Source of the DNA: a virus
Lineage: Duplodnaviria; Caudoviricetes
Reading direction: 5' to 3' (one strand)
IMG/VR virus record: IMGVR_UViG_3300031994_004484
DNA length: 64,000 nucleotides
The position numbers and the translations under genes were made by a program. Positions 1 through 64,000 of this stretch are shown here, piece after piece. How positions within the stretch are numbered: the first letter of the stretch is position 1; every line of letters begins with the position of its first letter. The notes under the pieces are model-generated. The model was given only the letters and a program-made list of their open reading frames with translations. It was not told the DNA's origin and did not search any database.

Positions 1-879
1 GACGTATGTTTCGTACAGCATGTATTACGCCCTTCTGTCGTCTGACGAAAGGCAGACGGCGGTTCTCGGAGAGTTTGCCGATTTCATTGACGTCGAAGGG
101 TATAAAAACTTGGTTAGAGTTCCGGCTTCTTCTGAAGGCGTTCCGACTGTCACGATAAACATCCCAACGGATTGCTATTTGTATGTGACGGGCAAGGTTC
201 CGAACACAAACAACGATATCACCCCATCCTCGTGTGAGAAACTGGTTTATGGGGGTGTTACCTTTGAAACCGGAGAGAATGTTGGTGAGGTTGGCATAAT
301 AAACGACACAGTTACCGGCGGAGAGCACGACGTGCTCAGCGCCGAACAGGGAAAAGTGTTGGATGCTAAAATAGAAACCGTTGACAGCGAACTGAACGGT
401 AGGATCGACGAGATTGTGGAAAGCCTTAGCACATATGAGCCTATGAACTTCTTCGATTCCGAACATATGGTTCATGACAATCTTGTGATAGGGAGTAGTG
501 GACCATCAGTTAATGACAAATGGGGAAATACAAGCACGCAGGCAGTAGGATACTCGTACATTTCGGACAAGCTTAAGGCGGGAGACACGGTGAAACTGAC
601 GGCGAAACCCAGAAGTGACCACGAGACGTATGTTTCGTACAGCATGTATTACGCCCTTCTGTCGTCTGACGAAAGACAGACGGCGGTTCTCGGGGAGTTT
701 GCCGATTTCATTGACGTCGAAGGGTATAAAAACTTGGTTAAGGTTGGGCCTTCTTCTGAAGGTGTTCCGACTGTCACGATAAGCATCCCGACGGATTGCT
801 ATTTGTATGTGACGGGCAAGGTTCCGAATACAGGCAACGATATCACCCCCTCCTCGTGTGAGAAACTGGTTTACGGGGG
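1..879 (+). repeat. Near-identical intragenic direct repeat, 1-255 vs 625-879 (offset 624 nt, 208 codons)
   Basis: GACGTATGTTTCGTACAGCATG...ACTGGTTTA(T/C)GGGGG occurs twice with few substitutions. Confidence 0.95.
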
Positions 880-2908
880 AATTAGTTTTAAAGTACCCGA
901 AAGGGTTATATACCCAAAACTAATGTATGAGACAATAGATGAGTCTAGCGGTATTTTTGCTCCCGTTTCTTTCTACAAAAAACAAGAATTATCCACGCCT
1001 AGGTATATCAAAGTTCCATCCGATTATAAAATAACGTTTTCCGTAAATTATACTTGTAACGGATTTATTTCTTTTTATGACAAAAACTACATACACTTAG
1101 GATCGGATAATATTTCGTTAAATAACGAAACGGATTTAGAATATACTATAACCAATAAAACTTGTGAATACATAAAGATATCCTTATTTAATAATAAACC
1201 TATTAATGTTGATGCGATTGATAATGATATTCCTTTGGTTAAGTTGAGCTTATCCGGTAAATTTAATGATAAATGGGATATTTTTAACGCGTTACCTGTA
1301 GAACAGACGATAAATGAAGATATTCCTATTAAACCCGATAAAAATATATATCTGGGGTTTATAGATCATTTAACAAATAAGTGGTCATATGATGACGGTT
1401 CTTACGATAAAGATCCCATAAACTCATTTTTTTCACCATTACTTAAAACCGGGGATATTATCAGAATAAAACCAAAAACGAATAAAGCCTGTTATTACGC
1501 TTTTCTTAAAACCAATTCAAATGGAAATGAAGGAGATGTTCCGGATTTTATAAACACAAGTGGGTATAATAATATAAAAATTCAACAATATAACGGAACC
1601 GGTGATAGTCAATATAACATAACCGTGCCAGAAGATTGTTATCTTTATGTTACTGTAAAAGAGGCGAATGATCCGACTGTAATTCCGCCTAGATATTGCA
1701 ATATGGTTGTTAAAGGGAATTATAGGCCCCAAAAAATTGCTGTTATGGTGAACGTTACTAATCCAGATTGCTGTGATGGGCAGAATTACACTTCGCAAGA
1801 CAATGAAGTGCTTTATGACGATTACGGTATTGTTGCGCTGCCTGATACATATAGTAACGACGGAGAGGCGACTAGGTTGATAATCTATTGTCATGGCGGC
1901 GCTGTTTCTTATAATACTTCTTCGGTGAAATTTGATAAAACTGACGTTGAACCACATTATTGGCTTTCTGAAGGATATGCTATTATGGATGTTGATGGCA
2001 ATCCGTTTGGGACCGAATCCCATTTTAATATCCCTCAAGCTATGGATTGTTATGTTTCTGGGTATAAATGGGTAATTGAACATTACAATATAAAAAGGGA
2101 TGGCGTGTTTTTAGGAGGCCGTTCCATGGGTGGTGGAACGACTATAAATCTTTTGAGGGGACAATGCCCGATTCCTGTTATAGCAGCTTGCGCAAACGCA
2201 CCACATGGGATGTGTATAGGGGGTTCAATTCCGGACGGAACAAACGCTGATAGACAGGAATTTTATTGTACCCATTGTGGATTTTATATTCCTGAGAATT
2301 TTGATTGGAGTAACACTACAAATCCGTATTGGAAAGAAGGGACTTCAACCGATACTGAAGGAAGCAAGAGAAAATTATTATATGACAATTGGGATAAGTT
2401 GTTGAAGAATGTACCGATATTCTCATTATGCACAGATTTACCGATAAAATGCACGGATGAATACGAGGTGAATGATAATCCCAACATAAACAACGAATCT
2501 AAAAATTTAATAAATAACTTCTTTGTGGGTAGCCAGGAACATCCAAGCGACAGAGTGAAAATTTGGAGTAAGTTTCATGCAATGGCGAAATGCCCGGTTA
2601 AATTCTTTGGTTCATTTGAGGATTTAAGTTGCCCTCCGAAAGACACCTCTTTATTATATCATAAAATGTTAACTAATTCCGCACAAATCACTGAAGTAAG
2701 GAGTTATCCTGAAACAAATTGGGGCGAAACACATGCAGATTACGAAGGGCATCATTATGATGTAGAAAACGGTTATTTTAGAGAGGATACTACGAATATT
2801 TATAACGATATAGTCAAAAATGTTCCATCAGTTTACATTGAAATGTTGGAATTTTGGAGAAGATATGAACAAGACACATCATATTCCGCAAGATATCCAA
2901 CAACATAA
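20..2908 (+). CDS. Multidomain, probably virion-associated protein: repeated N-terminal modules plus C-terminal alpha/beta-hydrolase (esterase-like); 5'-truncated by the window edge
   Basis: Frame is open back to base 2; duplicated module; IIYCHGG and GRSMGG (GxSxG nucleophile elbow) motifs. Confidence 0.7.
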   Translation: MYYALLSSDERQTAVLGEFADFIDVEGYKNLVRVPASSEGVPTVTINIPTDCYLYVTGKVPNTNNDITPSSCEKLVYGGVTFETGENVGEVGIINDTVTGGEHDVLSAEQGKVLDAKIETVDSELNGRIDEIVESLSTYEPMNFFDSEHMVHDNLVIGSSGPSVNDKWGNTSTQAVGYSYISDKLKAGDTVKLTAKPRSDHETYVSYSMYYALLSSDERQTAVLGEFADFIDVEGYKNLVKVGPSSEGVPTVTISIPTDCYLYVTGKVPNTGNDITPSSCEKLVYGGISFKVPERVIYPKLMYETIDESSGIFAPVSFYKKQELSTPRYIKVPSDYKITFSVNYTCNGFISFYDKNYIHLGSDNISLNNETDLEYTITNKTCEYIKISLFNNKPINVDAIDNDIPLVKLSLSGKFNDKWDIFNALPVEQTINEDIPIKPDKNIYLGFIDHLTNKWSYDDGSYDKDPINSFFSPLLKTGDIIRIKPKTNKACYYAFLKTNSNGNEGDVPDFINTSGYNNIKIQQYNGTGDSQYNITVPEDCYLYVTVKEANDPTVIPPRYCNMVVKGNYRPQKIAVMVNVTNPDCCDGQNYTSQDNEVLYDDYGIVALPDTYSNDGEATRLIIYCHGGAVSYNTSSVKFDKTDVEPHYWLSEGYAIMDVDGNPFGTESHFNIPQAMDCYVSGYKWVIEHYNIKRDGVFLGGRSMGGGTTINLLRGQCPIPVIAACANAPHGMCIGGSIPDGTNADRQEFYCTHCGFYIPENFDWSNTTNPYWKEGTSTDTEGSKRKLLYDNWDKLLKNVPIFSLCTDLPIKCTDEYEVNDNPNINNESKNLINNFFVGSQEHPSDRVKIWSKFHAMAKCPVKFFGSFEDLSCPPKDTSLLYHKMLTNSAQITEVRSYPETNWGETHADYEGHHYDVENGYFREDTTNIYNDIVKNVPSVYIEMLEFWRRYEQDTSYSARYPTT

Positions 2909-2943
2909 TCACAACAACAAGGATGATAAAAAAAAACTTACTT

Positions 2944-2972
2944 AACGCGGTCGTAAACGGCTGCGTTTTTTT
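2944..2972 (+). terminator. Intrinsic terminator
   Basis: AACGCGGTCG-TAAA-CGGCTGCGTT followed by T-run. Confidence 0.8.
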
Positions 2973-3016
2973 ATGGCACCTATTTATTTTATAAAAAAAT
3001 ATTATATCAAAAGTTT

Positions 3017-4228
3017 ATGTCGGAAATTATAACATATTTCAAGAAAACTGGTTATGAAGGTGATGTGACCAAAAATTGCTCGTTAAACGGTATTGAAATA
3101 GATACTAATTTTCTTACATTGGAAGGTCGTGATGTAAAATCGGTTAAAGCTGACGGAAACAAGCTTGTAATAACATTTTATAACGGTGATACTGAAATTT
3201 GTGACATAGACTCGGTAGTAAGCGACGTTAGTGTTGGAAACGGAATCGACATTCAAGAGTTTAACACAAACAAAATAATAACGACAAATGCCGGCTTAAT
3301 AAAGACCACACAGCCTTTGGTGGTATCTGGAGAACCAATAGGTTCTTATAAGCCTGGTGATGTCATACCCGCAAACACGTCTGTTGAAAATATATTGAGA
3401 AACCTGTTGGTTAAAATTTTCGATCCGTCAACTATTTTGCCTTCAGCCGTACTTTCTGTTAAGGCAGGTGGCTCAAGTCTTAAAGAGACATATGAAGTCG
3501 GTTCTGTTTTGGGGAGTTGTTTGTTAAGTGTTTCGTGGACTGACGGTAGATTTGTAGGAAATGAATCATGGTCTTATCCAGAACCTAGTAATGCTCAGTG
3601 TAATCACATATATACCAGTTATTTTAAAACTAACGGTTCGTTCATACAAAACTCAGAAGGTGTGTCTGGGATAACATACAATATGTCTGACTCGCTTTCC
3701 GAGGGGGAATTTTATTTTTCATCAAAAACATATTACTCTCAATCACAACGTCAGGCAAAGAGAAGTGACGGTACAAATTCAAATGTGTACATTGAATCGG
3801 GTGCGACTGACATGTCATATGTTAGATACAACTCCCAATACAAATATTTTTACGGTTATATACCTTGTAGTTACAATTCGGTATATGAGGATATTATTCC
3901 TAATGCAAGCGTATTAAGGTCGATGAATCTTAACACCGGATATTGTACTGTAAACGGGTTGACAACAATACCTGAAATGCAGTCTTCTATAAACAATAGT
4001 TCTTTGGTCTTAGTATTACCTTCGAAATACAATGTGATACGGAGAACTGAAAACTCAATGGGGAGCCCTGTTGATGTTAGCACTAAATGGAAAGAACAAA
4101 CACATAACGGGAATCCGAAACGTATAACAGATTATCAGGTTGGTAATACTACAACAACATATTATGTTTATATATTAAACTCTTTTGAACCTATATTGTA
4201 TAAAAATATAATTTTCGGAATCGAATAG
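3017..4228 (+). CDS. Putative fibre/virion structural protein
   Basis: N-terminal LxxxEIDxNF motif typical of phage fibres; TATTTAT upstream; fibre cluster context. Confidence 0.55.
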   Translation: MSEIITYFKKTGYEGDVTKNCSLNGIEIDTNFLTLEGRDVKSVKADGNKLVITFYNGDTEICDIDSVVSDVSVGNGIDIQEFNTNKIITTNAGLIKTTQPLVVSGEPIGSYKPGDVIPANTSVENILRNLLVKIFDPSTILPSAVLSVKAGGSSLKETYEVGSVLGSCLLSVSWTDGRFVGNESWSYPEPSNAQCNHIYTSYFKTNGSFIQNSEGVSGITYNMSDSLSEGEFYFSSKTYYSQSQRQAKRSDGTNSNVYIESGATDMSYVRYNSQYKYFYGYIPCSYNSVYEDIIPNASVLRSMNLNTGYCTVNGLTTIPEMQSSINNSSLVLVLPSKYNVIRRTENSMGSPVDVSTKWKEQTHNGNPKRITDYQVGNTTTTYYVYILNSFEPILYKNIIFGIE

Positions 4229-4234
4229 GATTGT

Positions 4235-5404
4235 ATGGCAGAATATAACGAATATCAGACAAATCAGCAATCGAACATAAATTGGGGTGAGACTTTTAAA
4301 ATGGCTGTCAAAGCCCCTGCTGTTGCTGACAGGATTTTTGAAACATATGATGATGCCGAATCCTATGTAAATGATATTTCAAGTTCCGCCGTTGCCGGTA
4401 TAAACCTGACAGTGATAAATGATGATGACGGAACAAAAAACGGAATATACTACGTAAACAACACATATGACGAACAGGGTAATGTAGTTTTGGATGAACA
4501 CGGTCTGCCCGTTTTGTTGCTTTACAAGCAGAATCCAGAACAGCCTGATTGGGATGAAACCGACGAACAGTCTTTGTCATATATAAAGAATAAACCGTAT
4601 ATACCTGATTTTGGGGATATACGAACAATAAACCATGAAGAAATATTGGGCGATGGTACCAATATTAACATTAATGACGGTTATTGTTTCCCGAATTCAG
4701 TACAAGATTATGACGGTAATTGGTATTCGGCTGTTGTGATAGGTGATCAGGTTTGGTTGTGTGATAATATTAGGGCAACACACACAATTAGTGGTGATGC
4801 TATTTTAGATGGTGAATTGAATTCAAGCATTGCGGGCCCACATAAATACGACAACACATCTTCACAAATACCTTTTATGAGGCGCGGATATCTTTATGAT
4901 TTCACGGCAACACAAGAACAGATCCTCCCTTCGGATTGGAGGGTTCCTACGGATTCGGATTTCAATAACCTTAAAAATTATTTGAAGAAACAAAAACGCT
5001 TTATTGCAGGAGGTAATACAAACAATATTGCCAAGTCACTTGCTTACACGGATTACTGGGATTTTTCAGATGTTTCAAATTCTATAGGTGATGAAATTCA
5101 AAAAAATGGTTATTCTGGGTTTTTATCAGTTCCTGTTGGTAATTTTTACAACGGAATTTTCGACGGGGAAGGTCGTAATTCGGATTTTTGGAGTTCGAGT
5201 TCGGTAGATTCTGCCAACGCATATTATATGAGGCTTGAATATAGTTCGCCGGAGATGTTTATTTGGCAGGGTGACAAAACATATGGAAGAACAATAAGGT
5301 GTGTCAGTGTTATGGATCCTGTAAGTTTCAGGGTTTGGTATGTGGAAAAATATGGATGCATGCAAAATCTTATATCCGATTATGGGGAATACACAATAAG
5401 TTAA
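4235..5404 (+). CDS. Fibre-associated protein with C-terminal Fibrobacter succinogenes major paralogous (Fib_succ_major/FISUMP) domain
   Basis: DYDGNWYSAVVIGDQVW, GYLY, WRVPTDSDF, FWSSS, IRCV motifs; QPDW...YIKNKP fibre repeat. Confidence 0.85.
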   Translation: MAEYNEYQTNQQSNINWGETFKMAVKAPAVADRIFETYDDAESYVNDISSSAVAGINLTVINDDDGTKNGIYYVNNTYDEQGNVVLDEHGLPVLLLYKQNPEQPDWDETDEQSLSYIKNKPYIPDFGDIRTINHEEILGDGTNININDGYCFPNSVQDYDGNWYSAVVIGDQVWLCDNIRATHTISGDAILDGELNSSIAGPHKYDNTSSQIPFMRRGYLYDFTATQEQILPSDWRVPTDSDFNNLKNYLKKQKRFIAGGNTNNIAKSLAYTDYWDFSDVSNSIGDEIQKNGYSGFLSVPVGNFYNGIFDGEGRNSDFWSSSSVDSANAYYMRLEYSSPEMFIWQGDKTYGRTIRCVSVMDPVSFRVWYVEKYGCMQNLISDYGEYTIS

Positions 5405-5417
5405 TATCTATTGGGAA

Positions 5418-6233
5418 ATGGAGGAGCAAATTTTACAGATATATAGGAGTAATAATGTTTGGTTAACGAAAAATATGGCAAAGGCGATTGTTGAAAAAAA
5501 CATAAAGCGTTTGCACCCGAATAATATTGGTACATCAGCGAAGGACGGTGAGCCTATCGTGGCGCGATATTATACGGAGGCTGACGGGTACACTTTTTCA
5601 TATTCATCACAACCATTGAACTCGGACCCGTACACTACACAGCATTCGGCTGACCATATGTGGGTTGATGGCTTTGACAGTTTCTCACAGAAACCCTCTT
5701 CGGCAAATTATAACAGCGCATATTATATCAGAGTCAGAAGCACTACTTCGTGGTTTTATTATGTTTTGGAACCGTATCCCTTGTCACCTCCGCAGTTGTC
5801 CGATAATGTTAAGATAGCCTCTGTTACAGGAATAGTTTTTAACAAGGATGTTGATATATCCGGAACAATTGAAAACAGGACTTATGTCGAATGGGTTGAT
5901 AATGATTTTAAGTCAGAACTTGAGCGTGTTTCTGTCAACCAAAAAAAGTTTGTGTACAACCCTTCTTCAGGCATGATAGAGCTTCTGGTGACTGGAAATG
6001 ATATTCCGTTGGCCGATGATTCTTCAGAAATAAAAACAGTTTGTGAAATTAACCATATCCCTGACATAGGGGATGAGCCAGGGTTTTATGCCTTTAACGG
6101 TAATATTTATATATGGGACGGAACGTCATCTGCTTTATGGAATCTTGATGACAACACTAAAGTTACAGATGCAATATCCGTGCTGAATCATTTGTCATAC
6201 AATATTGATATGGGAAAATATAAGCTAGTTTGA
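5418..6233 (+). CDS. Putative fibre protein, N-terminus paralogous to next gene
   Basis: DGEPIVARY vs DGEPIEARY in 6279 ORF; C-terminal DMGKY. Confidence 0.55.
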   Translation: MEEQILQIYRSNNVWLTKNMAKAIVEKNIKRLHPNNIGTSAKDGEPIVARYYTEADGYTFSYSSQPLNSDPYTTQHSADHMWVDGFDSFSQKPSSANYNSAYYIRVRSTTSWFYYVLEPYPLSPPQLSDNVKIASVTGIVFNKDVDISGTIENRTYVEWVDNDFKSELERVSVNQKKFVYNPSSGMIELLVTGNDIPLADDSSEIKTVCEINHIPDIGDEPGFYAFNGNIYIWDGTSSALWNLDDNTKVTDAISVLNHLSYNIDMGKYKLV

Positions 6234-6278
6234 AACAAACAAAAAAAAATAAAAAGAAAAAAAAAATAGAATAATATT

Positions 6279-7913
6279 ATGGCAGACCCTATTATCCCGT
6301 CAACAAGGCGGTTCGCGAGAATTCTTAGGAACTCTAAGCTATACAATAGCAAACAAGATGCTATAGCGCAATTTAGTAAAATTAATAATAACAGTGCTTT
6401 AGGTACACTTTATGATGGTGAACCTATAGAAGCCAGATATGCTGTAAAATACGTAATATCAAGCGGTGCCGCAACCGAAGGTACTGTAAGCTCTCTCACG
6501 GGTGTTTCTTTCAATAACATAGAGATATTGACAAGCCCTACCCTTGGGGCTGATTATCCGGCAAATACGGTATTTCTCATACCTTCGGGTGCCGGTACTT
6601 ATAGTGCATACACATCTGCAAACCCGCAGTCAGGACAAGATGTTACAACTTATTCACATCCGAGTGATGGTGACATTTACGGAATAAGAACGTTGTTCGG
6701 TGTCGTATCAGTGTATGATGATACTAACCTTAAGGTTGTCTTTATCGACCAACAGGCCTCATCAAGCGGTGGTGGAGGTGGGATGCCCATAACACATTCA
6801 GATAAAACCATAAACGTTATTGATACTGGAACAGCTTACGACGTTTCCGCTAATATAGACAATTTGACAATAAAGAAAAACGGCTCGACAGGTGTTATGT
6901 CTGTAAATATTGACAGCAACACATTGATAAGAGACAATTCAACCGGTGTTATATCGGTAGACCCGAAATATACAGGGATATATGGTGAAAATGCAATTGG
7001 TATAACAACACATCAAACAGGTGGAACGGATGATGGCCACACTGTAAGTTTGGTGATAAAATCAGGCGAAAAAATATTAAAACAGGATTCAAATGGAATA
7101 TATAGTTCACTTAACCTCGTAAAATACACTTCAAAAGATTATGACGGGACTACAGACCTTCCCTCAAATGTTTCGGCAAGATACAGACTGAAGAATGGGG
7201 ATACTGCAACCGCATCATCCAGCAATATAGGCGAACCGATAGATATCCCAACAGACCGTAACCTTTATAGTGTGTATCTTGGTCATGTTGACGACACACT
7301 TACTAGTTCAACGAATCCTACTGTTGTCCCCGGAACAGGTAATGCCGCTCTTTGTTTTATATACGAATTGAGTGACGGTACTTATACTATTGCAACGGTT
7401 GATATAGAGTCTTATCTGACTGAAAGTGAATTCAGTGACGGTTTGTCAGTCTCAAGCCATATTGTGAAAGCGAATCTTGGTGATGGTTTGAGTTTTGACT
7501 CTTCGTCGCCCAAAAAAATACAAGCTAATTTAGGGACTGGCTTACAGCTTGACTCTTCATCACCAAAGAAGATAGAACTCAAAAAAGCTGCTACCGCTGA
7601 AATAGGTGGTATACGTGTTGGGGCTGTTAAGGGCTCAGCTGTATCGGGGCTGTCCACCGCTGTTGAAAATGCAATAACCACGGATACGACACCGACGGCG
7701 TCGAATCAATACAGGCGTTATGCCGTTCTCAGCGATTCCAATGGTTTGGGTTATATTAATATCCCTTCAATTGGTCCGAATATTGTTGCGCAATATAGCA
7801 CAACAGCGTCCGGCGCATCTCCGTTAACAGGGCTTGACAATCTGATAGTTCTTGATAACAACGGTCAGTTGTCCGCATTAAACGTGTGGGATTGCGGAAC
7901 TTATAACAACTAA
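6279..7913 (+). CDS. Putative tail fibre protein
   Basis: S/T/G-rich; tandem ANLGxGL...SSSPKKI and NIDxxT repeats; C-terminal DCGTY. Confidence 0.65.
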   Translation: MADPIIPSTRRFARILRNSKLYNSKQDAIAQFSKINNNSALGTLYDGEPIEARYAVKYVISSGAATEGTVSSLTGVSFNNIEILTSPTLGADYPANTVFLIPSGAGTYSAYTSANPQSGQDVTTYSHPSDGDIYGIRTLFGVVSVYDDTNLKVVFIDQQASSSGGGGGMPITHSDKTINVIDTGTAYDVSANIDNLTIKKNGSTGVMSVNIDSNTLIRDNSTGVISVDPKYTGIYGENAIGITTHQTGGTDDGHTVSLVIKSGEKILKQDSNGIYSSLNLVKYTSKDYDGTTDLPSNVSARYRLKNGDTATASSSNIGEPIDIPTDRNLYSVYLGHVDDTLTSSTNPTVVPGTGNAALCFIYELSDGTYTIATVDIESYLTESEFSDGLSVSSHIVKANLGDGLSFDSSSPKKIQANLGTGLQLDSSSPKKIELKKAATAEIGGIRVGAVKGSAVSGLSTAVENAITTDTTPTASNQYRRYAVLSDSNGLGYINIPSIGPNIVAQYSTTASGASPLTGLDNLIVLDNNGQLSALNVWDCGTYNN

Positions 7914-7933
7914 GGTGTCATATTATAAAACGT

Positions 7934-7970
7934 AAAACGGTGTATGTTTTTTTCATATACCGTTTTTCTT
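7934..7970 (+). terminator. Intrinsic terminator
   Basis: AAAACGGTGTATG / CATATACCGTTTT inverted repeat plus T-run. Confidence 0.75.
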
Positions 7971-8029
7971 ATATTTATATGTTATGCTATCTATATAGTT
8001 TTTTAATATAATCCATATTATAATGTAAA

Positions 8030-9787
8030 ATGGCAAGAAAACATACACAGTTAGCCAAAAGCAGGCTATTGCAGTATACAGAGATACAAAGTACCGAAAT
8101 ACCGTTAGGGCAAACCGTTTATCAGGTTTCATCACTACCGGGAAGCGTTGATTTGGCAAAAGAGTTTATTTTCGTAACAGGAGCAAACAAATATTATAGG
8201 ATAACACCAAAAGAGCCACTTCAATACGCGAGCGGAACTGTTGAATCGGGTATCCTTATGGGTGAACCTGCGGTTAATGTTGCGTCAGGATACGAAGCTA
8301 TATTTCTACACGCATATTCGCCTTCAGATTCAACTACCGTAAATAATGGTCTGAGTGTGTACAAACCTGTCACTGATAATATAGAACTTAACACTGGTAG
8401 CATGTATGCAACAACTGCTCAGGCTGTAAATAATTTTGTATTACCTAAGTATGATGATACAACATATACAACATCCACCCCGTCAATAACCGTTTATGAA
8501 AATACTGTTTACCGTTGTACAGGCGCCAAAATCACTTCGCTTACACTTAATATATCAAACATGGTGACCGGACCTAAAACAAGGGAGTCCATTATTTATT
8601 TTCACACAGGAACAACGCCATCGCTTACGATAACAGGCAAAAACAATACACTTGTTTTTGGTGATCAAAATTTAATCTCCGACAAAGATTATAAGGTGTT
8701 AATAAAAGACAATTGTGTAACTATAATTCCGTTTGTTAGTAATTTGCCAGAAGTTGCGATATCAGGTGATTACACAGATTTGACGAATAAACCTTCACTA
8801 AATACAACATTAGAAAATTCTTTGCAAACAAACGAGAATGAAATTTTAACCGGTGTTATTAATTTACATAAAGTTTCAAAAACAGGAAATTACTCGGATT
8901 TAAGTAACACGCCTTCAATAAACGATGCAACACTGACTGTTCAAAAAAACGGTACGACGATAGATTCTTTTTCAGCAAATGCCTCACAAAACAAAACCAT
9001 AAACATAACAGTGCCGACAACAGCGTCAGATGTTGGCGCGTTGCCTTCAAGCACAAAATACGGCGCATTTTTGTCATTGTCAATTGACAGCAGCACTTAC
9101 GTGGTTACGGCGCAGCTCAAAGACCAAGACGGCAACAACCTCGGCAGTGCTGGAACGATAGACTTGCCGTTGGAAAGTGTTGTTGTCAGCGGCTCTTACA
9201 ATGCGCAGACGAAGAAAGTTATCCTGACCTTACAGAACGGGAGCACGATAGAGTTTTCCGTTGCCGATTTGGTTGCAGGCTTGCAGAGCGAGATAACGGC
9301 GCAGAATCCTTTGAGTGCCGATTTGGTGACAGACGGGACGACAAACAAGGTTTTAACAGCGGCTGAAAAGACCAAACTTGCGGGCATAGAGGCGGGCGCG
9401 GAAGTCAATGTTCAGAGCGACTGGAATCAAAGTGACAATACGGCGGACGATTTCATCAAAAACAAACCAACAATACCTACTAAATTAGACGATTTAGAAG
9501 ATGTGTTTGTTGATAACTTTGAAGATTATGACGTGTTGGTTTATAGCGAGCTACACCGATGCTGGGAAAACGGAGCGTTAAACACCGTTGCGTTTACTGG
9601 AAATTACAATCAACTGAACAACAAACCGAATTTGGCAAATGTAGCCACGAGCGGTGACTATGACGACTTGACCAACAAGCCAACTATTCCGGCCGCGCAA
9701 GTGAACGCCGACTGGAACGCGACAAGCGGTGCGGCGGAAATCTTGAACAAGCCCACTTTGACAACCGTTACATTCAGATATTGGTAA
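8030..9787 (+). CDS. Tail/head fibre protein
   Basis: Multiple SGDYxDLTNKP and QSDWNQ...FIKNKP repeats, EKTKLAGIEAGAEVNVQ; LMGEPAVN N-terminal motif. Confidence 0.75.
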   Translation: MARKHTQLAKSRLLQYTEIQSTEIPLGQTVYQVSSLPGSVDLAKEFIFVTGANKYYRITPKEPLQYASGTVESGILMGEPAVNVASGYEAIFLHAYSPSDSTTVNNGLSVYKPVTDNIELNTGSMYATTAQAVNNFVLPKYDDTTYTTSTPSITVYENTVYRCTGAKITSLTLNISNMVTGPKTRESIIYFHTGTTPSLTITGKNNTLVFGDQNLISDKDYKVLIKDNCVTIIPFVSNLPEVAISGDYTDLTNKPSLNTTLENSLQTNENEILTGVINLHKVSKTGNYSDLSNTPSINDATLTVQKNGTTIDSFSANASQNKTINITVPTTASDVGALPSSTKYGAFLSLSIDSSTYVVTAQLKDQDGNNLGSAGTIDLPLESVVVSGSYNAQTKKVILTLQNGSTIEFSVADLVAGLQSEITAQNPLSADLVTDGTTNKVLTAAEKTKLAGIEAGAEVNVQSDWNQSDNTADDFIKNKPTIPTKLDDLEDVFVDNFEDYDVLVYSELHRCWENGALNTVAFTGNYNQLNNKPNLANVATSGDYDDLTNKPTIPAAQVNADWNATSGAAEILNKPTLTTVTFRYW

Positions 9788-9788
9788 T

Positions 9789-11159
9789 ATGCTTACAAGA
9801 TACAAGTTATACGTAGGAAGCAACAGATACAAGCTCAAAAGCCCGTCTTTTGTCGGCAAAGGCTCTTTTGTCAAAGGTCTTGCCGTGTCGTTGTCGGAGG
9901 TTGTCTCTGCGCACGTCAATGTGACTTGTTTTGACGGCGGTGACGGCTCTGTGACCGTTGTGGCGGGCGGGGGAACTCCTCCTTATCAATACTCGCTTGA
10001 CCCTACATTTGCCACCTACAACGCCGATGGCGTGTTCAGCAATTTGTCGCTTGTAGGTCCTGTTGACGAGGGCACTGACGAATACGGCGGCATTCTCATC
10101 AGTCACAGAAGATTCTACGTCCGTGACGCAAGCGGTCAGATTGTCAGCTGCGTTGTGGATTTGAAGTCGCCTGTAGAGTTGGAATGGTTGAATTGTCCTG
10201 ATAATATTGTAGTATTTTGTGAACCTGGTAAAGATTATGCTGATGTTGACCTTTCAATGATACAACCGAGTACAACAGCTAATGATTGTGTATTTGATAT
10301 TTCAGGCATTAGACAACATTACGAAAAAAATCAAGTATATTCTATTTCTTTTATTGCAGATAATTTATGCGGAGAATGGGATGAAAGAACATTATATATT
10401 ACTGTTTTGCCTCTTTATTTTCCCAACGCAATCACCGACTACGACGGCAACTGGTACGACGCGGTTGTCATTGGCAACCAAGTATGGCTCGCCTCAAACT
10501 TGCGCACCACGCACTACGCGGACGGAACGCCGATACCCGCCGGAGGCTCAACAACGAGTGACACCGACCCGTATTACTATGATTACTCAACATCAAACAT
10601 TCCGCTGAAAGACCGAGGCTATTTGTACAACTGGCCTGCGGTGATGAAAGGCGCGGCATCAAGCGACCTCAACCCGAGCGGTGTGCAGGGAATCGCTCCG
10701 ACTGGCTGGCACGTGCCTTCCGATGCTGAGTGGACACAGCTGACGAATTATGTCGGCAGCGTGCCCGCTTACATCTTGGACAACAACAGCTCGTACATCG
10801 CGAAGGCTTTGGCTTCGCAGGGCTACTGGAATGTGTCAACAGTTGATTATGCTCCTGGCAACGACTTGACGGCTAACAACAATACGCTGTTTGGAGGAGT
10901 TCCTTCGGGTGTATGCCGCGGTCCGTCTTTCAGAGTTGCGAGAAGTACCTTCGGATTGTGGTCTTCTACTCATCAGGATAACACTAACTACGCCGAAGTT
11001 CGATACATGAGCTACAACTACGCAAATATTTTCAAGCGGTCAATAGATAAGAGCTACGGCTATTCTGTCCGTTGCGTCTGCAACCTCTCGCCGCTTGACT
11101 TCGCAGCGTGGTACTACAACCAGTACGGCTCTTACAATCATCAATTGCCTACTGAATAA
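9789..11159 (+). CDS. Putative receptor-binding protein: SprB-like repeat, HYR-like segment, C-terminal Fib_succ_major domain
   Basis: NVTCFDGGDGSVTVVAGGGTPPYQYS; DYDGNWYDAVVIGNQVW, GYLYNW, PTGWHVPSDAEW, GYSVRCV. Confidence 0.85.
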   Translation: MLTRYKLYVGSNRYKLKSPSFVGKGSFVKGLAVSLSEVVSAHVNVTCFDGGDGSVTVVAGGGTPPYQYSLDPTFATYNADGVFSNLSLVGPVDEGTDEYGGILISHRRFYVRDASGQIVSCVVDLKSPVELEWLNCPDNIVVFCEPGKDYADVDLSMIQPSTTANDCVFDISGIRQHYEKNQVYSISFIADNLCGEWDERTLYITVLPLYFPNAITDYDGNWYDAVVIGNQVWLASNLRTTHYADGTPIPAGGSTTSDTDPYYYDYSTSNIPLKDRGYLYNWPAVMKGAASSDLNPSGVQGIAPTGWHVPSDAEWTQLTNYVGSVPAYILDNNSSYIAKALASQGYWNVSTVDYAPGNDLTANNNTLFGGVPSGVCRGPSFRVARSTFGLWSSTHQDNTNYAEVRYMSYNYANIFKRSIDKSYGYSVRCVCNLSPLDFAAWYYNQYGSYNHQLPTE

Positions 11160-11177
11160 CAATAAAATATAAAATTC

Positions 11178-12278
11178 ATGCCTACAGATACAAAAGTTAA
11201 CGATTTGAAGATAAACGTGCTGTCAGAAGCGCAGTACGAGCAGATACAATCGCCGTCAAACACGGAACTTTACCTTGTACCAGAAACAATTGACACAACA
11301 CCGACGAGCGGCAGCACAAACCCGATAACGAGCGGCGGGGTGTATTCGGCTTTGCAAAGTCTTCCGCCTCAAGAGCAATCCGACTGGAACCAATCGGATT
11401 CAACAGCTGACGATTATATCAAGAACAAACCACAAAACATTGTCACGGACGCAAATTACGTCCACACCGATAACAACTATACCACAACCGAGAAAAACAA
11501 GTTGGCAGGAATTGAAAACGGCGCGGAGGTTAATGTTCAATCTGACTGGGGACAAACAGACGACGCCGCCGACGATTTTATTAAGAACAAACCTGCATTG
11601 TTTAGTGGTGATTACAATGACCTCACTAACAAGCCGACTATCACAGACGAGAACGTAAAACAAGAACCAACAAGTTCTGGAAGCACTATTGAATTTCCAC
11701 TGCTTTCAAGTGTAACATCGACAACTGATGTTACAAAAACAACTACAACCAGATACTCCGAGAATCTGTTGATGCGAGGTTCTGATGGTTCTATAATACT
11801 CAAAACTACAGCAGACAACACTCTTGACACACCTTCTTTGTTCTTCAGAAGAGGAAGTGCTTATAATGCAGGAACAGACTGGGCTATTCGCTCAACAGGG
11901 GTCGAAACAGCTCAGAACACGCCTTTGGAATTTCTACGACGCTACGGCTCTGGAAGCTCAAGTTGGGTGTCAAAGTTGTCTGTGTTTAACAACAAGATAG
12001 CAACAACAGTTACAGAAGGTATTGAATCTCCGCAATTTGTAAAAACAAACCCGACTAACGCAAATGGCATACTGTTGGCTGACGGCAGTGATATTCCTCA
12101 ATCTACATTTCAGCCTGCATTACCGGCATATACGAATAACGCGGGGAAAATTCTTGCAGTAAACAGCAACGCTGACGGTGTTGTATGGATTTCTGTAATT
12201 AGAATATACAATGGCTCTTCAGCCCCATCTTCATCGCTTGGCAGCGACGGTGATATTTACATACAAACTCAATTATAA
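11178..12278 (+). CDS. Tail fibre protein
   Basis: DTTPTSGSTNPITSGGVY, QSDW...IKNKP and SGDYNDLTNKP repeats; C-terminal GSDGDIYIQ. Confidence 0.75.
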   Translation: MPTDTKVNDLKINVLSEAQYEQIQSPSNTELYLVPETIDTTPTSGSTNPITSGGVYSALQSLPPQEQSDWNQSDSTADDYIKNKPQNIVTDANYVHTDNNYTTTEKNKLAGIENGAEVNVQSDWGQTDDAADDFIKNKPALFSGDYNDLTNKPTITDENVKQEPTSSGSTIEFPLLSSVTSTTDVTKTTTTRYSENLLMRGSDGSIILKTTADNTLDTPSLFFRRGSAYNAGTDWAIRSTGVETAQNTPLEFLRRYGSGSSSWVSKLSVFNNKIATTVTEGIESPQFVKTNPTNANGILLADGSDIPQSTFQPALPAYTNNAGKILAVNSNADGVVWISVIRIYNGSSAPSSSLGSDGDIYIQTQL

Positions 12279-12934
12279 TGACTACGGTATCTTCACATCC
12301 GGTTTCATACGATGAAGGGTATAACTTACGGTCAGACACCGCAGACCTTCAAAACGCTTTCACAGACAGCGATTCTGACACTTGTGCGTTGATGTATTTT
12401 GTGAACGGAAGCAACGCGGAATCTTATATTTATTTCAATTTTGCATTAAACATCCAATCGGATGCAATAATTGATTCTGTGGCTTGCACCGTAAAAGGAA
12501 AGTTAAGCAACACGGGCGGAACTACCGCACGCGAATTGCAGCTTTTCAGCGGCTCAACGGCTAAAGGCACGGCAACAAGCATAACATCAACAAGCTTGCA
12601 AACATTAACTTTGAATGCAGGTGCGTGGACGGCGGCAGAATTGAACAACGCAAAGTTGAGGTTTTATGCAAAACGAGGTACAAGCGCGACAACGACAAAC
12701 CGGCACTATGACATTTACGGCGCGACATTGACTGTTTCATATACTGTTCCGTCAACAGGCGACAAAATATACATAAAAGTCAACGGCACGTGGCAAGAAG
12801 CTGCTGATATAAAGGTCAAGGTTAATGGCACATGGCAATCAGTCAGCAAGGTGTACAAGAAAGAAAACGGCGCGTGGGAAGAGCAAGACAAGTCTGCGAT
12901 GTTCGATCCGAATGCGTTGTATATAAAAGGATAA
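12278..12934 (+). CDS. Fibre-tip/fibre-associated protein
   Basis: C-terminal KVNGTWQ repeats; start overlaps previous stop (TAATG). Confidence 0.6.
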   Translation: MTTVSSHPVSYDEGYNLRSDTADLQNAFTDSDSDTCALMYFVNGSNAESYIYFNFALNIQSDAIIDSVACTVKGKLSNTGGTTARELQLFSGSTAKGTATSITSTSLQTLTLNAGAWTAAELNNAKLRFYAKRGTSATTTNRHYDIYGATLTVSYTVPSTGDKIYIKVNGTWQEAADIKVKVNGTWQSVSKVYKKENGAWEEQDKSAMFDPNALYIKG

Positions 12935-13070
12935 TCAATAAAGACGACCGTGGTGGTTGTACAATAACAGCAATCAAAAAAATTCAATCTTGTTTGGGTA
13001 GTACGGTTGATGCTATAGTTAGTCTTAAAACATTGGCTTTATGGTAGACGGTTCAAGATGCTTAGTATAA

Positions 13071-15518
13071 CTATTCATTCTCAAAACCGGCATCCTGAAA
13101 CGATTTGTCTATAATATCAGTTATCGAACCTATTGCCACATCGTATTTTTTTGAAACCAAATCAATTCCTCTTGTATCAACATACAAAAACGACAATAAT
13201 TCGGAGGGTATTTCACCGTCTTCAATAAACTTGTCGTACATGTCAATGGACAATTTGTTATCTATAAAATCAATATAGCGGTTAACCTCGTCCTTTATAC
13301 CGTCCTGTTTAAGCACTTCCTGCCGTTTCAGGTAGTCTGCCTTTATTTCCTCCCAATTAAGGCCACATTCGTCAATATAAGGCGGCTTCTCGTCGATTGA
13401 CAACCAAAACCTTATCTCCTTGTCCTCGGGCATCATGACATCCTCAAGCTTGTCCTGATCGGATTCGTTCAACGGCTGTCCGTAAATCAGTTTACATTCC
13501 TCTTCTGTAAATTCCTTCCTTTGTGAAGGATTTGTTATGAGAATGTTGCTTACAACTTTTCCGTTTTCGTCAACACGCTCCCTGATACTCCTGTCGAAAC
13601 AAACGGTTAAATTCAATATCCTCTTGTTGAGCATATCGATGTATTTTTCAACATTATATTCAATATTCTCGTCACAAAAATGGTCTTCGTCGTCCTCAAT
13701 CAGGTTGTTCGGCACAAGTATACAGTTGAATATTAGTTCGTCACGCTCTTCGGCGTTTGGGTGCTGCATTTTGACATATTCCGAAAGGTTAACCAACTTC
13801 CCGTTTTCCTTGATATATTTTTTTATATCTTCATTTTTGGAATTTTCCTTGAATACCTTCCTTATTTTGTTCAATTCCCTGCTATATTCCTTTGTAACGT
13901 CAGTCTCGTTATTATCGGAAAACAGGTCGGATGTTTTTATATAGTATTTTGTCACACGCTGAACGTCTGCGTCACTTTTCTTTTTGCCCGTGTTGATATA
14001 GTATATGGTGTCACCCATGTTGACTTTCAAGCCTTCCTTTATGGCGAGTTCGTACCATGCCTGTCTTGCCTTCTTCGAGCCGGCAGCTGTGACTTCCTTG
14101 CACTTCTCCTTGTATTCGTCAAGCGATATCTTTATCTTGCCAACAGAAGCTATATCTTTTAATGGAATTTTGAAACTGTCGATTTTTTCGATGTAGTCGT
14201 AGTAGTATTCGATGAATTCCTTACCATGGCCATAAAGGAGCAACTTAAGCCCGTGCCGTATCATATTTGAAATATACCCGGGCATTGTCCTTGACTTGAT
14301 TGCGTTTCCGACACGTTTCAATTCACCATTATCAAGTAAATCGCTATATATCTTCCTGCGCATCAATAAGTTAGCAGGAATCGTGTCATCGATATCCAAA
14401 CCCATTTTATTCAATCCACCCGGTATTTCAGGAACCAAATAAGTGTCTTCGAACTCCTGAACATCAGCCCATACACCAACATAAGCTTTACCTACTTTAC
14501 CATTACGGCCTTTACCTGTGCAATAGTAAGGATGTTCTTCGGTGTAACGTAATTTATTGGCACATAAGAAGTTAACACCATCAGTATTATGCAAAACAAT
14601 CATGCCCAACGAATTGACAAATGTACCGTCACATGATATGTCATAAACATAATCATTTTCGCTTGCTGTACCAATGACATTTAAAACCTCACCGTTTCCG
14701 TAAGTTTCTTTTTCTTCTTTTGTTTTAATAGCAAATGTGATTAGATTATGGTTTTCGTCATTTAATTTCATTTCAAACGGAATACCCAATTCCTTCAATA
14801 TAAAGGATATTCCGGCCATAACAACTTTATTGGTTTGCGTTATTTCCGTGCATTCCTCAATTGAGTTAATTTCTTTCTTTGAGAATAGTGAGTGGCAGAA
14901 ACCGTTAATAAAGGATTTTTTTATATCTTTGTTTGAATTTAGTATAAGACTTGGTATTTTTTTCTCCCCATATGATGTGTAAAAATCAAGTTTACCAAAT
15001 CTTTTTTCAAGATTTTTCGGTATAATAAATTTACCGTTACATGCATTTACGCCGCAATACCACGCTAAATCAGATTCTATATCACTATTTGACACGGTAT
15101 ATTCAATATTCCCATCATACACAGCAATACTATCACCGATTGATAATTCGGAAGGTTTTATTTCCCTCATATCAGGTGAAAACAACGAATGGTCTTCTGT
15201 GCAGTCAACCAACCCTCTGTTTGTTACGACTCTTTTTAGCTTTTTATTGGTTTTATGTTTATAAACATAGCCAACATCACACCATCCGTTTTTTGAGAGA
15301 ACGGTGAAATCTTTTTCAGAGAAATCCCTCCATTGTTCATTTTCAAATTCTATAGCGGATGATTTGTCAAAAACATCACATATCGGTTTAATGTCAATAT
15401 GATTATTTTTTTTATATTTTACCAAAATAGGCATGTCATATGTCACACTGTCTCCGACGACAGGGAGGTATCTGTAGTCTTCCCCGAATATGGGTTCGTC
15501 TTCAAGAATTTTTGCCAT
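13071..15518 (-). CDS. polB: Family B DNA polymerase, C-terminal part (motif C and thumb), intein-containing
   Basis: YLPVVGD|intein|TDG reconstitutes GDTDG motif C; RKIYS...GELKRVG region follows. Confidence 0.9.
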   Translation of the reverse strand: MAKILEDEPIFGEDYRYLPVVGDSVTYDMPILVKYKKNNHIDIKPICDVFDKSSAIEFENEQWRDFSEKDFTVLSKNGWCDVGYVYKHKTNKKLKRVVTNRGLVDCTEDHSLFSPDMREIKPSELSIGDSIAVYDGNIEYTVSNSDIESDLAWYCGVNACNGKFIIPKNLEKRFGKLDFYTSYGEKKIPSLILNSNKDIKKSFINGFCHSLFSKKEINSIEECTEITQTNKVVMAGISFILKELGIPFEMKLNDENHNLITFAIKTKEEKETYGNGEVLNVIGTASENDYVYDISCDGTFVNSLGMIVLHNTDGVNFLCANKLRYTEEHPYYCTGKGRNGKVGKAYVGVWADVQEFEDTYLVPEIPGGLNKMGLDIDDTIPANLLMRRKIYSDLLDNGELKRVGNAIKSRTMPGYISNMIRHGLKLLLYGHGKEFIEYYYDYIEKIDSFKIPLKDIASVGKIKISLDEYKEKCKEVTAAGSKKARQAWYELAIKEGLKVNMGDTIYYINTGKKKSDADVQRVTKYYIKTSDLFSDNNETDVTKEYSRELNKIRKVFKENSKNEDIKKYIKENGKLVNLSEYVKMQHPNAEERDELIFNCILVPNNLIEDDEDHFCDENIEYNVEKYIDMLNKRILNLTVCFDRSIRERVDENGKVVSNILITNPSQRKEFTEEECKLIYGQPLNESDQDKLEDVMMPEDKEIRFWLSIDEKPPYIDECGLNWEEIKADYLKRQEVLKQDGIKDEVNRYIDFIDNKLSIDMYDKFIEDGEIPSELLSFLYVDTRGIDLVSKKYDVAIGSITDIIDKSFQDAGFENE
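14586..15449 (-). mobile_element. Intein (288 aa) inside PolB motif C with degenerate LAGLIDADG remnants
   Basis: Starts SVTYDMPILV; block B DCTEDHSLF; block F YVYDIS; ends VLHN followed by Thr. Confidence 0.92.
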
Positions 15519-16905
15519 AACTTTTAATTTTCATTAATAATTCTTTTTCATTTTCTATAATAGGATAAGGATATTCCTCTAATCCGACATTCGTATAATA
15601 TAATAACGGAAGATTATTCTCTTCGCATAATTTCATTTTGTTATTATCAAGATTTGTAACCTTTTTGAATTCCTCATCAGGGTCTAAAGACTTATGAAAC
15701 CTGTTTGGTCTGAAATGTTGTATTCCCTGACATTCTATTCCGATATTATAATCAGGTAGATAGAAATCCAAATGTTGTCTTCCTAACCATTCGGGGGAAT
15801 AGTGTGGTTCGTATCTTATACCGCTCTCTTTCAGGAAATCAGACAACCGTTCTTCCATCTTTGACTTTGGTGCACATTCAGGGCATCCTTCTCCTGAAAT
15901 ATGGTTTGTCGGAGTCATCATGAAATAACCGTGTTTATTGCATTTTATGCAAACCTTTGTTGAGATGTTTTTATAAACCAAAGATTCGTCATAAAGATAT
16001 CTGTCCCCGTGTACTTCCTTGAATTTATTTATTATTTCATCCCTTGACAATGTGCGGGAAACAGCCGATTCCTCAACGGAGCATTTCGGGCAACCTTCCC
16101 CTTTTATAAAATCATTCGGTAATATCCAATAATAGCCATGTTTTGGGCAACCAATTTCAACTTTTGTTTTGTTATTTTTATAATGGGCTTTATCAAAAAA
16201 TAATTCTTTTTCGGGATGGGAATTTTTTGCTTTTTCAATCCACTCCTCTTCCGAATATTGATATGTTTCGCTACATTTTGGACACCCGAAACCTCTTAAA
16301 TGGTTCTTTGATATCTGTTCAAAATCACCGTGTATCGGACATGTTATAGTAATCGGTTTGTCTTTTCCTTTATATTCACTCTTTTCATAAGAATATTTTC
16401 CTTTATGCACTTCCTTGGCTTCGGCTATCCATTCTTCAGTTGTTTTCTTAATTCTTGGTTTCAATGATACATGGCCTTTCGCACATTTAGGACAACCATA
16501 TTTTGATGCTATATGTGTAATAGCATTTATTGTAAACCTCCCATGATAAGGGCAAACCACATCAATATCATACTCCCAACCTTTGAAGGTGCCCTCAACA
16601 TATTGGAATTTCTCCCCGTGTTTTTTGTTAGCCTTGTCAATATAATCCAAAAATCTTTGATGTAACGTTTTTTGATGACAAACTTCATATCTGCAAACCG
16701 GACACCCACTTCCTTTCAAGTGATTGTCGGGCCGTTGCATAAAATGGCCGTGTTTCAGGCATACTATATCAACCGGGGTTTTGTTATTGGTATAATTAAC
16801 ATAATCATATATGTAATGCCCTTTGCCATGCACTTTTTCAGCTACACTTATAAAGCTTTCCTTCGTGTGGCGTTCTGTTTTCTTCCGTTTTTTTATATCA
16901 TCCAT
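15502..16905 (-). CDS. Free-standing homing-endonuclease-like gene: five CxxHG...CPxC zinc-ribbon (DUF723-like) repeats plus C-terminal PD-(D/E)xK/Vsr-like nuclease
   Basis: Repeats such as ITCPIHGDFEQ...GCPKC; HLDFYLPDYNIGIECQGIQHF; lies between the two polB halves. Confidence 0.85.
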   Translation of the reverse strand: MDDIKKRKKTERHTKESFISVAEKVHGKGHYIYDYVNYTNNKTPVDIVCLKHGHFMQRPDNHLKGSGCPVCRYEVCHQKTLHQRFLDYIDKANKKHGEKFQYVEGTFKGWEYDIDVVCPYHGRFTINAITHIASKYGCPKCAKGHVSLKPRIKKTTEEWIAEAKEVHKGKYSYEKSEYKGKDKPITITCPIHGDFEQISKNHLRGFGCPKCSETYQYSEEEWIEKAKNSHPEKELFFDKAHYKNNKTKVEIGCPKHGYYWILPNDFIKGEGCPKCSVEESAVSRTLSRDEIINKFKEVHGDRYLYDESLVYKNISTKVCIKCNKHGYFMMTPTNHISGEGCPECAPKSKMEERLSDFLKESGIRYEPHYSPEWLGRQHLDFYLPDYNIGIECQGIQHFRPNRFHKSLDPDEEFKKVTNLDNNKMKLCEENNLPLLYYTNVGLEEYPYPIIENEKELLMKIKSYGKNS

Positions 16906-18899
16906 TGCGGTTTCATTCTATGCAGGTTATTAAAATGATAGCATAACAGTCTGAATATCATACGGCCTATGCATGTCACTTTTTCAGCAGCCTTAAGGTC
17001 AGACCAATAGAAAATGTTCCTACAAGCTCCGAAACTTCCAAAATAACTGTTTCCTACGAGTTTTAATAACAGTTGACTCGAATCATTAAAGAGGTATTCG
17101 GCATAAAGTTCCTGCCATTTTATATATTCATCATTGTATTCCTTTGTTCCCGGTTTTAATTTAAGAAGTATGGTTTTTTCTTCTTCAGCAAGTTTACCAT
17201 ACTTCTTTTTAAGTCCTTTGAAATATTCCCTTTCAGTTAGAACATAATTAAGAAACATTGGAAGAGCATCTGTTATGTCAACTTCTGATTTTATATTCCA
17301 TGTTAGAATTATTGACGGATAAAGACTGTTCAGGTCATATTTGTAGACTTCCCGTTCATCAACGGTTACACTTTTATAACCGAACTCCTTCTCTTCCAAG
17401 TCACTTCCCAATGCAGTGGCTAACATGCCCGTTGTCATTGTTCTCGAAAGACCCCCTGTGAAACTCTTTGGTTGTATTGTTTTCGGTATTGCCAACGATT
17501 CCTGATAGCTCCATGCCAACATTATGTTCTTCCAAATAGCCGCCGTACCCATTGTGTAAATCTTGTCATATGATACTGGTAATATTCCGGCCAAGAAATA
17601 GCTTGTGTTATTGAATTTGTGTTCAACCCTGTCAGCTTCATAGAGGTCGTCCATAAGATAACGTTCAACTATATAGCGTCCGCTTACCAATTTGTAACCT
17701 TCCTCTACATAATTTCTTTTATATAAATGGAATTTTCCGTTTTCATCCAAACCCTTTTTGAAATCAATCGCACTTGTTTTGGAGGGGTCATATTCATACC
17801 AATCCCCGTCGCTTTCATTGAAGGCGTAACGTTCTGTTTCATCAGCCCCCACATCATTGATTATCCTGCCGGGTACATATACACGGTTTTCCTTGTTCAG
17901 CTTGCTGTACCTTGTAACATATTTCAAATCAGCACGCTCCATATTTGAGTCCTGTGCTTGGGACCTTCTGACGGCAAAAAGCGAGTCGGTGATATGAACA
18001 CCTTTCATTACGGTCGGGAAAAAATACTCAGTTTCACCACCCAATTTCAAGACAGAACGTTTGGTAAGCTTCCTGATACCCCCGTCTATTATCCCTTTGG
18101 TGAATTCAAGCATATCAATACCGAGAAGTTCCTGAAGCCTGACATCAATAAAATAAAAGTCAAAGTTCTCTATATTATGCCCTGTTATGACATCAGGGTC
18201 AATTTCCTTTATAGTATAGAAAAACTCCCTTATTGCTGAAATTTCGTTATTTCTCCTTTCCTCACCTTCACCTTCAACCTTTATGATTTTCTTATATCCC
18301 TTGTTTGTTGAACAACCTATCTGCGATATTGCATGCACTTTCGGGTCCAAACCTTCGGTTTCCAAGTCATACACAAACCTCAAAAGGTCATCGTAATCCT
18401 TATAACCTTTGAACTGTCTCCTACCCGTTAGTATCATGTATTGCTCAATAGGTTTTGACACCACATAGTTTTCCAAACCGTATTCCCTATGTTTCGGTTT
18501 TGGGTATATCGGCACATCACCTTTTTCAAAAAATTCCATGAATTTGTAGAACGACATTTTCCTGTTTGCGTAAAACAGTATCTTGTAACCGTCCCTCATG
18601 CGTTCTGGTTCGGTTCCGTCGTCCTTTGTGGTTCTCAACAATTTGCAGGATATCCCGTATTCGGCAAGCTTTGAGCGGACAAGTGTCCTGTTGCCGTTAT
18701 ACAGCCTTTGTGCGGCGTCTTTCTTGCACCAACAGAAAGGGTGGAAATCGTCTTTCATTATCTGCTTCTTCCCTTCCTCGTCCCGATAGTAGATGGTGAC
18801 TTCGTTGTCGTTGTAACCACACTCTATCTTTATTATGTGTTCCATCGGGTCGGTACCCTTGAGGAAATGTTCAATATCCTCTTTTGTGTATTTTCCCAT
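16893..18899 (-). CDS. polB: Family B DNA polymerase, N-terminal part (3'-5' exonuclease, motifs A and B)
   Basis: ExoI YDLETEG, ExoII GHNIENFDF, motif A YDLNSLYPS, motif B KLVGNSYFG. Confidence 0.92.
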   Translation of the reverse strand: MGKYTKEDIEHFLKGTDPMEHIIKIECGYNDNEVTIYYRDEEGKKQIMKDDFHPFCWCKKDAAQRLYNGNRTLVRSKLAEYGISCKLLRTTKDDGTEPERMRDGYKILFYANRKMSFYKFMEFFEKGDVPIYPKPKHREYGLENYVVSKPIEQYMILTGRRQFKGYKDYDDLLRFVYDLETEGLDPKVHAISQIGCSTNKGYKKIIKVEGEGEERRNNEISAIREFFYTIKEIDPDVITGHNIENFDFYFIDVRLQELLGIDMLEFTKGIIDGGIRKLTKRSVLKLGGETEYFFPTVMKGVHITDSLFAVRRSQAQDSNMERADLKYVTRYSKLNKENRVYVPGRIINDVGADETERYAFNESDGDWYEYDPSKTSAIDFKKGLDENGKFHLYKRNYVEEGYKLVSGRYIVERYLMDDLYEADRVEHKFNNTSYFLAGILPVSYDKIYTMGTAAIWKNIMLAWSYQESLAIPKTIQPKSFTGGLSRTMTTGMLATALGSDLEEKEFGYKSVTVDEREVYKYDLNSLYPSIILTWNIKSEVDITDALPMFLNYVLTEREYFKGLKKKYGKLAEEEKTILLKLKPGTKEYNDEYIKWQELYAEYLFNDSSQLLLKLVGNSYFGSFGACRNIFYWSDLKAAEKVTCIGRMIFRLLCYHFNNLHRMKPQWMI

Positions 18900-18971
18900 A
18901 AGTATTTGCCATTTAGTTTATTAACAACGGGTTGTTAGGTTTTTAATGACCGTCCTCCGTTCCTTCTTGCT

Positions 18972-18984
18972 GTAAATATACTAC
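18972..18984 (-). promoter_or_regulatory. Host-sigma-type (Bacteroidota TAnnTTTG-like) promoter motif GTAGTATATTTAC upstream of polB
   Basis: Same motif at 26326(-), 32301, 33395(-), 53480, 55491, 59126. Confidence 0.6.
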
Positions 18985-19008
18985 AAAACCAAAAACAAAA
19001 GATGGGGA

Positions 19009-19015
19009 TATTTAT
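19009..19015 (+). promoter_or_regulatory. Putative late promoter core TATTTAT (representative of 13 copies)
   Basis: Copies at 2981, 7972, 19009, 19877, 23943(-), 26352, 28201, 33377, 33979, 34413, 36314(-), 40748, 54147, each shortly upstream of a start codon. Confidence 0.65.
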
Positions 19016-19042
19016 TTTTTTGAAAAAAGATTCTGTAAAATT

Positions 19043-19798
19043 ATGGCTAAGAAAGTTATAAGGCTCACTGAGAGCGACATTATGGGCATTGTGAAAAATG
19101 TCATAAACGAAATGTATGAATGCACCAACGAGATTTCTGACGGTAAGTTAAATGAGGGTGGGTATTTTGATGATGAGGATGATGAAAACCTTGGTGATTT
19201 GTTGTCACAGTTTGATGATGAAATTGATGATGAGTATGTTCCTGATGAAGAAGAGATGAATGACGAATTCTCGGACGAACCTGAAGGTGATCCTGAAGAA
19301 CCCGGAAAACCCGAAGGCGAAGAAGAGGAGATTGACGACCTTTCCTCGTTTGAAGATTCTGACGAAGAAGGGAAAGAGGAAAAGGATTTGTACGCAAAAA
19401 GGTATGAAGGAAGTGCAGAGGACAGTTGGTATGTCGAGCCCCCGAAAGACGAACACAAATATGACGAAGACAACGAGTACACGGATGGTGATGTTGTATA
19501 TTACGAGAATATTCCTATAGAGAAGAAAGACGGGAGGTTCCATATGACCATTGAGGACGGTTTCAAGGGTGATAACGGTGACTGTCCGAGAATTGATGTT
19601 GTTGGTTCCCATATTGCTGACGTTAAAGGTGAATACGACCGTCTTTGGAACAAGTTCTATTACAAAGATCATTACAAATATGCCGACCAAATGGTCAACA
19701 GCGGAAAGGGTCAGATTCAGATTGACGACACAGAACCGCTCGGTCAGGGTACAAGAATGGGTGATTACACGGTTCTTGTTGACTTAGACAAGAAATAA
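19043..19798 (+). CDS. Acidic protein with RLTESD...VINE leader, putative internal head protein
   Basis: MAKKVIRLTESDIMGIVKNVINE; long D/E-rich tract; TATTTAT upstream. Confidence 0.55.
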   Translation: MAKKVIRLTESDIMGIVKNVINEMYECTNEISDGKLNEGGYFDDEDDENLGDLLSQFDDEIDDEYVPDEEEMNDEFSDEPEGDPEEPGKPEGEEEEIDDLSSFEDSDEEGKEEKDLYAKRYEGSAEDSWYVEPPKDEHKYDEDNEYTDGDVVYYENIPIEKKDGRFHMTIEDGFKGDNGDCPRIDVVGSHIADVKGEYDRLWNKFYYKDHYKYADQMVNSGKGQIQIDDTEPLGQGTRMGDYTVLVDLDKK

Positions 19799-19907
19799 GA
19801 CCACATACACAACTCAATATATCATACCGGTGCATTTCAGTTTCCCTGTCTTGCGCCGTTTTTTGTTTGAGAAAACTATTTATCTTATTAGAAAACTTTG
19901 ATTTGAA

Positions 19908-21050
19908 ATGTATCAGATAACCGAAGAAATGAGAAACCTATTCAACCTTGCCCAAAGCAAGTTGGGTGGCGGGATAAGGAAGATTGAAATAGAAGAAAGC
20001 GCAATGTGCGACCTTTTGGATTTGGCCATGTTGCGTTACAACGAATATGTGCTTAACTTCATAATCGAGAGCAATTGGTCCAATTTTTACGGAAAGACGT
20101 TGAATAGCAGAGAATTGGCTTATGCTTTTTCGATGCGAACACTTGATATATCCAAGGATTTCTCCGACTATTTCTCACACTTTGTAGGGTTGCAGCAGCA
20201 TGGAACCAAATGGGAGCTTAAGAAGGATTTCTTCAAGATTGTTCCAGGTCAGCAGGTTTACGTCATTCCGGCCGGCAGGGCTATAGAACGTGTTTTGCAT
20301 ATAACCCCACCAACAACGGATGCGGCTTTGCTTGCAACATATTATGGCGCTTATGGATACGGTGGTGCGGGTATGTTTGCCCAATTGGGTGGTGCCGCCG
20401 CAGGTGCTTTCGCAGGAATGCCGGGTTACGGTATGTGGACGTCTCCTCTTATCATGCCTATATATGATGTTGCTTTAGCAAGTACGAACATGAAAGAGAA
20501 GAACAAACTCTTGGGTGGTGATATGGCCTATAAGGTGACGGCAGGTCCTGACGGCACACATTTCATACATTTGTTCAATGTACCCGGTGGATTGTTTGAA
20601 AGAATGGGTGGTTTCGGAAGAAGAAAGGAATGTTATTGTTGGTACACGTATTACGATGTTGCTCCGGGTGATGAAAACGAATGCGCTTTGGAGAATCCTG
20701 ATGTGATACTGTCACCTGATCAGGTACAATACAAGGGTAGGGATTTCTCGTTACTTAATGATGCGGCAAAAGCCATTGTTACGAGAATGTTCATAGGCGA
20801 AGTTGCCGAGACATTGGGTCTTACACGAGGGAAGTTTTCGGGTAAGATTGCAATGCTCAACAACGACCTTGTATTGGATTATAATATGCTTTTGCAATTA
20901 GGTCAGAGGGAAAAAGACGGTGCTGCAACAGAACTTAAGGAAAGACTTGAGAAAATGTCTCCGTATGCCATGCTTCAGCGTGAGGCTGAAATGGTTGAGA
21001 ATATGAAGAAAGCGAGAAACGGAGTCCCGTTGAGATGGTTTGTTAGGTAG
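19908..21050 (+). CDS. Neck protein (T4 gp13-like head-tail adaptor)
   Basis: KLGGGIRKIEI N-terminus; LGLTRGKFSG...LVLDY...G..E...L.E.L C-terminus. Confidence 0.65.
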   Translation: MYQITEEMRNLFNLAQSKLGGGIRKIEIEESAMCDLLDLAMLRYNEYVLNFIIESNWSNFYGKTLNSRELAYAFSMRTLDISKDFSDYFSHFVGLQQHGTKWELKKDFFKIVPGQQVYVIPAGRAIERVLHITPPTTDAALLATYYGAYGYGGAGMFAQLGGAAAGAFAGMPGYGMWTSPLIMPIYDVALASTNMKEKNKLLGGDMAYKVTAGPDGTHFIHLFNVPGGLFERMGGFGRRKECYCWYTYYDVAPGDENECALENPDVILSPDQVQYKGRDFSLLNDAAKAIVTRMFIGEVAETLGLTRGKFSGKIAMLNNDLVLDYNMLLQLGQREKDGAATELKERLEKMSPYAMLQREAEMVENMKKARNGVPLRWFVR

Positions 21051-21081
21051 AAAAAAAAGCCTCTGTTATAGAGGCTTTTTT
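21051..21081. terminator. Bidirectional intrinsic terminator between convergent genes
   Basis: A-run, GCCTCT-GTTAT-AGAGGC, T-run. Confidence 0.85.
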
Positions 21082-21082
21082 G

Positions 21083-22258
21083 TTAAACAATACCGTTTTC
21101 CTTTAGAAATTCATTAAATTCGTCCCATGGGATATAATCTTCCGGGTCTTCATCTGAATGAACCCCGTTTTTTGATATATAGCCATGAAACGGCTCATCC
21201 ATAACCTGAACATATTTCGGATTGCTGATTTCCACATAAGCCAATCCGTTATCCCTTATAGGTGAGGCCACATCAAAATTGATAAGCGGTGATATTTTCT
21301 TTTTGTTAACGTCAATGAAATTGTATTTTCCGTCAGGACTTGTCTTAACCATTATAAGGTCGTTTATCCTTTTGTTCAACGCCGTCGCGACATTCCTTGT
21401 GTCTTGGAAATCCTGCACATCTTTACCGTAGAATGTGCGCCCGTCAACATCATAGAATATCGTGTCAACAGTGTCTTGTGTGAAAATGTCGTCTTTCCAC
21501 GTCTTACCTCTGTCCGTTGAATAGGCTATCGGAAGCAAACCTTTGAAATCGCGTACAACGCACACAAAACCATCATGGCCACCATAGAAAATAAAACCGG
21601 CAACACCGTGTTCTATAAGATACACGTCACTGTTTTCATTGTCTTTTTGGTCTTTGTATCTTTTTCCAAGTGCTTTAGCCAAATTTCTCCATATTTCAAC
21701 AGCTTCGGTTGAGGTTCTACCGTGCATGCTCAATATGCTTCTGTAAAAACCCGTCCTTTTCATTTTTTCGACATCTTCCTTTCCAAAGAAATGAAGTAAT
21801 TGGTCCTGCATTCTCCACATTCCGCCAAAAACTTTTTTTGCTATGGCTTCATCGTATATCAGAAAGTCCTTGAATTTAGACAAAACAAGCATTTTTACAA
21901 AGGTATCGCCATATACACCATGTTTAACGTTCTCTGCGGTTGAGCATAATTTATAAGTGGAATATGTTCCGGGGCCATACATATTACCTCCCTTTGAACC
22001 AGTGAACGCCCTATCAAAACCGTTCTTGAATATTGACGGTATGTTTGATTTAGATGTTACCTGATAAACTACAGGAAAACCGCAAATGTATTCCTGCCCT
22101 GTTTTTCTATCCATCTCTTTGTTTTCCGAATCCTTGAAGCTGTCAACGGTAAGACCTTCCTTATTGTCGTAATATTCGTTAAGGGATTCATTGATTACAT
22201 ACGAACCACCTTTGGCCGGATTATACTCGTTTATGAATTTTATTTTTTCTACATCCAT
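21083..22258 (-). CDS. PARP-like ADP-ribosyltransferase-fold protein with C-terminal WG-repeat-like segment
   Basis: YQVT...IFKNGF...GNMYGPGTYST resembles the PARP HGT...GF...GxMxGxGxY signature. Confidence 0.55.
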   Translation of the reverse strand: MDVEKIKFINEYNPAKGGSYVINESLNEYYDNKEGLTVDSFKDSENKEMDRKTGQEYICGFPVVYQVTSKSNIPSIFKNGFDRAFTGSKGGNMYGPGTYSTYKLCSTAENVKHGVYGDTFVKMLVLSKFKDFLIYDEAIAKKVFGGMWRMQDQLLHFFGKEDVEKMKRTGFYRSILSMHGRTSTEAVEIWRNLAKALGKRYKDQKDNENSDVYLIEHGVAGFIFYGGHDGFVCVVRDFKGLLPIAYSTDRGKTWKDDIFTQDTVDTIFYDVDGRTFYGKDVQDFQDTRNVATALNKRINDLIMVKTSPDGKYNFIDVNKKKISPLINFDVASPIRDNGLAYVEISNPKYVQVMDEPFHGYISKNGVHSDEDPEDYIPWDEFNEFLKENGIV

Positions 22259-23919
22259 TGTTTATTATCCTTTAAGACTTTATCCATACGTTCCATCAGG
22301 TTGTTGACCTGTTTTTGGTTCTCTTTGTTCCAATATTCGAAATCCTCGTCATTCATTTCTCCCGCACCTACAACCTTAAGACCCAAGTCTTTTATGAATT
22401 TTTCAGGAGTACATAATGTGATATTCTCTTCAAGAGATTCATTAAGAGCTGTTTCTGTTTTTGGCTTTGGTGTATTGTCTTTCGGAAGGTCTTTTATGGC
22501 GCTTTTGAGTTTTGTGATTGTAGCATTCCTTTTGGTGTCCAAAAATTTGAGTATTTCGTTGACTATGTTACTGTCATGAACGGCGGTTGCCCTGTCAATT
22601 GTTCCACCTTTCACTGCGCTTAATGCGGTTCCATCCCATACGCCGCAAAGGAACAGAATTTCACCTGTTATCCTGTCTCTTGAAGCAACCCTGTCTGCCG
22701 GTTTTTTGATTTTATATTCATCTTCAAGCATTCCGTCAACAATTTTCTTCAAAACTTTCGGAAGGAGTGCCGTGTAGTCAGGATTTTTCTTTTCATTACC
22801 CAAAGCCCCGAAATATTGACCCAATTTTGCGTCTTTTCTCATTAGTTGGCTTGTTAGTATCGCATAATAGAATTTTGCGTTGTCACTTATCAGTTCTTTT
22901 AGCTTTTTGTATTCTTCAGCGTTTTCATCATTAGGCTGTAATGTATTAAGAAAGCCGGCTGTTAATTCGTTCGGTTCACCCGTCATGTTATTTACCATAC
23001 CGTATTTTGTTTGCCGCCAATCGTCTTCACTGTCAATTGGTGTGACTTCACTTTGGTCGTAACCTACGGCTATGCATAACATATTGGTCGTTTTTGCTGC
23101 ATCTAACGATATTCCGTATTTTGCATGTCCGGTAAACTCTTTGCTTTTATTGAATACTATTCCATGAGAGTCAGCGTGTTTCTTCAAAAGGTTATAATCA
23201 TTCTCTATCTCCCTTCTATTACTATACGGTGCTAAATAATAAATCTCTTGTGCCCCGGGATTTACACGGCAATTGAAAGTGTGCAACCAATCATATTCCG
23301 TAAGGACTAACGTGGCGTCAGGTTTTTGAGATAGTATCATCTTAACAGTATCCCAAGAAAGCTTATGTCCGTAAACCTCCTGATATATCTTGCTGTACAT
23401 TTTAACAAACCTATTAACTATCTCGTTTGTTTCAGAATTTCCTAACTCTTGCACAAGTTCAATCCACTTCTCGCTCGACTCCTCTTCAGCCTTGTCATAT
23501 TCCCTTATCTTTGTCATTAAAGTATCTATGTCCGGAAGCTTGTAACCATATTGGTTGAATATCTCGAAAGCCATGCGAGCTTTTTTCGCCGCCGTTTCAC
23601 TTTCGCTGTATATGTCATTGCAGTTATAGACAATGTTATATGTCTTTTTGTCCTCTGAAGGGTATTCGGCGTTTGGTTTAACACCGAGTTCCTTGTCAAG
23701 CACATCAACAATTTCAGCAGGGACATTATAAAACCCGACATTCAAAATACGTTTGTTTATTTTCTTCGGCTCGTTTGAACCCTGCCTGTATTTAGGGTTT
23801 ATTTTCGGAATCCAACGCGCCTGTATGGAAGCTTCTACTTTCGGTTTTTCCTGAATACCATTGCGTTCCTCTTCCGTGAGGTAATTCTCTATATTGTCAT
23901 AAAACAAAAATTCGTTCAT
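22249..23919 (-). CDS. Protein with central ArdC-N-like ssDNA-binding domain
   Basis: LSWDTVKMILSQKPDATLV...W...FNCRVNPGAQEIYYLAP. Confidence 0.55.
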   Translation of the reverse strand: MNEFLFYDNIENYLTEEERNGIQEKPKVEASIQARWIPKINPKYRQGSNEPKKINKRILNVGFYNVPAEIVDVLDKELGVKPNAEYPSEDKKTYNIVYNCNDIYSESETAAKKARMAFEIFNQYGYKLPDIDTLMTKIREYDKAEEESSEKWIELVQELGNSETNEIVNRFVKMYSKIYQEVYGHKLSWDTVKMILSQKPDATLVLTEYDWLHTFNCRVNPGAQEIYYLAPYSNRREIENDYNLLKKHADSHGIVFNKSKEFTGHAKYGISLDAAKTTNMLCIAVGYDQSEVTPIDSEDDWRQTKYGMVNNMTGEPNELTAGFLNTLQPNDENAEEYKKLKELISDNAKFYYAILTSQLMRKDAKLGQYFGALGNEKKNPDYTALLPKVLKKIVDGMLEDEYKIKKPADRVASRDRITGEILFLCGVWDGTALSAVKGGTIDRATAVHDSNIVNEILKFLDTKRNATITKLKSAIKDLPKDNTPKPKTETALNESLEENITLCTPEKFIKDLGLKVVGAGEMNDEDFEYWNKENQKQVNNLMERMDKVLKDNKQWM

Positions 23920-23954
23920 TTTGTAAAAATTCTTTATAAAAGATAAATATCAGG

Positions 23955-24383
23955 CTAAACGGTTATAAATCTCAAAATCATACCCCTTTTTGAAAGTTTT
24001 TTCTCTATTTCATAAAGGCTTTCGCCGTATTTGAAAACAAAACGCATTTCAGGATATTCTTCATAACCGTCAATGTTCTCATAGGCCATAGCAACACAAC
24101 CGTCACATATATCCTGATACGAACAACAACAGTTTTCCTGACCCAACACAAAATCTACATCCGTTTTTAATTCCAAAACCTTCTCGTATTGTCCGTCGGG
24201 CTGTAAATTCCTGCAATTGCAGGCGGGTTTTTCACCCCATTCCTCACACCACACCTCATCAAGGTCTGTCGCGCAAAGGAAATGGTATACATTGTTCCCG
24301 TCAACGTCTTTTCCGACACGGTCTATATATACAACTTTCAATTCATCGTTGCCATTGTCTGTGAAATCAATCTCTTCAATCAT
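23955..24383 (-). CDS. Hypothetical Cys/acidic protein
   Basis: 142 aa ORF overlapping the helicase stop (ATGA). Confidence 0.7.
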   Translation of the reverse strand: MIEEIDFTDNGNDELKVVYIDRVGKDVDGNNVYHFLCATDLDEVWCEEWGEKPACNCRNLQPDGQYEKVLELKTDVDFVLGQENCCCSYQDICDGCVAMAYENIDGYEEYPEMRFVFKYGESLYEIEKKLSKRGMILRFITV

Positions 24384-26320
24384 TTCTTCTCGTTTTCGGA
24401 TTTTATTGTTTCATCCATAAGATAGCCTTTGTACAGAACTTTGTCAAACATTTCCTCTGAAATCGAGTCGTTAAAGAGCATGTATATACATTCCACGTCT
24501 CTTGTTTGCGTAAGCCTGTGTATCCTTGATTCCGCTTGAACGTTATCGGAATAGTTCCACTCGAAATTGTTGAAAACAATCTTTCTTGATACAGGTAGCG
24601 ATATTCCCGTTCCGCTCGCTATGATGTTCCCCAAAAACACTTTCACGTTATTATCATTATTAAAAGCGTCTTGCGCCGAATCCTTCTGTTTAGCCGTCAT
24701 TCCTCCACGATAACACACGGCTTTGTCCCCATAATATTCCTTCAGCATATCCATTTCCTTGCGGAATACCGTCATTACAACAACCTTTTCACCGTCTTCA
24801 AGGAGTTCGTTCACGACATCTATGGTATGGGCAACCATTTCTCTGCCGAAAAACTGCCTTATAAGGCCACCCTCTATAAGCTGCCTGTTTTTATCCAAAT
24901 CACTTTCATTCTCATACTCATTCCAATATTCAGAATAAGTGTCGCCCAACGAAACGTCATTACCTTCCTGTGCGTTCACATAATCATCCCATAACAAGGA
25001 GTATTTTGCACGCTGTTCTTCACTGAAATCGAAATAACGTCTGCTTACAGTCTTTCCAACCATAACACCAACATCCGTTGTAAGCCTCCTTATGTAACAT
25101 TCTTTTATTTTATCCCTCAACTCTTCCAAATTCTGCGGTTCACCGAATGTCACATACTTGCCTCCGTCCCTTCTGTTGTGTTCTTTCGCCCCCATGAAGC
25201 GTTTTATATAATACCTGTAGTCTTTTGTCACATCAGCCCCGATAAGGTTGAGGATATTGTATAAATTCATCGGGTTATTGGTCAAAGGCGTCCCTGTTAA
25301 CAAAAAAACATAGTTTGGATTGGATTTTTTAAGGAAATCAGATATAGTTTTATACCTTATAGACCCTTTGTTTGCGAGTTTTTGTGCTTCATCAATTATA
25401 ACACAGTCAAAATTACCCAAAAACAACGGAGATTTCTTTAATGAAACCGAAATATCCAATTTTTTCATACTTTTTTTTGTTTTTTGGACAAGTTTTCCCG
25501 ATTTTTTGATCATAACAGGCCTTTTCAATACCTCAACAACATTTCCTTCATAATCCCTTATCTCAACATCCTCAAAAACAGGCTCTTCAGGTACCTCATA
25601 GAAATTCTGCACTATTTCATAGTTAATAATCGTCACTTTAGGAACCTCTTCACGCCATTTTGACCCCGATATAATCTGTATGTCATTATCATCCATGAAA
25701 CGCAGGGCTTCTTTCTTCCAATTGGTCTTCAAAGAAGCAGGTGAAATTATGAGTATGTGCTCAGCTTTGGCCTCTAATGCCGAAACCAATGATGTGATGG
25801 TCTTTCCGGTTCCCATTTCGTCCGCACAGACACACTTTTTGTTGGCAACCATGAACCTTACGCCATCCTTTTGGTGTTCTCTCAACTTTATCGGTTGAAG
25901 TATCTTGTCATATTTTTCAAAATCAACATCAAATGACTTCCAATCGATAGTGAACAACTTACCCAAGAGACCTTTTTTTTGTATATAAGCAAGTTTCTCA
26001 CCTTCTGATTGCCTATATTTGAAGTATGCATGGTATGAATCCCCCATTTCACCTATTATCTTGGTGACCTTTATCTTTTCAGGGACAAAGGCAAGGTTAT
26101 TTTTTTCGAACAATTTCTGCCCCAAATCTTTGGTTACACCGATAACTTTATTCACGTCAATCGGTATATAGTCTTTGTTTTTGTTCACATATTGCACCTC
26201 AAAATCGGACAATACCTTACCGCCTCTTTTGTATTGTTTGGACAAAAGGGTTATATAAGGGTTATCACCTTGATAATCCTCAAGTATCTTATATGCTTTC
26301 GATATTTTAGTTTCTGCCAT
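24380..26320 (-). CDS. SNF2-family (HARP-like) helicase
   Basis: ADEMGTGKT, IIDEAQ, LLTGTP, QAESRIHR motifs. Confidence 0.9.
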   Translation of the reverse strand: MAETKISKAYKILEDYQGDNPYITLLSKQYKRGGKVLSDFEVQYVNKNKDYIPIDVNKVIGVTKDLGQKLFEKNNLAFVPEKIKVTKIIGEMGDSYHAYFKYRQSEGEKLAYIQKKGLLGKLFTIDWKSFDVDFEKYDKILQPIKLREHQKDGVRFMVANKKCVCADEMGTGKTITSLVSALEAKAEHILIISPASLKTNWKKEALRFMDDNDIQIISGSKWREEVPKVTIINYEIVQNFYEVPEEPVFEDVEIRDYEGNVVEVLKRPVMIKKSGKLVQKTKKSMKKLDISVSLKKSPLFLGNFDCVIIDEAQKLANKGSIRYKTISDFLKKSNPNYVFLLTGTPLTNNPMNLYNILNLIGADVTKDYRYYIKRFMGAKEHNRRDGGKYVTFGEPQNLEELRDKIKECYIRRLTTDVGVMVGKTVSRRYFDFSEEQRAKYSLLWDDYVNAQEGNDVSLGDTYSEYWNEYENESDLDKNRQLIEGGLIRQFFGREMVAHTIDVVNELLEDGEKVVVMTVFRKEMDMLKEYYGDKAVCYRGGMTAKQKDSAQDAFNNDNNVKVFLGNIIASGTGISLPVSRKIVFNNFEWNYSDNVQAESRIHRLTQTRDVECIYMLFNDSISEEMFDKVLYKGYLMDETIKSENEKK

Positions 26321-26390
26321 ACGTGGTAAATATACTATTTTTCAGAATAACTATTTATAGTTTGACACATTTTTCATAAAAAAAGTATAA

Positions 26391-26906
26391 ATGCCGAACA
26401 GAACAGACATACCGGTTGGTAGAAACAAGTTGTTTTATTCCGAGAAGGATTTCGAGCTTGAAAACGACATCCTTATGGAATACCTTGAGTGCGACCTCAA
26501 CCAAACTATAGTTGTGTACCCCGTTGACAGGGAGAAAACGCAGATAAACGCAATATCACAAAGCGCGGTCAACGGTATAAGGTTTAAGAACCCCGTTGAA
26601 CTTCCGTGTCAGTTTGAAATAGAAGACTCGCAATTGAAAACATTCGACAGCAAGACAAGCAACGGTGTTTATGCGCTTACGGGCAATCTGATTGTGAACA
26701 TACCCGTAAAGGTTATCGAGAAATACGGTTGCGATATCAGCAGGGGTGACTATATCGGTGTCTATATAGAGGAAGGCAGAATGGTCTATTTTGCCGTAAC
26801 AGACGACGGAAAGGTCAATACCTCCAACAGGAACTACATAGGTGCATATAAGACCGCGTGGAGACTTATAAAGGCCTCCCCGCAGACCGAGTTCAATGGA
26901 ATATAA
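26391..26906 (+). CDS. Putative head-closure/neck protein (gp14-like)
   Basis: TATTTAT upstream; position before tail-completion and sheath genes; DISRGDYI motif. Confidence 0.5.
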   Translation: MPNRTDIPVGRNKLFYSEKDFELENDILMEYLECDLNQTIVVYPVDREKTQINAISQSAVNGIRFKNPVELPCQFEIEDSQLKTFDSKTSNGVYALTGNLIVNIPVKVIEKYGCDISRGDYIGVYIEEGRMVYFAVTDDGKVNTSNRNYIGAYKTAWRLIKASPQTEFNGI

Positions 26907-26933
26907 TGGGAAAATAAAAAGGAGGAAAAAATA

Positions 26934-27983
26934 ATGCCGCAGAGTCCTAAAAAAACACTTACAAAACTTAATCTCAAAAGAAAACCTTTTGCCTCATTGA
27001 AAAGATTCGAGAACGCAAAAGACGCTTTTGAGGCAAATACCGTTTTTCCAAAACCCGTTGAATATGACGACATAGACAAGGCTGTCCTTGAATTTGTCAG
27101 CAATGAAATAAAACTGCTTGACAATGAAGGAAAGTTCGCCCCGACATTTACACTTTTCAGCAACCAAAGGTTTTCAGAATACTCACAGACATGGCAACAT
27201 ACTGACGAATATGGTAATCTTTTGATGGATTTCAAGACAGTGAATCGTCAGACAAACCCCAATTGGGGAAAGAACCAAGGAGGTATGCATAATATACCCG
27301 GCGATAGAAGATATACCGTGCAGGTAAAGGAAGTGTTGGACGACAACGGAACGGAATCGTACGAAGTTTATTCCATGACACAACCGTTATCGGTAGATTT
27401 ACAATATACAATCAGTTACATAACAGCCGATTGGCATAAATTAAACAATTTCAATACACAGCTTAATGAATTATTCAAAGCAATACAGTGTTACATAAAG
27501 CCAAACGGTTGGTACATGCCTATGACATTGTCTTCTATTGACGACCAAACAGAATACGCCATAGACAATAGAAAAATATACATCCAAAGCGCAACGGTGG
27601 ATATAAAGGCGATTATATCACCGGAATCTTCATATAAAATAGATAAATTCCCGAAAAGATTATTCACATCTGCCGCAGAATGGAGCGGAAACAAAAATGA
27701 AAAAACATTTGTCGATGTGGAGGAGAATAAAAAAGAGAGAAAATTGACAATATATTTCAGCACAGGGGTTACAAGTGCTGAATTCACTTTCGATGAAATG
27801 GTCAGAATAAAAGACATAGAAAAGGAAAATATCAGGGATTTCTCAATAAAGATTGACGGAAATAAAATAAATGATTTTACAAACGGATTCACGCTGAACT
27901 ATACAAGCACAGTGAAAATAATTATAAAACCTGTTGATAAAAACCATCCGTCTAAACTTTTTCTTCTCGGTAAAAAAATCTGA
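26934..27983 (+). CDS. Putative tail terminator/sheath stabiliser (gp15-like)
   Basis: DIDKAV...PLSVDLQYTISY pattern; directly upstream of sheath. Confidence 0.5.
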   Translation: MPQSPKKTLTKLNLKRKPFASLKRFENAKDAFEANTVFPKPVEYDDIDKAVLEFVSNEIKLLDNEGKFAPTFTLFSNQRFSEYSQTWQHTDEYGNLLMDFKTVNRQTNPNWGKNQGGMHNIPGDRRYTVQVKEVLDDNGTESYEVYSMTQPLSVDLQYTISYITADWHKLNNFNTQLNELFKAIQCYIKPNGWYMPMTLSSIDDQTEYAIDNRKIYIQSATVDIKAIISPESSYKIDKFPKRLFTSAAEWSGNKNEKTFVDVEENKKERKLTIYFSTGVTSAEFTFDEMVRIKDIEKENIRDFSIKIDGNKINDFTNGFTLNYTSTVKIIIKPVDKNHPSKLFLLGKKI

Positions 27984-28000
27984 AAGAACATGTACTGTAC

Positions 28001-28131
28001 TTAAAAAGTGATCCTAGTGATCATTGTTATCGTATTATCACTTTTTAAAATTAATAGTTATATTATAATATATTAATACTAGTACTAGTATTATAAAGTA
28101 CGTTTTATAATTCACCTCTGGTGATATTCAC
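28001..28131. repeat. Cluster of palindromes and inverted repeats in an AT-rich intergenic region
   Basis: TTAAAAAGTGAT/ATCACTTTTTAA; TATATTATAATATA; TAATACTAGTACTAGTATTA; ATTATAAA/TTTATAAT. Confidence 0.9.
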
Positions 28132-28240
28132 TGGCATTTGTCTAAAAATTAAAAACTTACTGTTTTGTGAAAAGAAATGCAAGTTCTAAAAACAACAGGA
28201 TATTTATATAAGAAAATAATAACAAAACTATAAAAGAATA

Positions 28241-31200
28241 ATGGCAAATAGAGCAAATAATTCAAGGCCACACTCAGCTCCTGGTTTATATTTCAACGAG
28301 AGCGTACTGACCTATGCTGACAAGTCGTTGGGCATTACCAAACTCGGGCTTGCGGGAGAGACTCTTAGCGGTCCGGCCTTCCAACCAATTTCAATAAAAA
28401 ATTGGCGTGAATTCCAAACCTTTTTCGGAGGGACAAGCACAAAGAAATTCAAGGGAAGTCAATATCCGAAATACGAGCTCCCTTACATTGCAAAAACATA
28501 TCTCACCGAGTCTGATCAACTTGAAGTTGTTCGCGTACTCGGTCTTTCGGGTGTCAATGCAGGTCCGGCATGGGTAATAACCGCAACAAAACACAAAGTC
28601 TTCAATGGAGACACATATGTCGAAATTGATACAATTCCATCGGGAGAGTCAGCAACACCATCTAATGACGTACCAAGCAATCAGACTCTTTATGAGCATA
28701 GGAACGACGCTAATTATGATACTAATTATCCTGAATACATTTCCGTAACAAACGGTGCATGGGTGCAGTATTGTTATAATTGCAATGATAACGAATGGAC
28801 TGGTACTGCCATAGACCAAACATGTGCAGATATTGAAGGTGGATATACAGATGTTTATGAACTCCTAAACGAGCATGGCAATAAAGTGGATGGAAATAAG
28901 TACAAAGTAAGGCTCATAACAAATTGTCCTTTGGAAGTTGGAGAAACTCCAGAATACAGTGTACCGCAATGTTTTGAATATAAAACGGTTACAAGATATT
29001 ATCATAGGGTCTATAAAACCGGAGTACAATTAAGCGAGGAAGATTATTGCAACACATGCAGTTTTGATTACAACAACATGGTTGTAGCTGTTTTGCGTTC
29101 AAGGGGGGAGCACAAGAAATACTCTTTTGTCAGAACTCCAACGGAAGAAGATATTGAACAGGGAAGATGCGACGACATTTACGAATATGACGGAATAGAA
29201 TACAAAGCCAAATGTGTAAACCTCGTTCCTAGTACAAGTCTTGAATTAGGCGACAGTTGTAACCCGGGTTTCAATTCAACAACAGGGGATTTCACTATTG
29301 ACAGTTACAACCACGGAACTTTCACAATTGTTGTAAATGGTATAAATACAAATGGTGTTGTAACAGATAACCCGAATGGTACGACAAGAAGATATTCCGT
29401 ATCATTGAACCCGTCTGAAAAGAACTATATATATAACGTATTGGGTGGCAGCCCGGATGATGGAACATCGGAGATTTATGTTGAAGAACTTTACGATGTG
29501 GCTTTAGAACAACTCATAAACGAAGGCAGGTTAAATTCAATAAACAGTGAAGTGGTGAAATACCCCGCCGTAAAAATGGTCCCGAGATACGAGGATGTCT
29601 ACGATATCCTGACAGAGCCCACACCATCGAAAAGCGACATAGGGAGACGTTTTCTTTGCGGTAAAGAGTTGTCAAAAGACAAAGGTATAATGGTCAGGTA
29701 TTCCGATGACGGTGGTGTAACATGGTTTGAAACCTTCGAAAAAATACCTGGCATGATTTATACCGTAATGTACGAACTGAACACAGACACTGGTAAAAAC
29801 GAGGTTTTTTACGGTGCTTACATAGGGAGTACGAAGAATTTATTCGAATACAGAAAAGTGTCAACAAAAGGCGCTAATCCGTTAGACAAAAATGCATGCA
29901 ACGAAACCGACAGCGACATATGCTCAGCCTTGGAAGGTTTTAAATTTATCGACGACAGTTGTTCTGTTTATTGGAACTCATTCAGCGACGGAAATGCTTT
30001 TGACGCAACAAAAGCCAATCCCGAGATGAAATCACCTTTGTTTATTGCAAACACTGTAACAGGAGAAACCGATGAAAATGGCTATTATGTTAAAGTGTTT
30101 AAAAATACAAACAATATACAAAATTCAACGCTTTTCGGAAAGGCAACTGAAAAGTTGGTTTCGGAAACTATTCCAAGCACATGCGGTAATTCTCCTTCGT
30201 GCTATTGTGACGATGATTATGATTACAAAGAATGCGTTATGGTTTCCGCATACGAGACTTTCTTTATTTACAAAGGTGACGATATAGTACCTATAACATT
30301 GGATTTTAACAACTACAAAGAAGCGTACAGGTATTCCTCGACGCCTTGGATAGTATCCGAAATAAAGGGTAGCGCTGAAAACGTTGAGCTCAACAAACTT
30401 TTCAGATTCCATACAATCTCGGATGGTAATGATTCTTCAAGAATTTGCAAGATTTCAATAGAGAACATAGACCCGTCAACAGGAATGTTTGATGTAATTG
30501 TCAGGGATTTCAACGATTCTGATACCAATATAATCGCATTGGAGAGGTTTGGAAACTGCACTTTGGTCCCTGGTGACAAGAATTACATTGCCCTCAAGAT
30601 AGGTTCGTTTGACGAGACTTACAATCAGGTGTCAAAATACATCACCGTTGAAGTCAACGAGAACGATAATACAAAGAACTCCATACCGGCCGGTTTCTTG
30701 GGTTATCCTTTGCGTGATTATTCCGGTACAGCTGTAACTAATCCAACCGGTAATTTATCCACGAAACCAAAGCAACCGTATTTCAAGTTTAACAACACTA
30801 TCGATAATGAAATAAGGTCGAATAGACAGTATTTCGGCGTTTCAGACCTTGTCGGTATAGATACCGATGTTTTATCTTACAAGGGTGTTGAAGCTTACAA
30901 GGATTCAGACAGGGGACTTACTCCGTCATTCCACCTAGATTCAAGAATTTTCAACGGAACACCTGACAGTGAAGGGAAAATCCATTATGGTGACATGAAT
31001 CAGGTTGTCAGTGTTGACGGTGAAACCGGATACAGTTGGGTAACCGTTAGTAAGAACGAAACTACAAGCGACGGAATCGAACCCAGAATTGGTTCCGAAA
31101 GCACAATGAACGGAACCATTTATGAAGACAAGAGATATCGTAAGTTCACTGTTGCCTTCTACGGTGGTTGGGACGGTTGGGATTATTATAGAACCTATCG

Positions 31201-32209
31201 TTCAAATACCGACGAGTTCAAATATTCAAACTACAAAGGTGCCATAAACGGTGCAAGCGGTTATGGTGATATGTTCAGCGTTATTAAAGACCCTGAGATG
31301 TTTGACCTTGACGGCGTTGTAAAACCGATTACCTCAGACTACTATGCGTATCTCGCCGGTATAAGAGCTTTTGCAAATCCTAAAAACATCGATATCAACA
31401 TTATTGCAACACCAGGTATAGATTATGTTAACAACAACCTCCTTGTTGACGATGTAATTGAGATGGTTGAAGAAGAACGCGCAGATTGTGTGTATGTGGT
31501 GACAACACCAGACAAACCTTTCGGTGCCGGTGATTCAAAATCGGAGATGTACGGGGCTGACGAGGCTGTAATGAATCTTGAAAATTCTGACATAGATAGC
31601 AATCACACGGCAACGTATTATCCTTGGGTGAAATATTTCGACAACGACAATAATGAATACATCTACCTTCCTATCACAAGAGATGTTGTCAAAAGTATAG
31701 CCCTTACGGATAATCAGGCTTGGCCTTGGTTTGCGGCGGCAGGCTACAACCGTGGTGTCATAAGCGGTGTCGGCCCGAGAAAGAAACTCAAACTCGCCGA
31801 ACAGGACGCTTTGTATGATGGAAGGCTCAACTACGTGGCAAGCTTCAGCAACGAAGGCAACCGAATTTGGGGTGACAAGAACACCCAAATTGCAGACAAC
31901 CAACTCAACAGGCTGTCTGCAAGGAGACTCCTCCTCCGTATCAGGACAATGCTTAAGGAAGCCTGTATCGGACTTATATTCGACCCGAACGACTCCAACT
32001 GTCCAAAAGCCGTACGCAGCGCCACAGCAGCCGTTCTCGACAACGTCAGGGAGAATCGCGGTATATCCGACTACAGGATTGAAATCGACGACAGCCCGAC
32101 AATGAGAGACCAAATGGGACTTGGAGTGACGTATTGGATCCGCAGGAATCCCATGCTCGAATGGATAAGCTTCACTTCGATCCTATCAGGTCAGGGGATG
32201 CAATGGTAA
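28241..32209 (+). CDS. Contractile tail sheath protein (gp18-like) with large insertions
   Basis: SAPGLY, GETLSGPAFQP, FYGGWDG, TYYPWV, WPWFAAAGYNRG, IWGDK, RRLL, FDPND motifs. Confidence 0.93.
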   Translation: MANRANNSRPHSAPGLYFNESVLTYADKSLGITKLGLAGETLSGPAFQPISIKNWREFQTFFGGTSTKKFKGSQYPKYELPYIAKTYLTESDQLEVVRVLGLSGVNAGPAWVITATKHKVFNGDTYVEIDTIPSGESATPSNDVPSNQTLYEHRNDANYDTNYPEYISVTNGAWVQYCYNCNDNEWTGTAIDQTCADIEGGYTDVYELLNEHGNKVDGNKYKVRLITNCPLEVGETPEYSVPQCFEYKTVTRYYHRVYKTGVQLSEEDYCNTCSFDYNNMVVAVLRSRGEHKKYSFVRTPTEEDIEQGRCDDIYEYDGIEYKAKCVNLVPSTSLELGDSCNPGFNSTTGDFTIDSYNHGTFTIVVNGINTNGVVTDNPNGTTRRYSVSLNPSEKNYIYNVLGGSPDDGTSEIYVEELYDVALEQLINEGRLNSINSEVVKYPAVKMVPRYEDVYDILTEPTPSKSDIGRRFLCGKELSKDKGIMVRYSDDGGVTWFETFEKIPGMIYTVMYELNTDTGKNEVFYGAYIGSTKNLFEYRKVSTKGANPLDKNACNETDSDICSALEGFKFIDDSCSVYWNSFSDGNAFDATKANPEMKSPLFIANTVTGETDENGYYVKVFKNTNNIQNSTLFGKATEKLVSETIPSTCGNSPSCYCDDDYDYKECVMVSAYETFFIYKGDDIVPITLDFNNYKEAYRYSSTPWIVSEIKGSAENVELNKLFRFHTISDGNDSSRICKISIENIDPSTGMFDVIVRDFNDSDTNIIALERFGNCTLVPGDKNYIALKIGSFDETYNQVSKYITVEVNENDNTKNSIPAGFLGYPLRDYSGTAVTNPTGNLSTKPKQPYFKFNNTIDNEIRSNRQYFGVSDLVGIDTDVLSYKGVEAYKDSDRGLTPSFHLDSRIFNGTPDSEGKIHYGDMNQVVSVDGETGYSWVTVSKNETTSDGIEPRIGSESTMNGTIYEDKRYRKFTVAFYGGWDGWDYYRTYRSNTDEFKYSNYKGAINGASGYGDMFSVIKDPEMFDLDGVVKPITSDYYAYLAGIRAFANPKNIDINIIATPGIDYVNNNLLVDDVIEMVEEERADCVYVVTTPDKPFGAGDSKSEMYGADEAVMNLENSDIDSNHTATYYPWVKYFDNDNNEYIYLPITRDVVKSIALTDNQAWPWFAAAGYNRGVISGVGPRKKLKLAEQDALYDGRLNYVASFSNEGNRIWGDKNTQIADNQLNRLSARRLLLRIRTMLKEACIGLIFDPNDSNCPKAVRSATAAVLDNVRENRGISDYRIEIDDSPTMRDQMGLGVTYWIRRNPMLEWISFTSILSGQGMQW

Positions 32210-32238
32210 GATAATCAATAAGTTACATCATATATTTA

Positions 32239-32274
32239 AAGGAAAGGGTTACAAAGAATCCTTCCCTTTTTTTT
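32239..32274 (+). terminator. Probable intrinsic terminator after sheath
   Basis: Imperfect GGAAAGGG/CCTTCCC stem plus long T-run. Confidence 0.55.
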
Positions 32275-32336
32275 ATTTTGTTTGTTTTAAAATTCCTTTT
32301 GTAGTATATTTATATTAAAAGGATATACAAAGGAAA

Positions 32337-32468
32337 ATGGAATATTTATATTTTTTAGAAAAGGCTGTAAAGAAACACGGGAAAAAGTATATATACCCAC
32401 ATTTTGATAAGACCGAAGAAAAGGAAAAGGTTAGGATAATATGCCCGGAACACGGTGAGTTTTCTTAA
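32337..32468 (+). pseudogene. 43-codon N-terminal remnant of a zinc-ribbon-repeat endonuclease gene (absent from ORF track)
   Basis: Translates MEYLYFLEKAVKKHGKKYIY...VRIICPEHGEFS*; promoter motif at 32301-32312. Confidence 0.8.
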
Positions 32469-33360
32469 AACGTTCAATCACTTCATCTTGAGTGAGTTTT
32501 TTCGGTTTCTTTTGTTTATTGTCTGTTTTAATATTTTCTTTTTTTATCTTTTTCCCCTCAATTGGATGATTTTTATTTTCCTTTTTCTTTTTCAAAAGTT
32601 CTTTTGTACATTTAGGACAACCATGACCATGTAGATGATTTAACGGGGTTTGTTTAAAGTCACCGTGCTTTGGGCATATTATTATAACCGGAGTATTATT
32701 ATTGACATATTCGACCTTTGAATAATTATATTTGTCACCATGCACGGTTTTAGCTTCTATGACAAAATCATCTGTGTTTTTCTTTTTCCTACCACCGCAT
32801 ATAGGGCATCCCTGCCCTTTGAGATGTTTTGTGGCACTTTGAAGGAATTCTCCGTGTTCGGGACAGATTATTCTCCATTTGTCGTTCATTTTTTTTCTCT
32901 CACACTTGGAATAATCATACCTGTCACCATGCACAAGACGGAATTTCTCAATTATTTCCCCCAATGAAAAATTCTGTCCGGCACATTTTGGGCATCCTTG
33001 TTTTTGGTTAACATGGTTGTTTATTGTCATCCAAAACTCCCCATGTTCAGGACATATTATACAGACAGGTTTGTTTGAATTTTCTATTTTGGCTTTTGAA
33101 TAATCATATTTTCCTTTATGGATTTTGTTTGCGCGTTCAACCCATTCTTCAGAATGAATACCCCTCCCTCTTTTTTTGTTCGCACACGAAGGACATTCGG
33201 AACCGCGTAAATGTGACGACGGTGTTTGCCAAAATTCGCCGTGTTCAGGACATATGACACATACCTTTGTTTTTGAATCGATATATTCCACTTTGGAATA
33301 TATGTATTTTTCACCATGCCTTTTTTTCGCCTTTTCTATAAAAGTTTCTTTATCGTACAT
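32431..33360 (-). pseudogene. Truncated zinc-ribbon-repeat (DUF723-like) endonuclease lacking a nuclease domain
   Basis: Four ICP(E/K)HG...CPxC repeats; fifth repeat breaks after FKKTH; no PD-(D/E)xK domain. Confidence 0.75.
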
Positions 33361-33418
33361 ATTTATTTTTTGAGACTATTTATTGTCAACAAAATAAATA
33401 TACTATTTTTTAGAATAT

Positions 33419-33907
33419 ATGTCTGATTTATTATTGAGAATGCCGATTGAATATGAACCGTTACGTAAGAACAGGTTCTTGTTCCGTTTCCCGAGCGACC
33501 TCGGAATCCAGGAATGGTGGGTAAGCAACGCCGCCAGACCATCAATAAAGATTGGCAGTACTGAAATACAATTTCTTAACACCTCCACTTATGTTGCCGG
33601 TCGTTACACTTGGGATTCTATAAACATAACCTTGAGAGACCCTATTGGTCCGAGCGCTTCCCAAGCTGTTATGGAATGGGTCAGGTTGCATGCTGAATCC
33701 GCTACCGGCCGTATGGGTTATGCTGTGGCATACAAGCGCGACATTATTATAGAGATGTTAGACCCAACGGGCACTGCAATCTCACAATGGATATTGAAGA
33801 ACTGTCAGATAACGGATGTGAAATTCGGTGATTTGGCGTACGACAGCGATGACCTGTCCACCATTGAAATCACTGTGCAACCGTATTATTGTATCTTGTC
33901 GTTCTAA
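33419..33907 (+). CDS. Tail tube protein (gp19-like)
   Basis: EPLRKNRF, YVAGRYTWDSI, YKRDI...LDPTG, FGDLAYDSDD. Confidence 0.9.
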   Translation: MSDLLLRMPIEYEPLRKNRFLFRFPSDLGIQEWWVSNAARPSIKIGSTEIQFLNTSTYVAGRYTWDSINITLRDPIGPSASQAVMEWVRLHAESATGRMGYAVAYKRDIIIEMLDPTGTAISQWILKNCQITDVKFGDLAYDSDDLSTIEITVQPYYCILSF

Positions 33908-33935
33908 TTCGGTATGCGTTGTAAACGGTATAAAC

Positions 33936-33960
33936 AAGCACCTCGATGAAGGTGCTTTTT
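33936..33960 (+). terminator. Intrinsic terminator after tail tube
   Basis: AAGCACCT / AGGTGCTT plus T-run. Confidence 0.75.
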
Positions 33961-34004
33961 GTGTTGTCCAAACAAGAATATTTATTTTTTAAAAGTGTTT
34001 TATT

Positions 34005-34409
34005 ATGGCAATGACATTCAAGATAAACAAAGGGGCGACAATGCCATACCTAAGGATGGAGTTGGTGAACGACGGAAGGAGCGACTACCACAAGGCTTAT
34101 TTGGCTTTGCAGGCCGCAGACGGCGTTACGTTTTCAATGTGGGACAAGGAGACGGGGATATACAAGATAGCCAACGCTCCGGCCGATATCGTATATGATG
34201 AGTACAGTGGATGTGAGGAGCGGTATATCATACAGTACAGATGGAAGAAGAGGGACACCAACGAATCCGGAAGGTATGTCGGTCAGTTCAAGATAGTATT
34301 CTCGGACAACATTGTGATGGAGGGTGTCACATTCCCTTCGGGGGATTTGATTATGCCGATAGAGGAGACACTTTACATAGATATTGCTGACAGTGGATTG
34401 AAAAAGTAA
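34005..34409 (+). CDS. BppU-N-like Ig-fold virion protein
   Basis: FKINKGATMPYL...YRW...DT...G.Y.G.F.I pattern. Confidence 0.55.
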   Translation: MAMTFKINKGATMPYLRMELVNDGRSDYHKAYLALQAADGVTFSMWDKETGIYKIANAPADIVYDEYSGCEERYIIQYRWKKRDTNESGRYVGQFKIVFSDNIVMEGVTFPSGDLIMPIEETLYIDIADSGLKK

Positions 34410-34439
34410 GGATATTTATATATAAATAAAAAAAACAAA

Positions 34440-35180
34440 ATGAAACAGACAATACATCTTAACGAACGGCAATTAAAAGGTATTATAAAAAGAGCCGTTA
34501 ACGAAGCTTTGGGTAATGAATACCAGACTGAAAAAGAGAGAATTTACGACAAACAGAAGGAGCACTCAATAAAGGAATACATAAGTGGAAAACTTGATGA
34601 TTTAATGCATGGTTTATCTGTTATGTTTGGTAAGGATTTTTCCGATGAAGACTACATGAACATTGTTGACGGTTTATCAAAACAGATTGTTCGTCAGATA
34701 TCTGATACGGGTAGTGCAGACCCCGGTTTAGTTGCCAAAAGGGATAATTTAATAAAGAAATATGGTAAAGGTGTTCACAGGAGACAATTTGGTGTATATC
34801 GTGAACCGGATGAGGTAAGGCCGGATACGCCTGAAGAAATTGAAAGGAATGTAGAGAATAAGAAGAGAATGATGGAACGTCGTATTTCGGTTATCTATGA
34901 TAAAATGAAACAACATGGACTTCGTGATTTCGACAAATATGAGGAAATGATTCCACAATATGAAGGAAAACCAAATGCGAGAAAATCGATTGATGGTTAT
35001 GAAGGTCATCATGGGGGTGAGGGTTCATTCATATTCACAAATAGCAATGGGGAACCGTTCTTCTTTTATGATTATGCCACAACTGATGAAGGCTGGTTAC
35101 AAAACCTTTTGGCAAATGATGAATTATTTAAATATTTCCCTAAAAATCGGGAAGAATTGAATAGATTGATAAAGAAATAA
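34440..35180 (+). CDS. Protein with LNE...VNE leader, putative internal head protein
   Basis: MKQTIHLNERQLKGIIKRAVNE; TATTTAT upstream. Confidence 0.55.
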   Translation: MKQTIHLNERQLKGIIKRAVNEALGNEYQTEKERIYDKQKEHSIKEYISGKLDDLMHGLSVMFGKDFSDEDYMNIVDGLSKQIVRQISDTGSADPGLVAKRDNLIKKYGKGVHRRQFGVYREPDEVRPDTPEEIERNVENKKRMMERRISVIYDKMKQHGLRDFDKYEEMIPQYEGKPNARKSIDGYEGHHGGEGSFIFTNSNGEPFFFYDYATTDEGWLQNLLANDELFKYFPKNREELNRLIKK

Positions 35181-35198
35181 TAAAAGTAGAAAAAAAAT

Positions 35199-35227
35199 AA
35201 AGCCTGTTGATTATAACAGGCTTTTTT
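35199..35227. terminator. Bidirectional intrinsic terminator
   Basis: AAAGCCTGTT / AACAGGCTTT flanked by A- and T-runs between convergent genes. Confidence 0.8.
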
Positions 35228-35263
35228 ATTCTTCTTTATTCTCTTTTATTCTTCTTTACTTTC

Positions 35264-35557
35264 CTAAAATCTCATATAATCACATAAGCGTTCCCTTCCC
35301 CGTTCTGTCTCAACATATGCTACACCGTCATCATCAAACTCTATTTCCATCCAATCGGTTGGGGTTCCGCCATAGAACCTAAAACGGGCCGAATCGCCGG
35401 AATCATTAATTTCAACCTCATGACCACCCAAATTTGACACGGTTCTATATCCGGTTGGATTGAAACCATCAGATTCATTAACAATATGCATAACTGTATC
35501 CATTACAAGCCGTTTAAGTTGACTCTCGTTTAACCTAATAACGTTTTTTTTGTTCAT
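35264..35557 (-). CDS. Small protein with RLNESQL...VNE leader
   Basis: MNKKNVIRLNESQLKRLVMDTVMHIVNE. Confidence 0.65.
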   Translation of the reverse strand: MNKKNVIRLNESQLKRLVMDTVMHIVNESDGFNPTGYRTVSNLGGHEVEINDSGDSARFRFYGGTPTDWMEIEFDDDGVAYVETERGRERLCDYMRF

Positions 35558-35589
35558 TTCTATACCTTTTTATTTCTTATTTCGTTAAA

Positions 35590-35961
35590 CTATCTCATCT
35601 GTTGGGTTTCGACGGTTTTGTCTATGATGTTATAGACTTTTTTAAGCATGTCATATTGTGGTGATTCAGGGTGTTTGGCAAGTTTCCTCAAACCGTCGAG
35701 AACGGAAACCCTTATATTGGATATCATATCCTGAATTTCAGGGTCGTTATAAGCAGCTTGTTTCTGTTGGGGTTCATTGTCATCCATCGGTTCGAATGAA
35801 TCAGGGGCGGCGTCATATCCCGGATTATCAATTTCATCAGGGTCAACCATTGATTGGTCGTTGAAGACCATTTCCATGATGGTGTGTTTCTTTGTTTTAT
35901 TCTCAACGGGTTTCTTCATGCCGTAGAGGTCTTGTTTTATTTCGTTCAATATTTGTGACAT
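35590..35961 (-). CDS. Hypothetical protein (LNE/IME motifs, acidic linker)
   Basis: 123 aa ORF in a minus-strand operon. Confidence 0.65.
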   Translation of the reverse strand: MSQILNEIKQDLYGMKKPVENKTKKHTIMEMVFNDQSMVDPDEIDNPGYDAAPDSFEPMDDNEPQQKQAAYNDPEIQDMISNIRVSVLDGLRKLAKHPESPQYDMLKKVYNIIDKTVETQQMR

Positions 35962-35991
35962 ATTATTGTGGTATTTTAATCTTTGTTATTT

Positions 35992-36291
35992 TTAGAATGT
36001 GAAATCCTGTGGCAAGTCTGTCGGAAAATCGGGGGCTGTGTCATTAATACCGGCAGCATAATTAAGGAGGTCCGAACGGTATTTTATTAATTTAGGCAAC
36101 ATTTCAACATTGGCTTTCAGTGCATTGATTTTATCCTCGTCAACGGCATAACCGAAATATGTTTCGTATTCAAACGAGCTGCTCATAAGGCCCATGATAT
36201 TCTCATTGCTTCTTATCTGTTTCTCAACAAGTGATATCATTTTTTCAACAATATCAAGGTTGTATTTAATTTGATCTGCGTCTTGTATCAT
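35992..36291 (-). CDS. Hypothetical protein
   Basis: 99 aa ORF with TATTTAT upstream on the minus strand. Confidence 0.65.
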   Translation of the reverse strand: MIQDADQIKYNLDIVEKMISLVEKQIRSNENIMGLMSSSFEYETYFGYAVDEDKINALKANVEMLPKLIKYRSDLLNYAAGINDTAPDFPTDLPQDFTF

Positions 36292-36364
36292 ATTTTATAG
36301 ATGCTTTTTCAATATAAATATCGTTAACTTTGCATTTTGTCTTGAATTCTATTATATTTTCTTT

Positions 36365-36985
36365 ATGAAACAACCTGTAAGAAATAAGAAAGGGGTAAAA
36401 AAGAAGGTTAGTACCACCGGAAGTGAAAAGGAGGTGATGAAATACGGTGTTTCCAAATTGGAGATGTATTTCGCACATAATTTTCTTGGCAAGTTGGGTG
36501 TTGATTACATCTATGAATATGAGGCAAAGGATATAGGTCGTTTCTATGATTTCGCTGTTATTGCAACGATACCGAAAACAGAGTTGATAATGGAGGAAAA
36601 GAATGGCATAAAAGCAGTGTCGCAGCACAGGAATTCATACAGGATAAAGTTCCTATGCGAGATTGACGGCGGGTTTTGGCACGGGGACCCGAGGGTTGTG
36701 GATAAAAGGAGAGTTACGAATATGCAGAGAAGAAATCATTTGATAGACAAGATGAAAGACGAATGGTGTGAGAGACATCATATGGTATTGATAAGGATAT
36801 GGGAATACGACATAAAGAACAATGCAAATAGGGTTATGGAAGGTTTGAAGAAAATGCTTAAAAAATTGGACAGTGGTGAGAGCGTGAGATATGGGATGCA
36901 TAGAATTGGTAACAATGAGGATAGGAAAAAGACGAATAAAAAAAGCGATGTTGTTATAAAAAAGAAAAAGCGCTATATTTTATAG
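36365..36985 (+). CDS. Vsr/DUF559-like endonuclease
   Basis: FYDF...EIDGGFWHG...LIRIWEYD. Confidence 0.75.
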   Translation: MKQPVRNKKGVKKKVSTTGSEKEVMKYGVSKLEMYFAHNFLGKLGVDYIYEYEAKDIGRFYDFAVIATIPKTELIMEEKNGIKAVSQHRNSYRIKFLCEIDGGFWHGDPRVVDKRRVTNMQRRNHLIDKMKDEWCERHHMVLIRIWEYDIKNNANRVMEGLKKMLKKLDSGESVRYGMHRIGNNEDRKKTNKKSDVVIKKKKRYIL

Positions 36986-37002
36986 GAAAAGCAATTTTCA
37001 AA

Positions 37003-37248
37003 ATGGAACATACACCGAAATTCAAAGTTGGACAGAAGGTATGGTTTGTCACATACGACAGCAAATTCGAAAGCGGTAAGATAACGGGAATAGCGCCTGT
37101 TAGTTACAATTTCCTTTACAACATAAAAACAAAGACTGATGCGAACGGTTTGAACATACAGTTGAACGTTTGGGAAAACGACGTATTGTGTGACATAAGG
37201 GACAACGTAAACGAGGTGATGAAAATATTGGAAGAGAAAAAGGAATAG
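37003..37248 (+). CDS. Small hypothetical protein (SH3-like start)
   Basis: PKFKVGQKVWF; 81 aa. Confidence 0.65.
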   Translation: MEHTPKFKVGQKVWFVTYDSKFESGKITGIAPVSYNFLYNIKTKTDANGLNIQLNVWENDVLCDIRDNVNEVMKILEEKKE

Positions 37249-37253
37249 ATAAA

Positions 37254-37862
37254 ATGAACCATATAGGTAGAAAGGATTCAACGGTGACCGTCATGGTTCC
37301 GTACAGTAATGGTGACGCTGTCAACGGCTTCAAATACAGCGGCGGCGACATAAGCGAGCAGCAGTACAGCCGCATGATTGTTGACACGTACAACAAGTAC
37401 AAGAACGGTGTATGGGACACCTATGTAGAGAGAATGGGCATGAATATGTCCATCAACAATTACGAGAAGGAGATTGTCCATTATGCGCAGCAGCAGTATT
37501 ATTACGACAGGACAAAGGTTGATTTGTTCAATGCGCAAGGACTTGAAATGACGATAGACGAGTTGATAAAGTATTATCAGTTCGGAAACCCGTTCATACT
37601 GATAGTTGACATGTACAGGCTCTCGGAAGACCCTGAGCTTGAGAGTGACATGAAGGTTTGGTTGAGGGAGTGTCACAGGATAAAGAACAACCCTTCGTTT
37701 TCGGATGCTGAAAGGATACAATATTCTTCGAAAAAGACAATGAAGATAACATTTGACGATGCAAAGTCCCAAGCTATTTTACAGAACTGCAAGATGATGG
37801 ACTACCATAACAAGCACAAGTTTGTTTTCATAGTGGAGAAAATAATTTTTACAACGGAATAG
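37254..37862 (+). CDS. Hypothetical protein
   Basis: 202 aa ORF with tight operon spacing. Confidence 0.7.
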   Translation: MNHIGRKDSTVTVMVPYSNGDAVNGFKYSGGDISEQQYSRMIVDTYNKYKNGVWDTYVERMGMNMSINNYEKEIVHYAQQQYYYDRTKVDLFNAQGLEMTIDELIKYYQFGNPFILIVDMYRLSEDPELESDMKVWLRECHRIKNNPSFSDAERIQYSSKKTMKITFDDAKSQAILQNCKMMDYHNKHKFVFIVEKIIFTTE

Positions 37863-37867
37863 CAAAT

Positions 37868-39019
37868 ATGTCTAAGATGAAAGAAACCGAATTAGCTGTT
37901 TTTCTTGAAAGATACAAGAGGAATTACCATTATTTGGATTGTAATGAAAAAATTGGCTTCAGAGAGAAGCTTGGTAATATATTCTCTGATTTGGATAAAA
38001 CCAACCCATACAGAAGCGTTTATGAGTACGGGGCGGGAAGCATTGTGGAGTCCAAGGTTGAGGAATTTGTTGACAAGTTCCTATTATGTGATGATAAATT
38101 AAAGGTCAAATATGCAAGAAACTGCGGTGTGACAAGCATGTTTGTTTCCATGATAAAATGGGCAGTCTTAAATGATTACCTGAAAGCGACAAAAGAAATA
38201 TGGTTTGTTTGCCCCGATGGAAAAAACCTTTCTGAGGTGAAAAATAAGATAACAAACGCTTTTTCAGGGGTTTATTACAATCTCCAAATGATGGTTAAAG
38301 GGGATGAGATAAGATTCAAGAACGGTTCGTCAGTTTTTCTCATAAACGCTTTGAAACCATATAGTTTTATAGGAAAGTCAAATCCTGAAATTGTTTTTAT
38401 TGACGGTTTTGCTGATATGGATAAAAGAAGCAAGCTTTTAGATCGCATCTATCCAATGTTTCCATGCAAAACCATTTATTCGGAAGTTCCGGAAAACGAC
38501 GAGAACAATACGCTTGACATAAATTATGACTTTTCTCTCTCTACCATGAATATACAATGGTTCCATGACCTTGACAGATGTTCAGGATTGAAACTTTCTA
38601 AGGAAATTTCGGGAACAAAGGCCGTTATAAAACCGGAAACGTTCGACGACATTATGGAAATTATAGGAAATGGAAGTTTTATTTACGAACTTCTTTATGA
38701 TGGGTGGATAATAGAAAGTGATGTTGTTCCGTCAAGGAAAAATAATGCTGAAAATATTGAGGAAGACAAGGATAAAAGTCTTTCCGAAATCGCTTTATGT
38801 GTTTCTGAATGTGTCGCCGACATATGTGAAAGAACAGGTGTTGATGAAACAAAGAAAATTTTGGATTTGTTCAATAATTGCACAACAGTAAAGGAAACAA
38901 TGTCGTTATACCATACATTAGAGGATTTGACAGTCAAGAAAGCCGACAAAGACGAGGAAGATTATGTGAAATCGGAAAATTATATAAATTTCTTAAAAGA
39001 TATTTTCGCTAAATTTTAA
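37868..39019 (+). CDS. Degenerate terminase-large-subunit ATPase-like protein
   Basis: KYARNCGVTS, IRFKNGS, IVFIDG (no catalytic Glu), QWFHD; no nuclease domain recognised. Confidence 0.5.
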   Translation: MSKMKETELAVFLERYKRNYHYLDCNEKIGFREKLGNIFSDLDKTNPYRSVYEYGAGSIVESKVEEFVDKFLLCDDKLKVKYARNCGVTSMFVSMIKWAVLNDYLKATKEIWFVCPDGKNLSEVKNKITNAFSGVYYNLQMMVKGDEIRFKNGSSVFLINALKPYSFIGKSNPEIVFIDGFADMDKRSKLLDRIYPMFPCKTIYSEVPENDENNTLDINYDFSLSTMNIQWFHDLDRCSGLKLSKEISGTKAVIKPETFDDIMEIIGNGSFIYELLYDGWIIESDVVPSRKNNAENIEEDKDKSLSEIALCVSECVADICERTGVDETKKILDLFNNCTTVKETMSLYHTLEDLTVKKADKDEEDYVKSENYINFLKDIFAKF

Positions 39020-39024
39020 TAAAC

Positions 39025-40563
39025 ATGTCAACACAGGAAGAAAAAGAGAAGCAACAGCGCGAGCTCGACAACGAGAAATACAAGCGCGACAAACAATTGG
39101 CAATATTGAAAGCCTCAAACCAAATGCTTGAGGAGGCTAAGGAAAGCATACGTGAGAAATGGAGTGACGACCCGATACAACTGAACAAACTCCTCAATGA
39201 CGTTGACAAGGCCAAATTGGAGAACTATCAAATAGGTGAGAAACATCTGAAAGCGGGTTCGGAAGAGATAAATGGAGCCAATTTCGGAAAAGTCAGCAAG
39301 GTATGGATTGACAAGTACAACAACCATCTCAGGACCATAGGCATGACCGACGAGCAAATGAGGAGAAAATCAATCGACGGTGAAGATGAAAACGCTGCGA
39401 AGGTTGTTGCAAGTTCGGATTCGAAGCAGAAAGACAAGAAAAAATGGTTTTCATTTTCCAAAAAGAAAGATGTGGATGAAAATATTTCCGCTGAGGATTT
39501 CAATACAAACAAAAGAACCGTGAAAGGTGACGGTTATGTCGAAACTGACGAAAAAATAGAGGAAAAAGAGGTGATTAAAGAAGAAAAGGTTGACGAAAGC
39601 AATGCCCTTATCGAAAAAAAGATAGGTATAGCGGGACGTACCGAAAACATCGAATACCCCGAATTTGACCCAAGCACCCTTAATCCTTTGACGAGGTTTG
39701 ACATAATAGAACTGCCTTCGAAAGGAGAGTGTTATGCAAGCAAAAAAGGTAGGATTCCCGTGAGGGAACTCACAGCCGCCGATGAGAATCTTATAGCCTC
39801 GCCGAACATGTACGCCAACGGCCAGTTGATAGAAACGATATTAAGGAGATGTATTCTTGACAAAAACTTCAGTGTTGAGGACATGTGTGCAGGGGACAGG
39901 GATGCTGTTGTCCTATGGCTGAGGGCTACCGCTTTCGGACCCGAATACAAGATTTCGGGTATAAATCCGACCAATGGCAAGAAATACGACGCAACAATAA
40001 ACCTTGGTGATTTCAAATACAAGGAATTCAACCTGAAAGGTGATGAAAACGGTTGTTTTGACTACACCTTTGAAAACGGTGATGTCGCAAAATTCAAAAT
40101 TCTTTCATTCAAGGAGAATCAGGAGGTTCAGGAAGAGATAGCCCTGCAATATATTGACAACAAAAAATACATTGTCCATCAGAGGATTAGTGAAATCAAG
40201 AGGCAGGTTGACGAGATATTCAAGCAGGAACTTGCGGATGAAACCTTGAACGATGCAATAGATTACATTGAGGAATGGTCGGATAAAATCGATGCCGAAG
40301 GGTTTGAAAACAACGCCTACGGTGAGTTTGTGACGAGAAGCATGGTGAAAAGGACTGTTTCCATAAACGGAAACACAGACAGGAAGTATATCGAGGAATA
40401 TGTAGGAAACATGAGGATGTCGGATGCGAAGAAATACAGGGAATATATGTTTGAAAATTCACCAGGTGTTGATTTCTCGTTCGAGGTTCAGATTCCCGAG
40501 TCAGACGGAGGTGGCTCAGTGTCTTCCTTTCTTGCCTACGACGACACTATTTTCCTTGAGTAA
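39025..40563 (+). CDS. Baseplate hub assembly protein/tail assembly chaperone (T4 gp26/gp51-like)
   Basis: IELPSKG, RELTAADENLI, GDRDAVVLWLRATAFG, PGVDF. Confidence 0.75.
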   Translation: MSTQEEKEKQQRELDNEKYKRDKQLAILKASNQMLEEAKESIREKWSDDPIQLNKLLNDVDKAKLENYQIGEKHLKAGSEEINGANFGKVSKVWIDKYNNHLRTIGMTDEQMRRKSIDGEDENAAKVVASSDSKQKDKKKWFSFSKKKDVDENISAEDFNTNKRTVKGDGYVETDEKIEEKEVIKEEKVDESNALIEKKIGIAGRTENIEYPEFDPSTLNPLTRFDIIELPSKGECYASKKGRIPVRELTAADENLIASPNMYANGQLIETILRRCILDKNFSVEDMCAGDRDAVVLWLRATAFGPEYKISGINPTNGKKYDATINLGDFKYKEFNLKGDENGCFDYTFENGDVAKFKILSFKENQEVQEEIALQYIDNKKYIVHQRISEIKRQVDEIFKQELADETLNDAIDYIEEWSDKIDAEGFENNAYGEFVTRSMVKRTVSINGNTDRKYIEEYVGNMRMSDAKKYREYMFENSPGVDFSFEVQIPESDGGGSVSSFLAYDDTIFLE

Positions 40564-40564
40564 C

Positions 40565-40732
40565 GTGATAGAACCTGAAACCCTTAAAAGGGAGCTTTGG
40601 CTCTGCCACTCTTACATGAAGATAGGTATGGAGGATTTGTATCAGCTTCCAACCGCAGACAGGAGGGATTATATAAGGATACATAATTTGACAACGGAGA
40701 ATGAAAAAAGAAAAATGGGCGCGAAACATTGA
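40565..40732 (+). CDS. Tail assembly chaperone C-terminal extension (GTG start or +1 frameshift product)
   Basis: ELWLCHSYMKIGMEDLYQLPTADRRDYI; lies between chaperone and tape measure. Confidence 0.6.
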   Translation: MIEPETLKRELWLCHSYMKIGMEDLYQLPTADRRDYIRIHNLTTENEKRKMGAKH

Positions 40733-40745
40733 TTTTGCGCCTTTT
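40718..40745 (+). terminator. Intrinsic terminator before tape-measure promoter
   Basis: GGCGCGAAA / TTTTGCGCC plus TTTT. Confidence 0.6.
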
Positions 40746-40776
40746 GCTATTTATAATTAACAAATTATGCATATTG

Positions 40777-43764
40777 ATGGCTGCTTCAAGACAAACCGAG
40801 ATATTAGATCAACTTAAAGAAATAAACGAGAGTTTGAAAAACTTCAAATCAGATAAAGAAAAATCTGATAAGGATGCTGATTTGTCTAAAACACTTAAAT
40901 CTTTGGGTTTTGAAAATGCTGGAAAAGACGATATTATAGGTAATCTTAAAAATATAAAAACAGGTGGCAGCTTATTAAAGAACAAAACAACACCCGGCGG
41001 CGCTTCTCTTGAAGGTGAAGCGTTAAAATCGGCAGCAAGTAATACAGCAAAGGCAATTGGGAATATAATAGAAACGGTTGGAAACGGTGTCACCGATGTT
41101 GTTTATAAAGTATTAGAAAACAGGCTAAAAAAACAAGAAGCAAGGTTAAATGCCTCGGCTGAACTGCAAAAGCGAGAGCTTCAAGTTTTTGGCGAAACTA
41201 TGAAGCGTGCTACTGAGATAATGGCCGACAATGTTACCGGTAAGATATTCGACACGGCGTATAAGTCGTTGGACGCTGTAATGGCGGGAGGAAGACAGTT
41301 TTATATCAAAAGCATACAAGACCAACTTACAATGGCGAGGATGCAGACTGAAATAAGAAAACTGAATTTAGATACTGCCTCAGCCATAACCGCTCAGGCA
41401 ACACAACTTGCAAGTGGCATAGCCCAAGCTTTAGGGCCGGTTGGCCAGATAGCCGGTAGCATGTTGTCTCTTGCCGGTAATATAACAAAAAAACAATTGG
41501 CTTTGGCTGCTGCACAGGCTGATTGGAGGTTAAAATTACAAGAAAAAGAGAATGAGGTTGTAGAAGAGTTTGTCAATCAGGTTAACGAAATGTCGTCTGC
41601 ATACAAGAACATGTCTAAAAGTGTGACGGAGGTCTTTTATAATCTGACAAACAAAAGTTTCGAGTACGGTAGAAGTCTTGGATTTAGTGGCGAACAAATA
41701 CATAGTTACAGCGATTCTGTTATTAGATTGAATGAAAATTTGGCGCAGGTTGGTTTGACCTTTGAAGACTACTACAAAATGCAGGAAACCTATAATGACA
41801 GGAACGGTCGTGCGGGTATAATCAGTGATAATGAAGCGCTAATGATGGGGGGGCTTGCGTTTAGAACGGGTGCGGATATCAATGATATAGCAAGCATAAC
41901 CGGTGTCATACAGCAGTTCAACATCTCGATAGACAACGGAAGCCAAATGATGTATGAGATTTCAAACACTGCAAGCAAGATGGGGCTTTCTGCAAAGAAA
42001 TTCACCAAAGATGTTGAACAAAACTTAAAACTTGCGGAAAAATACCAATTCAAAGGCGGTGTAAGAGGTATGATGGATATGGTGTTGCAGGCTCAGAAAT
42101 TACGTTTCAATATCAATGAGTTGAGCGGTTCAATGGAGAAAATGTTGAGCGGTAACATTGAGGATGTCATGCAGACAAGCGCGAGACTTAATGTTCTTGG
42201 TGGTAATGCGGCGATATTCTCGGACCCGTTCTCAATGATGTACAACGCCGCCGCGAACCCGAAAGCTTACATGGAGAATCTGAACCGTATGATAGGCGGT
42301 TATGGTACATTTAACAAGAAAACGGGTGAAACGGATTTCAGTATAAATGAAGTATACAGAATGCGAGCCATAGCTGACGCGACAGGCCAATCCTCCGAGA
42401 ACGTGATGAATCAGGCAAGACAGAAAAACAAGGAAGCTGCCTTGAGAAGACAGTTCGGTAGTTATGCGGGTTTTGATAAATACTCCGATATGATTGCCCA
42501 AAACGCTGTTTACAATAGGGAAAGTGGAAAATGGGAGATAAAGGTTGCTGACAGGTCAAAAGAGGGTGGTTTCAGGACAGAAACCCTTGAAAATGCTTTG
42601 GCAAATCCTGAAATGTTTGACAATATATTCCCTGAGGACAAACAAGACACCCTGATTGAATATGTAAGACTTATAGCTGAAAGAATAGCACCACAACAAG
42701 CACAGGAATTTGAAAACAAACGCGGTATTGCAAAGGTCATGGGTTCAGAAGGTGTTGCAGGCTCATTATATAAAATGTCTGACGAACTTGTAAAAGAACA
42801 TAGAAGAAACATTGATGAAAATATAGACAAGTATGTTAAAGGTATCATTGCCACCTCTGAAGCCACGGTTAGGGCTCAAGAGACAATGAATAAAATAGCC
42901 GAAAGTGACGAGATTTTCGATTCATATCTGACATCACTTAGAGTGAATCAAGAACAAATGGATAAGTTTAGCGAAGACATAAAAGATATGGACAGCGTCT
43001 TCGGTAAATTACTTGAAGCATATAACAAAGGTGGTTTGGAGTCTTTGGCTAAAGTGGTCCAAACAAATTTCAAAGCAATGAATTACAAATCGGATAAAGT
43101 CACCAAAGCAGCTGAAGACGGTACAATTACGAAAGAAGAGTGGTCAAAATTATCACATAAAGAAAAAAATGAGTTTATAAAACAAAACCCATTGAGAGGT
43201 ATTCCGCGTTTTGCACAGCGTTGGCTTATGAATAATGGTGCAGTACAGAGAATAAATGATGATTACTACACCAAGGAAGGCCAATATATTCGTTTAGAAG
43301 GGAATTCGGTTGGTGGTGTTGATTCGAAAACAAAATGGAATGGTTTATCTGATTCACAAAAAGTAAGGGGCTTGCCTTATATGATTGCGGCGCCGTTTAA
43401 AAAGAATTATGGTGATTGGGGTACAATACAAACAAAACAGGCAAATGATGTTATTATTTCCCCGAAACACGGCGTTTTTGAAACCGCCCCACAAGATACG
43501 ATTGTCGCATGGAAGCCAGGCGGTGATATTGACAGGAGTGAAACAAAAAAGAGGCCTAATGGAAACATATCCGGCAACGCAACACTTACAATAAACGGAA
43601 CTTTAAAGCTGGATAGCGGCAGAACATCGATTGATTTGATGGAAATTTTAAGAAACGACCCGAAAGCGTTAAGAGAGTTAGCCAAGGAAGTTATAGTTGA
43701 AGGCAGCAGAACTGTGTTTGGAGGAAAACCGCTATATGCGCCAAATCGTTACACATTCACATAA
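40777..43764 (+). CDS. Tape measure protein
   Basis: About 1000 aa, helical and Ala/Gln-rich; follows chaperone; ATG 40777 lies just after TATTTAT. Confidence 0.75.
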   Translation: MAASRQTEILDQLKEINESLKNFKSDKEKSDKDADLSKTLKSLGFENAGKDDIIGNLKNIKTGGSLLKNKTTPGGASLEGEALKSAASNTAKAIGNIIETVGNGVTDVVYKVLENRLKKQEARLNASAELQKRELQVFGETMKRATEIMADNVTGKIFDTAYKSLDAVMAGGRQFYIKSIQDQLTMARMQTEIRKLNLDTASAITAQATQLASGIAQALGPVGQIAGSMLSLAGNITKKQLALAAAQADWRLKLQEKENEVVEEFVNQVNEMSSAYKNMSKSVTEVFYNLTNKSFEYGRSLGFSGEQIHSYSDSVIRLNENLAQVGLTFEDYYKMQETYNDRNGRAGIISDNEALMMGGLAFRTGADINDIASITGVIQQFNISIDNGSQMMYEISNTASKMGLSAKKFTKDVEQNLKLAEKYQFKGGVRGMMDMVLQAQKLRFNINELSGSMEKMLSGNIEDVMQTSARLNVLGGNAAIFSDPFSMMYNAAANPKAYMENLNRMIGGYGTFNKKTGETDFSINEVYRMRAIADATGQSSENVMNQARQKNKEAALRRQFGSYAGFDKYSDMIAQNAVYNRESGKWEIKVADRSKEGGFRTETLENALANPEMFDNIFPEDKQDTLIEYVRLIAERIAPQQAQEFENKRGIAKVMGSEGVAGSLYKMSDELVKEHRRNIDENIDKYVKGIIATSEATVRAQETMNKIAESDEIFDSYLTSLRVNQEQMDKFSEDIKDMDSVFGKLLEAYNKGGLESLAKVVQTNFKAMNYKSDKVTKAAEDGTITKEEWSKLSHKEKNEFIKQNPLRGIPRFAQRWLMNNGAVQRINDDYYTKEGQYIRLEGNSVGGVDSKTKWNGLSDSQKVRGLPYMIAAPFKKNYGDWGTIQTKQANDVIISPKHGVFETAPQDTIVAWKPGGDIDRSETKKRPNGNISGNATLTINGTLKLDSGRTSIDLMEILRNDPKALRELAKEVIVEGSRTVFGGKPLYAPNRYTFT

Positions 43765-43795
43765 TAGAAAAAAATGAACAAATAGGATAGATAAT

Positions 43796-46700
43796 ATGGA
43801 AAGACCTGTTTTTGGTTTGGATTACAGAAGTATTTTGGATGGAATGTCGTCCATTGTGAACGATACTGATTTCACAATCGGCAATTTTTCGCGCTTTAAT
43901 GACAGGATGTATTTTGTCATGACAAGCCTCATGCAAATTAACCGCTTGGAAAAGGACGCAACACTTGATATGATTAGCGGTTCACAAAGTCAGGCTTCGC
44001 CAAACAGCAAGCACATAACAAATGAAGCACAAAGACCCGGATATGTTTTTGACAACAACTACGTTGATGCGGTAAACAGTCTTTATTACATGTCTGACTA
44101 TGCAGGCAGTCATACAACACGCAGAAGAGCAAGCCAAAGCCTGATGGATGAAAGGGGTGACAACTTATATCCAAACCAATTGGATTCTTCGGACGATTAT
44201 ATAGCGGGTCGTTCGTGGAATGTATACACGGAAGACGAATGGGCTGACAAGAACTCCATACTATATAAAACAAAACGACTTTTTCAGGACAGGAAAATAG
44301 GTACGTTGATAGAGCAGTTCGGAACAAACACTGATGGCGGTGGTTCTGAGTATATGCAGGCAGGCGATGTTGGCACTGATGCTTACGGCATGTCAAAAGG
44401 TAGAAACCTTTTAATAAAAGCAGCTGAAACAAAAGGAGGAAAATATCCCGACAGGGGTTATAACAACCCGTATTGCAGGGTTTGGACGTATTTCCACAAA
44501 TACAACACAACAAAGGACCTCATCAGGCCATTCAGAAAAGAAGACAATCAGGAACCACAGGATATAAAAACAGTTCATTCATGGAATGCCGATGGTGATA
44601 AAAAATGGTGGCAATCTGAAAGTGAAACAGGTAACGGTTACATGTGGAAAGACGGTCATAGTGCAAGGTGGGAAAAGAGCGTTCTAAACAGACATGGCGA
44701 CGGTTTGGTTAACATAACCCCAAAATACAATAGTGGTGATTCTATACACACAAAAGACTGTATGTTTTCAATAGAAAACCTTGCATGGAAGGATTACGAC
44801 CCTTATAAGTTCGACTCAAATCTCTCTTGGGAACAGAGAGGACCTCATGGAGGTAGGATAATGTGGTTTCCACCATATGGACTTGAATTCAGCGAAACAA
44901 CAAGTGCACAATGGAATGCAAACCAATTCATAGGAAGGGGTGAGGATGTTTACACATACATCAATACAAGACGTTCGGGCAACTTGAGTTTCCTATTATT
45001 GGTGGACCATCCTTCTGTTACGGATTATGCCACATGGTACAATGGGGAGAAAGGTTTCAATATGAGTGCGGGTGTATTGAACGAGAGCGACATATTGCGG
45101 TATTTCGCGGGATGTGACCCAGCTGATGCCTCAAACGGTGACAAACAGAACGTGAACAATTTGAATTCGTTTACAAGGCCGACTCCAAAAGAACACGAGC
45201 AAGAGTGTGCAGCACCAAGTGAAAAAGAGCCTGAGAAGACTCCTGAGCCCGAAGAACCTGAAAACAAAACACACAGCAAAGAAGAAACTGTTGAATTTTG
45301 TGTATATTATCCGAACAACTATTCAGGTAATTTCGACTGTGACGACAGTGAAGTAGGTGGTGTTGAGTTTGTAATAAATTATCTTCTTGCAGGCAGGAAT
45401 GCACAAGAGGGATTTGTTTTGGAAGAACCGTCAAACAATCCTGTAAGAAAGTTAATTCCAATAGACTATGATAACGCCATAGGGTATGAAATAGGTTCAA
45501 CAGGTATAACAAACGACACATGGGAAGGACAGGTTAACAATCAAACGATAATAGGAAATCAGAAACCGTGGTCTCAAACAGGTTCAAAATACATGCCTGA
45601 CAAAAGCAAGTTATGGTATTACAGGATTGATGGTAAGTATGAAGTTCCGAAATCCTCAGGAGAATCGGGAAACAACAGATATTCGAATACATATGACCAA
45701 CTTTTGACGGTAAAAACCAACTACAAAGACAATAGAAGCTTCCGTCTCAACACCTCTTTGGACAACCAAACAAATGTATATGGGGGTCAGATTCCTGATG
45801 ATGCATACACATTTTCAGAAGTTGCGGAGGCGTTTATACCATGGTGGAGCAGCAACTTTGAAAAAACAACATCATTTTTCAAGAATAGTTCGTCGATAAA
45901 CAATGATTCAGGGCGTGTTGGGTATTTGGACAGCTTGTTCAGAGAAGGTAAATTAACAAAAATAGAATGTATCGGTTATTCAAACTCACATGGACAAAAC
46001 GCAAGCCAGACGGTAAATTCTAAGAGAAACGAGGTGTTGGCGACAAAACGCGCAGAGACCATAATGAAATGGTTGAAAATGAACAGTGATTGGGCCGATG
46101 TTGAAACAAGCGTAAGTCATGAATCCGCAAAATTTGTCGAAAACGAACCCAAAAACAATCCTAACGCAAGTTCGTTGGAGGCTAAAATATACAGAATGGC
46201 TAAATGTGTCTTGACTTTCCAAGTTGATGAAACTGAGACGCTTGAAGAATCAAGTGAGGAAATGAAGACGAACCCCGAAGTAAAGGATGAGGTTGAAAAC
46301 AACCTTTCCAACGATATGAGCGGTGGCGGTGAGGCTAATAAAGACCTTGTAAGTGAAGTAAGTCTGACTGAAAGCGAATATGACGACAAAAAATGGAACA
46401 AGATACGTTACGATCAGGAGTTTTTCTTTTTCAAGAAATTCAAAGACGAACATCCGATTGCTTATCAGAAATTAATGGACAAGTTACAGTACTTTAATCC
46501 GGCATTCCACTCAATGACACCTGAAGGATTCAACAGCAGGTTGACATTCCTAAACCAATGCACAAGGGCGGGTGAGACGATAGGCGCTTCCGACAAGAAC
46601 AGAAAATCGGCAAGCAACATGGCCTTTGGAAGGCCTCCGTTCTGCGTATTGAGGGTTGGTGATTTCTATAATCAAATGATTGTGATAAATCAGATACATA

Positions 46701-47014
46701 TCGATTATAACGTATCTGACGGTCTTATGTGGGATTTGAACGACGAGGGTGTAGGGGTTCAACCGATGTTGGCAAAGGTTACAATAGATTTCAATTTCAT
46801 AGGCGGCGGAAGTCTTGGTGGCGCCATAAGGAGGTTGCAGAACGCCATGACATTCAACTACTACGCAAATGCCGAGCTTTATGATAACAGGGCCGACCAA
46901 ATAACATACACAATAGACGAGGATATCGCTGTTGGTGGCGGTTATGGAAACGGTGTGATAGACGAAAAAGCTTCAAAGTTCAGAAATGTGATTTTGGAAG
47001 ATTTGACCCAATAA
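43796..47014 (+). CDS. Baseplate/tail-tube-initiator-type protein with an inserted OmpA-C-like domain
   Basis: GRIMWFPPY, FIGRGE, PPFCVLRVGDFY; IECIGYSNSHG...NEVLATKRAETI. Confidence 0.6.
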   Translation: MERPVFGLDYRSILDGMSSIVNDTDFTIGNFSRFNDRMYFVMTSLMQINRLEKDATLDMISGSQSQASPNSKHITNEAQRPGYVFDNNYVDAVNSLYYMSDYAGSHTTRRRASQSLMDERGDNLYPNQLDSSDDYIAGRSWNVYTEDEWADKNSILYKTKRLFQDRKIGTLIEQFGTNTDGGGSEYMQAGDVGTDAYGMSKGRNLLIKAAETKGGKYPDRGYNNPYCRVWTYFHKYNTTKDLIRPFRKEDNQEPQDIKTVHSWNADGDKKWWQSESETGNGYMWKDGHSARWEKSVLNRHGDGLVNITPKYNSGDSIHTKDCMFSIENLAWKDYDPYKFDSNLSWEQRGPHGGRIMWFPPYGLEFSETTSAQWNANQFIGRGEDVYTYINTRRSGNLSFLLLVDHPSVTDYATWYNGEKGFNMSAGVLNESDILRYFAGCDPADASNGDKQNVNNLNSFTRPTPKEHEQECAAPSEKEPEKTPEPEEPENKTHSKEETVEFCVYYPNNYSGNFDCDDSEVGGVEFVINYLLAGRNAQEGFVLEEPSNNPVRKLIPIDYDNAIGYEIGSTGITNDTWEGQVNNQTIIGNQKPWSQTGSKYMPDKSKLWYYRIDGKYEVPKSSGESGNNRYSNTYDQLLTVKTNYKDNRSFRLNTSLDNQTNVYGGQIPDDAYTFSEVAEAFIPWWSSNFEKTTSFFKNSSSINNDSGRVGYLDSLFREGKLTKIECIGYSNSHGQNASQTVNSKRNEVLATKRAETIMKWLKMNSDWADVETSVSHESAKFVENEPKNNPNASSLEAKIYRMAKCVLTFQVDETETLEESSEEMKTNPEVKDEVENNLSNDMSGGGEANKDLVSEVSLTESEYDDKKWNKIRYDQEFFFFKKFKDEHPIAYQKLMDKLQYFNPAFHSMTPEGFNSRLTFLNQCTRAGETIGASDKNRKSASNMAFGRPPFCVLRVGDFYNQMIVINQIHIDYNVSDGLMWDLNDEGVGVQPMLAKVTIDFNFIGGGSLGGAIRRLQNAMTFNYYANAELYDNRADQITYTIDEDIAVGGGYGNGVIDEKASKFRNVILEDLTQ

Positions 47015-47042
47015 CATTATATTTAAGTTAGAGATTTTAACA

Positions 47043-47372
47043 ATGGCTTATTACGACAGATACAAGGAATTTAGAGTTGACGATTTTGTTGACGCACCAA
47101 TGCCGTTTATACCGATTCCAGAGAGCGACACTGACATAAAAGTTGTTTTTGATGGGTCAAAAATGCGTTTGGATTCGTTGTCGTACAAATATTATGGCGA
47201 CCCGAACTATGCGTGGCTAATACTTAATGCAAATCCGGAAGTTTCACCGTATGAATATCTAATAGACAACGGAACAGAACTAAGGATACCTTATCCAATA
47301 GCAAGCGCGATAGAAAGATATGAAAAATCAATAGAGAAATACGAACTTGAACACGGAAATGGAGGAAAATAA
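47043..47372 (+). CDS. LysM-like baseplate wedge protein (gp53/gpX-like)
   Basis: RLDSLSYKYYGDPNYAWLILNANP...LRIP. Confidence 0.8.
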   Translation: MAYYDRYKEFRVDDFVDAPMPFIPIPESDTDIKVVFDGSKMRLDSLSYKYYGDPNYAWLILNANPEVSPYEYLIDNGTELRIPYPIASAIERYEKSIEKYELEHGNGGK

Positions 47373-50300
47373 CAACATCACAGTAATACGTCCTGCGGAG
47401 AGGATAATATATGTCGAACCAAACGACATATTCGGAAGTGTTGATGGAATACCGTTGACACCTGATTATACAGACCTCTGCATAAGTTTCGACCTCATTG
47501 TTGAGGTCGTTTCGCGCTTGAGGGCAAATAGTGCAACAATATCAAAAGACGCTGAAGACAACAGCACAAAAACATACGTTATCTCATGGACATCAAAATA
47601 TGGGGAGAATGAGGAAACGGGCCCTAATTATGTCTCGTTCATGGGAGGTGAAAATTATGGGGTTAAGGACGGCCCGAGTTATCTCACCACATATTATGTT
47701 GACAGTCATTACAACGAGTTCAAAAACAGAACGATAGTCGAAGGTCTTGGTGTCGAAAGTCTTTCGATAACGTTTGAAACTTATTATGCACCCACTGTGA
47801 AGATAAGGTTCATTGATGTCAGAGGTGCTTCCATTTTCGGGAGAGAGGAGGTTCTTCATGAGGACGAGGTCTTGAAAGAAGACAATATATGGGGTTGTTT
47901 CTTTACATTTCCATATCCGAAATACAAGTTGCAAGTAAAGGGTTTTTACGGAAGGGCCGTAACATATCAACTATGTTGCACTGATTTCAGGGCGCAATTC
48001 AACTCACAAACAGGGAACTACGAAATAGACATGTCTTTTGTTGGATATGATTTCGGTCTTCTTGCCGATTTGCCTTTGCAATATGTCATTGCCGCTCCTA
48101 ACTGCAAATATGCCGACACGGAGAGTTTTTGGAGAACACAGGCTTTAAGTAATCCGGATTGGAGACTGTCTGATGGAAGAAGTCCTGAAAAATTCCTTGA
48201 AATACGAAACAAAATAAGGGAGACACTCCAAACATACAGTAACAAAGAGGAAGAAGAGGTTACAGTTGTCGAAATAGAGGAAGAGGTTGTAAACGGGGAG
48301 AAAAACGAGTATATCAAACAAATGAAAACATATTCCGACGAGATACTCAAAAATCCCGGCTTCAAAAACGCCGTTGACAATGCCAAAGCGGGTAAAACAA
48401 CAGCCTTGAAACCCGATTTTTCAAACCCGCAATACGGTAAGTTGAACATAACTTCCATGATGGAGAGCGGAAAGGATGTAAATGAACATAAGAATTGGTT
48501 CAATGAGATATCCGCCACTTTGTACAAACTTGGATTGATGTATTCTGAGTACAAAGCAAAATGGCCCACAAGCGATTTGTCGAAGCTCGATTCGCATTTG
48601 TTATACAATCCGTATAATATAGAGAGTGAAAAGGAAAAAGCGGAGAAAAATTTGCCGAAGGATTTTGCCGCATTTTACGAAGCGCTCGCGAAGGAAAGCG
48701 CGATAGAAACAGTCACCAGACGCGAAGATGTCAGAAAAACACCTGAAAAAAGTGAAATTTCACAGAAAATATGGGAATTGGTCGGTCTTACACCGAATAT
48801 AGGAAATGTTTTTCTCACTTTATACTGTCATATTGAAACTTTTGCACACATGATATATGAGTGTGCTGAAAGGATAGAAGGGCAGATAAGGCGAGGTGAA
48901 CGGCATCTGAAGAATTTAGGGCTTCCGTCTTCTGCATATATTGATGCCGATTTCGGGCCGAATGAAAAGGAAAAACAGATAGATCCGTTTCCCGCAGTGT
49001 ACACATTCGAGAAGGTGGATGTGAACAAAAGCGAAAAATCGGATGACGCACAGGAAACGGACAGTTCAACTGATGATGTGAAGGTTGATGCGTGGATACG
49101 CGAGGTCGTGGCAAAAGGAACGCCACCGTGGGAAGAGGAAATGTTGGTTGAGAATTTATATACCGCAGCAATGAAAGTCATTGAAAAAGAGGAATCGAAT
49201 ACGGTTGAGTTCAAAACAGGTTCATATCCAATAATCCCGTGCGATTTGAACTATGGAGAAGTTGCGGGCGTTGCTTTGAAGTACACGCCTGAAGACTTGG
49301 CCGGTTATATGGCTTTAAGGGCTGCCGCTATTTTTGGAATAAGCAAACTACCTGAAAAAGAAGCAAATAATATTGGAAAAGCCGATGCCATAAACTATTT
49401 CACTTCAGGACCGCAAAAAGAGACAATACAAAAGAAAATATTTGATCAGTTGACAGCAACTGAAGGTAACTACACCGATATTCTTTATAATATAGCTTTA
49501 TGTAAGTCAAAAGACGGAAAATACCCGTTTGAAGAATATGGTTTATATGTTGATGATAATAGGGAAAAAAACCAAAACACAAGGCAACCGTTTTTTGTTG
49601 AAAAGGAAGGGAAGCTTCATTATTCATATACAACAAACGGAAAAGATTTGAAAGGCAGTAATAATGATGTTATACAATATGTTCCGGTTAGATTGAATTC
49701 ATGGGACGGCATAAAAAATAACGATTTATATCCGAATATACCCAAGGGGCGTAAAAATGGAGACCGAATAGGTTATTACCTCGTATTATCAAATAATGAT
49801 GATAATACGTATGAAAGCACTGTACTACACAGCAGATGGAGTAGCGGTATATTCGATAATAGGTATTACACGGTAAAGAACGAACCAAACACCATAGTAA
49901 CCAAGCAAGAATATATAAACAACAACATATTCACCATATATTATGGCGGAATGAATTATAATGAAAAAATTGAAGAAGTTTATCAGGAACTGAAGGAAGG
50001 GAATGTTGATGTTAATGGTTATTCAGCCAATCAGAAGGAAGTGTTTTCCCCAATTGTAAAAACGTGGAATTTTGTAGATGACAATTCTCTGAGAAGCAGA
50101 TATTATTCAGATTCAACACAAATAAGGAAACTTTTAAATACATTGTATCCTTCCGAAAAGGAAAAGAAAGAGATTGATTCATGGGAATCATCGAAATATA
50201 TGAGTGATTTTGTTAATAAGGGTGTTATAAACTATCTCGACGGTTCATTTAAGGATGGTAGTACCGAGTATTCTGAAAACGACTTTTTTGTCATACCGTT

Positions 50301-52908
50301 TTTATCACTTAAAACAAATATACCAAACAACAACGCGTTTTTTAAGGTCAATGTATTTACAACAGACATATATTATAAACAAAATGAGAAGAAAAACGGG
50401 GTTGATGAAGCCAAAGCGTTGTTGTTTCTCTTAGCTATAACAAACGGTATGTTTGGAAAAGACATAACAAAGAATAGACCGCTATTCATAACCCCGTCGT
50501 GCGGTATGGTTGAAGGAATTCCGTTGTCATTGATATTGCTGTACGGTGGCCTTATTTGGAGAAAGAGGGAATTTGAAGAAACAAAACATGACGTATTTTT
50601 GTTCCCTAATAATAACGATGGCGCAGGTAAGACATATAAAGGGCTTGGTTCCAATGATGTCCCAATTTTTAATTTCAACTCAAAGATTGAACACGGCTTT
50701 TTAACAAAAGGTGAAACGGATGGGTATTATAAACTAACAGATTTAACAGGTATAAACGGGAAAGGCATGCTTGACGCGGCAATGGCAAACCTGATGATTG
50801 AAAAGTTCAAATGGTTTGTTGCGAACGAATGGCCTAAGATTAGAGATGGTTTTGAGTTGTCAGACAGATTAACAGCAAAGGACTTTATTAAAATTGCAAA
50901 ATCGACAAACAACCAAACATATGATTTCGCGATTGAAAATAAAGAGTTAAAAGAAAGGTTAAACCAATATGCTCTTTTATCAGAATATAATGAAAAATAC
51001 GCTTTTGCAATATCTAGTATAACAGGAAATTGTATTTTCAGCATACCATGGGACGGTGGCGAAAATACCAACAAAGAGGTAATGGATATTTTGAAATCCA
51101 TGTATCTGAAAAAGATTTTTATACAGAAAACAGTCGGTTCTTTCTCAAACTCAGATGCAAAATCCGGTGATGATGTTGCCATTTCCAAAAATGCGTTCAA
51201 GAACTATATTTCAGGTTTCACTGAACAGTTAAAAACAATGATTGACAGTGAAACGGTAAACTCCCTTGAAAACAAGTCTGACTATGAAGACGACGAACAA
51301 ACAAGGGATTTGAAACGCCTAATATATATGTTTCTCAAAAACCTGTGGGATAGATGGTTTTCAGGCAATGATGAGAAATTGTTCACTGTAAAGAACTACA
51401 TGGCGAACACCATTTTCATGGATTCAATGTATCGTAATGTCTATGAAAACATACACATAAACTGTGAAATGTTGTTGGATTTGATAACACAATACGACGA
51501 AAAGTCAATGGTTTTCAAATTCCTCTCTGATATAACCACAAGGCATAACTGCATGTTTTTTGCATTGCCGGATTATATCAACATAGGTAACGAGAACGAT
51601 TCGGATGCGGAATCGGCAATGGAGACATTGTTCAAACCAATGCCGTTTTCCAACATAAACAAGATAGAGTCTTTCAACAAATATATCGTGATGTTCACAC
51701 ATCAGCCGTCACAGATAAACGACAACAAGAACGGGTATAAATACGACAGTTTTGATTTGTACAGCCATGATTCCGACAAGCTTAGTATATTGAGCACGTT
51801 CAAGAGGAATTGTATGTCAGGAACGTCTGAAAATGACACCAAACATAATAAGATGATAAGGAGGTACGGATACAACGTGCCATCATTCGGCGTTTCGTTT
51901 GGGCGGCAGCACAATTCAATATTCAAGAATGTAAGTGTCGGCATGCAAAACCCAATACAGACCGAACAAACCATTGATGCAATGGCAAGGTTGGCTGAAA
52001 AGGGTGGTGGTTCCGGCTCAAGAATGGTTTTCTATGGGCAGGATTTATACACGGTGTTTTCAGGATATGCATATACAGCCACAATTGAAATGATGGGTAA
52101 TGCGCAGATAATGCCTCTCATGTATTTCCAATTATTCAACATACCGATGTTCCGTGGGGCGTATATGATATACAGCGTAAGCCATACAATGAAACCCGGT
52201 GACATGACGACAACTGTCAAGGCAATGAAGATGTCGAAACATACACTTCCTTATTGTCAGGAATGGTTTACACACTATTACTTTGATTCACAAGGCAACG
52301 TGATAAAAAATAGCGATGATGAATGTAATGTAATAAGCGATTGCAAAGACCTTGCCAGTTATCATGTTGACGCGGCTAATCTGTCAGAACACGAGGCTTT
52401 GGCTACAAAAGGTGTTGATTGGAAAATAACACATATAAAAGAGAAAGACACGGAGGCCAAGTGCAAACAACTGATAACCACGATAAAGATAAAAGTGCAT
52501 TCATCACAAGAATCGACGAAAGAATACAATATTCAGGTAAATAAAAATTTAGCAGATAAATTTCAGGCTATTTTTGATGAAATATACAGGACAAAAATAA
52601 ATGTTGATGGAAAAGAAAAGTGGCTTGTTGTAAATCAGCCGCCACACGCATATAAATGGAGAACTGTACAAGGTACCGGAAAAGCGGAAGTAAAATTGTC
52701 AAACCACTCATATGGCGTTGCAATAGACATAAATGCAAATATGAACCCATACGATTGCCAAAAGGCATTACAGATTTCAAAGAAAGACACTGAAGTTTGT
52801 ATACGAACAACAGAAAGCCAGTTTGTTAAAATATTTGCAAAATACGGTTTTGGGTGGGGTGGAAGGTACAAAGACTTCATGCATTTCAGTTATTTTGACG
52901 GAAGATAA
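47359..52908 (+). CDS. Large baseplate hub protein with C-terminal M15-family peptidase
   Basis: FIDVRG, FPYPKY.L.VKG and MMGNAQIMPLMYF hub-like motifs; SNHSYGVAIDIN and WGG...DFMHF. Confidence 0.75.
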   Translation: MEENNNITVIRPAERIIYVEPNDIFGSVDGIPLTPDYTDLCISFDLIVEVVSRLRANSATISKDAEDNSTKTYVISWTSKYGENEETGPNYVSFMGGENYGVKDGPSYLTTYYVDSHYNEFKNRTIVEGLGVESLSITFETYYAPTVKIRFIDVRGASIFGREEVLHEDEVLKEDNIWGCFFTFPYPKYKLQVKGFYGRAVTYQLCCTDFRAQFNSQTGNYEIDMSFVGYDFGLLADLPLQYVIAAPNCKYADTESFWRTQALSNPDWRLSDGRSPEKFLEIRNKIRETLQTYSNKEEEEVTVVEIEEEVVNGEKNEYIKQMKTYSDEILKNPGFKNAVDNAKAGKTTALKPDFSNPQYGKLNITSMMESGKDVNEHKNWFNEISATLYKLGLMYSEYKAKWPTSDLSKLDSHLLYNPYNIESEKEKAEKNLPKDFAAFYEALAKESAIETVTRREDVRKTPEKSEISQKIWELVGLTPNIGNVFLTLYCHIETFAHMIYECAERIEGQIRRGERHLKNLGLPSSAYIDADFGPNEKEKQIDPFPAVYTFEKVDVNKSEKSDDAQETDSSTDDVKVDAWIREVVAKGTPPWEEEMLVENLYTAAMKVIEKEESNTVEFKTGSYPIIPCDLNYGEVAGVALKYTPEDLAGYMALRAAAIFGISKLPEKEANNIGKADAINYFTSGPQKETIQKKIFDQLTATEGNYTDILYNIALCKSKDGKYPFEEYGLYVDDNREKNQNTRQPFFVEKEGKLHYSYTTNGKDLKGSNNDVIQYVPVRLNSWDGIKNNDLYPNIPKGRKNGDRIGYYLVLSNNDDNTYESTVLHSRWSSGIFDNRYYTVKNEPNTIVTKQEYINNNIFTIYYGGMNYNEKIEEVYQELKEGNVDVNGYSANQKEVFSPIVKTWNFVDDNSLRSRYYSDSTQIRKLLNTLYPSEKEKKEIDSWESSKYMSDFVNKGVINYLDGSFKDGSTEYSENDFFVIPFLSLKTNIPNNNAFFKVNVFTTDIYYKQNEKKNGVDEAKALLFLLAITNGMFGKDITKNRPLFITPSCGMVEGIPLSLILLYGGLIWRKREFEETKHDVFLFPNNNDGAGKTYKGLGSNDVPIFNFNSKIEHGFLTKGETDGYYKLTDLTGINGKGMLDAAMANLMIEKFKWFVANEWPKIRDGFELSDRLTAKDFIKIAKSTNNQTYDFAIENKELKERLNQYALLSEYNEKYAFAISSITGNCIFSIPWDGGENTNKEVMDILKSMYLKKIFIQKTVGSFSNSDAKSGDDVAISKNAFKNYISGFTEQLKTMIDSETVNSLENKSDYEDDEQTRDLKRLIYMFLKNLWDRWFSGNDEKLFTVKNYMANTIFMDSMYRNVYENIHINCEMLLDLITQYDEKSMVFKFLSDITTRHNCMFFALPDYINIGNENDSDAESAMETLFKPMPFSNINKIESFNKYIVMFTHQPSQINDNKNGYKYDSFDLYSHDSDKLSILSTFKRNCMSGTSENDTKHNKMIRRYGYNVPSFGVSFGRQHNSIFKNVSVGMQNPIQTEQTIDAMARLAEKGGGSGSRMVFYGQDLYTVFSGYAYTATIEMMGNAQIMPLMYFQLFNIPMFRGAYMIYSVSHTMKPGDMTTTVKAMKMSKHTLPYCQEWFTHYYFDSQGNVIKNSDDECNVISDCKDLASYHVDAANLSEHEALATKGVDWKITHIKEKDTEAKCKQLITTIKIKVHSSQESTKEYNIQVNKNLADKFQAIFDEIYRTKINVDGKEKWLVVNQPPHAYKWRTVQGTGKAEVKLSNHSYGVAIDINANMNPYDCQKALQISKKDTEVCIRTTESQFVKIFAKYGFGWGGRYKDFMHFSYFDGR

Positions 52909-52930
52909 TAAAAATTTATTATAAAACAAT

Positions 52931-53464
52931 ATGGCAAATTGCGGATTAAAAACAAAGACAGAACCAACATACAAAACAACACAGATTTCAAACGACGAAA
53001 GGCAAAACAATGCCATGCAAATAATGAAATCGCTTCTCTCATCCAATTTGGGCCTTACAGATTATATGGCAGCGGGGATAGTTGGGAACATGTGGGGTGA
53101 GAGCAAATGGAACCCGACAGCTTACACAGCAACAGACGCAGGGCAAGGGCAGTCGGGCGGTTTATGCCAATGGCATGACCAAGTGAACGGTAAAGGAAGA
53201 TTTACCAACATGCTAAATTTTGCGAAATCAAACAACAAGAATTGGCAAGACCTCCAATTACAGATGGCCTTCCTAATAGATGAACTAAACAGTAAACAAA
53301 AAAATGCGTTATCGGCTTTAAAAAACACCGACAATGTAGATGATGCAACAACAATGTTTTGCAGAAAATTTGAAGTTTCTTCAGTGTGTTACCCTGACGG
53401 AACTCCGACCGATAGGATAAAGAAATCCAAGGAGGTTTTGGAAAAATGGAGGCAACAACACTAA
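52931..53464 (+). CDS. Phage tail lysozyme (Phage_lysozyme2-like)
   Basis: AAGIVGNMWGES, GLCQW, QMAFLIDEL, FCRKFE. Confidence 0.85.
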   Translation: MANCGLKTKTEPTYKTTQISNDERQNNAMQIMKSLLSSNLGLTDYMAAGIVGNMWGESKWNPTAYTATDAGQGQSGGLCQWHDQVNGKGRFTNMLNFAKSNNKNWQDLQLQMAFLIDELNSKQKNALSALKNTDNVDDATTMFCRKFEVSSVCYPDGTPTDRIKKSKEVLEKWRQQH

Positions 53465-53521
53465 TTTCAATTCCTTTTTGCAGTATATTTGTACAGAACG
53501 AACATGCAAAATCGGATTGAA

Positions 53522-54145
53522 ATGGAAAATAGTTATATAGGAAACATCATAACAAAGTACAGTAAAGACAAATTCCCTCCGTTATTCAATGTGACGGAGG
53601 ATTTTTTATCGGCCGACATAAAATACCCCACAATTATAATAGGCCTTGACAGTGCAAGGGATAGAATACTTGATTTCTCAATATTAAGGAAATCATACGA
53701 AAACGACACACTATGGTGGACATACAAAAAAACAGAAAGAAGGTATGAGTTTGAGAATGACATGGAAAAATTTTACAGGTTCTGTATAGAGAAATACCTT
53801 TCAAGGACGCCATATTATTATTTGGACATAGCAAGGTATCGTTATAACGATATAAAAAGGATAATAGAGTGGGTTAATTCCGAAACCGAGAAAATATGCT
53901 TCCAAACAATGGAAAGCAAGTTCATATTCATTTATGACACGAAATTGAGCATTGTTTTCGGCTTGTCACTGACGCTTTGTGAGTATTGCGGTGTTAACAG
54001 AAAGAAGATAATATCAAGAATCAAGAAAAATCCGCAAAATGTATTCATATACAACACATCATTCATAGACAGGGATATACGCAACATAATCGGGAACAAC
54101 ACACACTACATCCTTCCGCTTGCGAAGATTTTTTCAAACAAGTAA
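53522..54145 (+). CDS. Hypothetical protein
   Basis: ORF downstream of CAGTATATTTG motif; start codon uncertain. Confidence 0.65.
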   Translation: MENSYIGNIITKYSKDKFPPLFNVTEDFLSADIKYPTIIIGLDSARDRILDFSILRKSYENDTLWWTYKKTERRYEFENDMEKFYRFCIEKYLSRTPYYYLDIARYRYNDIKRIIEWVNSETEKICFQTMESKFIFIYDTKLSIVFGLSLTLCEYCGVNRKKIISRIKKNPQNVFIYNTSFIDRDIRNIIGNNTHYILPLAKIFSNK

Positions 54146-54176
54146 CTATTTATCTTTAACAAATATATGTGAAATT

Positions 54177-54416
54177 ATGTTCAAGATAACAAACAGAAGA
54201 ATAAAAAAACATAAAATTTGGAGACCTAAATCTATCTCTGTTTCCACAATACCTGTTTCGGAAACAGCGGTTGTGCAAGAACCTGAAAAACAGGAGGAAC
54301 AAAAAGCGGTAGAAACAGAGCCTGAAACAATCGAGCAGGAATCCAAAACAGAGGTTAAAGAGGAACAGGAGAAGCCGGTCAAAAAATCGAAAAAGAAAAA
54401 AACAGAAGAAAAATAA
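54177..54416 (+). CDS. Small E/K-rich hypothetical protein
   Basis: TATTTAT at 54147; low-complexity ORF. Confidence 0.55.
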   Translation: MFKITNRRIKKHKIWRPKSISVSTIPVSETAVVQEPEKQEEQKAVETEPETIEQESKTEVKEEQEKPVKKSKKKKTEEK

Positions 54417-54436
54417 GGATAAAAAAACATATAACA

Positions 54437-54598
54437 ATGGACGAGAAACTTTTGAAGGCGCAGGAACTGCTCGGAGTCGAAGGGCAGGAGAACGAACCCG
54501 AAGTCAAATACGAAAGAAAAGAGAAAGGGCTTTATGAGAAAACCACAAGAAAACCCGTTCTTATAACCGAGGATAATAAAATCATGTTGAACGACTAA
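54437..54598 (+). CDS. 53 aa hypothetical protein (below ORF-track cutoff)
   Basis: MDEKLLKAQELL...KPVLITEDNKIMLND*; fills the operon gap. Confidence 0.65.
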   Translation: MDEKLLKAQELLGVEGQENEPEVKYERKEKGLYEKTTRKPVLITEDNKIMLND

Positions 54599-54602
54599 CA
54601 AA

Positions 54603-55418
54603 ATGGCTGTTGATATAAATTACATCAAGGAATGCAAGCTTGAGGACGTGTACAAGCGCATGCATCAAATAAACGAATACGTCATAACAAACGGAAGAAC
54701 TTCCGAAGCCGCAGAAATGCCTCAGGACGACAACGGTATGGACCCGAACGCAATGCCACAAGGCGGTGATATGCAAGGTCAGGGTCAGGAACAGATGCCA
54801 CCGGCCGGTGGTGACCCCGGAATGCAACAGCCCGACATGGGTGGCGAACAAATGCCTCAGGGACAAGAAGGAATGGAACAGCCCGCACAACCAGACCCTA
54901 CAATAGGTACCGACGTTGAAGATACACCTACAGACGAACCTATAGTTGACGGCATTGAAATGGATGACGAAACAACGGTCGGTCCCGACGACGAGGTTAT
55001 TGATGTTGACGACCTAACGAACTCACAGGAATCAACCGAATATAAGATAGACGGCGTTGATGACAAGTTATCCAAACTCCTCTCCATAGTTGGTAAGTTC
55101 GCAAATGCCATAGAAGCCAATGATGCCAAACTTGAGGACTTAAAAGCCGAGATAGAAAGAAGGAATCCCACTGACATTGAAAGGATTAACCTTCGTTCGC
55201 AAAACAGCCAACCATTCAACGTGAATCCCGGTGAATATTGGAGTGAGGTAAAGGAGAAGAATCCGAACTATCAGATTATTTCTGATAATGAGGTTTCACC
55301 GAACGACGAGGACAAGGTCTATACCATAACAGATGACGACCTCAGGGATTTCAACACAAGTGAAGTCGAGAAAAGTTTCTCTGATTTCCCGAGCGATTTA
55401 CTCTCATATTTCAAATAA
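54603..55418 (+). CDS. Acidic Q/P/G/M-rich protein with coiled coil, possible prohead core component
   Basis: INE motif, MPQGG-type repeats, coiled-coil segment. Confidence 0.55.
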   Translation: MAVDINYIKECKLEDVYKRMHQINEYVITNGRTSEAAEMPQDDNGMDPNAMPQGGDMQGQGQEQMPPAGGDPGMQQPDMGGEQMPQGQEGMEQPAQPDPTIGTDVEDTPTDEPIVDGIEMDDETTVGPDDEVIDVDDLTNSQESTEYKIDGVDDKLSKLLSIVGKFANAIEANDAKLEDLKAEIERRNPTDIERINLRSQNSQPFNVNPGEYWSEVKEKNPNYQIISDNEVSPNDEDKVYTITDDDLRDFNTSEVEKSFSDFPSDLLSYFK

Positions 55419-55441
55419 GAGAAAAGAGAAGGGAATTTTAT

Positions 55442-55474
55442 AATCCGTCATTAAAAAAAATGACGGATTTTTTT
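55442..55474 (+). terminator. Intrinsic terminator
   Basis: AATCCGTCATT / AATGACGGATT plus T-run. Confidence 0.85.
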
Positions 55475-55502
55475 GTTTGTATTATGAAATGTAGTATATT
55501 TA

Positions 55503-55818
55503 TATAAACAATGTTTGTTATAAACATTCTTAAAAAAACGATGTAAGTTAAGTGTTTATACATTAAAAAATGTTCTTTGTTATAATTTGGATAATATTCA
55601 CCTGTGAGGACAATCGCTCATCGGAATTTACATATGTAGTCGTTTGTAGTACCGCAGGAGAACTGTAATAGCAATAAATCCCTGAGATTCAGAGGCGGGG
55701 TTGTATTGGCTGAAAATTCACTAATACATAGGGTATAATCTTAATACTTAATGTTATACATATCTGAGAAGTGATATATGATAGTTTTAAAATAATCATA
55801 AAATAAAAGAAGGATAAC
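55503..55818 (+). other. Long non-coding, potentially structured leader or ncRNA upstream of ssb
   Basis: Promoter motif at 55491-55502; no ORF of 60 aa or more; several hairpins. Confidence 0.4.
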
Positions 55819-56853
55819 ATGACAGATTACAATGACAATTCACCGTTTGTGGTGAACGAGAAGAGACACACGCATGACGAAGGTTTCAAGAAAAAGGTTT
55901 TCGACCCGAAAATCTACCTTAACGTAAAACTCGCGGATGATGAGAAGAAAAGGGATGTCCGCATCAGGATTTTGCCTGCAAATCCCGGTTCGAGGAAAAT
56001 TTCAACAGACATTCGTATCCACAGCATGAAGGTTTCGACAGAGGTTGCCAAAAGCGGCTTCAAGAGTTTCATATGCCTTAATGATTCTCACATAATGGGT
56101 GACGAAAGAGGATGCCCGTTCTGCAATGTTTTTGAGGATTACAAGACCGCGGCAATGAAACTTAAGGACCCTGACGGAAATGTGGTAAACACCACACAAT
56201 GGAAGGCATTATGGAAGGAAGCCTACAGGCATGAGGCCAAGATAGCCCACATAGTCAGGGTTATAGATAGAGACCATGAAGATGAAGGCGTCAAGTTTTG
56301 GAGGTTCAACGAATGGGACAACGGGAAGGGATGCTACGACTACCTCAAGGAAATCTACAATCTTTACAATGAGGAGGCTGCAAGAAAGGCTTACGCGGCT
56401 GAATACAAGAAATCCCCGACATCAGAACAGCTTGCCGAGTATATGAAGAATGACAAAGGCGAGACAAGGGAATTCTACAACGTGTTCAACCTTGAAAACG
56501 GCCATGACATAAAACTCACCCTGACACACGGGGAGAACTCAAAGGACAGGACCGAGATTAAGATAATGGCCGAATTGAGCGAAAGCCCTCTTTCATATGA
56601 CGAGAACGAAGTCTCGAAATGGGTTAACGACCCTAAGTCTTGGAATGATGCATATGCTGTGAAGAACTACGATTACCTTGAAGTTGTATTGAACGGCGGA
56701 GTTCCCGTATATGACCCTACAGTAGGCAAGTATGTGTCGAAAGAGGAGAGGGAAAGGAACGAAGAGGAGACGGAACGTGAGGCAGCCGAGGAGGTGCTTA
56801 ATGTGATGGCTCCTGAAAACGGAAACACGGAGGACGAAGACCTTCCGTTCTAG
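55819..56853 (+). CDS. Single-stranded DNA-binding protein (gp32-like)
   Basis: RIRILP, H...C...CPFC zinc ligands, GVKFWRF, acidic tail ending DLPF. Confidence 0.85.
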   Translation: MTDYNDNSPFVVNEKRHTHDEGFKKKVFDPKIYLNVKLADDEKKRDVRIRILPANPGSRKISTDIRIHSMKVSTEVAKSGFKSFICLNDSHIMGDERGCPFCNVFEDYKTAAMKLKDPDGNVVNTTQWKALWKEAYRHEAKIAHIVRVIDRDHEDEGVKFWRFNEWDNGKGCYDYLKEIYNLYNEEAARKAYAAEYKKSPTSEQLAEYMKNDKGETREFYNVFNLENGHDIKLTLTHGENSKDRTEIKIMAELSESPLSYDENEVSKWVNDPKSWNDAYAVKNYDYLEVVLNGGVPVYDPTVGKYVSKEERERNEEETEREAAEEVLNVMAPENGNTEDEDLPF

Positions 56854-56874
56854 CCTGTTTTTTGTTTAATTATT

Positions 56875-56900
56875 GCGGGGACAACAAATCCCCGTTTTTT
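56875..56900 (+). terminator. Intrinsic terminator after ssb
   Basis: GCGGGGA / TCCCCGT plus T-run. Confidence 0.7.
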
Positions 56901-56935
56901 ATCATCATTGTTTAATTAAAAAAAATGTAAATATT

Positions 56936-58144
56936 ATGAAACAAGCAGTAAAAAAAGGAGCCGGAGTAAAAAAGAGCGGACTTGCGGCTTTCAAAGAAAA
57001 AAAAGGGTTGTTATATACTGAAGGTGATGTGGTAACAACAACATCCTCAAACGCGGATAAACCGATGAGATGGTTATTGATGCCAGAGGCATTCACAAAC
57101 GCATTGAAAATCAATTTTCCTTTAAATTATTTTTCTTTAGTTGTCGGTCATTCAAATACGGGAAAAAGCACTATTCTAAATCATATAATAGTTGCAGCAC
57201 AAAAACAAGGTCTTACTCCTGTAATATTTGATACGGAGAATAATTTTGATTTCACCTATGCTATGGATATGGGTATGGAAGCCACACCTATATACGGTGA
57301 CGTTGAGGTAGAAACTGTCGATAGTGAAACAGGTGAGATAAATGTAACAAAAGAACACCGAATTGTAAGTTATGATGGTAATTTCTTGTATTTCAACAAT
57401 GCTATTTTAGCTGAGACTTATGGTACGAATGATTATAGTACAGGGAAAACAAATGGCAAGCCAAGAAAGGTGGCGGTTATAGAAGATATAGCATATTGTA
57501 TTAACGAATTATTAACAGCTCAAGATGAAGGAGAACTTCAAACAGGACTCGTAATTATTTGGGACTCAGTTGGTTCCATAAACTGTTGGAAGAGTTACAA
57601 GAGTTCCTCAAATAATGCCATGTGGGATGCCAGTGCCCTGTCAGTTGCCTTCAATGGAATTATAAATGACAGGATACCTAGGTCAAGAAAGGTGTCATGC
57701 AAGTATGATAATGCGTTCATTGCCTGTAATAAGGTTTGGTTGGACTCCATGAAGAATCCAATGCCAGGAGCTCCCCCTGCTTTAGCCCTTAAGGGCGGGG
57801 CGTCATTTTTCTATGGAGCAAGACTAATTATACTTTGTGGCTCCCAATTAAGTGCCGGTGTTAAAAAACTGACTGCAACATCAAAGGGTTTGAATTACAA
57901 TTATGCATTGCAAACCAAGTTGAAGGTTTTGAAAAACCAACTTCCAAGTCCATATACTGTGACATATGAAGGCGAAGTGATATGTACACCGCACGGCCTT
58001 ATATCAAACGATAAAGACGAGTTGGATGCTTATAAAAAGAAACATATAAGCGAGATACTGAAACAACTGAATGCATCTTCTGACGGAACCGTAAAAGTTA
58101 CAGACAGTGACGACATACAATACACCGTAGAAGAGGATGAATAA
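56936..58144 (+). CDS. uvsX: RecA/UvsX-like recombinase
   Basis: GHSNTGKST Walker A, FDTE, IWDSVG, KGG motifs. Confidence 0.85.
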   Translation: MKQAVKKGAGVKKSGLAAFKEKKGLLYTEGDVVTTTSSNADKPMRWLLMPEAFTNALKINFPLNYFSLVVGHSNTGKSTILNHIIVAAQKQGLTPVIFDTENNFDFTYAMDMGMEATPIYGDVEVETVDSETGEINVTKEHRIVSYDGNFLYFNNAILAETYGTNDYSTGKTNGKPRKVAVIEDIAYCINELLTAQDEGELQTGLVIIWDSVGSINCWKSYKSSSNNAMWDASALSVAFNGIINDRIPRSRKVSCKYDNAFIACNKVWLDSMKNPMPGAPPALALKGGASFFYGARLIILCGSQLSAGVKKLTATSKGLNYNYALQTKLKVLKNQLPSPYTVTYEGEVICTPHGLISNDKDELDAYKKKHISEILKQLNASSDGTVKVTDSDDIQYTVEEDE

Positions 58145-58175
58145 AATATGTACTTAAGATAAAGACAAAAACACA

Positions 58176-59102
58176 ATGGAAATATTTTTCGAACAAAACA
58201 AGAATATTCCGAAATTAACGTTGTTTGAGTGCTATAACATGCTCGGCGAGGAAAGGCATCGCACTGATTTTCTTGATGGTATTAAAGCTTCAGTAACAAA
58301 TTTTGCCATTGAAACTGTAAAATCAATGTTTGAGAACGGAAAGGATACGTATTCCGCGATATTCAAAGAGGAAAACAGATACTTTGATGAACTTCTTATG
58401 TATATAACACTGAACAGAAGGAAGGACTATTCAAACAAAAAATATACGCATGGGCAATTCTACAACGAAGACAGGATTGAGAACGGAAAACTCCATCTTC
58501 CCGAACTCGGGATCGTAATCGGCATCGGGGAGAATGGCGAAATACCGACACAATGGATAGAGCTTCTTGTTGACCATGAAATAAATCACCTTTACGATGA
58601 ATGGCAGTGGCAATCCACCGGTCATGAACCGCTAACAAACAACAAGGAATGGAATTTTGGGGACGGGAAGTTCATACAGGAAAATTTAGGAAATAACGAC
58701 AATAAGTTCGTTCAATCTTTAGCATGGTGTGTATACGCTTCCCTGTGGACTGAATCGAATGCATATCTTAATCAGGCCTTCAAGGAATTCGAAACAATAA
58801 AATTAAAACCGTCAAACATACATCAGAAGCTAAAGGCCACAACTTCATACAGGAACTACTCCAAACAAATGATAGATTTGAAATGGTGGCTCGGAAAATA
58901 CGGTGAGGATGAAGTCAAGGAAATTTTAAGCAAACTCTTTAAGGATTACAAAAAGCTATCAATCCCTAAACCGAAAACAGGTGAAGATTACAGGGAAAGA
59001 CTGATAAAATGGTCCGAGTGGATTTATAACAGGTTTATCAAAAGATATTGTGGCATAGCAAGTTTGTATATTGAAAGGAACGGAAAGAATTTTTCAAGAT
59101 AG
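58176..59102 (+). CDS. Putative zincin-like metallopeptidase
   Basis: HEINH (HExxH) plus downstream ESNAY. Confidence 0.55.
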   Translation: MEIFFEQNKNIPKLTLFECYNMLGEERHRTDFLDGIKASVTNFAIETVKSMFENGKDTYSAIFKEENRYFDELLMYITLNRRKDYSNKKYTHGQFYNEDRIENGKLHLPELGIVIGIGENGEIPTQWIELLVDHEINHLYDEWQWQSTGHEPLTNNKEWNFGDGKFIQENLGNNDNKFVQSLAWCVYASLWTESNAYLNQAFKEFETIKLKPSNIHQKLKATTSYRNYSKQMIDLKWWLGKYGEDEVKEILSKLFKDYKKLSIPKPKTGEDYRERLIKWSEWIYNRFIKRYCGIASLYIERNGKNFSR

Positions 59103-59104
59103 AT

Positions 59105-59137
59105 TTTGGAAAAGATATCCTGAATGTAGTATATTTG
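59105..59137 (+). promoter_or_regulatory. Bacteroidota-consensus promoter TTTG-N21-TATATTTG
   Basis: TTTG at 59105-59108 and TAnnTTTG at 59130-59137. Confidence 0.7.
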
Positions 59138-59184
59138 GGAAAAGAAATAGATGTTAAATAATAACTTTTAAAATTTGAAAGAAA

Positions 59185-59376
59185 ATGGAAAAAACGATTG
59201 AAGAACTCGTAAACGAGATGATTGTAATGCTTGAAGACTGTGTTGTAGACGCAGCCAAGTTCGATGGCGGCAACAAGGCCGCAGGAACAAGAGTGAGAAA
59301 GGCCATGCAGGAGATTAAAGTCGCCGCGCAGAATGTCCGTGAGACTGTAAGCGAAATCAGGAACGCGGAAAAGTAA
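59185..59376 (+). CDS. Histone H1-like (Hc1-family) small protein
   Basis: KFDGGNKAAGTRVRKAMQEIK signature. Confidence 0.8.
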   Translation: MEKTIEELVNEMIVMLEDCVVDAAKFDGGNKAAGTRVRKAMQEIKVAAQNVRETVSEIRNAEK

Positions 59377-59413
59377 GATAGAGTCAGATTTATTGTTGTT
59401 TGTTTTTGGGGAT

Positions 59414-60580
59414 ATGCCGACACAACCGATACCTCGGAGGATAATGGAGAAAAATCCTGAATTGGGCGCCAAGAAGTTCAACACACTCCTTATAGACGGT
59501 TCAAATCTAATGGAGGTGTGCTTTGCAGCAAACAAGACGTTATCTTCAGACGGGATAGAGGTTGGCGGCATATTCTCTTTTCTTCTTCAGTTAAAACTGA
59601 TTCTGCGGAAAGGAAGTTTCAAATATGTATATTGCTTCTTTGACGGGGTTAATTCAGGGGTTATGAGGAATTCCGTGAACCCAGAATACAAACTTAACCG
59701 TTCGAAGACATACGATGAAGCGAATCTTTCCGAATACATGAAAGCTGTAAATGAAAAGGTAAGGTACATGCAAAAGAAGCTGTACAAGACGAGGGAAAAG
59801 ACTGATGAGGAAAAAGAGTCTTTTTTCAGGCAGCGTGAGGTTGTTATCAAATGCCTTGACGAACTCTTCATAAGGGTCATGGAGTGTGACGGGACGGAAG
59901 CCGATGATTTTATCGGTTACTATGTTTCACACAAGAAACCCGAGGAAAGGATAGTAATAGTTTCAAACGACAGGGATTTGACACAACTCATATCGGAAGA
60001 TGTAATTGTCTATGTGCAGTCCATGAAAGACTTTGTCAATACGAAGAACCACCGTTCTAAGATGGGTTACGACTACCACAATGTTCTTTTGAAGAAAATC
60101 ATATGTGGAGACTCTTCAGATAACATAAAGGGTATAAAGGGTGTAGGTGAAACTACGCTTTTGAAGAATTTCCCTGAAATAGTTGAAAGGGAGGTTACGC
60201 TTGACGAGGTTATAATGAAAGCAGGTAAGATAAACGAGGAACGTTCAGCCGAAGGAAAGAAACCGCTGAAATGGGTGGAGAATATTGTCAATAGGGTGAC
60301 CGAAGGGTGTCAGGGTGAGGATGTTTATGAGATAAACAGGAAAATAATAGACCTCAAAGACCCTCTGATGCCTTCTGAAGCAAAGGAACTCTTGGAGAGT
60401 TTCATGTATGCGCCAATGTCGCCCGACGGAAGGAGTTTTTCCAATCTTTACGACATATTATGTAAGGCCGGTGTTGATGAACTGAAGGACGAGAAGGCTT
60501 TCGGTAATTTCTTCAGTGATTTCAACAGCGTTATAGAGAATGAAACAAAGGAATGGAAGCACGCATGTGAAAATTTGTGA
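59414..60580 (+). CDS. 5'-3' exonuclease/flap endonuclease (T4 RNase H-like)
   Basis: LLIDG, FDG, YKLNR, EADD, SNDRDLTQL, GDSSDNIKGIKGVG. Confidence 0.92.
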   Translation: MPTQPIPRRIMEKNPELGAKKFNTLLIDGSNLMEVCFAANKTLSSDGIEVGGIFSFLLQLKLILRKGSFKYVYCFFDGVNSGVMRNSVNPEYKLNRSKTYDEANLSEYMKAVNEKVRYMQKKLYKTREKTDEEKESFFRQREVVIKCLDELFIRVMECDGTEADDFIGYYVSHKKPEERIVIVSNDRDLTQLISEDVIVYVQSMKDFVNTKNHRSKMGYDYHNVLLKKIICGDSSDNIKGIKGVGETTLLKNFPEIVEREVTLDEVIMKAGKINEERSAEGKKPLKWVENIVNRVTEGCQGEDVYEINRKIIDLKDPLMPSEAKELLESFMYAPMSPDGRSFSNLYDILCKAGVDELKDEKAFGNFFSDFNSVIENETKEWKHACENL

Positions 60581-60635
60581 TTTTCAATGAATCACGTGGT
60601 AGTTAATTTATTGTCAAACCAATAGAACACATATA

Positions 60636-61631
60636 ATGGTTTTAGAAGAAACTAAAAAGGAAGTTAAGGTGGACAACAGTGCGTTCAGGGACAGGTTCAG
60701 GTTCCTTTTTTCGGCGAACGACAACATTGTCTGCGAAAGATTTTTCAAAATAAATTATTTCAACAACGCCTCTGTGTTTTCTGAAGAATTGGCTGATACC
60801 ATAAGAACCATTTCGGACAGGATACAGAGGGACATGGAATCCAAAAGCAGGATTCACACGTATTACACAACACCGGGTAGAGTAAAGCTGACAGGTTTCA
60901 CTGAAGACGGCAAAGGGTTTTCAAATCCAAACGCAACATACTTTGACCCGCCGAAAGAAACGTTAGTTAAGAATGGTGAAGAGAACGAGGAACTCAAGCC
61001 GTATGACATTACGTTCAAATTTGATTTCCAAATGGCTCAGACCATAGAGACCAATCCTGAGGATGGAAAACCGTCTTTTTCCAATTACAAAAGCATATAT
61101 GCCGTGATTTGGGACGGAACCGTATATCCGAAGGATGTCAGGAACAGTGTTGACCTGTCCAATTCAATGGCCCAATACCGAAACGCAGACCTTACGTCAA
61201 TGAGTTTCGTGAGAACTTTGAATTACAGGATGATACTCGGTAAAAGCGACCTTATATACGAGTCAATAAAGCGCATATGCGACACGACAAGCGGTGAGGG
61301 AAAATCTTATACCAATTATTCGTTCTACGGCACAGGAAAGAAGTATTTGGACAAGGATTTGGTCGGTCTTGAGCCGTACAACAACTACACCTATACAATT
61401 TATGTAAAACCCGAAGGCGAGTTGTTCTCAAAGCCTGTTGAATGTCCCGTATATGTCACGATTGACAATATATATGTGGCAAAGAAACCTGACGGAACAT
61501 ATTCAGAGCTTGTCAAATATGACCATGACTACACTTCAAAGAGAATCAAGTCGTGGGAGAACAAACTCAGGGACAAGACTGAGGCATATAGGAAAAGTTG
61601 CGGATTCAAGAACACTTTCAGAAGAAGCTAA
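60636..61631 (+). CDS. Hypothetical protein in the replication module
   Basis: 331 aa ORF between exonuclease and helicase. Confidence 0.7.
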   Translation: MVLEETKKEVKVDNSAFRDRFRFLFSANDNIVCERFFKINYFNNASVFSEELADTIRTISDRIQRDMESKSRIHTYYTTPGRVKLTGFTEDGKGFSNPNATYFDPPKETLVKNGEENEELKPYDITFKFDFQMAQTIETNPEDGKPSFSNYKSIYAVIWDGTVYPKDVRNSVDLSNSMAQYRNADLTSMSFVRTLNYRMILGKSDLIYESIKRICDTTSGEGKSYTNYSFYGTGKKYLDKDLVGLEPYNNYTYTIYVKPEGELFSKPVECPVYVTIDNIYVAKKPDGTYSELVKYDHDYTSKRIKSWENKLRDKTEAYRKSCGFKNTFRRS

Positions 61632-61668
61632 ATATTGTTTTTGATTATTGTTTTATTTTTTTTTTCAT

Positions 61669-61701
61669 GCGCACCACACAAAACCAAAGTGGTGCGCTTT
61701 T
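61669..61701 (+). terminator. Intrinsic terminator-like hairpin before helicase
   Basis: GCGCACCAC / GTGGTGCGC plus TTTT. Confidence 0.65.
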
Positions 61702-61723
61702 AACCTAAATTTTTAGATAAGGA

Positions 61724-63154
61724 ATGGCTAAAGCAAAGAAGTCTGTTACAGACTTGAGTTTTTTCAGTTACGATTACCAATGTTCCATATTGAAACTCTT
61801 CATGGAAAACGAGGAGTTTGCGTTGTCAACTGTTGACACGATGGATCAGAACCATTTCAGCGGAAGTTCGGAACTCAGGAAAATAGCGGCGGTTATAAAG
61901 GAAAAGGTTTCAAAACTCAATAGGTCAATATCATACGAAGAGTTGGAACTTTATCTTAAAACCACAGTGGATGATGCAATAACACTTGAAAAATGCATGG
62001 CTATCATCGATGAGAAGATGAAGCCCACAACATATACGGAAGGTGAGTTAAACACAATAAAAGAGGAATATCATAATTTCCTCGTTGCCATGGAAACCGT
62101 CAAATTGGGTAATGAAATAACACAGCTGAATAAGGACGGGGCAAAGAAAGAGGATGTTATGGCTGTTGTGAAAAAATATGATGACAGGACAACATTTGAC
62201 GAGGTGATAGCCGAAGACCTTAAGATAGATAGAGAGGAGTTTCTAAGGCTTATCAGTCAGGAGAAATATGAGACAATTCCAACCGGTTGCAAATACCTTG
62301 ACGAAAGGCTTGGCGGAGGAATGAGAAAGGGTGATTTTGGCATTCTTGTTGCAGGAACAGGCATAGGTAAAACATGTGTTACAAGTGGTTTCGCTGCATA
62401 TGCGGCATGGAAAGGATACAAGGTGGCACACATTATACTTGAAGACAAAAAAGACGATATAAAGGACAAATACTTGGCTTATATCCTGAATGTCGGCGTC
62501 AATTATTTCAAGAACACAATCGAAGGGAGAGAATTGGTTACCGAAAGATACGACATGATAGGTGAAGAGAAAATATACAATACCCTATACGAGAACCTGA
62601 AGCCGATTTATGCCATAGACAGGAATGAAAAAATGCACCGTTTGTCTGTAAGGGACATAGACAATATGTTAACAAAACTCGAAAACGGAGGCTTCAAAGC
62701 TGATTTGGTTATCATAGACTATTTCGACAGGATAAAATGTTCGATAAGTAACATTGAGATATGGAGGAAAGACCAAATAATATCCGACGAGTTGAACGAG
62801 CTTGCTATCAACCATAACGTTGCCATGTGGGTTCCAAGTCAGGGAAACAAGACAATACAGGACAGGACGACAAGAATAAACATATCCAACATATCAGGCG
62901 GAGCATGGAAAGGTTTTACAGCACAAATCGTTGTCTCAATGCAGAAAAACCTTGAGGATTTGTCAACAAACATCACAACAGTGAATTTCCTCAAGAACAG
63001 GTACAACAACGATTTTACACCGATTTCAATAGAGTTCGACAATGGGACATGCCGTTTCGGAAAACTTGCCAACGACGACTCCGCAATATACGGAAACGAT
63101 TCGGAGCAAGTGGCTGATACCGTGTTTGATGACAACAGAAAAAAGAAAAAATAA
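61724..63154 (+). CDS. dnaB: Replicative DnaB/gp41-like helicase
   Basis: IPTG, AGTGIGKT, IIDYFD, SQGN, KNR motifs. Confidence 0.9.
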   Translation: MAKAKKSVTDLSFFSYDYQCSILKLFMENEEFALSTVDTMDQNHFSGSSELRKIAAVIKEKVSKLNRSISYEELELYLKTTVDDAITLEKCMAIIDEKMKPTTYTEGELNTIKEEYHNFLVAMETVKLGNEITQLNKDGAKKEDVMAVVKKYDDRTTFDEVIAEDLKIDREEFLRLISQEKYETIPTGCKYLDERLGGGMRKGDFGILVAGTGIGKTCVTSGFAAYAAWKGYKVAHIILEDKKDDIKDKYLAYILNVGVNYFKNTIEGRELVTERYDMIGEEKIYNTLYENLKPIYAIDRNEKMHRLSVRDIDNMLTKLENGGFKADLVIIDYFDRIKCSISNIEIWRKDQIISDELNELAINHNVAMWVPSQGNKTIQDRTTRINISNISGGAWKGFTAQIVVSMQKNLEDLSTNITTVNFLKNRYNNDFTPISIEFDNGTCRFGKLANDDSAIYGNDSEQVADTVFDDNRKKKK

Positions 63155-63214
63155 TACATTATTTGTTTTATTGAAGTTTGAATATATATCTTTTACAAGA
63201 TAAAAAAATAGAGT

Positions 63215-64000
63215 ATGGATATCAGAAAAAGCAACGGAACCATCGAGGAGTACGATGAACAAAAATTAAAAAACACCATTTGTGCGGCTTATGAGGCTGT
63301 TGGTGAAAAATGCGAGGAAATGTTTTTGGACAACGCAGTACAGAACCTGTACCTGTATGAAAACATGTCAACCAACGAAATAAGAAGGCAGGTTGAGGAA
63401 TGGCTTATGTCTGTTAATAAGAAAGCAGCCAAAGCTTATATAGAAAATTCAGTTTCTAGTAATGAACTAAAGAAAAGGGATGATTTTATAAGCAATTATA
63501 TCAATGCAAAAAATGCTTCAAGCGGTTCAAAATATGATTCAAATGCAAATGTGGGGACAAAAAATATTGCAACATTAAATGCTGAAATACCAAAATTTGG
63601 TAATATAATGTTTAATAGAAAGAACACGGCGTCAAGAATAAGAAAGTTATACTCAAAAAAGCTTTCCAAACAATATATGCAAGACCTTGATAATCACATA
63701 ATTTACAAGCATGATGAAAGTTCTTTTGGTATAAATGCACCTTATTGTGTTGCTATTCAGTCATTTCCGTTTTTAACGGACGGACTTAAAGGTCTTGGGG
63801 GATTATCAGCCGCACCAAAAAACATAGATTCTTTTTGCGGTATGTTTGTTAACTTGATATTTGCAGTTTCTTCACAGTTTGCCGGTGCTGTTGCATGCTC
63901 GGGTTTTTTCAATATGTTTGATTATTTTGCGAGAAGGGAATGGGGTGACAATTATTTTCTTGAATCAGATTCTTTTTATAAAATCGGTTTTAAATTAAGA
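63215..64000 (+). CDS. nrdD: Anaerobic (class III) ribonucleotide reductase with N-terminal ATP cone, 3'-truncated by the window edge
   Basis: Translated by hand: MDIRKSNGTIEEYDEQK, DSNANV, IYKHDE, PYCVAI, SSQFAGA. Confidence 0.88.
   Translation, partial: MDIRKSNGTIEEYDEQKLKNTICAAYEAVGEKCEEMFLDNAVQNLYLYENMSTNEIRRQVEEWLMSVNKKAAKAYIENSVSSNELKKRDDFISNYINAKNASSGSKYDSNANVGTKNIATLNAEIPKFGNIMFNRKNTASRIRKLYSKKLSKQYMQDLDNHIIYKHDESSFGINAPYCVAIQSFPFLTDGLKGLGGLSAAPKNIDSFCGMFVNLIFAVSSQFAGAVACSGFFNMFDYFARREWGDNYFLESDSFYKIGFKLR

Follow-up and report, generated by a model that had tools for sequence, protein, structure and literature searches.

Organization of the polB locus

The stretch of DNA analyzed here (the window), 64,000 nucleotides from a virus of the Caudoviricetes, carries on its minus strand a DNA polymerase gene in two pieces with a nuclease gene between them. 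The upstream gene (16893–18899) encodes a polB N-subunit of 668 amino acids, assigned to PHROG 262, that matches the Pfam exonuclease family PF03104 (8e-12) and the polymerase family PF00136 (5.5e-7). Its translation contains motif A (DLNSLYPS) and motif B (KLVGNSYFG) and ends in ...HFNNLHRMKPQWMI, followed by the stop codon. The exonuclease domain, together with the signatures of motifs A (DxxSLYPS) and B (KxxxNSxYG), places the predicted protein among the family B DNA polymerases, and an intact relative can be aligned to 9°N PolB (1QHT).

The second gene, a free-standing homing-endonuclease-like gene (HEG; 15502–16905, 467 aa, PHROG 559/681/9084), starts within the end of the N-subunit gene, with an overlap of 13 nt (16893–16905), and its stop overlaps the start of the third ORF by 17 nt (15502–15518). 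This C-part ORF (13071–15518), which encodes 815 aa with an intein included, begins with MAKILEDE and continues through VVGD into an intein of 288 aa (14586–15449; Pfam Intein_splicing) with Ser as its first and His-Asn as its last residues, located at the GD/TDG junction of motif C. The 23 codons that precede the intein (15450–15518; MAKILEDEPIFGEDYRYLPVVGD) constitute the leader and N-extein, the source of the strand that runs into motif C. The C-extein (13071–14585; 504 aa and the stop codon) comprises the TDG half of motif C, the remaining palm and the thumb, and is 78% identical to the C-subunit of an intein-less relative, L001, in which the same VVGDTDG is found as in the predicted splice product of the window. 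The two polymerase parts share one reading frame in the window and lie in different frames in L001.

The first-pass annotation had described an N-half with the exonuclease and motifs A and B that overlaps the nuclease by 13 nt, and a C-half starting at MAKILEDE that overlaps the nuclease stop by 17 nt, carries motif C on a separate polypeptide and has to be freed of an intein. ORF coordinates, Pfam matches and motif positions agree with this description, and alignment A1 places a full intein inside motif C.

The nuclease and the intein

The HEG product contains five tandem repeats of ~65–70 aa (15874–16857) with the treble-clef Zn-ribbon pattern C..HG...GCP.C, which were recognized in the translation and by Pfam DUF723, DUF4379 and CapR. 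These DUF723/CapR-type ribbons, presumed to form the DNA-binding array of the nuclease, occupy the N-terminal part, and no NUMOD/HTH DNA-binding region is present there. The remainder (15505–15873) corresponds to a Vsr-like nuclease domain of the EDxHD type, for which a search returned 4678 cluster representatives at E<=1e-3. The conserved residues in alignment A2 (domain numbering) are D36, nearly invariant, together with E47, H53 and D76, invariant. Matched through the description in PMC2677866 and not by residue-level superposition, they would be equivalent to Vsr D51, the glutamate at the F62 position, H69 and D97. A direct sequence search of the PDB with the whole nuclease found nothing, and 3r3p was the best PDB sequence match of the nuclease-domain profile. 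The AF2 model of the domain (pLDDT 93.5) was most similar in Foldseek to Vsr (1cw0, E 2.8e-4, TM 0.69; then 1vsr), followed by I-Bth0305I (3r3p). The nuclease domain thus has a Vsr/I-Bth0305I-like fold, which bears out its initial description as Vsr-like.

The inteins of the window, L024, L012 and L029 share invariant S1, T84, H87, H287 and N288, followed by TDG (alignment A1). The window intein therefore keeps the class 1 splicing residues (Ser1, the T..H of block B, the terminal HN and the +1 Thr); its PF14890 score of 34 bits falls slightly below the 35.8-bit cut-off. Its LAGLIDADG region has suffered a 67-aa deletion and the loss of both acidic motif residues (...NACNGKF, ...GFCHSLF), and no PF14528 (LAGLIDADG_3) match was found in this intein, so that its endonuclease domain is predicted to be dead. 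Both LAGLIDADG motifs are kept in the L024 intein, and PF14528 matches L012, L029 and the L024-type cluster P0129. Polymorphic among relatives, the intein is a second parasite at the classical motif-C site, independent of the HEG.

Conservation of the split polymerase

The same order of three genes recurs in an independent metagenome contig, L024, at 88–90% nucleotide identity, and the arrangement is therefore not an assembly artefact. N-parts of 666–668 aa were found in relatives at 96, 79, 67 and 64% identity, and the matching C-parts begin with leaders that contain (D/E)Y.Y.PVVGD before TDG. In the tree, the polymerases broken between motifs B and C form a monophyletic clade (support 1.0) nested among unsplit forms. 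The fracture is thus not confined to one genome; it is fixed in a whole clade and outlasts the loss of the nuclease, as the N-part relatives, the tree and the scar described below indicate. A search of the phage GenBank collection gave no nucleotide match, and only Salinibacter phage polymerases of ~21% identity were recovered.

Both polymerase halves are under strong purifying selection, dN/dS against L024 being 0.03 in the N-part and 0.045 in the C-extein. The HEG is polymorphic at one site of this conserved gene: it is present in the window and in L024, where an 88% identical orthologue occupies the same site, and absent, with a scar, from L001 and L025. Between the window and L024 the HEG shows a dS of 0.54, with flanks of 0.42–0.60, and a dN/dS of 0.11; HEG and flanks have diverged together.

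Two probably separate chains

The gap between the halves consists entirely of ORF, and an Rfam scan of positions 12500–19500 gave no group I or group II intron match at E<=10, in keeping with the original proposal that no intron lies at the break. That proposal had also denied a split intein at this point, and neither the N-part tail nor the C-part leader contains intein blocks. Searches for RNA hairpins around the two junctions and in L024 gave z-scores near 0, with no significant structure. Promoter and terminator counts did not exceed those of shuffled sequences, and no minus-strand terminator was found between the three ORFs.

These data bear on whether an intron, trans-splicing, ribosomal bypass or a frameshift might still unite the halves covalently or co-linearly. 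The common frame of the N-part and C-part in the window would suit such a joining, and so would the L001 spacer of ~50 nt, which is about as long as the gap bypassed in T4 gene 60. Nevertheless, the halves differ in frame in L001, neither the tail nor the leader is long enough to be an intein fragment, and the intron and RNA-structure searches were negative. Moreover, no part of the gap lies outside the HEG ORF, and the N-part frame read across the insert meets 28 stops. Joining is disfavored and, in our judgment, highly improbable. Ribosomal bypass over a ~50-nt spacer in particular is rejected because the insert of the window measures 1.4 kb and holds these 28 in-frame stops. Even more remote is the reading of the locus as a pseudogene in decay or a product of chimeric assembly. 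Metagenome assemblies are sometimes chimeric and the relative P0013 has a mosaic look, but the arrangement recurs in independent contigs, each half has a dN/dS of 0.03–0.05, and in a complete relative of 372,793 bp the gene is the only polymerase match: a single PF00136 match was found, with no PF00476 or PF07733 and no other family A, B or C match.

We consider it likely that the locus encodes a family B replicative polymerase split by a HEG into two chains, with a cis-intein in the C-subunit. A free-standing Vsr-like HEG would have inserted into DNA that encodes a variable surface loop, which connects the palm helix that follows motif B with the β-strand leading to motif C. A stop, the ORF of the HEG and a new start codon would have arisen with this insertion. 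The three overlapping ORFs probably share a transcript and are probably coupled in translation. The N-subunit would bring the exonuclease, motif A and motif B, and the C-subunit, made as an intein precursor, would provide motif C and the thumb upon cis-splicing; the two chains would then assemble non-covalently into one active site. We infer this heterodimer assembly and the translational coupling, as well as the activity of the HEG and its target. Purifying selection on the halves, the conservation of the split throughout the clade and the single polymerase match in the complete relative lend indirect support to an association of the two chains. The split would have arisen once, in the ancestor of the clade, and would be hard to reverse; deletion of the HEG, as in L001 and L025, leaves a 52-nt scar and a gene still in two pieces.

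The N-part tail and C-part leader align collinearly with a long loop that is uninterrupted in the sister clade (P0013, L028), and hence are not the short new termini that the first-pass annotation had taken them for. This long-loop form was found here only in genes that are also split by a motif-C split intein, and the loop of the sister clade could be a re-fused scar.

Deletion scar and probable order of events

In L001, a HEG-less relative at 79% identity, a spacer of 52 nt separates the polB halves. In one frame the spacer encodes MDEMNKY, corresponding to the first seven codons of P0246 (N-terminus MDEINKY), and in another QLIKDIKNG and a stop, corresponding to its last ~9 codons (C-terminus ELIKNIKNG). 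P0246 is a 462-aa orthologous HEG of the L001 lineage with 50% identity to the window HEG. It lies with P0126 on a single contig of 19,240 nt, where the two are probably adjacent, an arrangement that the codon overlap fits. A query of IMG/VR with the window nuclease and P0246 returned no close orthologue. Judged by its sequence, the L001 spacer is a HEG deletion scar. Since it is the remnant of an orthologous HEG, the nuclease would have come first and the split would have outlived it. The scar, the equal dS values and the co-divergence together would therefore place the HEG at least in the common ancestor of the window and L001, and it is to this ancestor that the HEG can be traced as the probable cause of the break.

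The spacer is recognizable as a scar only against the L001-lineage orthologue P0246; its similarity to the window's own HEG does not exceed that of shuffled sequences. Another scar, from a different HEG, lies between the split-intein halves in L005.

Alternatively, the gene may already have been split for another reason and the HEG may have entered the intercistronic gap later. Free-standing HEGs favor intergenic sites, L001 and L025 are split alleles without a HEG, the HEG was traced back to the ancestor of the window and L001, short of the deepest split lineages (P0006/P0132 and P0007/P0133), and the same doubt has been voiced for gp43 of the T4-like phages 25 and 44RR (PMC2988022). However, the spacer that lacks the HEG still carries the remains of one, the dS of the HEG equals that of its flanks, and 50% identity between the HEG orthologues suits co-divergence with a polB at 79%, so that we regard a pre-existing split as quite unlikely.

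A further scenario, compatible with insertion of the HEG as the origin of the split, concerns collaborative homing in trans: the HEG would cut intein-less motif-C DNA of related phages and carry along the endonuclease-less intein as a composite mobile unit, the intein shielding the resident genome from cleavage. Only 69 nt separate the HEG from the intein, whose endonuclease motifs are destroyed in the window, and in the relatives L006, L009 and L022 the motif-C intein is interrupted, in the manner of fractured genes, by HEGs that likewise belong to the Zn-ribbon and Vsr type. The seg nuclease of phage 25 reportedly cuts intron-free 43B. The corresponding scenario, in which free-standing HEGs are paired with introns that lack an endonuclease, has phage 25 among its underlying cases (PMC2988022). 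On the other hand, L024 combines the HEG with an intein that has intact LAGLIDADG motifs, and an allele with the HEG and no intein is inferred from P0246 with P0126. The HEG and the intein thus occur independently, and the intein is therefore not required for self-protection. Overall, the scenario is conceivable but rather doubtful; if true, the composite unit would be the intein counterpart of intron collaborative homing. As for why the HEG persists, it is unlikely that its role goes beyond that of a passenger, with purifying selection retaining it either as part of a trans-homing composite with the endonuclease-dead intein 69 nt away or as a domesticated ORF that couples translation of both subunits.

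Comparison with known split genes

The window locus is a close analogue of 43A/43B of phages 25 and 44RR and of the fractured genes with Vsr-like nucleases. The gp43 of Aeromonas phages 44RR2.8t and 25 (Petrov et al. 2006, 2010; PMC2988022) is likewise a family B polymerase in two adjacent cistrons, with the motif A and motif C aspartates on different chains, and the T4-like subunits gp43A and gp43B co-purify and are active (PMC2988022). In phage 25-type gp43 as in the window, the gap is occupied by a free-standing HEG and the downstream cistron carries a self-splicing element, and one relative of each retains a spacer of ~50 nt alone (49 nt in 44RR, 52 nt in L001). The combination of separated Asp motifs, a HEG in the break and a downstream self-splicing element, the novelty of which had been overstated, is thus already described (PMC2988022). 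The two systems differ in the break, which separates motif A from motif B in 44RR and motif B from motif C in the window, in the gap HEG (GIY-YIG seg-type versus Vsr-like with Zn ribbons) and in the downstream element, a group I intron in T4-like gp43 and an intein in the window. The spacer also differs: a HEG scar can be recognized in the clade of the window, whereas the origin of the T4-like spacer is debated (PMC2988022).

The fractured genes of Dassa et al. 2009 (PMC2677866) also contain a free-standing Vsr-like nuclease between the halves of a phage DNA-metabolism gene. They include an intein-less SbcD-like case with extra residues at both new termini, as in the window, so that a Vsr-like HEG that splits a gene without an intein has a precedent. 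The window break differs from the Dassa type in that it lacks a split intein and has a complete cis-intein 23 codons downstream; the canonical split-intein version at motif C occurs in its relatives L006, L009 and L022. The nuclease shares with I-Bth0305I (PMC3239194) an N-terminal DNA-binding region and a C-terminal Vsr-fold catalytic domain. Relative to EDxHD nucleases with NUMOD/HTH modules, the domain order is the same and five treble-clef Zn ribbons replace these modules.

Insertion of mobE in nrdA of Aeromonas phage Aeh1 (Friedrich et al. 2007; Crona et al. 2011, PMC3045599) likewise left an essential enzyme gene as two cistrons, the products of which reassemble into an active enzyme. 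The enzyme is a different one and the HEG is of the HNH type; the assembly peptides in Aeh1 derive from the mobile element, whereas the tail and leader in the window match the loop of unsplit relatives. The archaeal split PolBs, encoded by two genes in Methanothermobacter and with a split intein in Nanoarchaeum, are also family B polymerases in two pieces, but their genes are unlinked and without a HEG, and Nanoarchaeum relies on protein trans-splicing (PMC2677866).

A single polB family of large uncultured phages presents a series of allelic states: intact, long-loop, with a cis-intein, with a split intein (HEG present, absent or reduced to a scar), and with the intein-less break accompanied by a HEG or by a scar alone. 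The scar provides sequence evidence for a ratchet in which a selfish nuclease breaks an essential replication gene and the break outlasts the nuclease, an order of events that had not been settled for the 43A/43B polymerases of T4-like phages. The allelic series offers natural material on the assembly of a PolB active site from two chains, and the Vsr-type nuclease with its Zn-ribbon array is a candidate for defining a target.

Organization of the split polB locus

The polB gene of the window is divided on the minus strand into an N-part (16893..18899, 668 aa) and an intein-bearing C-part (13071..15518, 815 aa), separated by a 467-aa nuclease ORF (15502..16905, minus strand). The N-part and nuclease ORFs overlap by 13 nt (ATGGATGATATAA), and those of the nuclease and the C-part by 17 nt, which bears out the three-ORF layout described in the first-pass annotation. 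The N-part, which ends in ...HFNNLHRMKPQWMI, matches the PolB exonuclease and polymerase Pfam families and PHROG 262; its motifs A and B read DLNSLYPS and KLVGNSYFG. The C-part starts with MAKILEDEPIFGEDYRYLPVVGD, followed by a 288-aa intein (Ser1 ... His-Asn) and then by TDGVNF, which completes motif C.

Consistent with the proposal of an intronless insertion, a Rfam scan of the locus at E<=10 returned no intron family; 28 stops lie across the insert when it is read in the N-part frame. No significant RNA structure was found at the two ORF junctions, and promoter-like or terminator-like sites at the locus are not commoner than in shuffles. The same three genes are present, with 88-90% nucleotide identity, in an independent contig (JAEIGA010003791.1; locus L024), and the arrangement is therefore real.

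polB alleles and position of the break

By length, the N-part homologues form three classes: proteins of 666-668 aa with the same break (96, 79, 67 and 64% identity), split-intein forms of ~811-870 aa that comprise the N-extein through VGD plus an N-terminal split-intein fragment, and intact polymerases of ~1120-1157 aa. The C-part classes mirror these, with intein-less proteins of 526-536 aa whose leader ends in (D/E)Y.Y.PVVGD before TDG, intein-bearing proteins of 815, 882 and 885 aa with the same leader type, and many proteins of 520-550 aa that begin with a C-terminal intein fragment of ~30 aa. Mapping by tblastn on the fetched loci of relatives revealed intact polB (L002, L004, L007, L008, L010 and others), polB with a cis-intein (L012, L029), split inteins with (L006, L009, L022) or without (L028, L005) a nuclease gene between the halves, and the B/C break either empty (L001, L025) or accompanied by nuclease and intein (window, L024).

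A tree built on the N-extein region groups the B/C-split sequences as a single clade with support 1.0. The clade sits within forms that lack this break, and its sister group consists of L028 and protein clusters P0013 and P0104. P0013 (958 aa) is itself a mosaic N-part: its residues 1-130 share ~99% identity with P0004, of the window lineage, and the remainder is L028-like (60-97%), a pattern that points to recombination between lineages inside polB or to an assembly chimera.

Alignment of an intact relative to Thermococcus 9°N PolB (PDB code 1QHT) places the break, as first proposed, between motifs B and C, specifically past the palm helix after motif B and before the strand that runs into YADTDG. 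The linker at this site is ~20 residues longer in the sister group than in other relatives. This loop (…MSKQQPSYV…PIEMDETFNYEPIVGD) aligns collinearly with the window's tail (…LHRMKPQWMI) and leader (MAKILEDE…YRYLPVVGD) and recognisably resembles them; the termini are thus not new inventions, contrary to the earlier reading. The long loop may be either ancestral to the split or a re-fusion of an earlier one.

Function of the split polymerase

Comparison of the window with L024 gave a dN/dS of 0.03 in the N-part and 0.045 in the C-extein, measured at dS ~0.4-0.6. The 79% relative (L001; IMGVR_UViG_3300021255_000114) is a 372,793-bp record that carries direct terminal repeats and is estimated to be 100% complete. 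Its only PF00136 match lies in the split gene, and neither PF00476 nor PF07733 matched anywhere in it. The low dN/dS, this sole polymerase match and the retention of the split among relatives down to 64% identity argue for a working two-chain polymerase. By analogy with the T4-like split polymerase, whose 43A and 43B chains purify together and show activity (PMC2988022), we infer that the two chains assemble. Relatives of polB often lie on 200-410 kb contigs, and the window's phage is probably similar in size to the jumbo-phage-sized 372,793-bp relative.

Deletion scars and the order of events

A 52-nt spacer separates the polB halves of L001 and L025. It does not significantly resemble the nuclease gene of the window itself but matches P0246, a 462-aa orthologue 50% identical to the window's nuclease. 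One frame reads MDEMNKY exactly at the nuclease start position (MDEINKY in P0246), and another ends in QLIKDIKNG and a stop that overlaps the C-part ATG (ELIKNIKNG in P0246). P0246 and P0126, the latter an L001-lineage C-part without an intein, both occur on a single contig of 19,240 nt, and the P0126 start, MGK, fits an …AAT GGG TAA overlap. Because both of its ends match the P0246 termini, the spacer is a nuclease deletion scar. The window and L001 lineages thus descend from an ancestor that already had the nuclease, and polB stayed split when the nuclease was lost.

A second, independent scar (L005:9150-9830) lies between split-intein N and C fragments. What remains there is the final ~70 codons of an L006-type nuclease, frame-shifted, and polB is still split. 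The scars bear on the order of events in that the split persists after nuclease loss.

Intein

The intein (14586-15449), inserted between GD and TDG, has retained its splicing residues (S1, block B T..H, terminal HN and +1 Thr). A stretch of 67 aa is missing, as are both acidic residues of the LAGLIDADG motifs, all of which alignment shows to be kept in L024, L012 and L029; PF14528 matches were found in L012, L029 and the L024-type cluster P0129. Overall identity to the L024 intein (L024:12451-13515) is 52%, although the exteins are 96-97% identical. The splicing parts are similar (67-88% identical, dS like that of the flanks), whereas dS has reached saturation (~4) in the central endonuclease domain, which suggests that this module decayed rapidly or was replaced.

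Under collaborative homing, the nuclease would mobilise the adjacent, endonuclease-dead intein as a composite unit. This explanation may still hold but is weakened by their independent occurrence: L001 has no intein, P0125 has one in exteins 97% identical to those of L001, and P0126 has none, with the nuclease apparently present. Since presence of the intein varies within the clade, intein and nuclease behave as independent elements.

Comparison with known systems

The nearest parallel is the gp43 of T4-related phages, from which the window differs in that its break lies at a new site and that it carries an intein rather than an intron; Petrov et al. reportedly described, in 2010, a group I intron in 43B of phage 25. 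In phage 44RR2.8t, 43A (498 aa) and 43B (391 aa) are separated by a 49-nt spacer, and the break lies between motifs A and B rather than B and C; phage 25 has, in addition, a seg-type homing endonuclease gene (HEG), and according to a review it is unclear whether the HEG entered an already split gene (PMC2988022). Dassa et al. described Vsr-like HEGs between split-intein halves, as well as one SbcD-like gene that has no intein but has additional residues at its termini (PMC2677866). The window's combination of HEG family and host gene is new, and the deletion scar adds evidence on the order of events. The first-pass annotation was confirmed in its observation and largely right in its interpretation, but the locus is a further case of a known gene-splitting type and less novel than claimed.

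Nuclease and its paralogues

The N-terminal region of the nuclease comprises five Zn-ribbon repeats, with DUF723, DUF4379 and CapR matches, followed by a 120-aa C-terminal domain. An alignment of this domain, which has 4678 cluster representatives at E<=1e-3, displays conserved D36, E47, H53 and D76. Its AF2 model (pLDDT 93.5) best matches Vsr (1cw0, E 2.8e-4, TM 0.69) and next I-Bth0305I (3r3p), which is also the profile's top, weak (E 0.26), PDB sequence match. The domain thus belongs among the Vsr-like/EDxHD homing endonucleases (PMC2677866, PMC3239194), from which the protein differs in its DNA-binding module. Between the window and L024, dN/dS is 0.11 and dS, at 0.54, equals that of the flanks, so that the gene is vertically inherited and still under selection.

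Nuclease paralogues are common in these phages (77 loci in IMG/VR), and the 373-kb relative has four open frames. One in the window (32455-33387, minus strand) is truncated, 33-40% identical to the Zn-ribbon repeat region and without a detectable nuclease domain. Some paralogues carry, after the Zn ribbons and a DUF559/MTES_1575 nuclease domain, an extra C-terminal domain with PF25680 and Acetyltransf matches (L022:6334-8220, L006:9501-10790, L001:12225-14126). The carriers of this Mom-like or GNAT-like domain include nucleases between relatives' polB split-intein halves, and it is unusual for a homing-type nuclease to be fused to a Mom-like domain.
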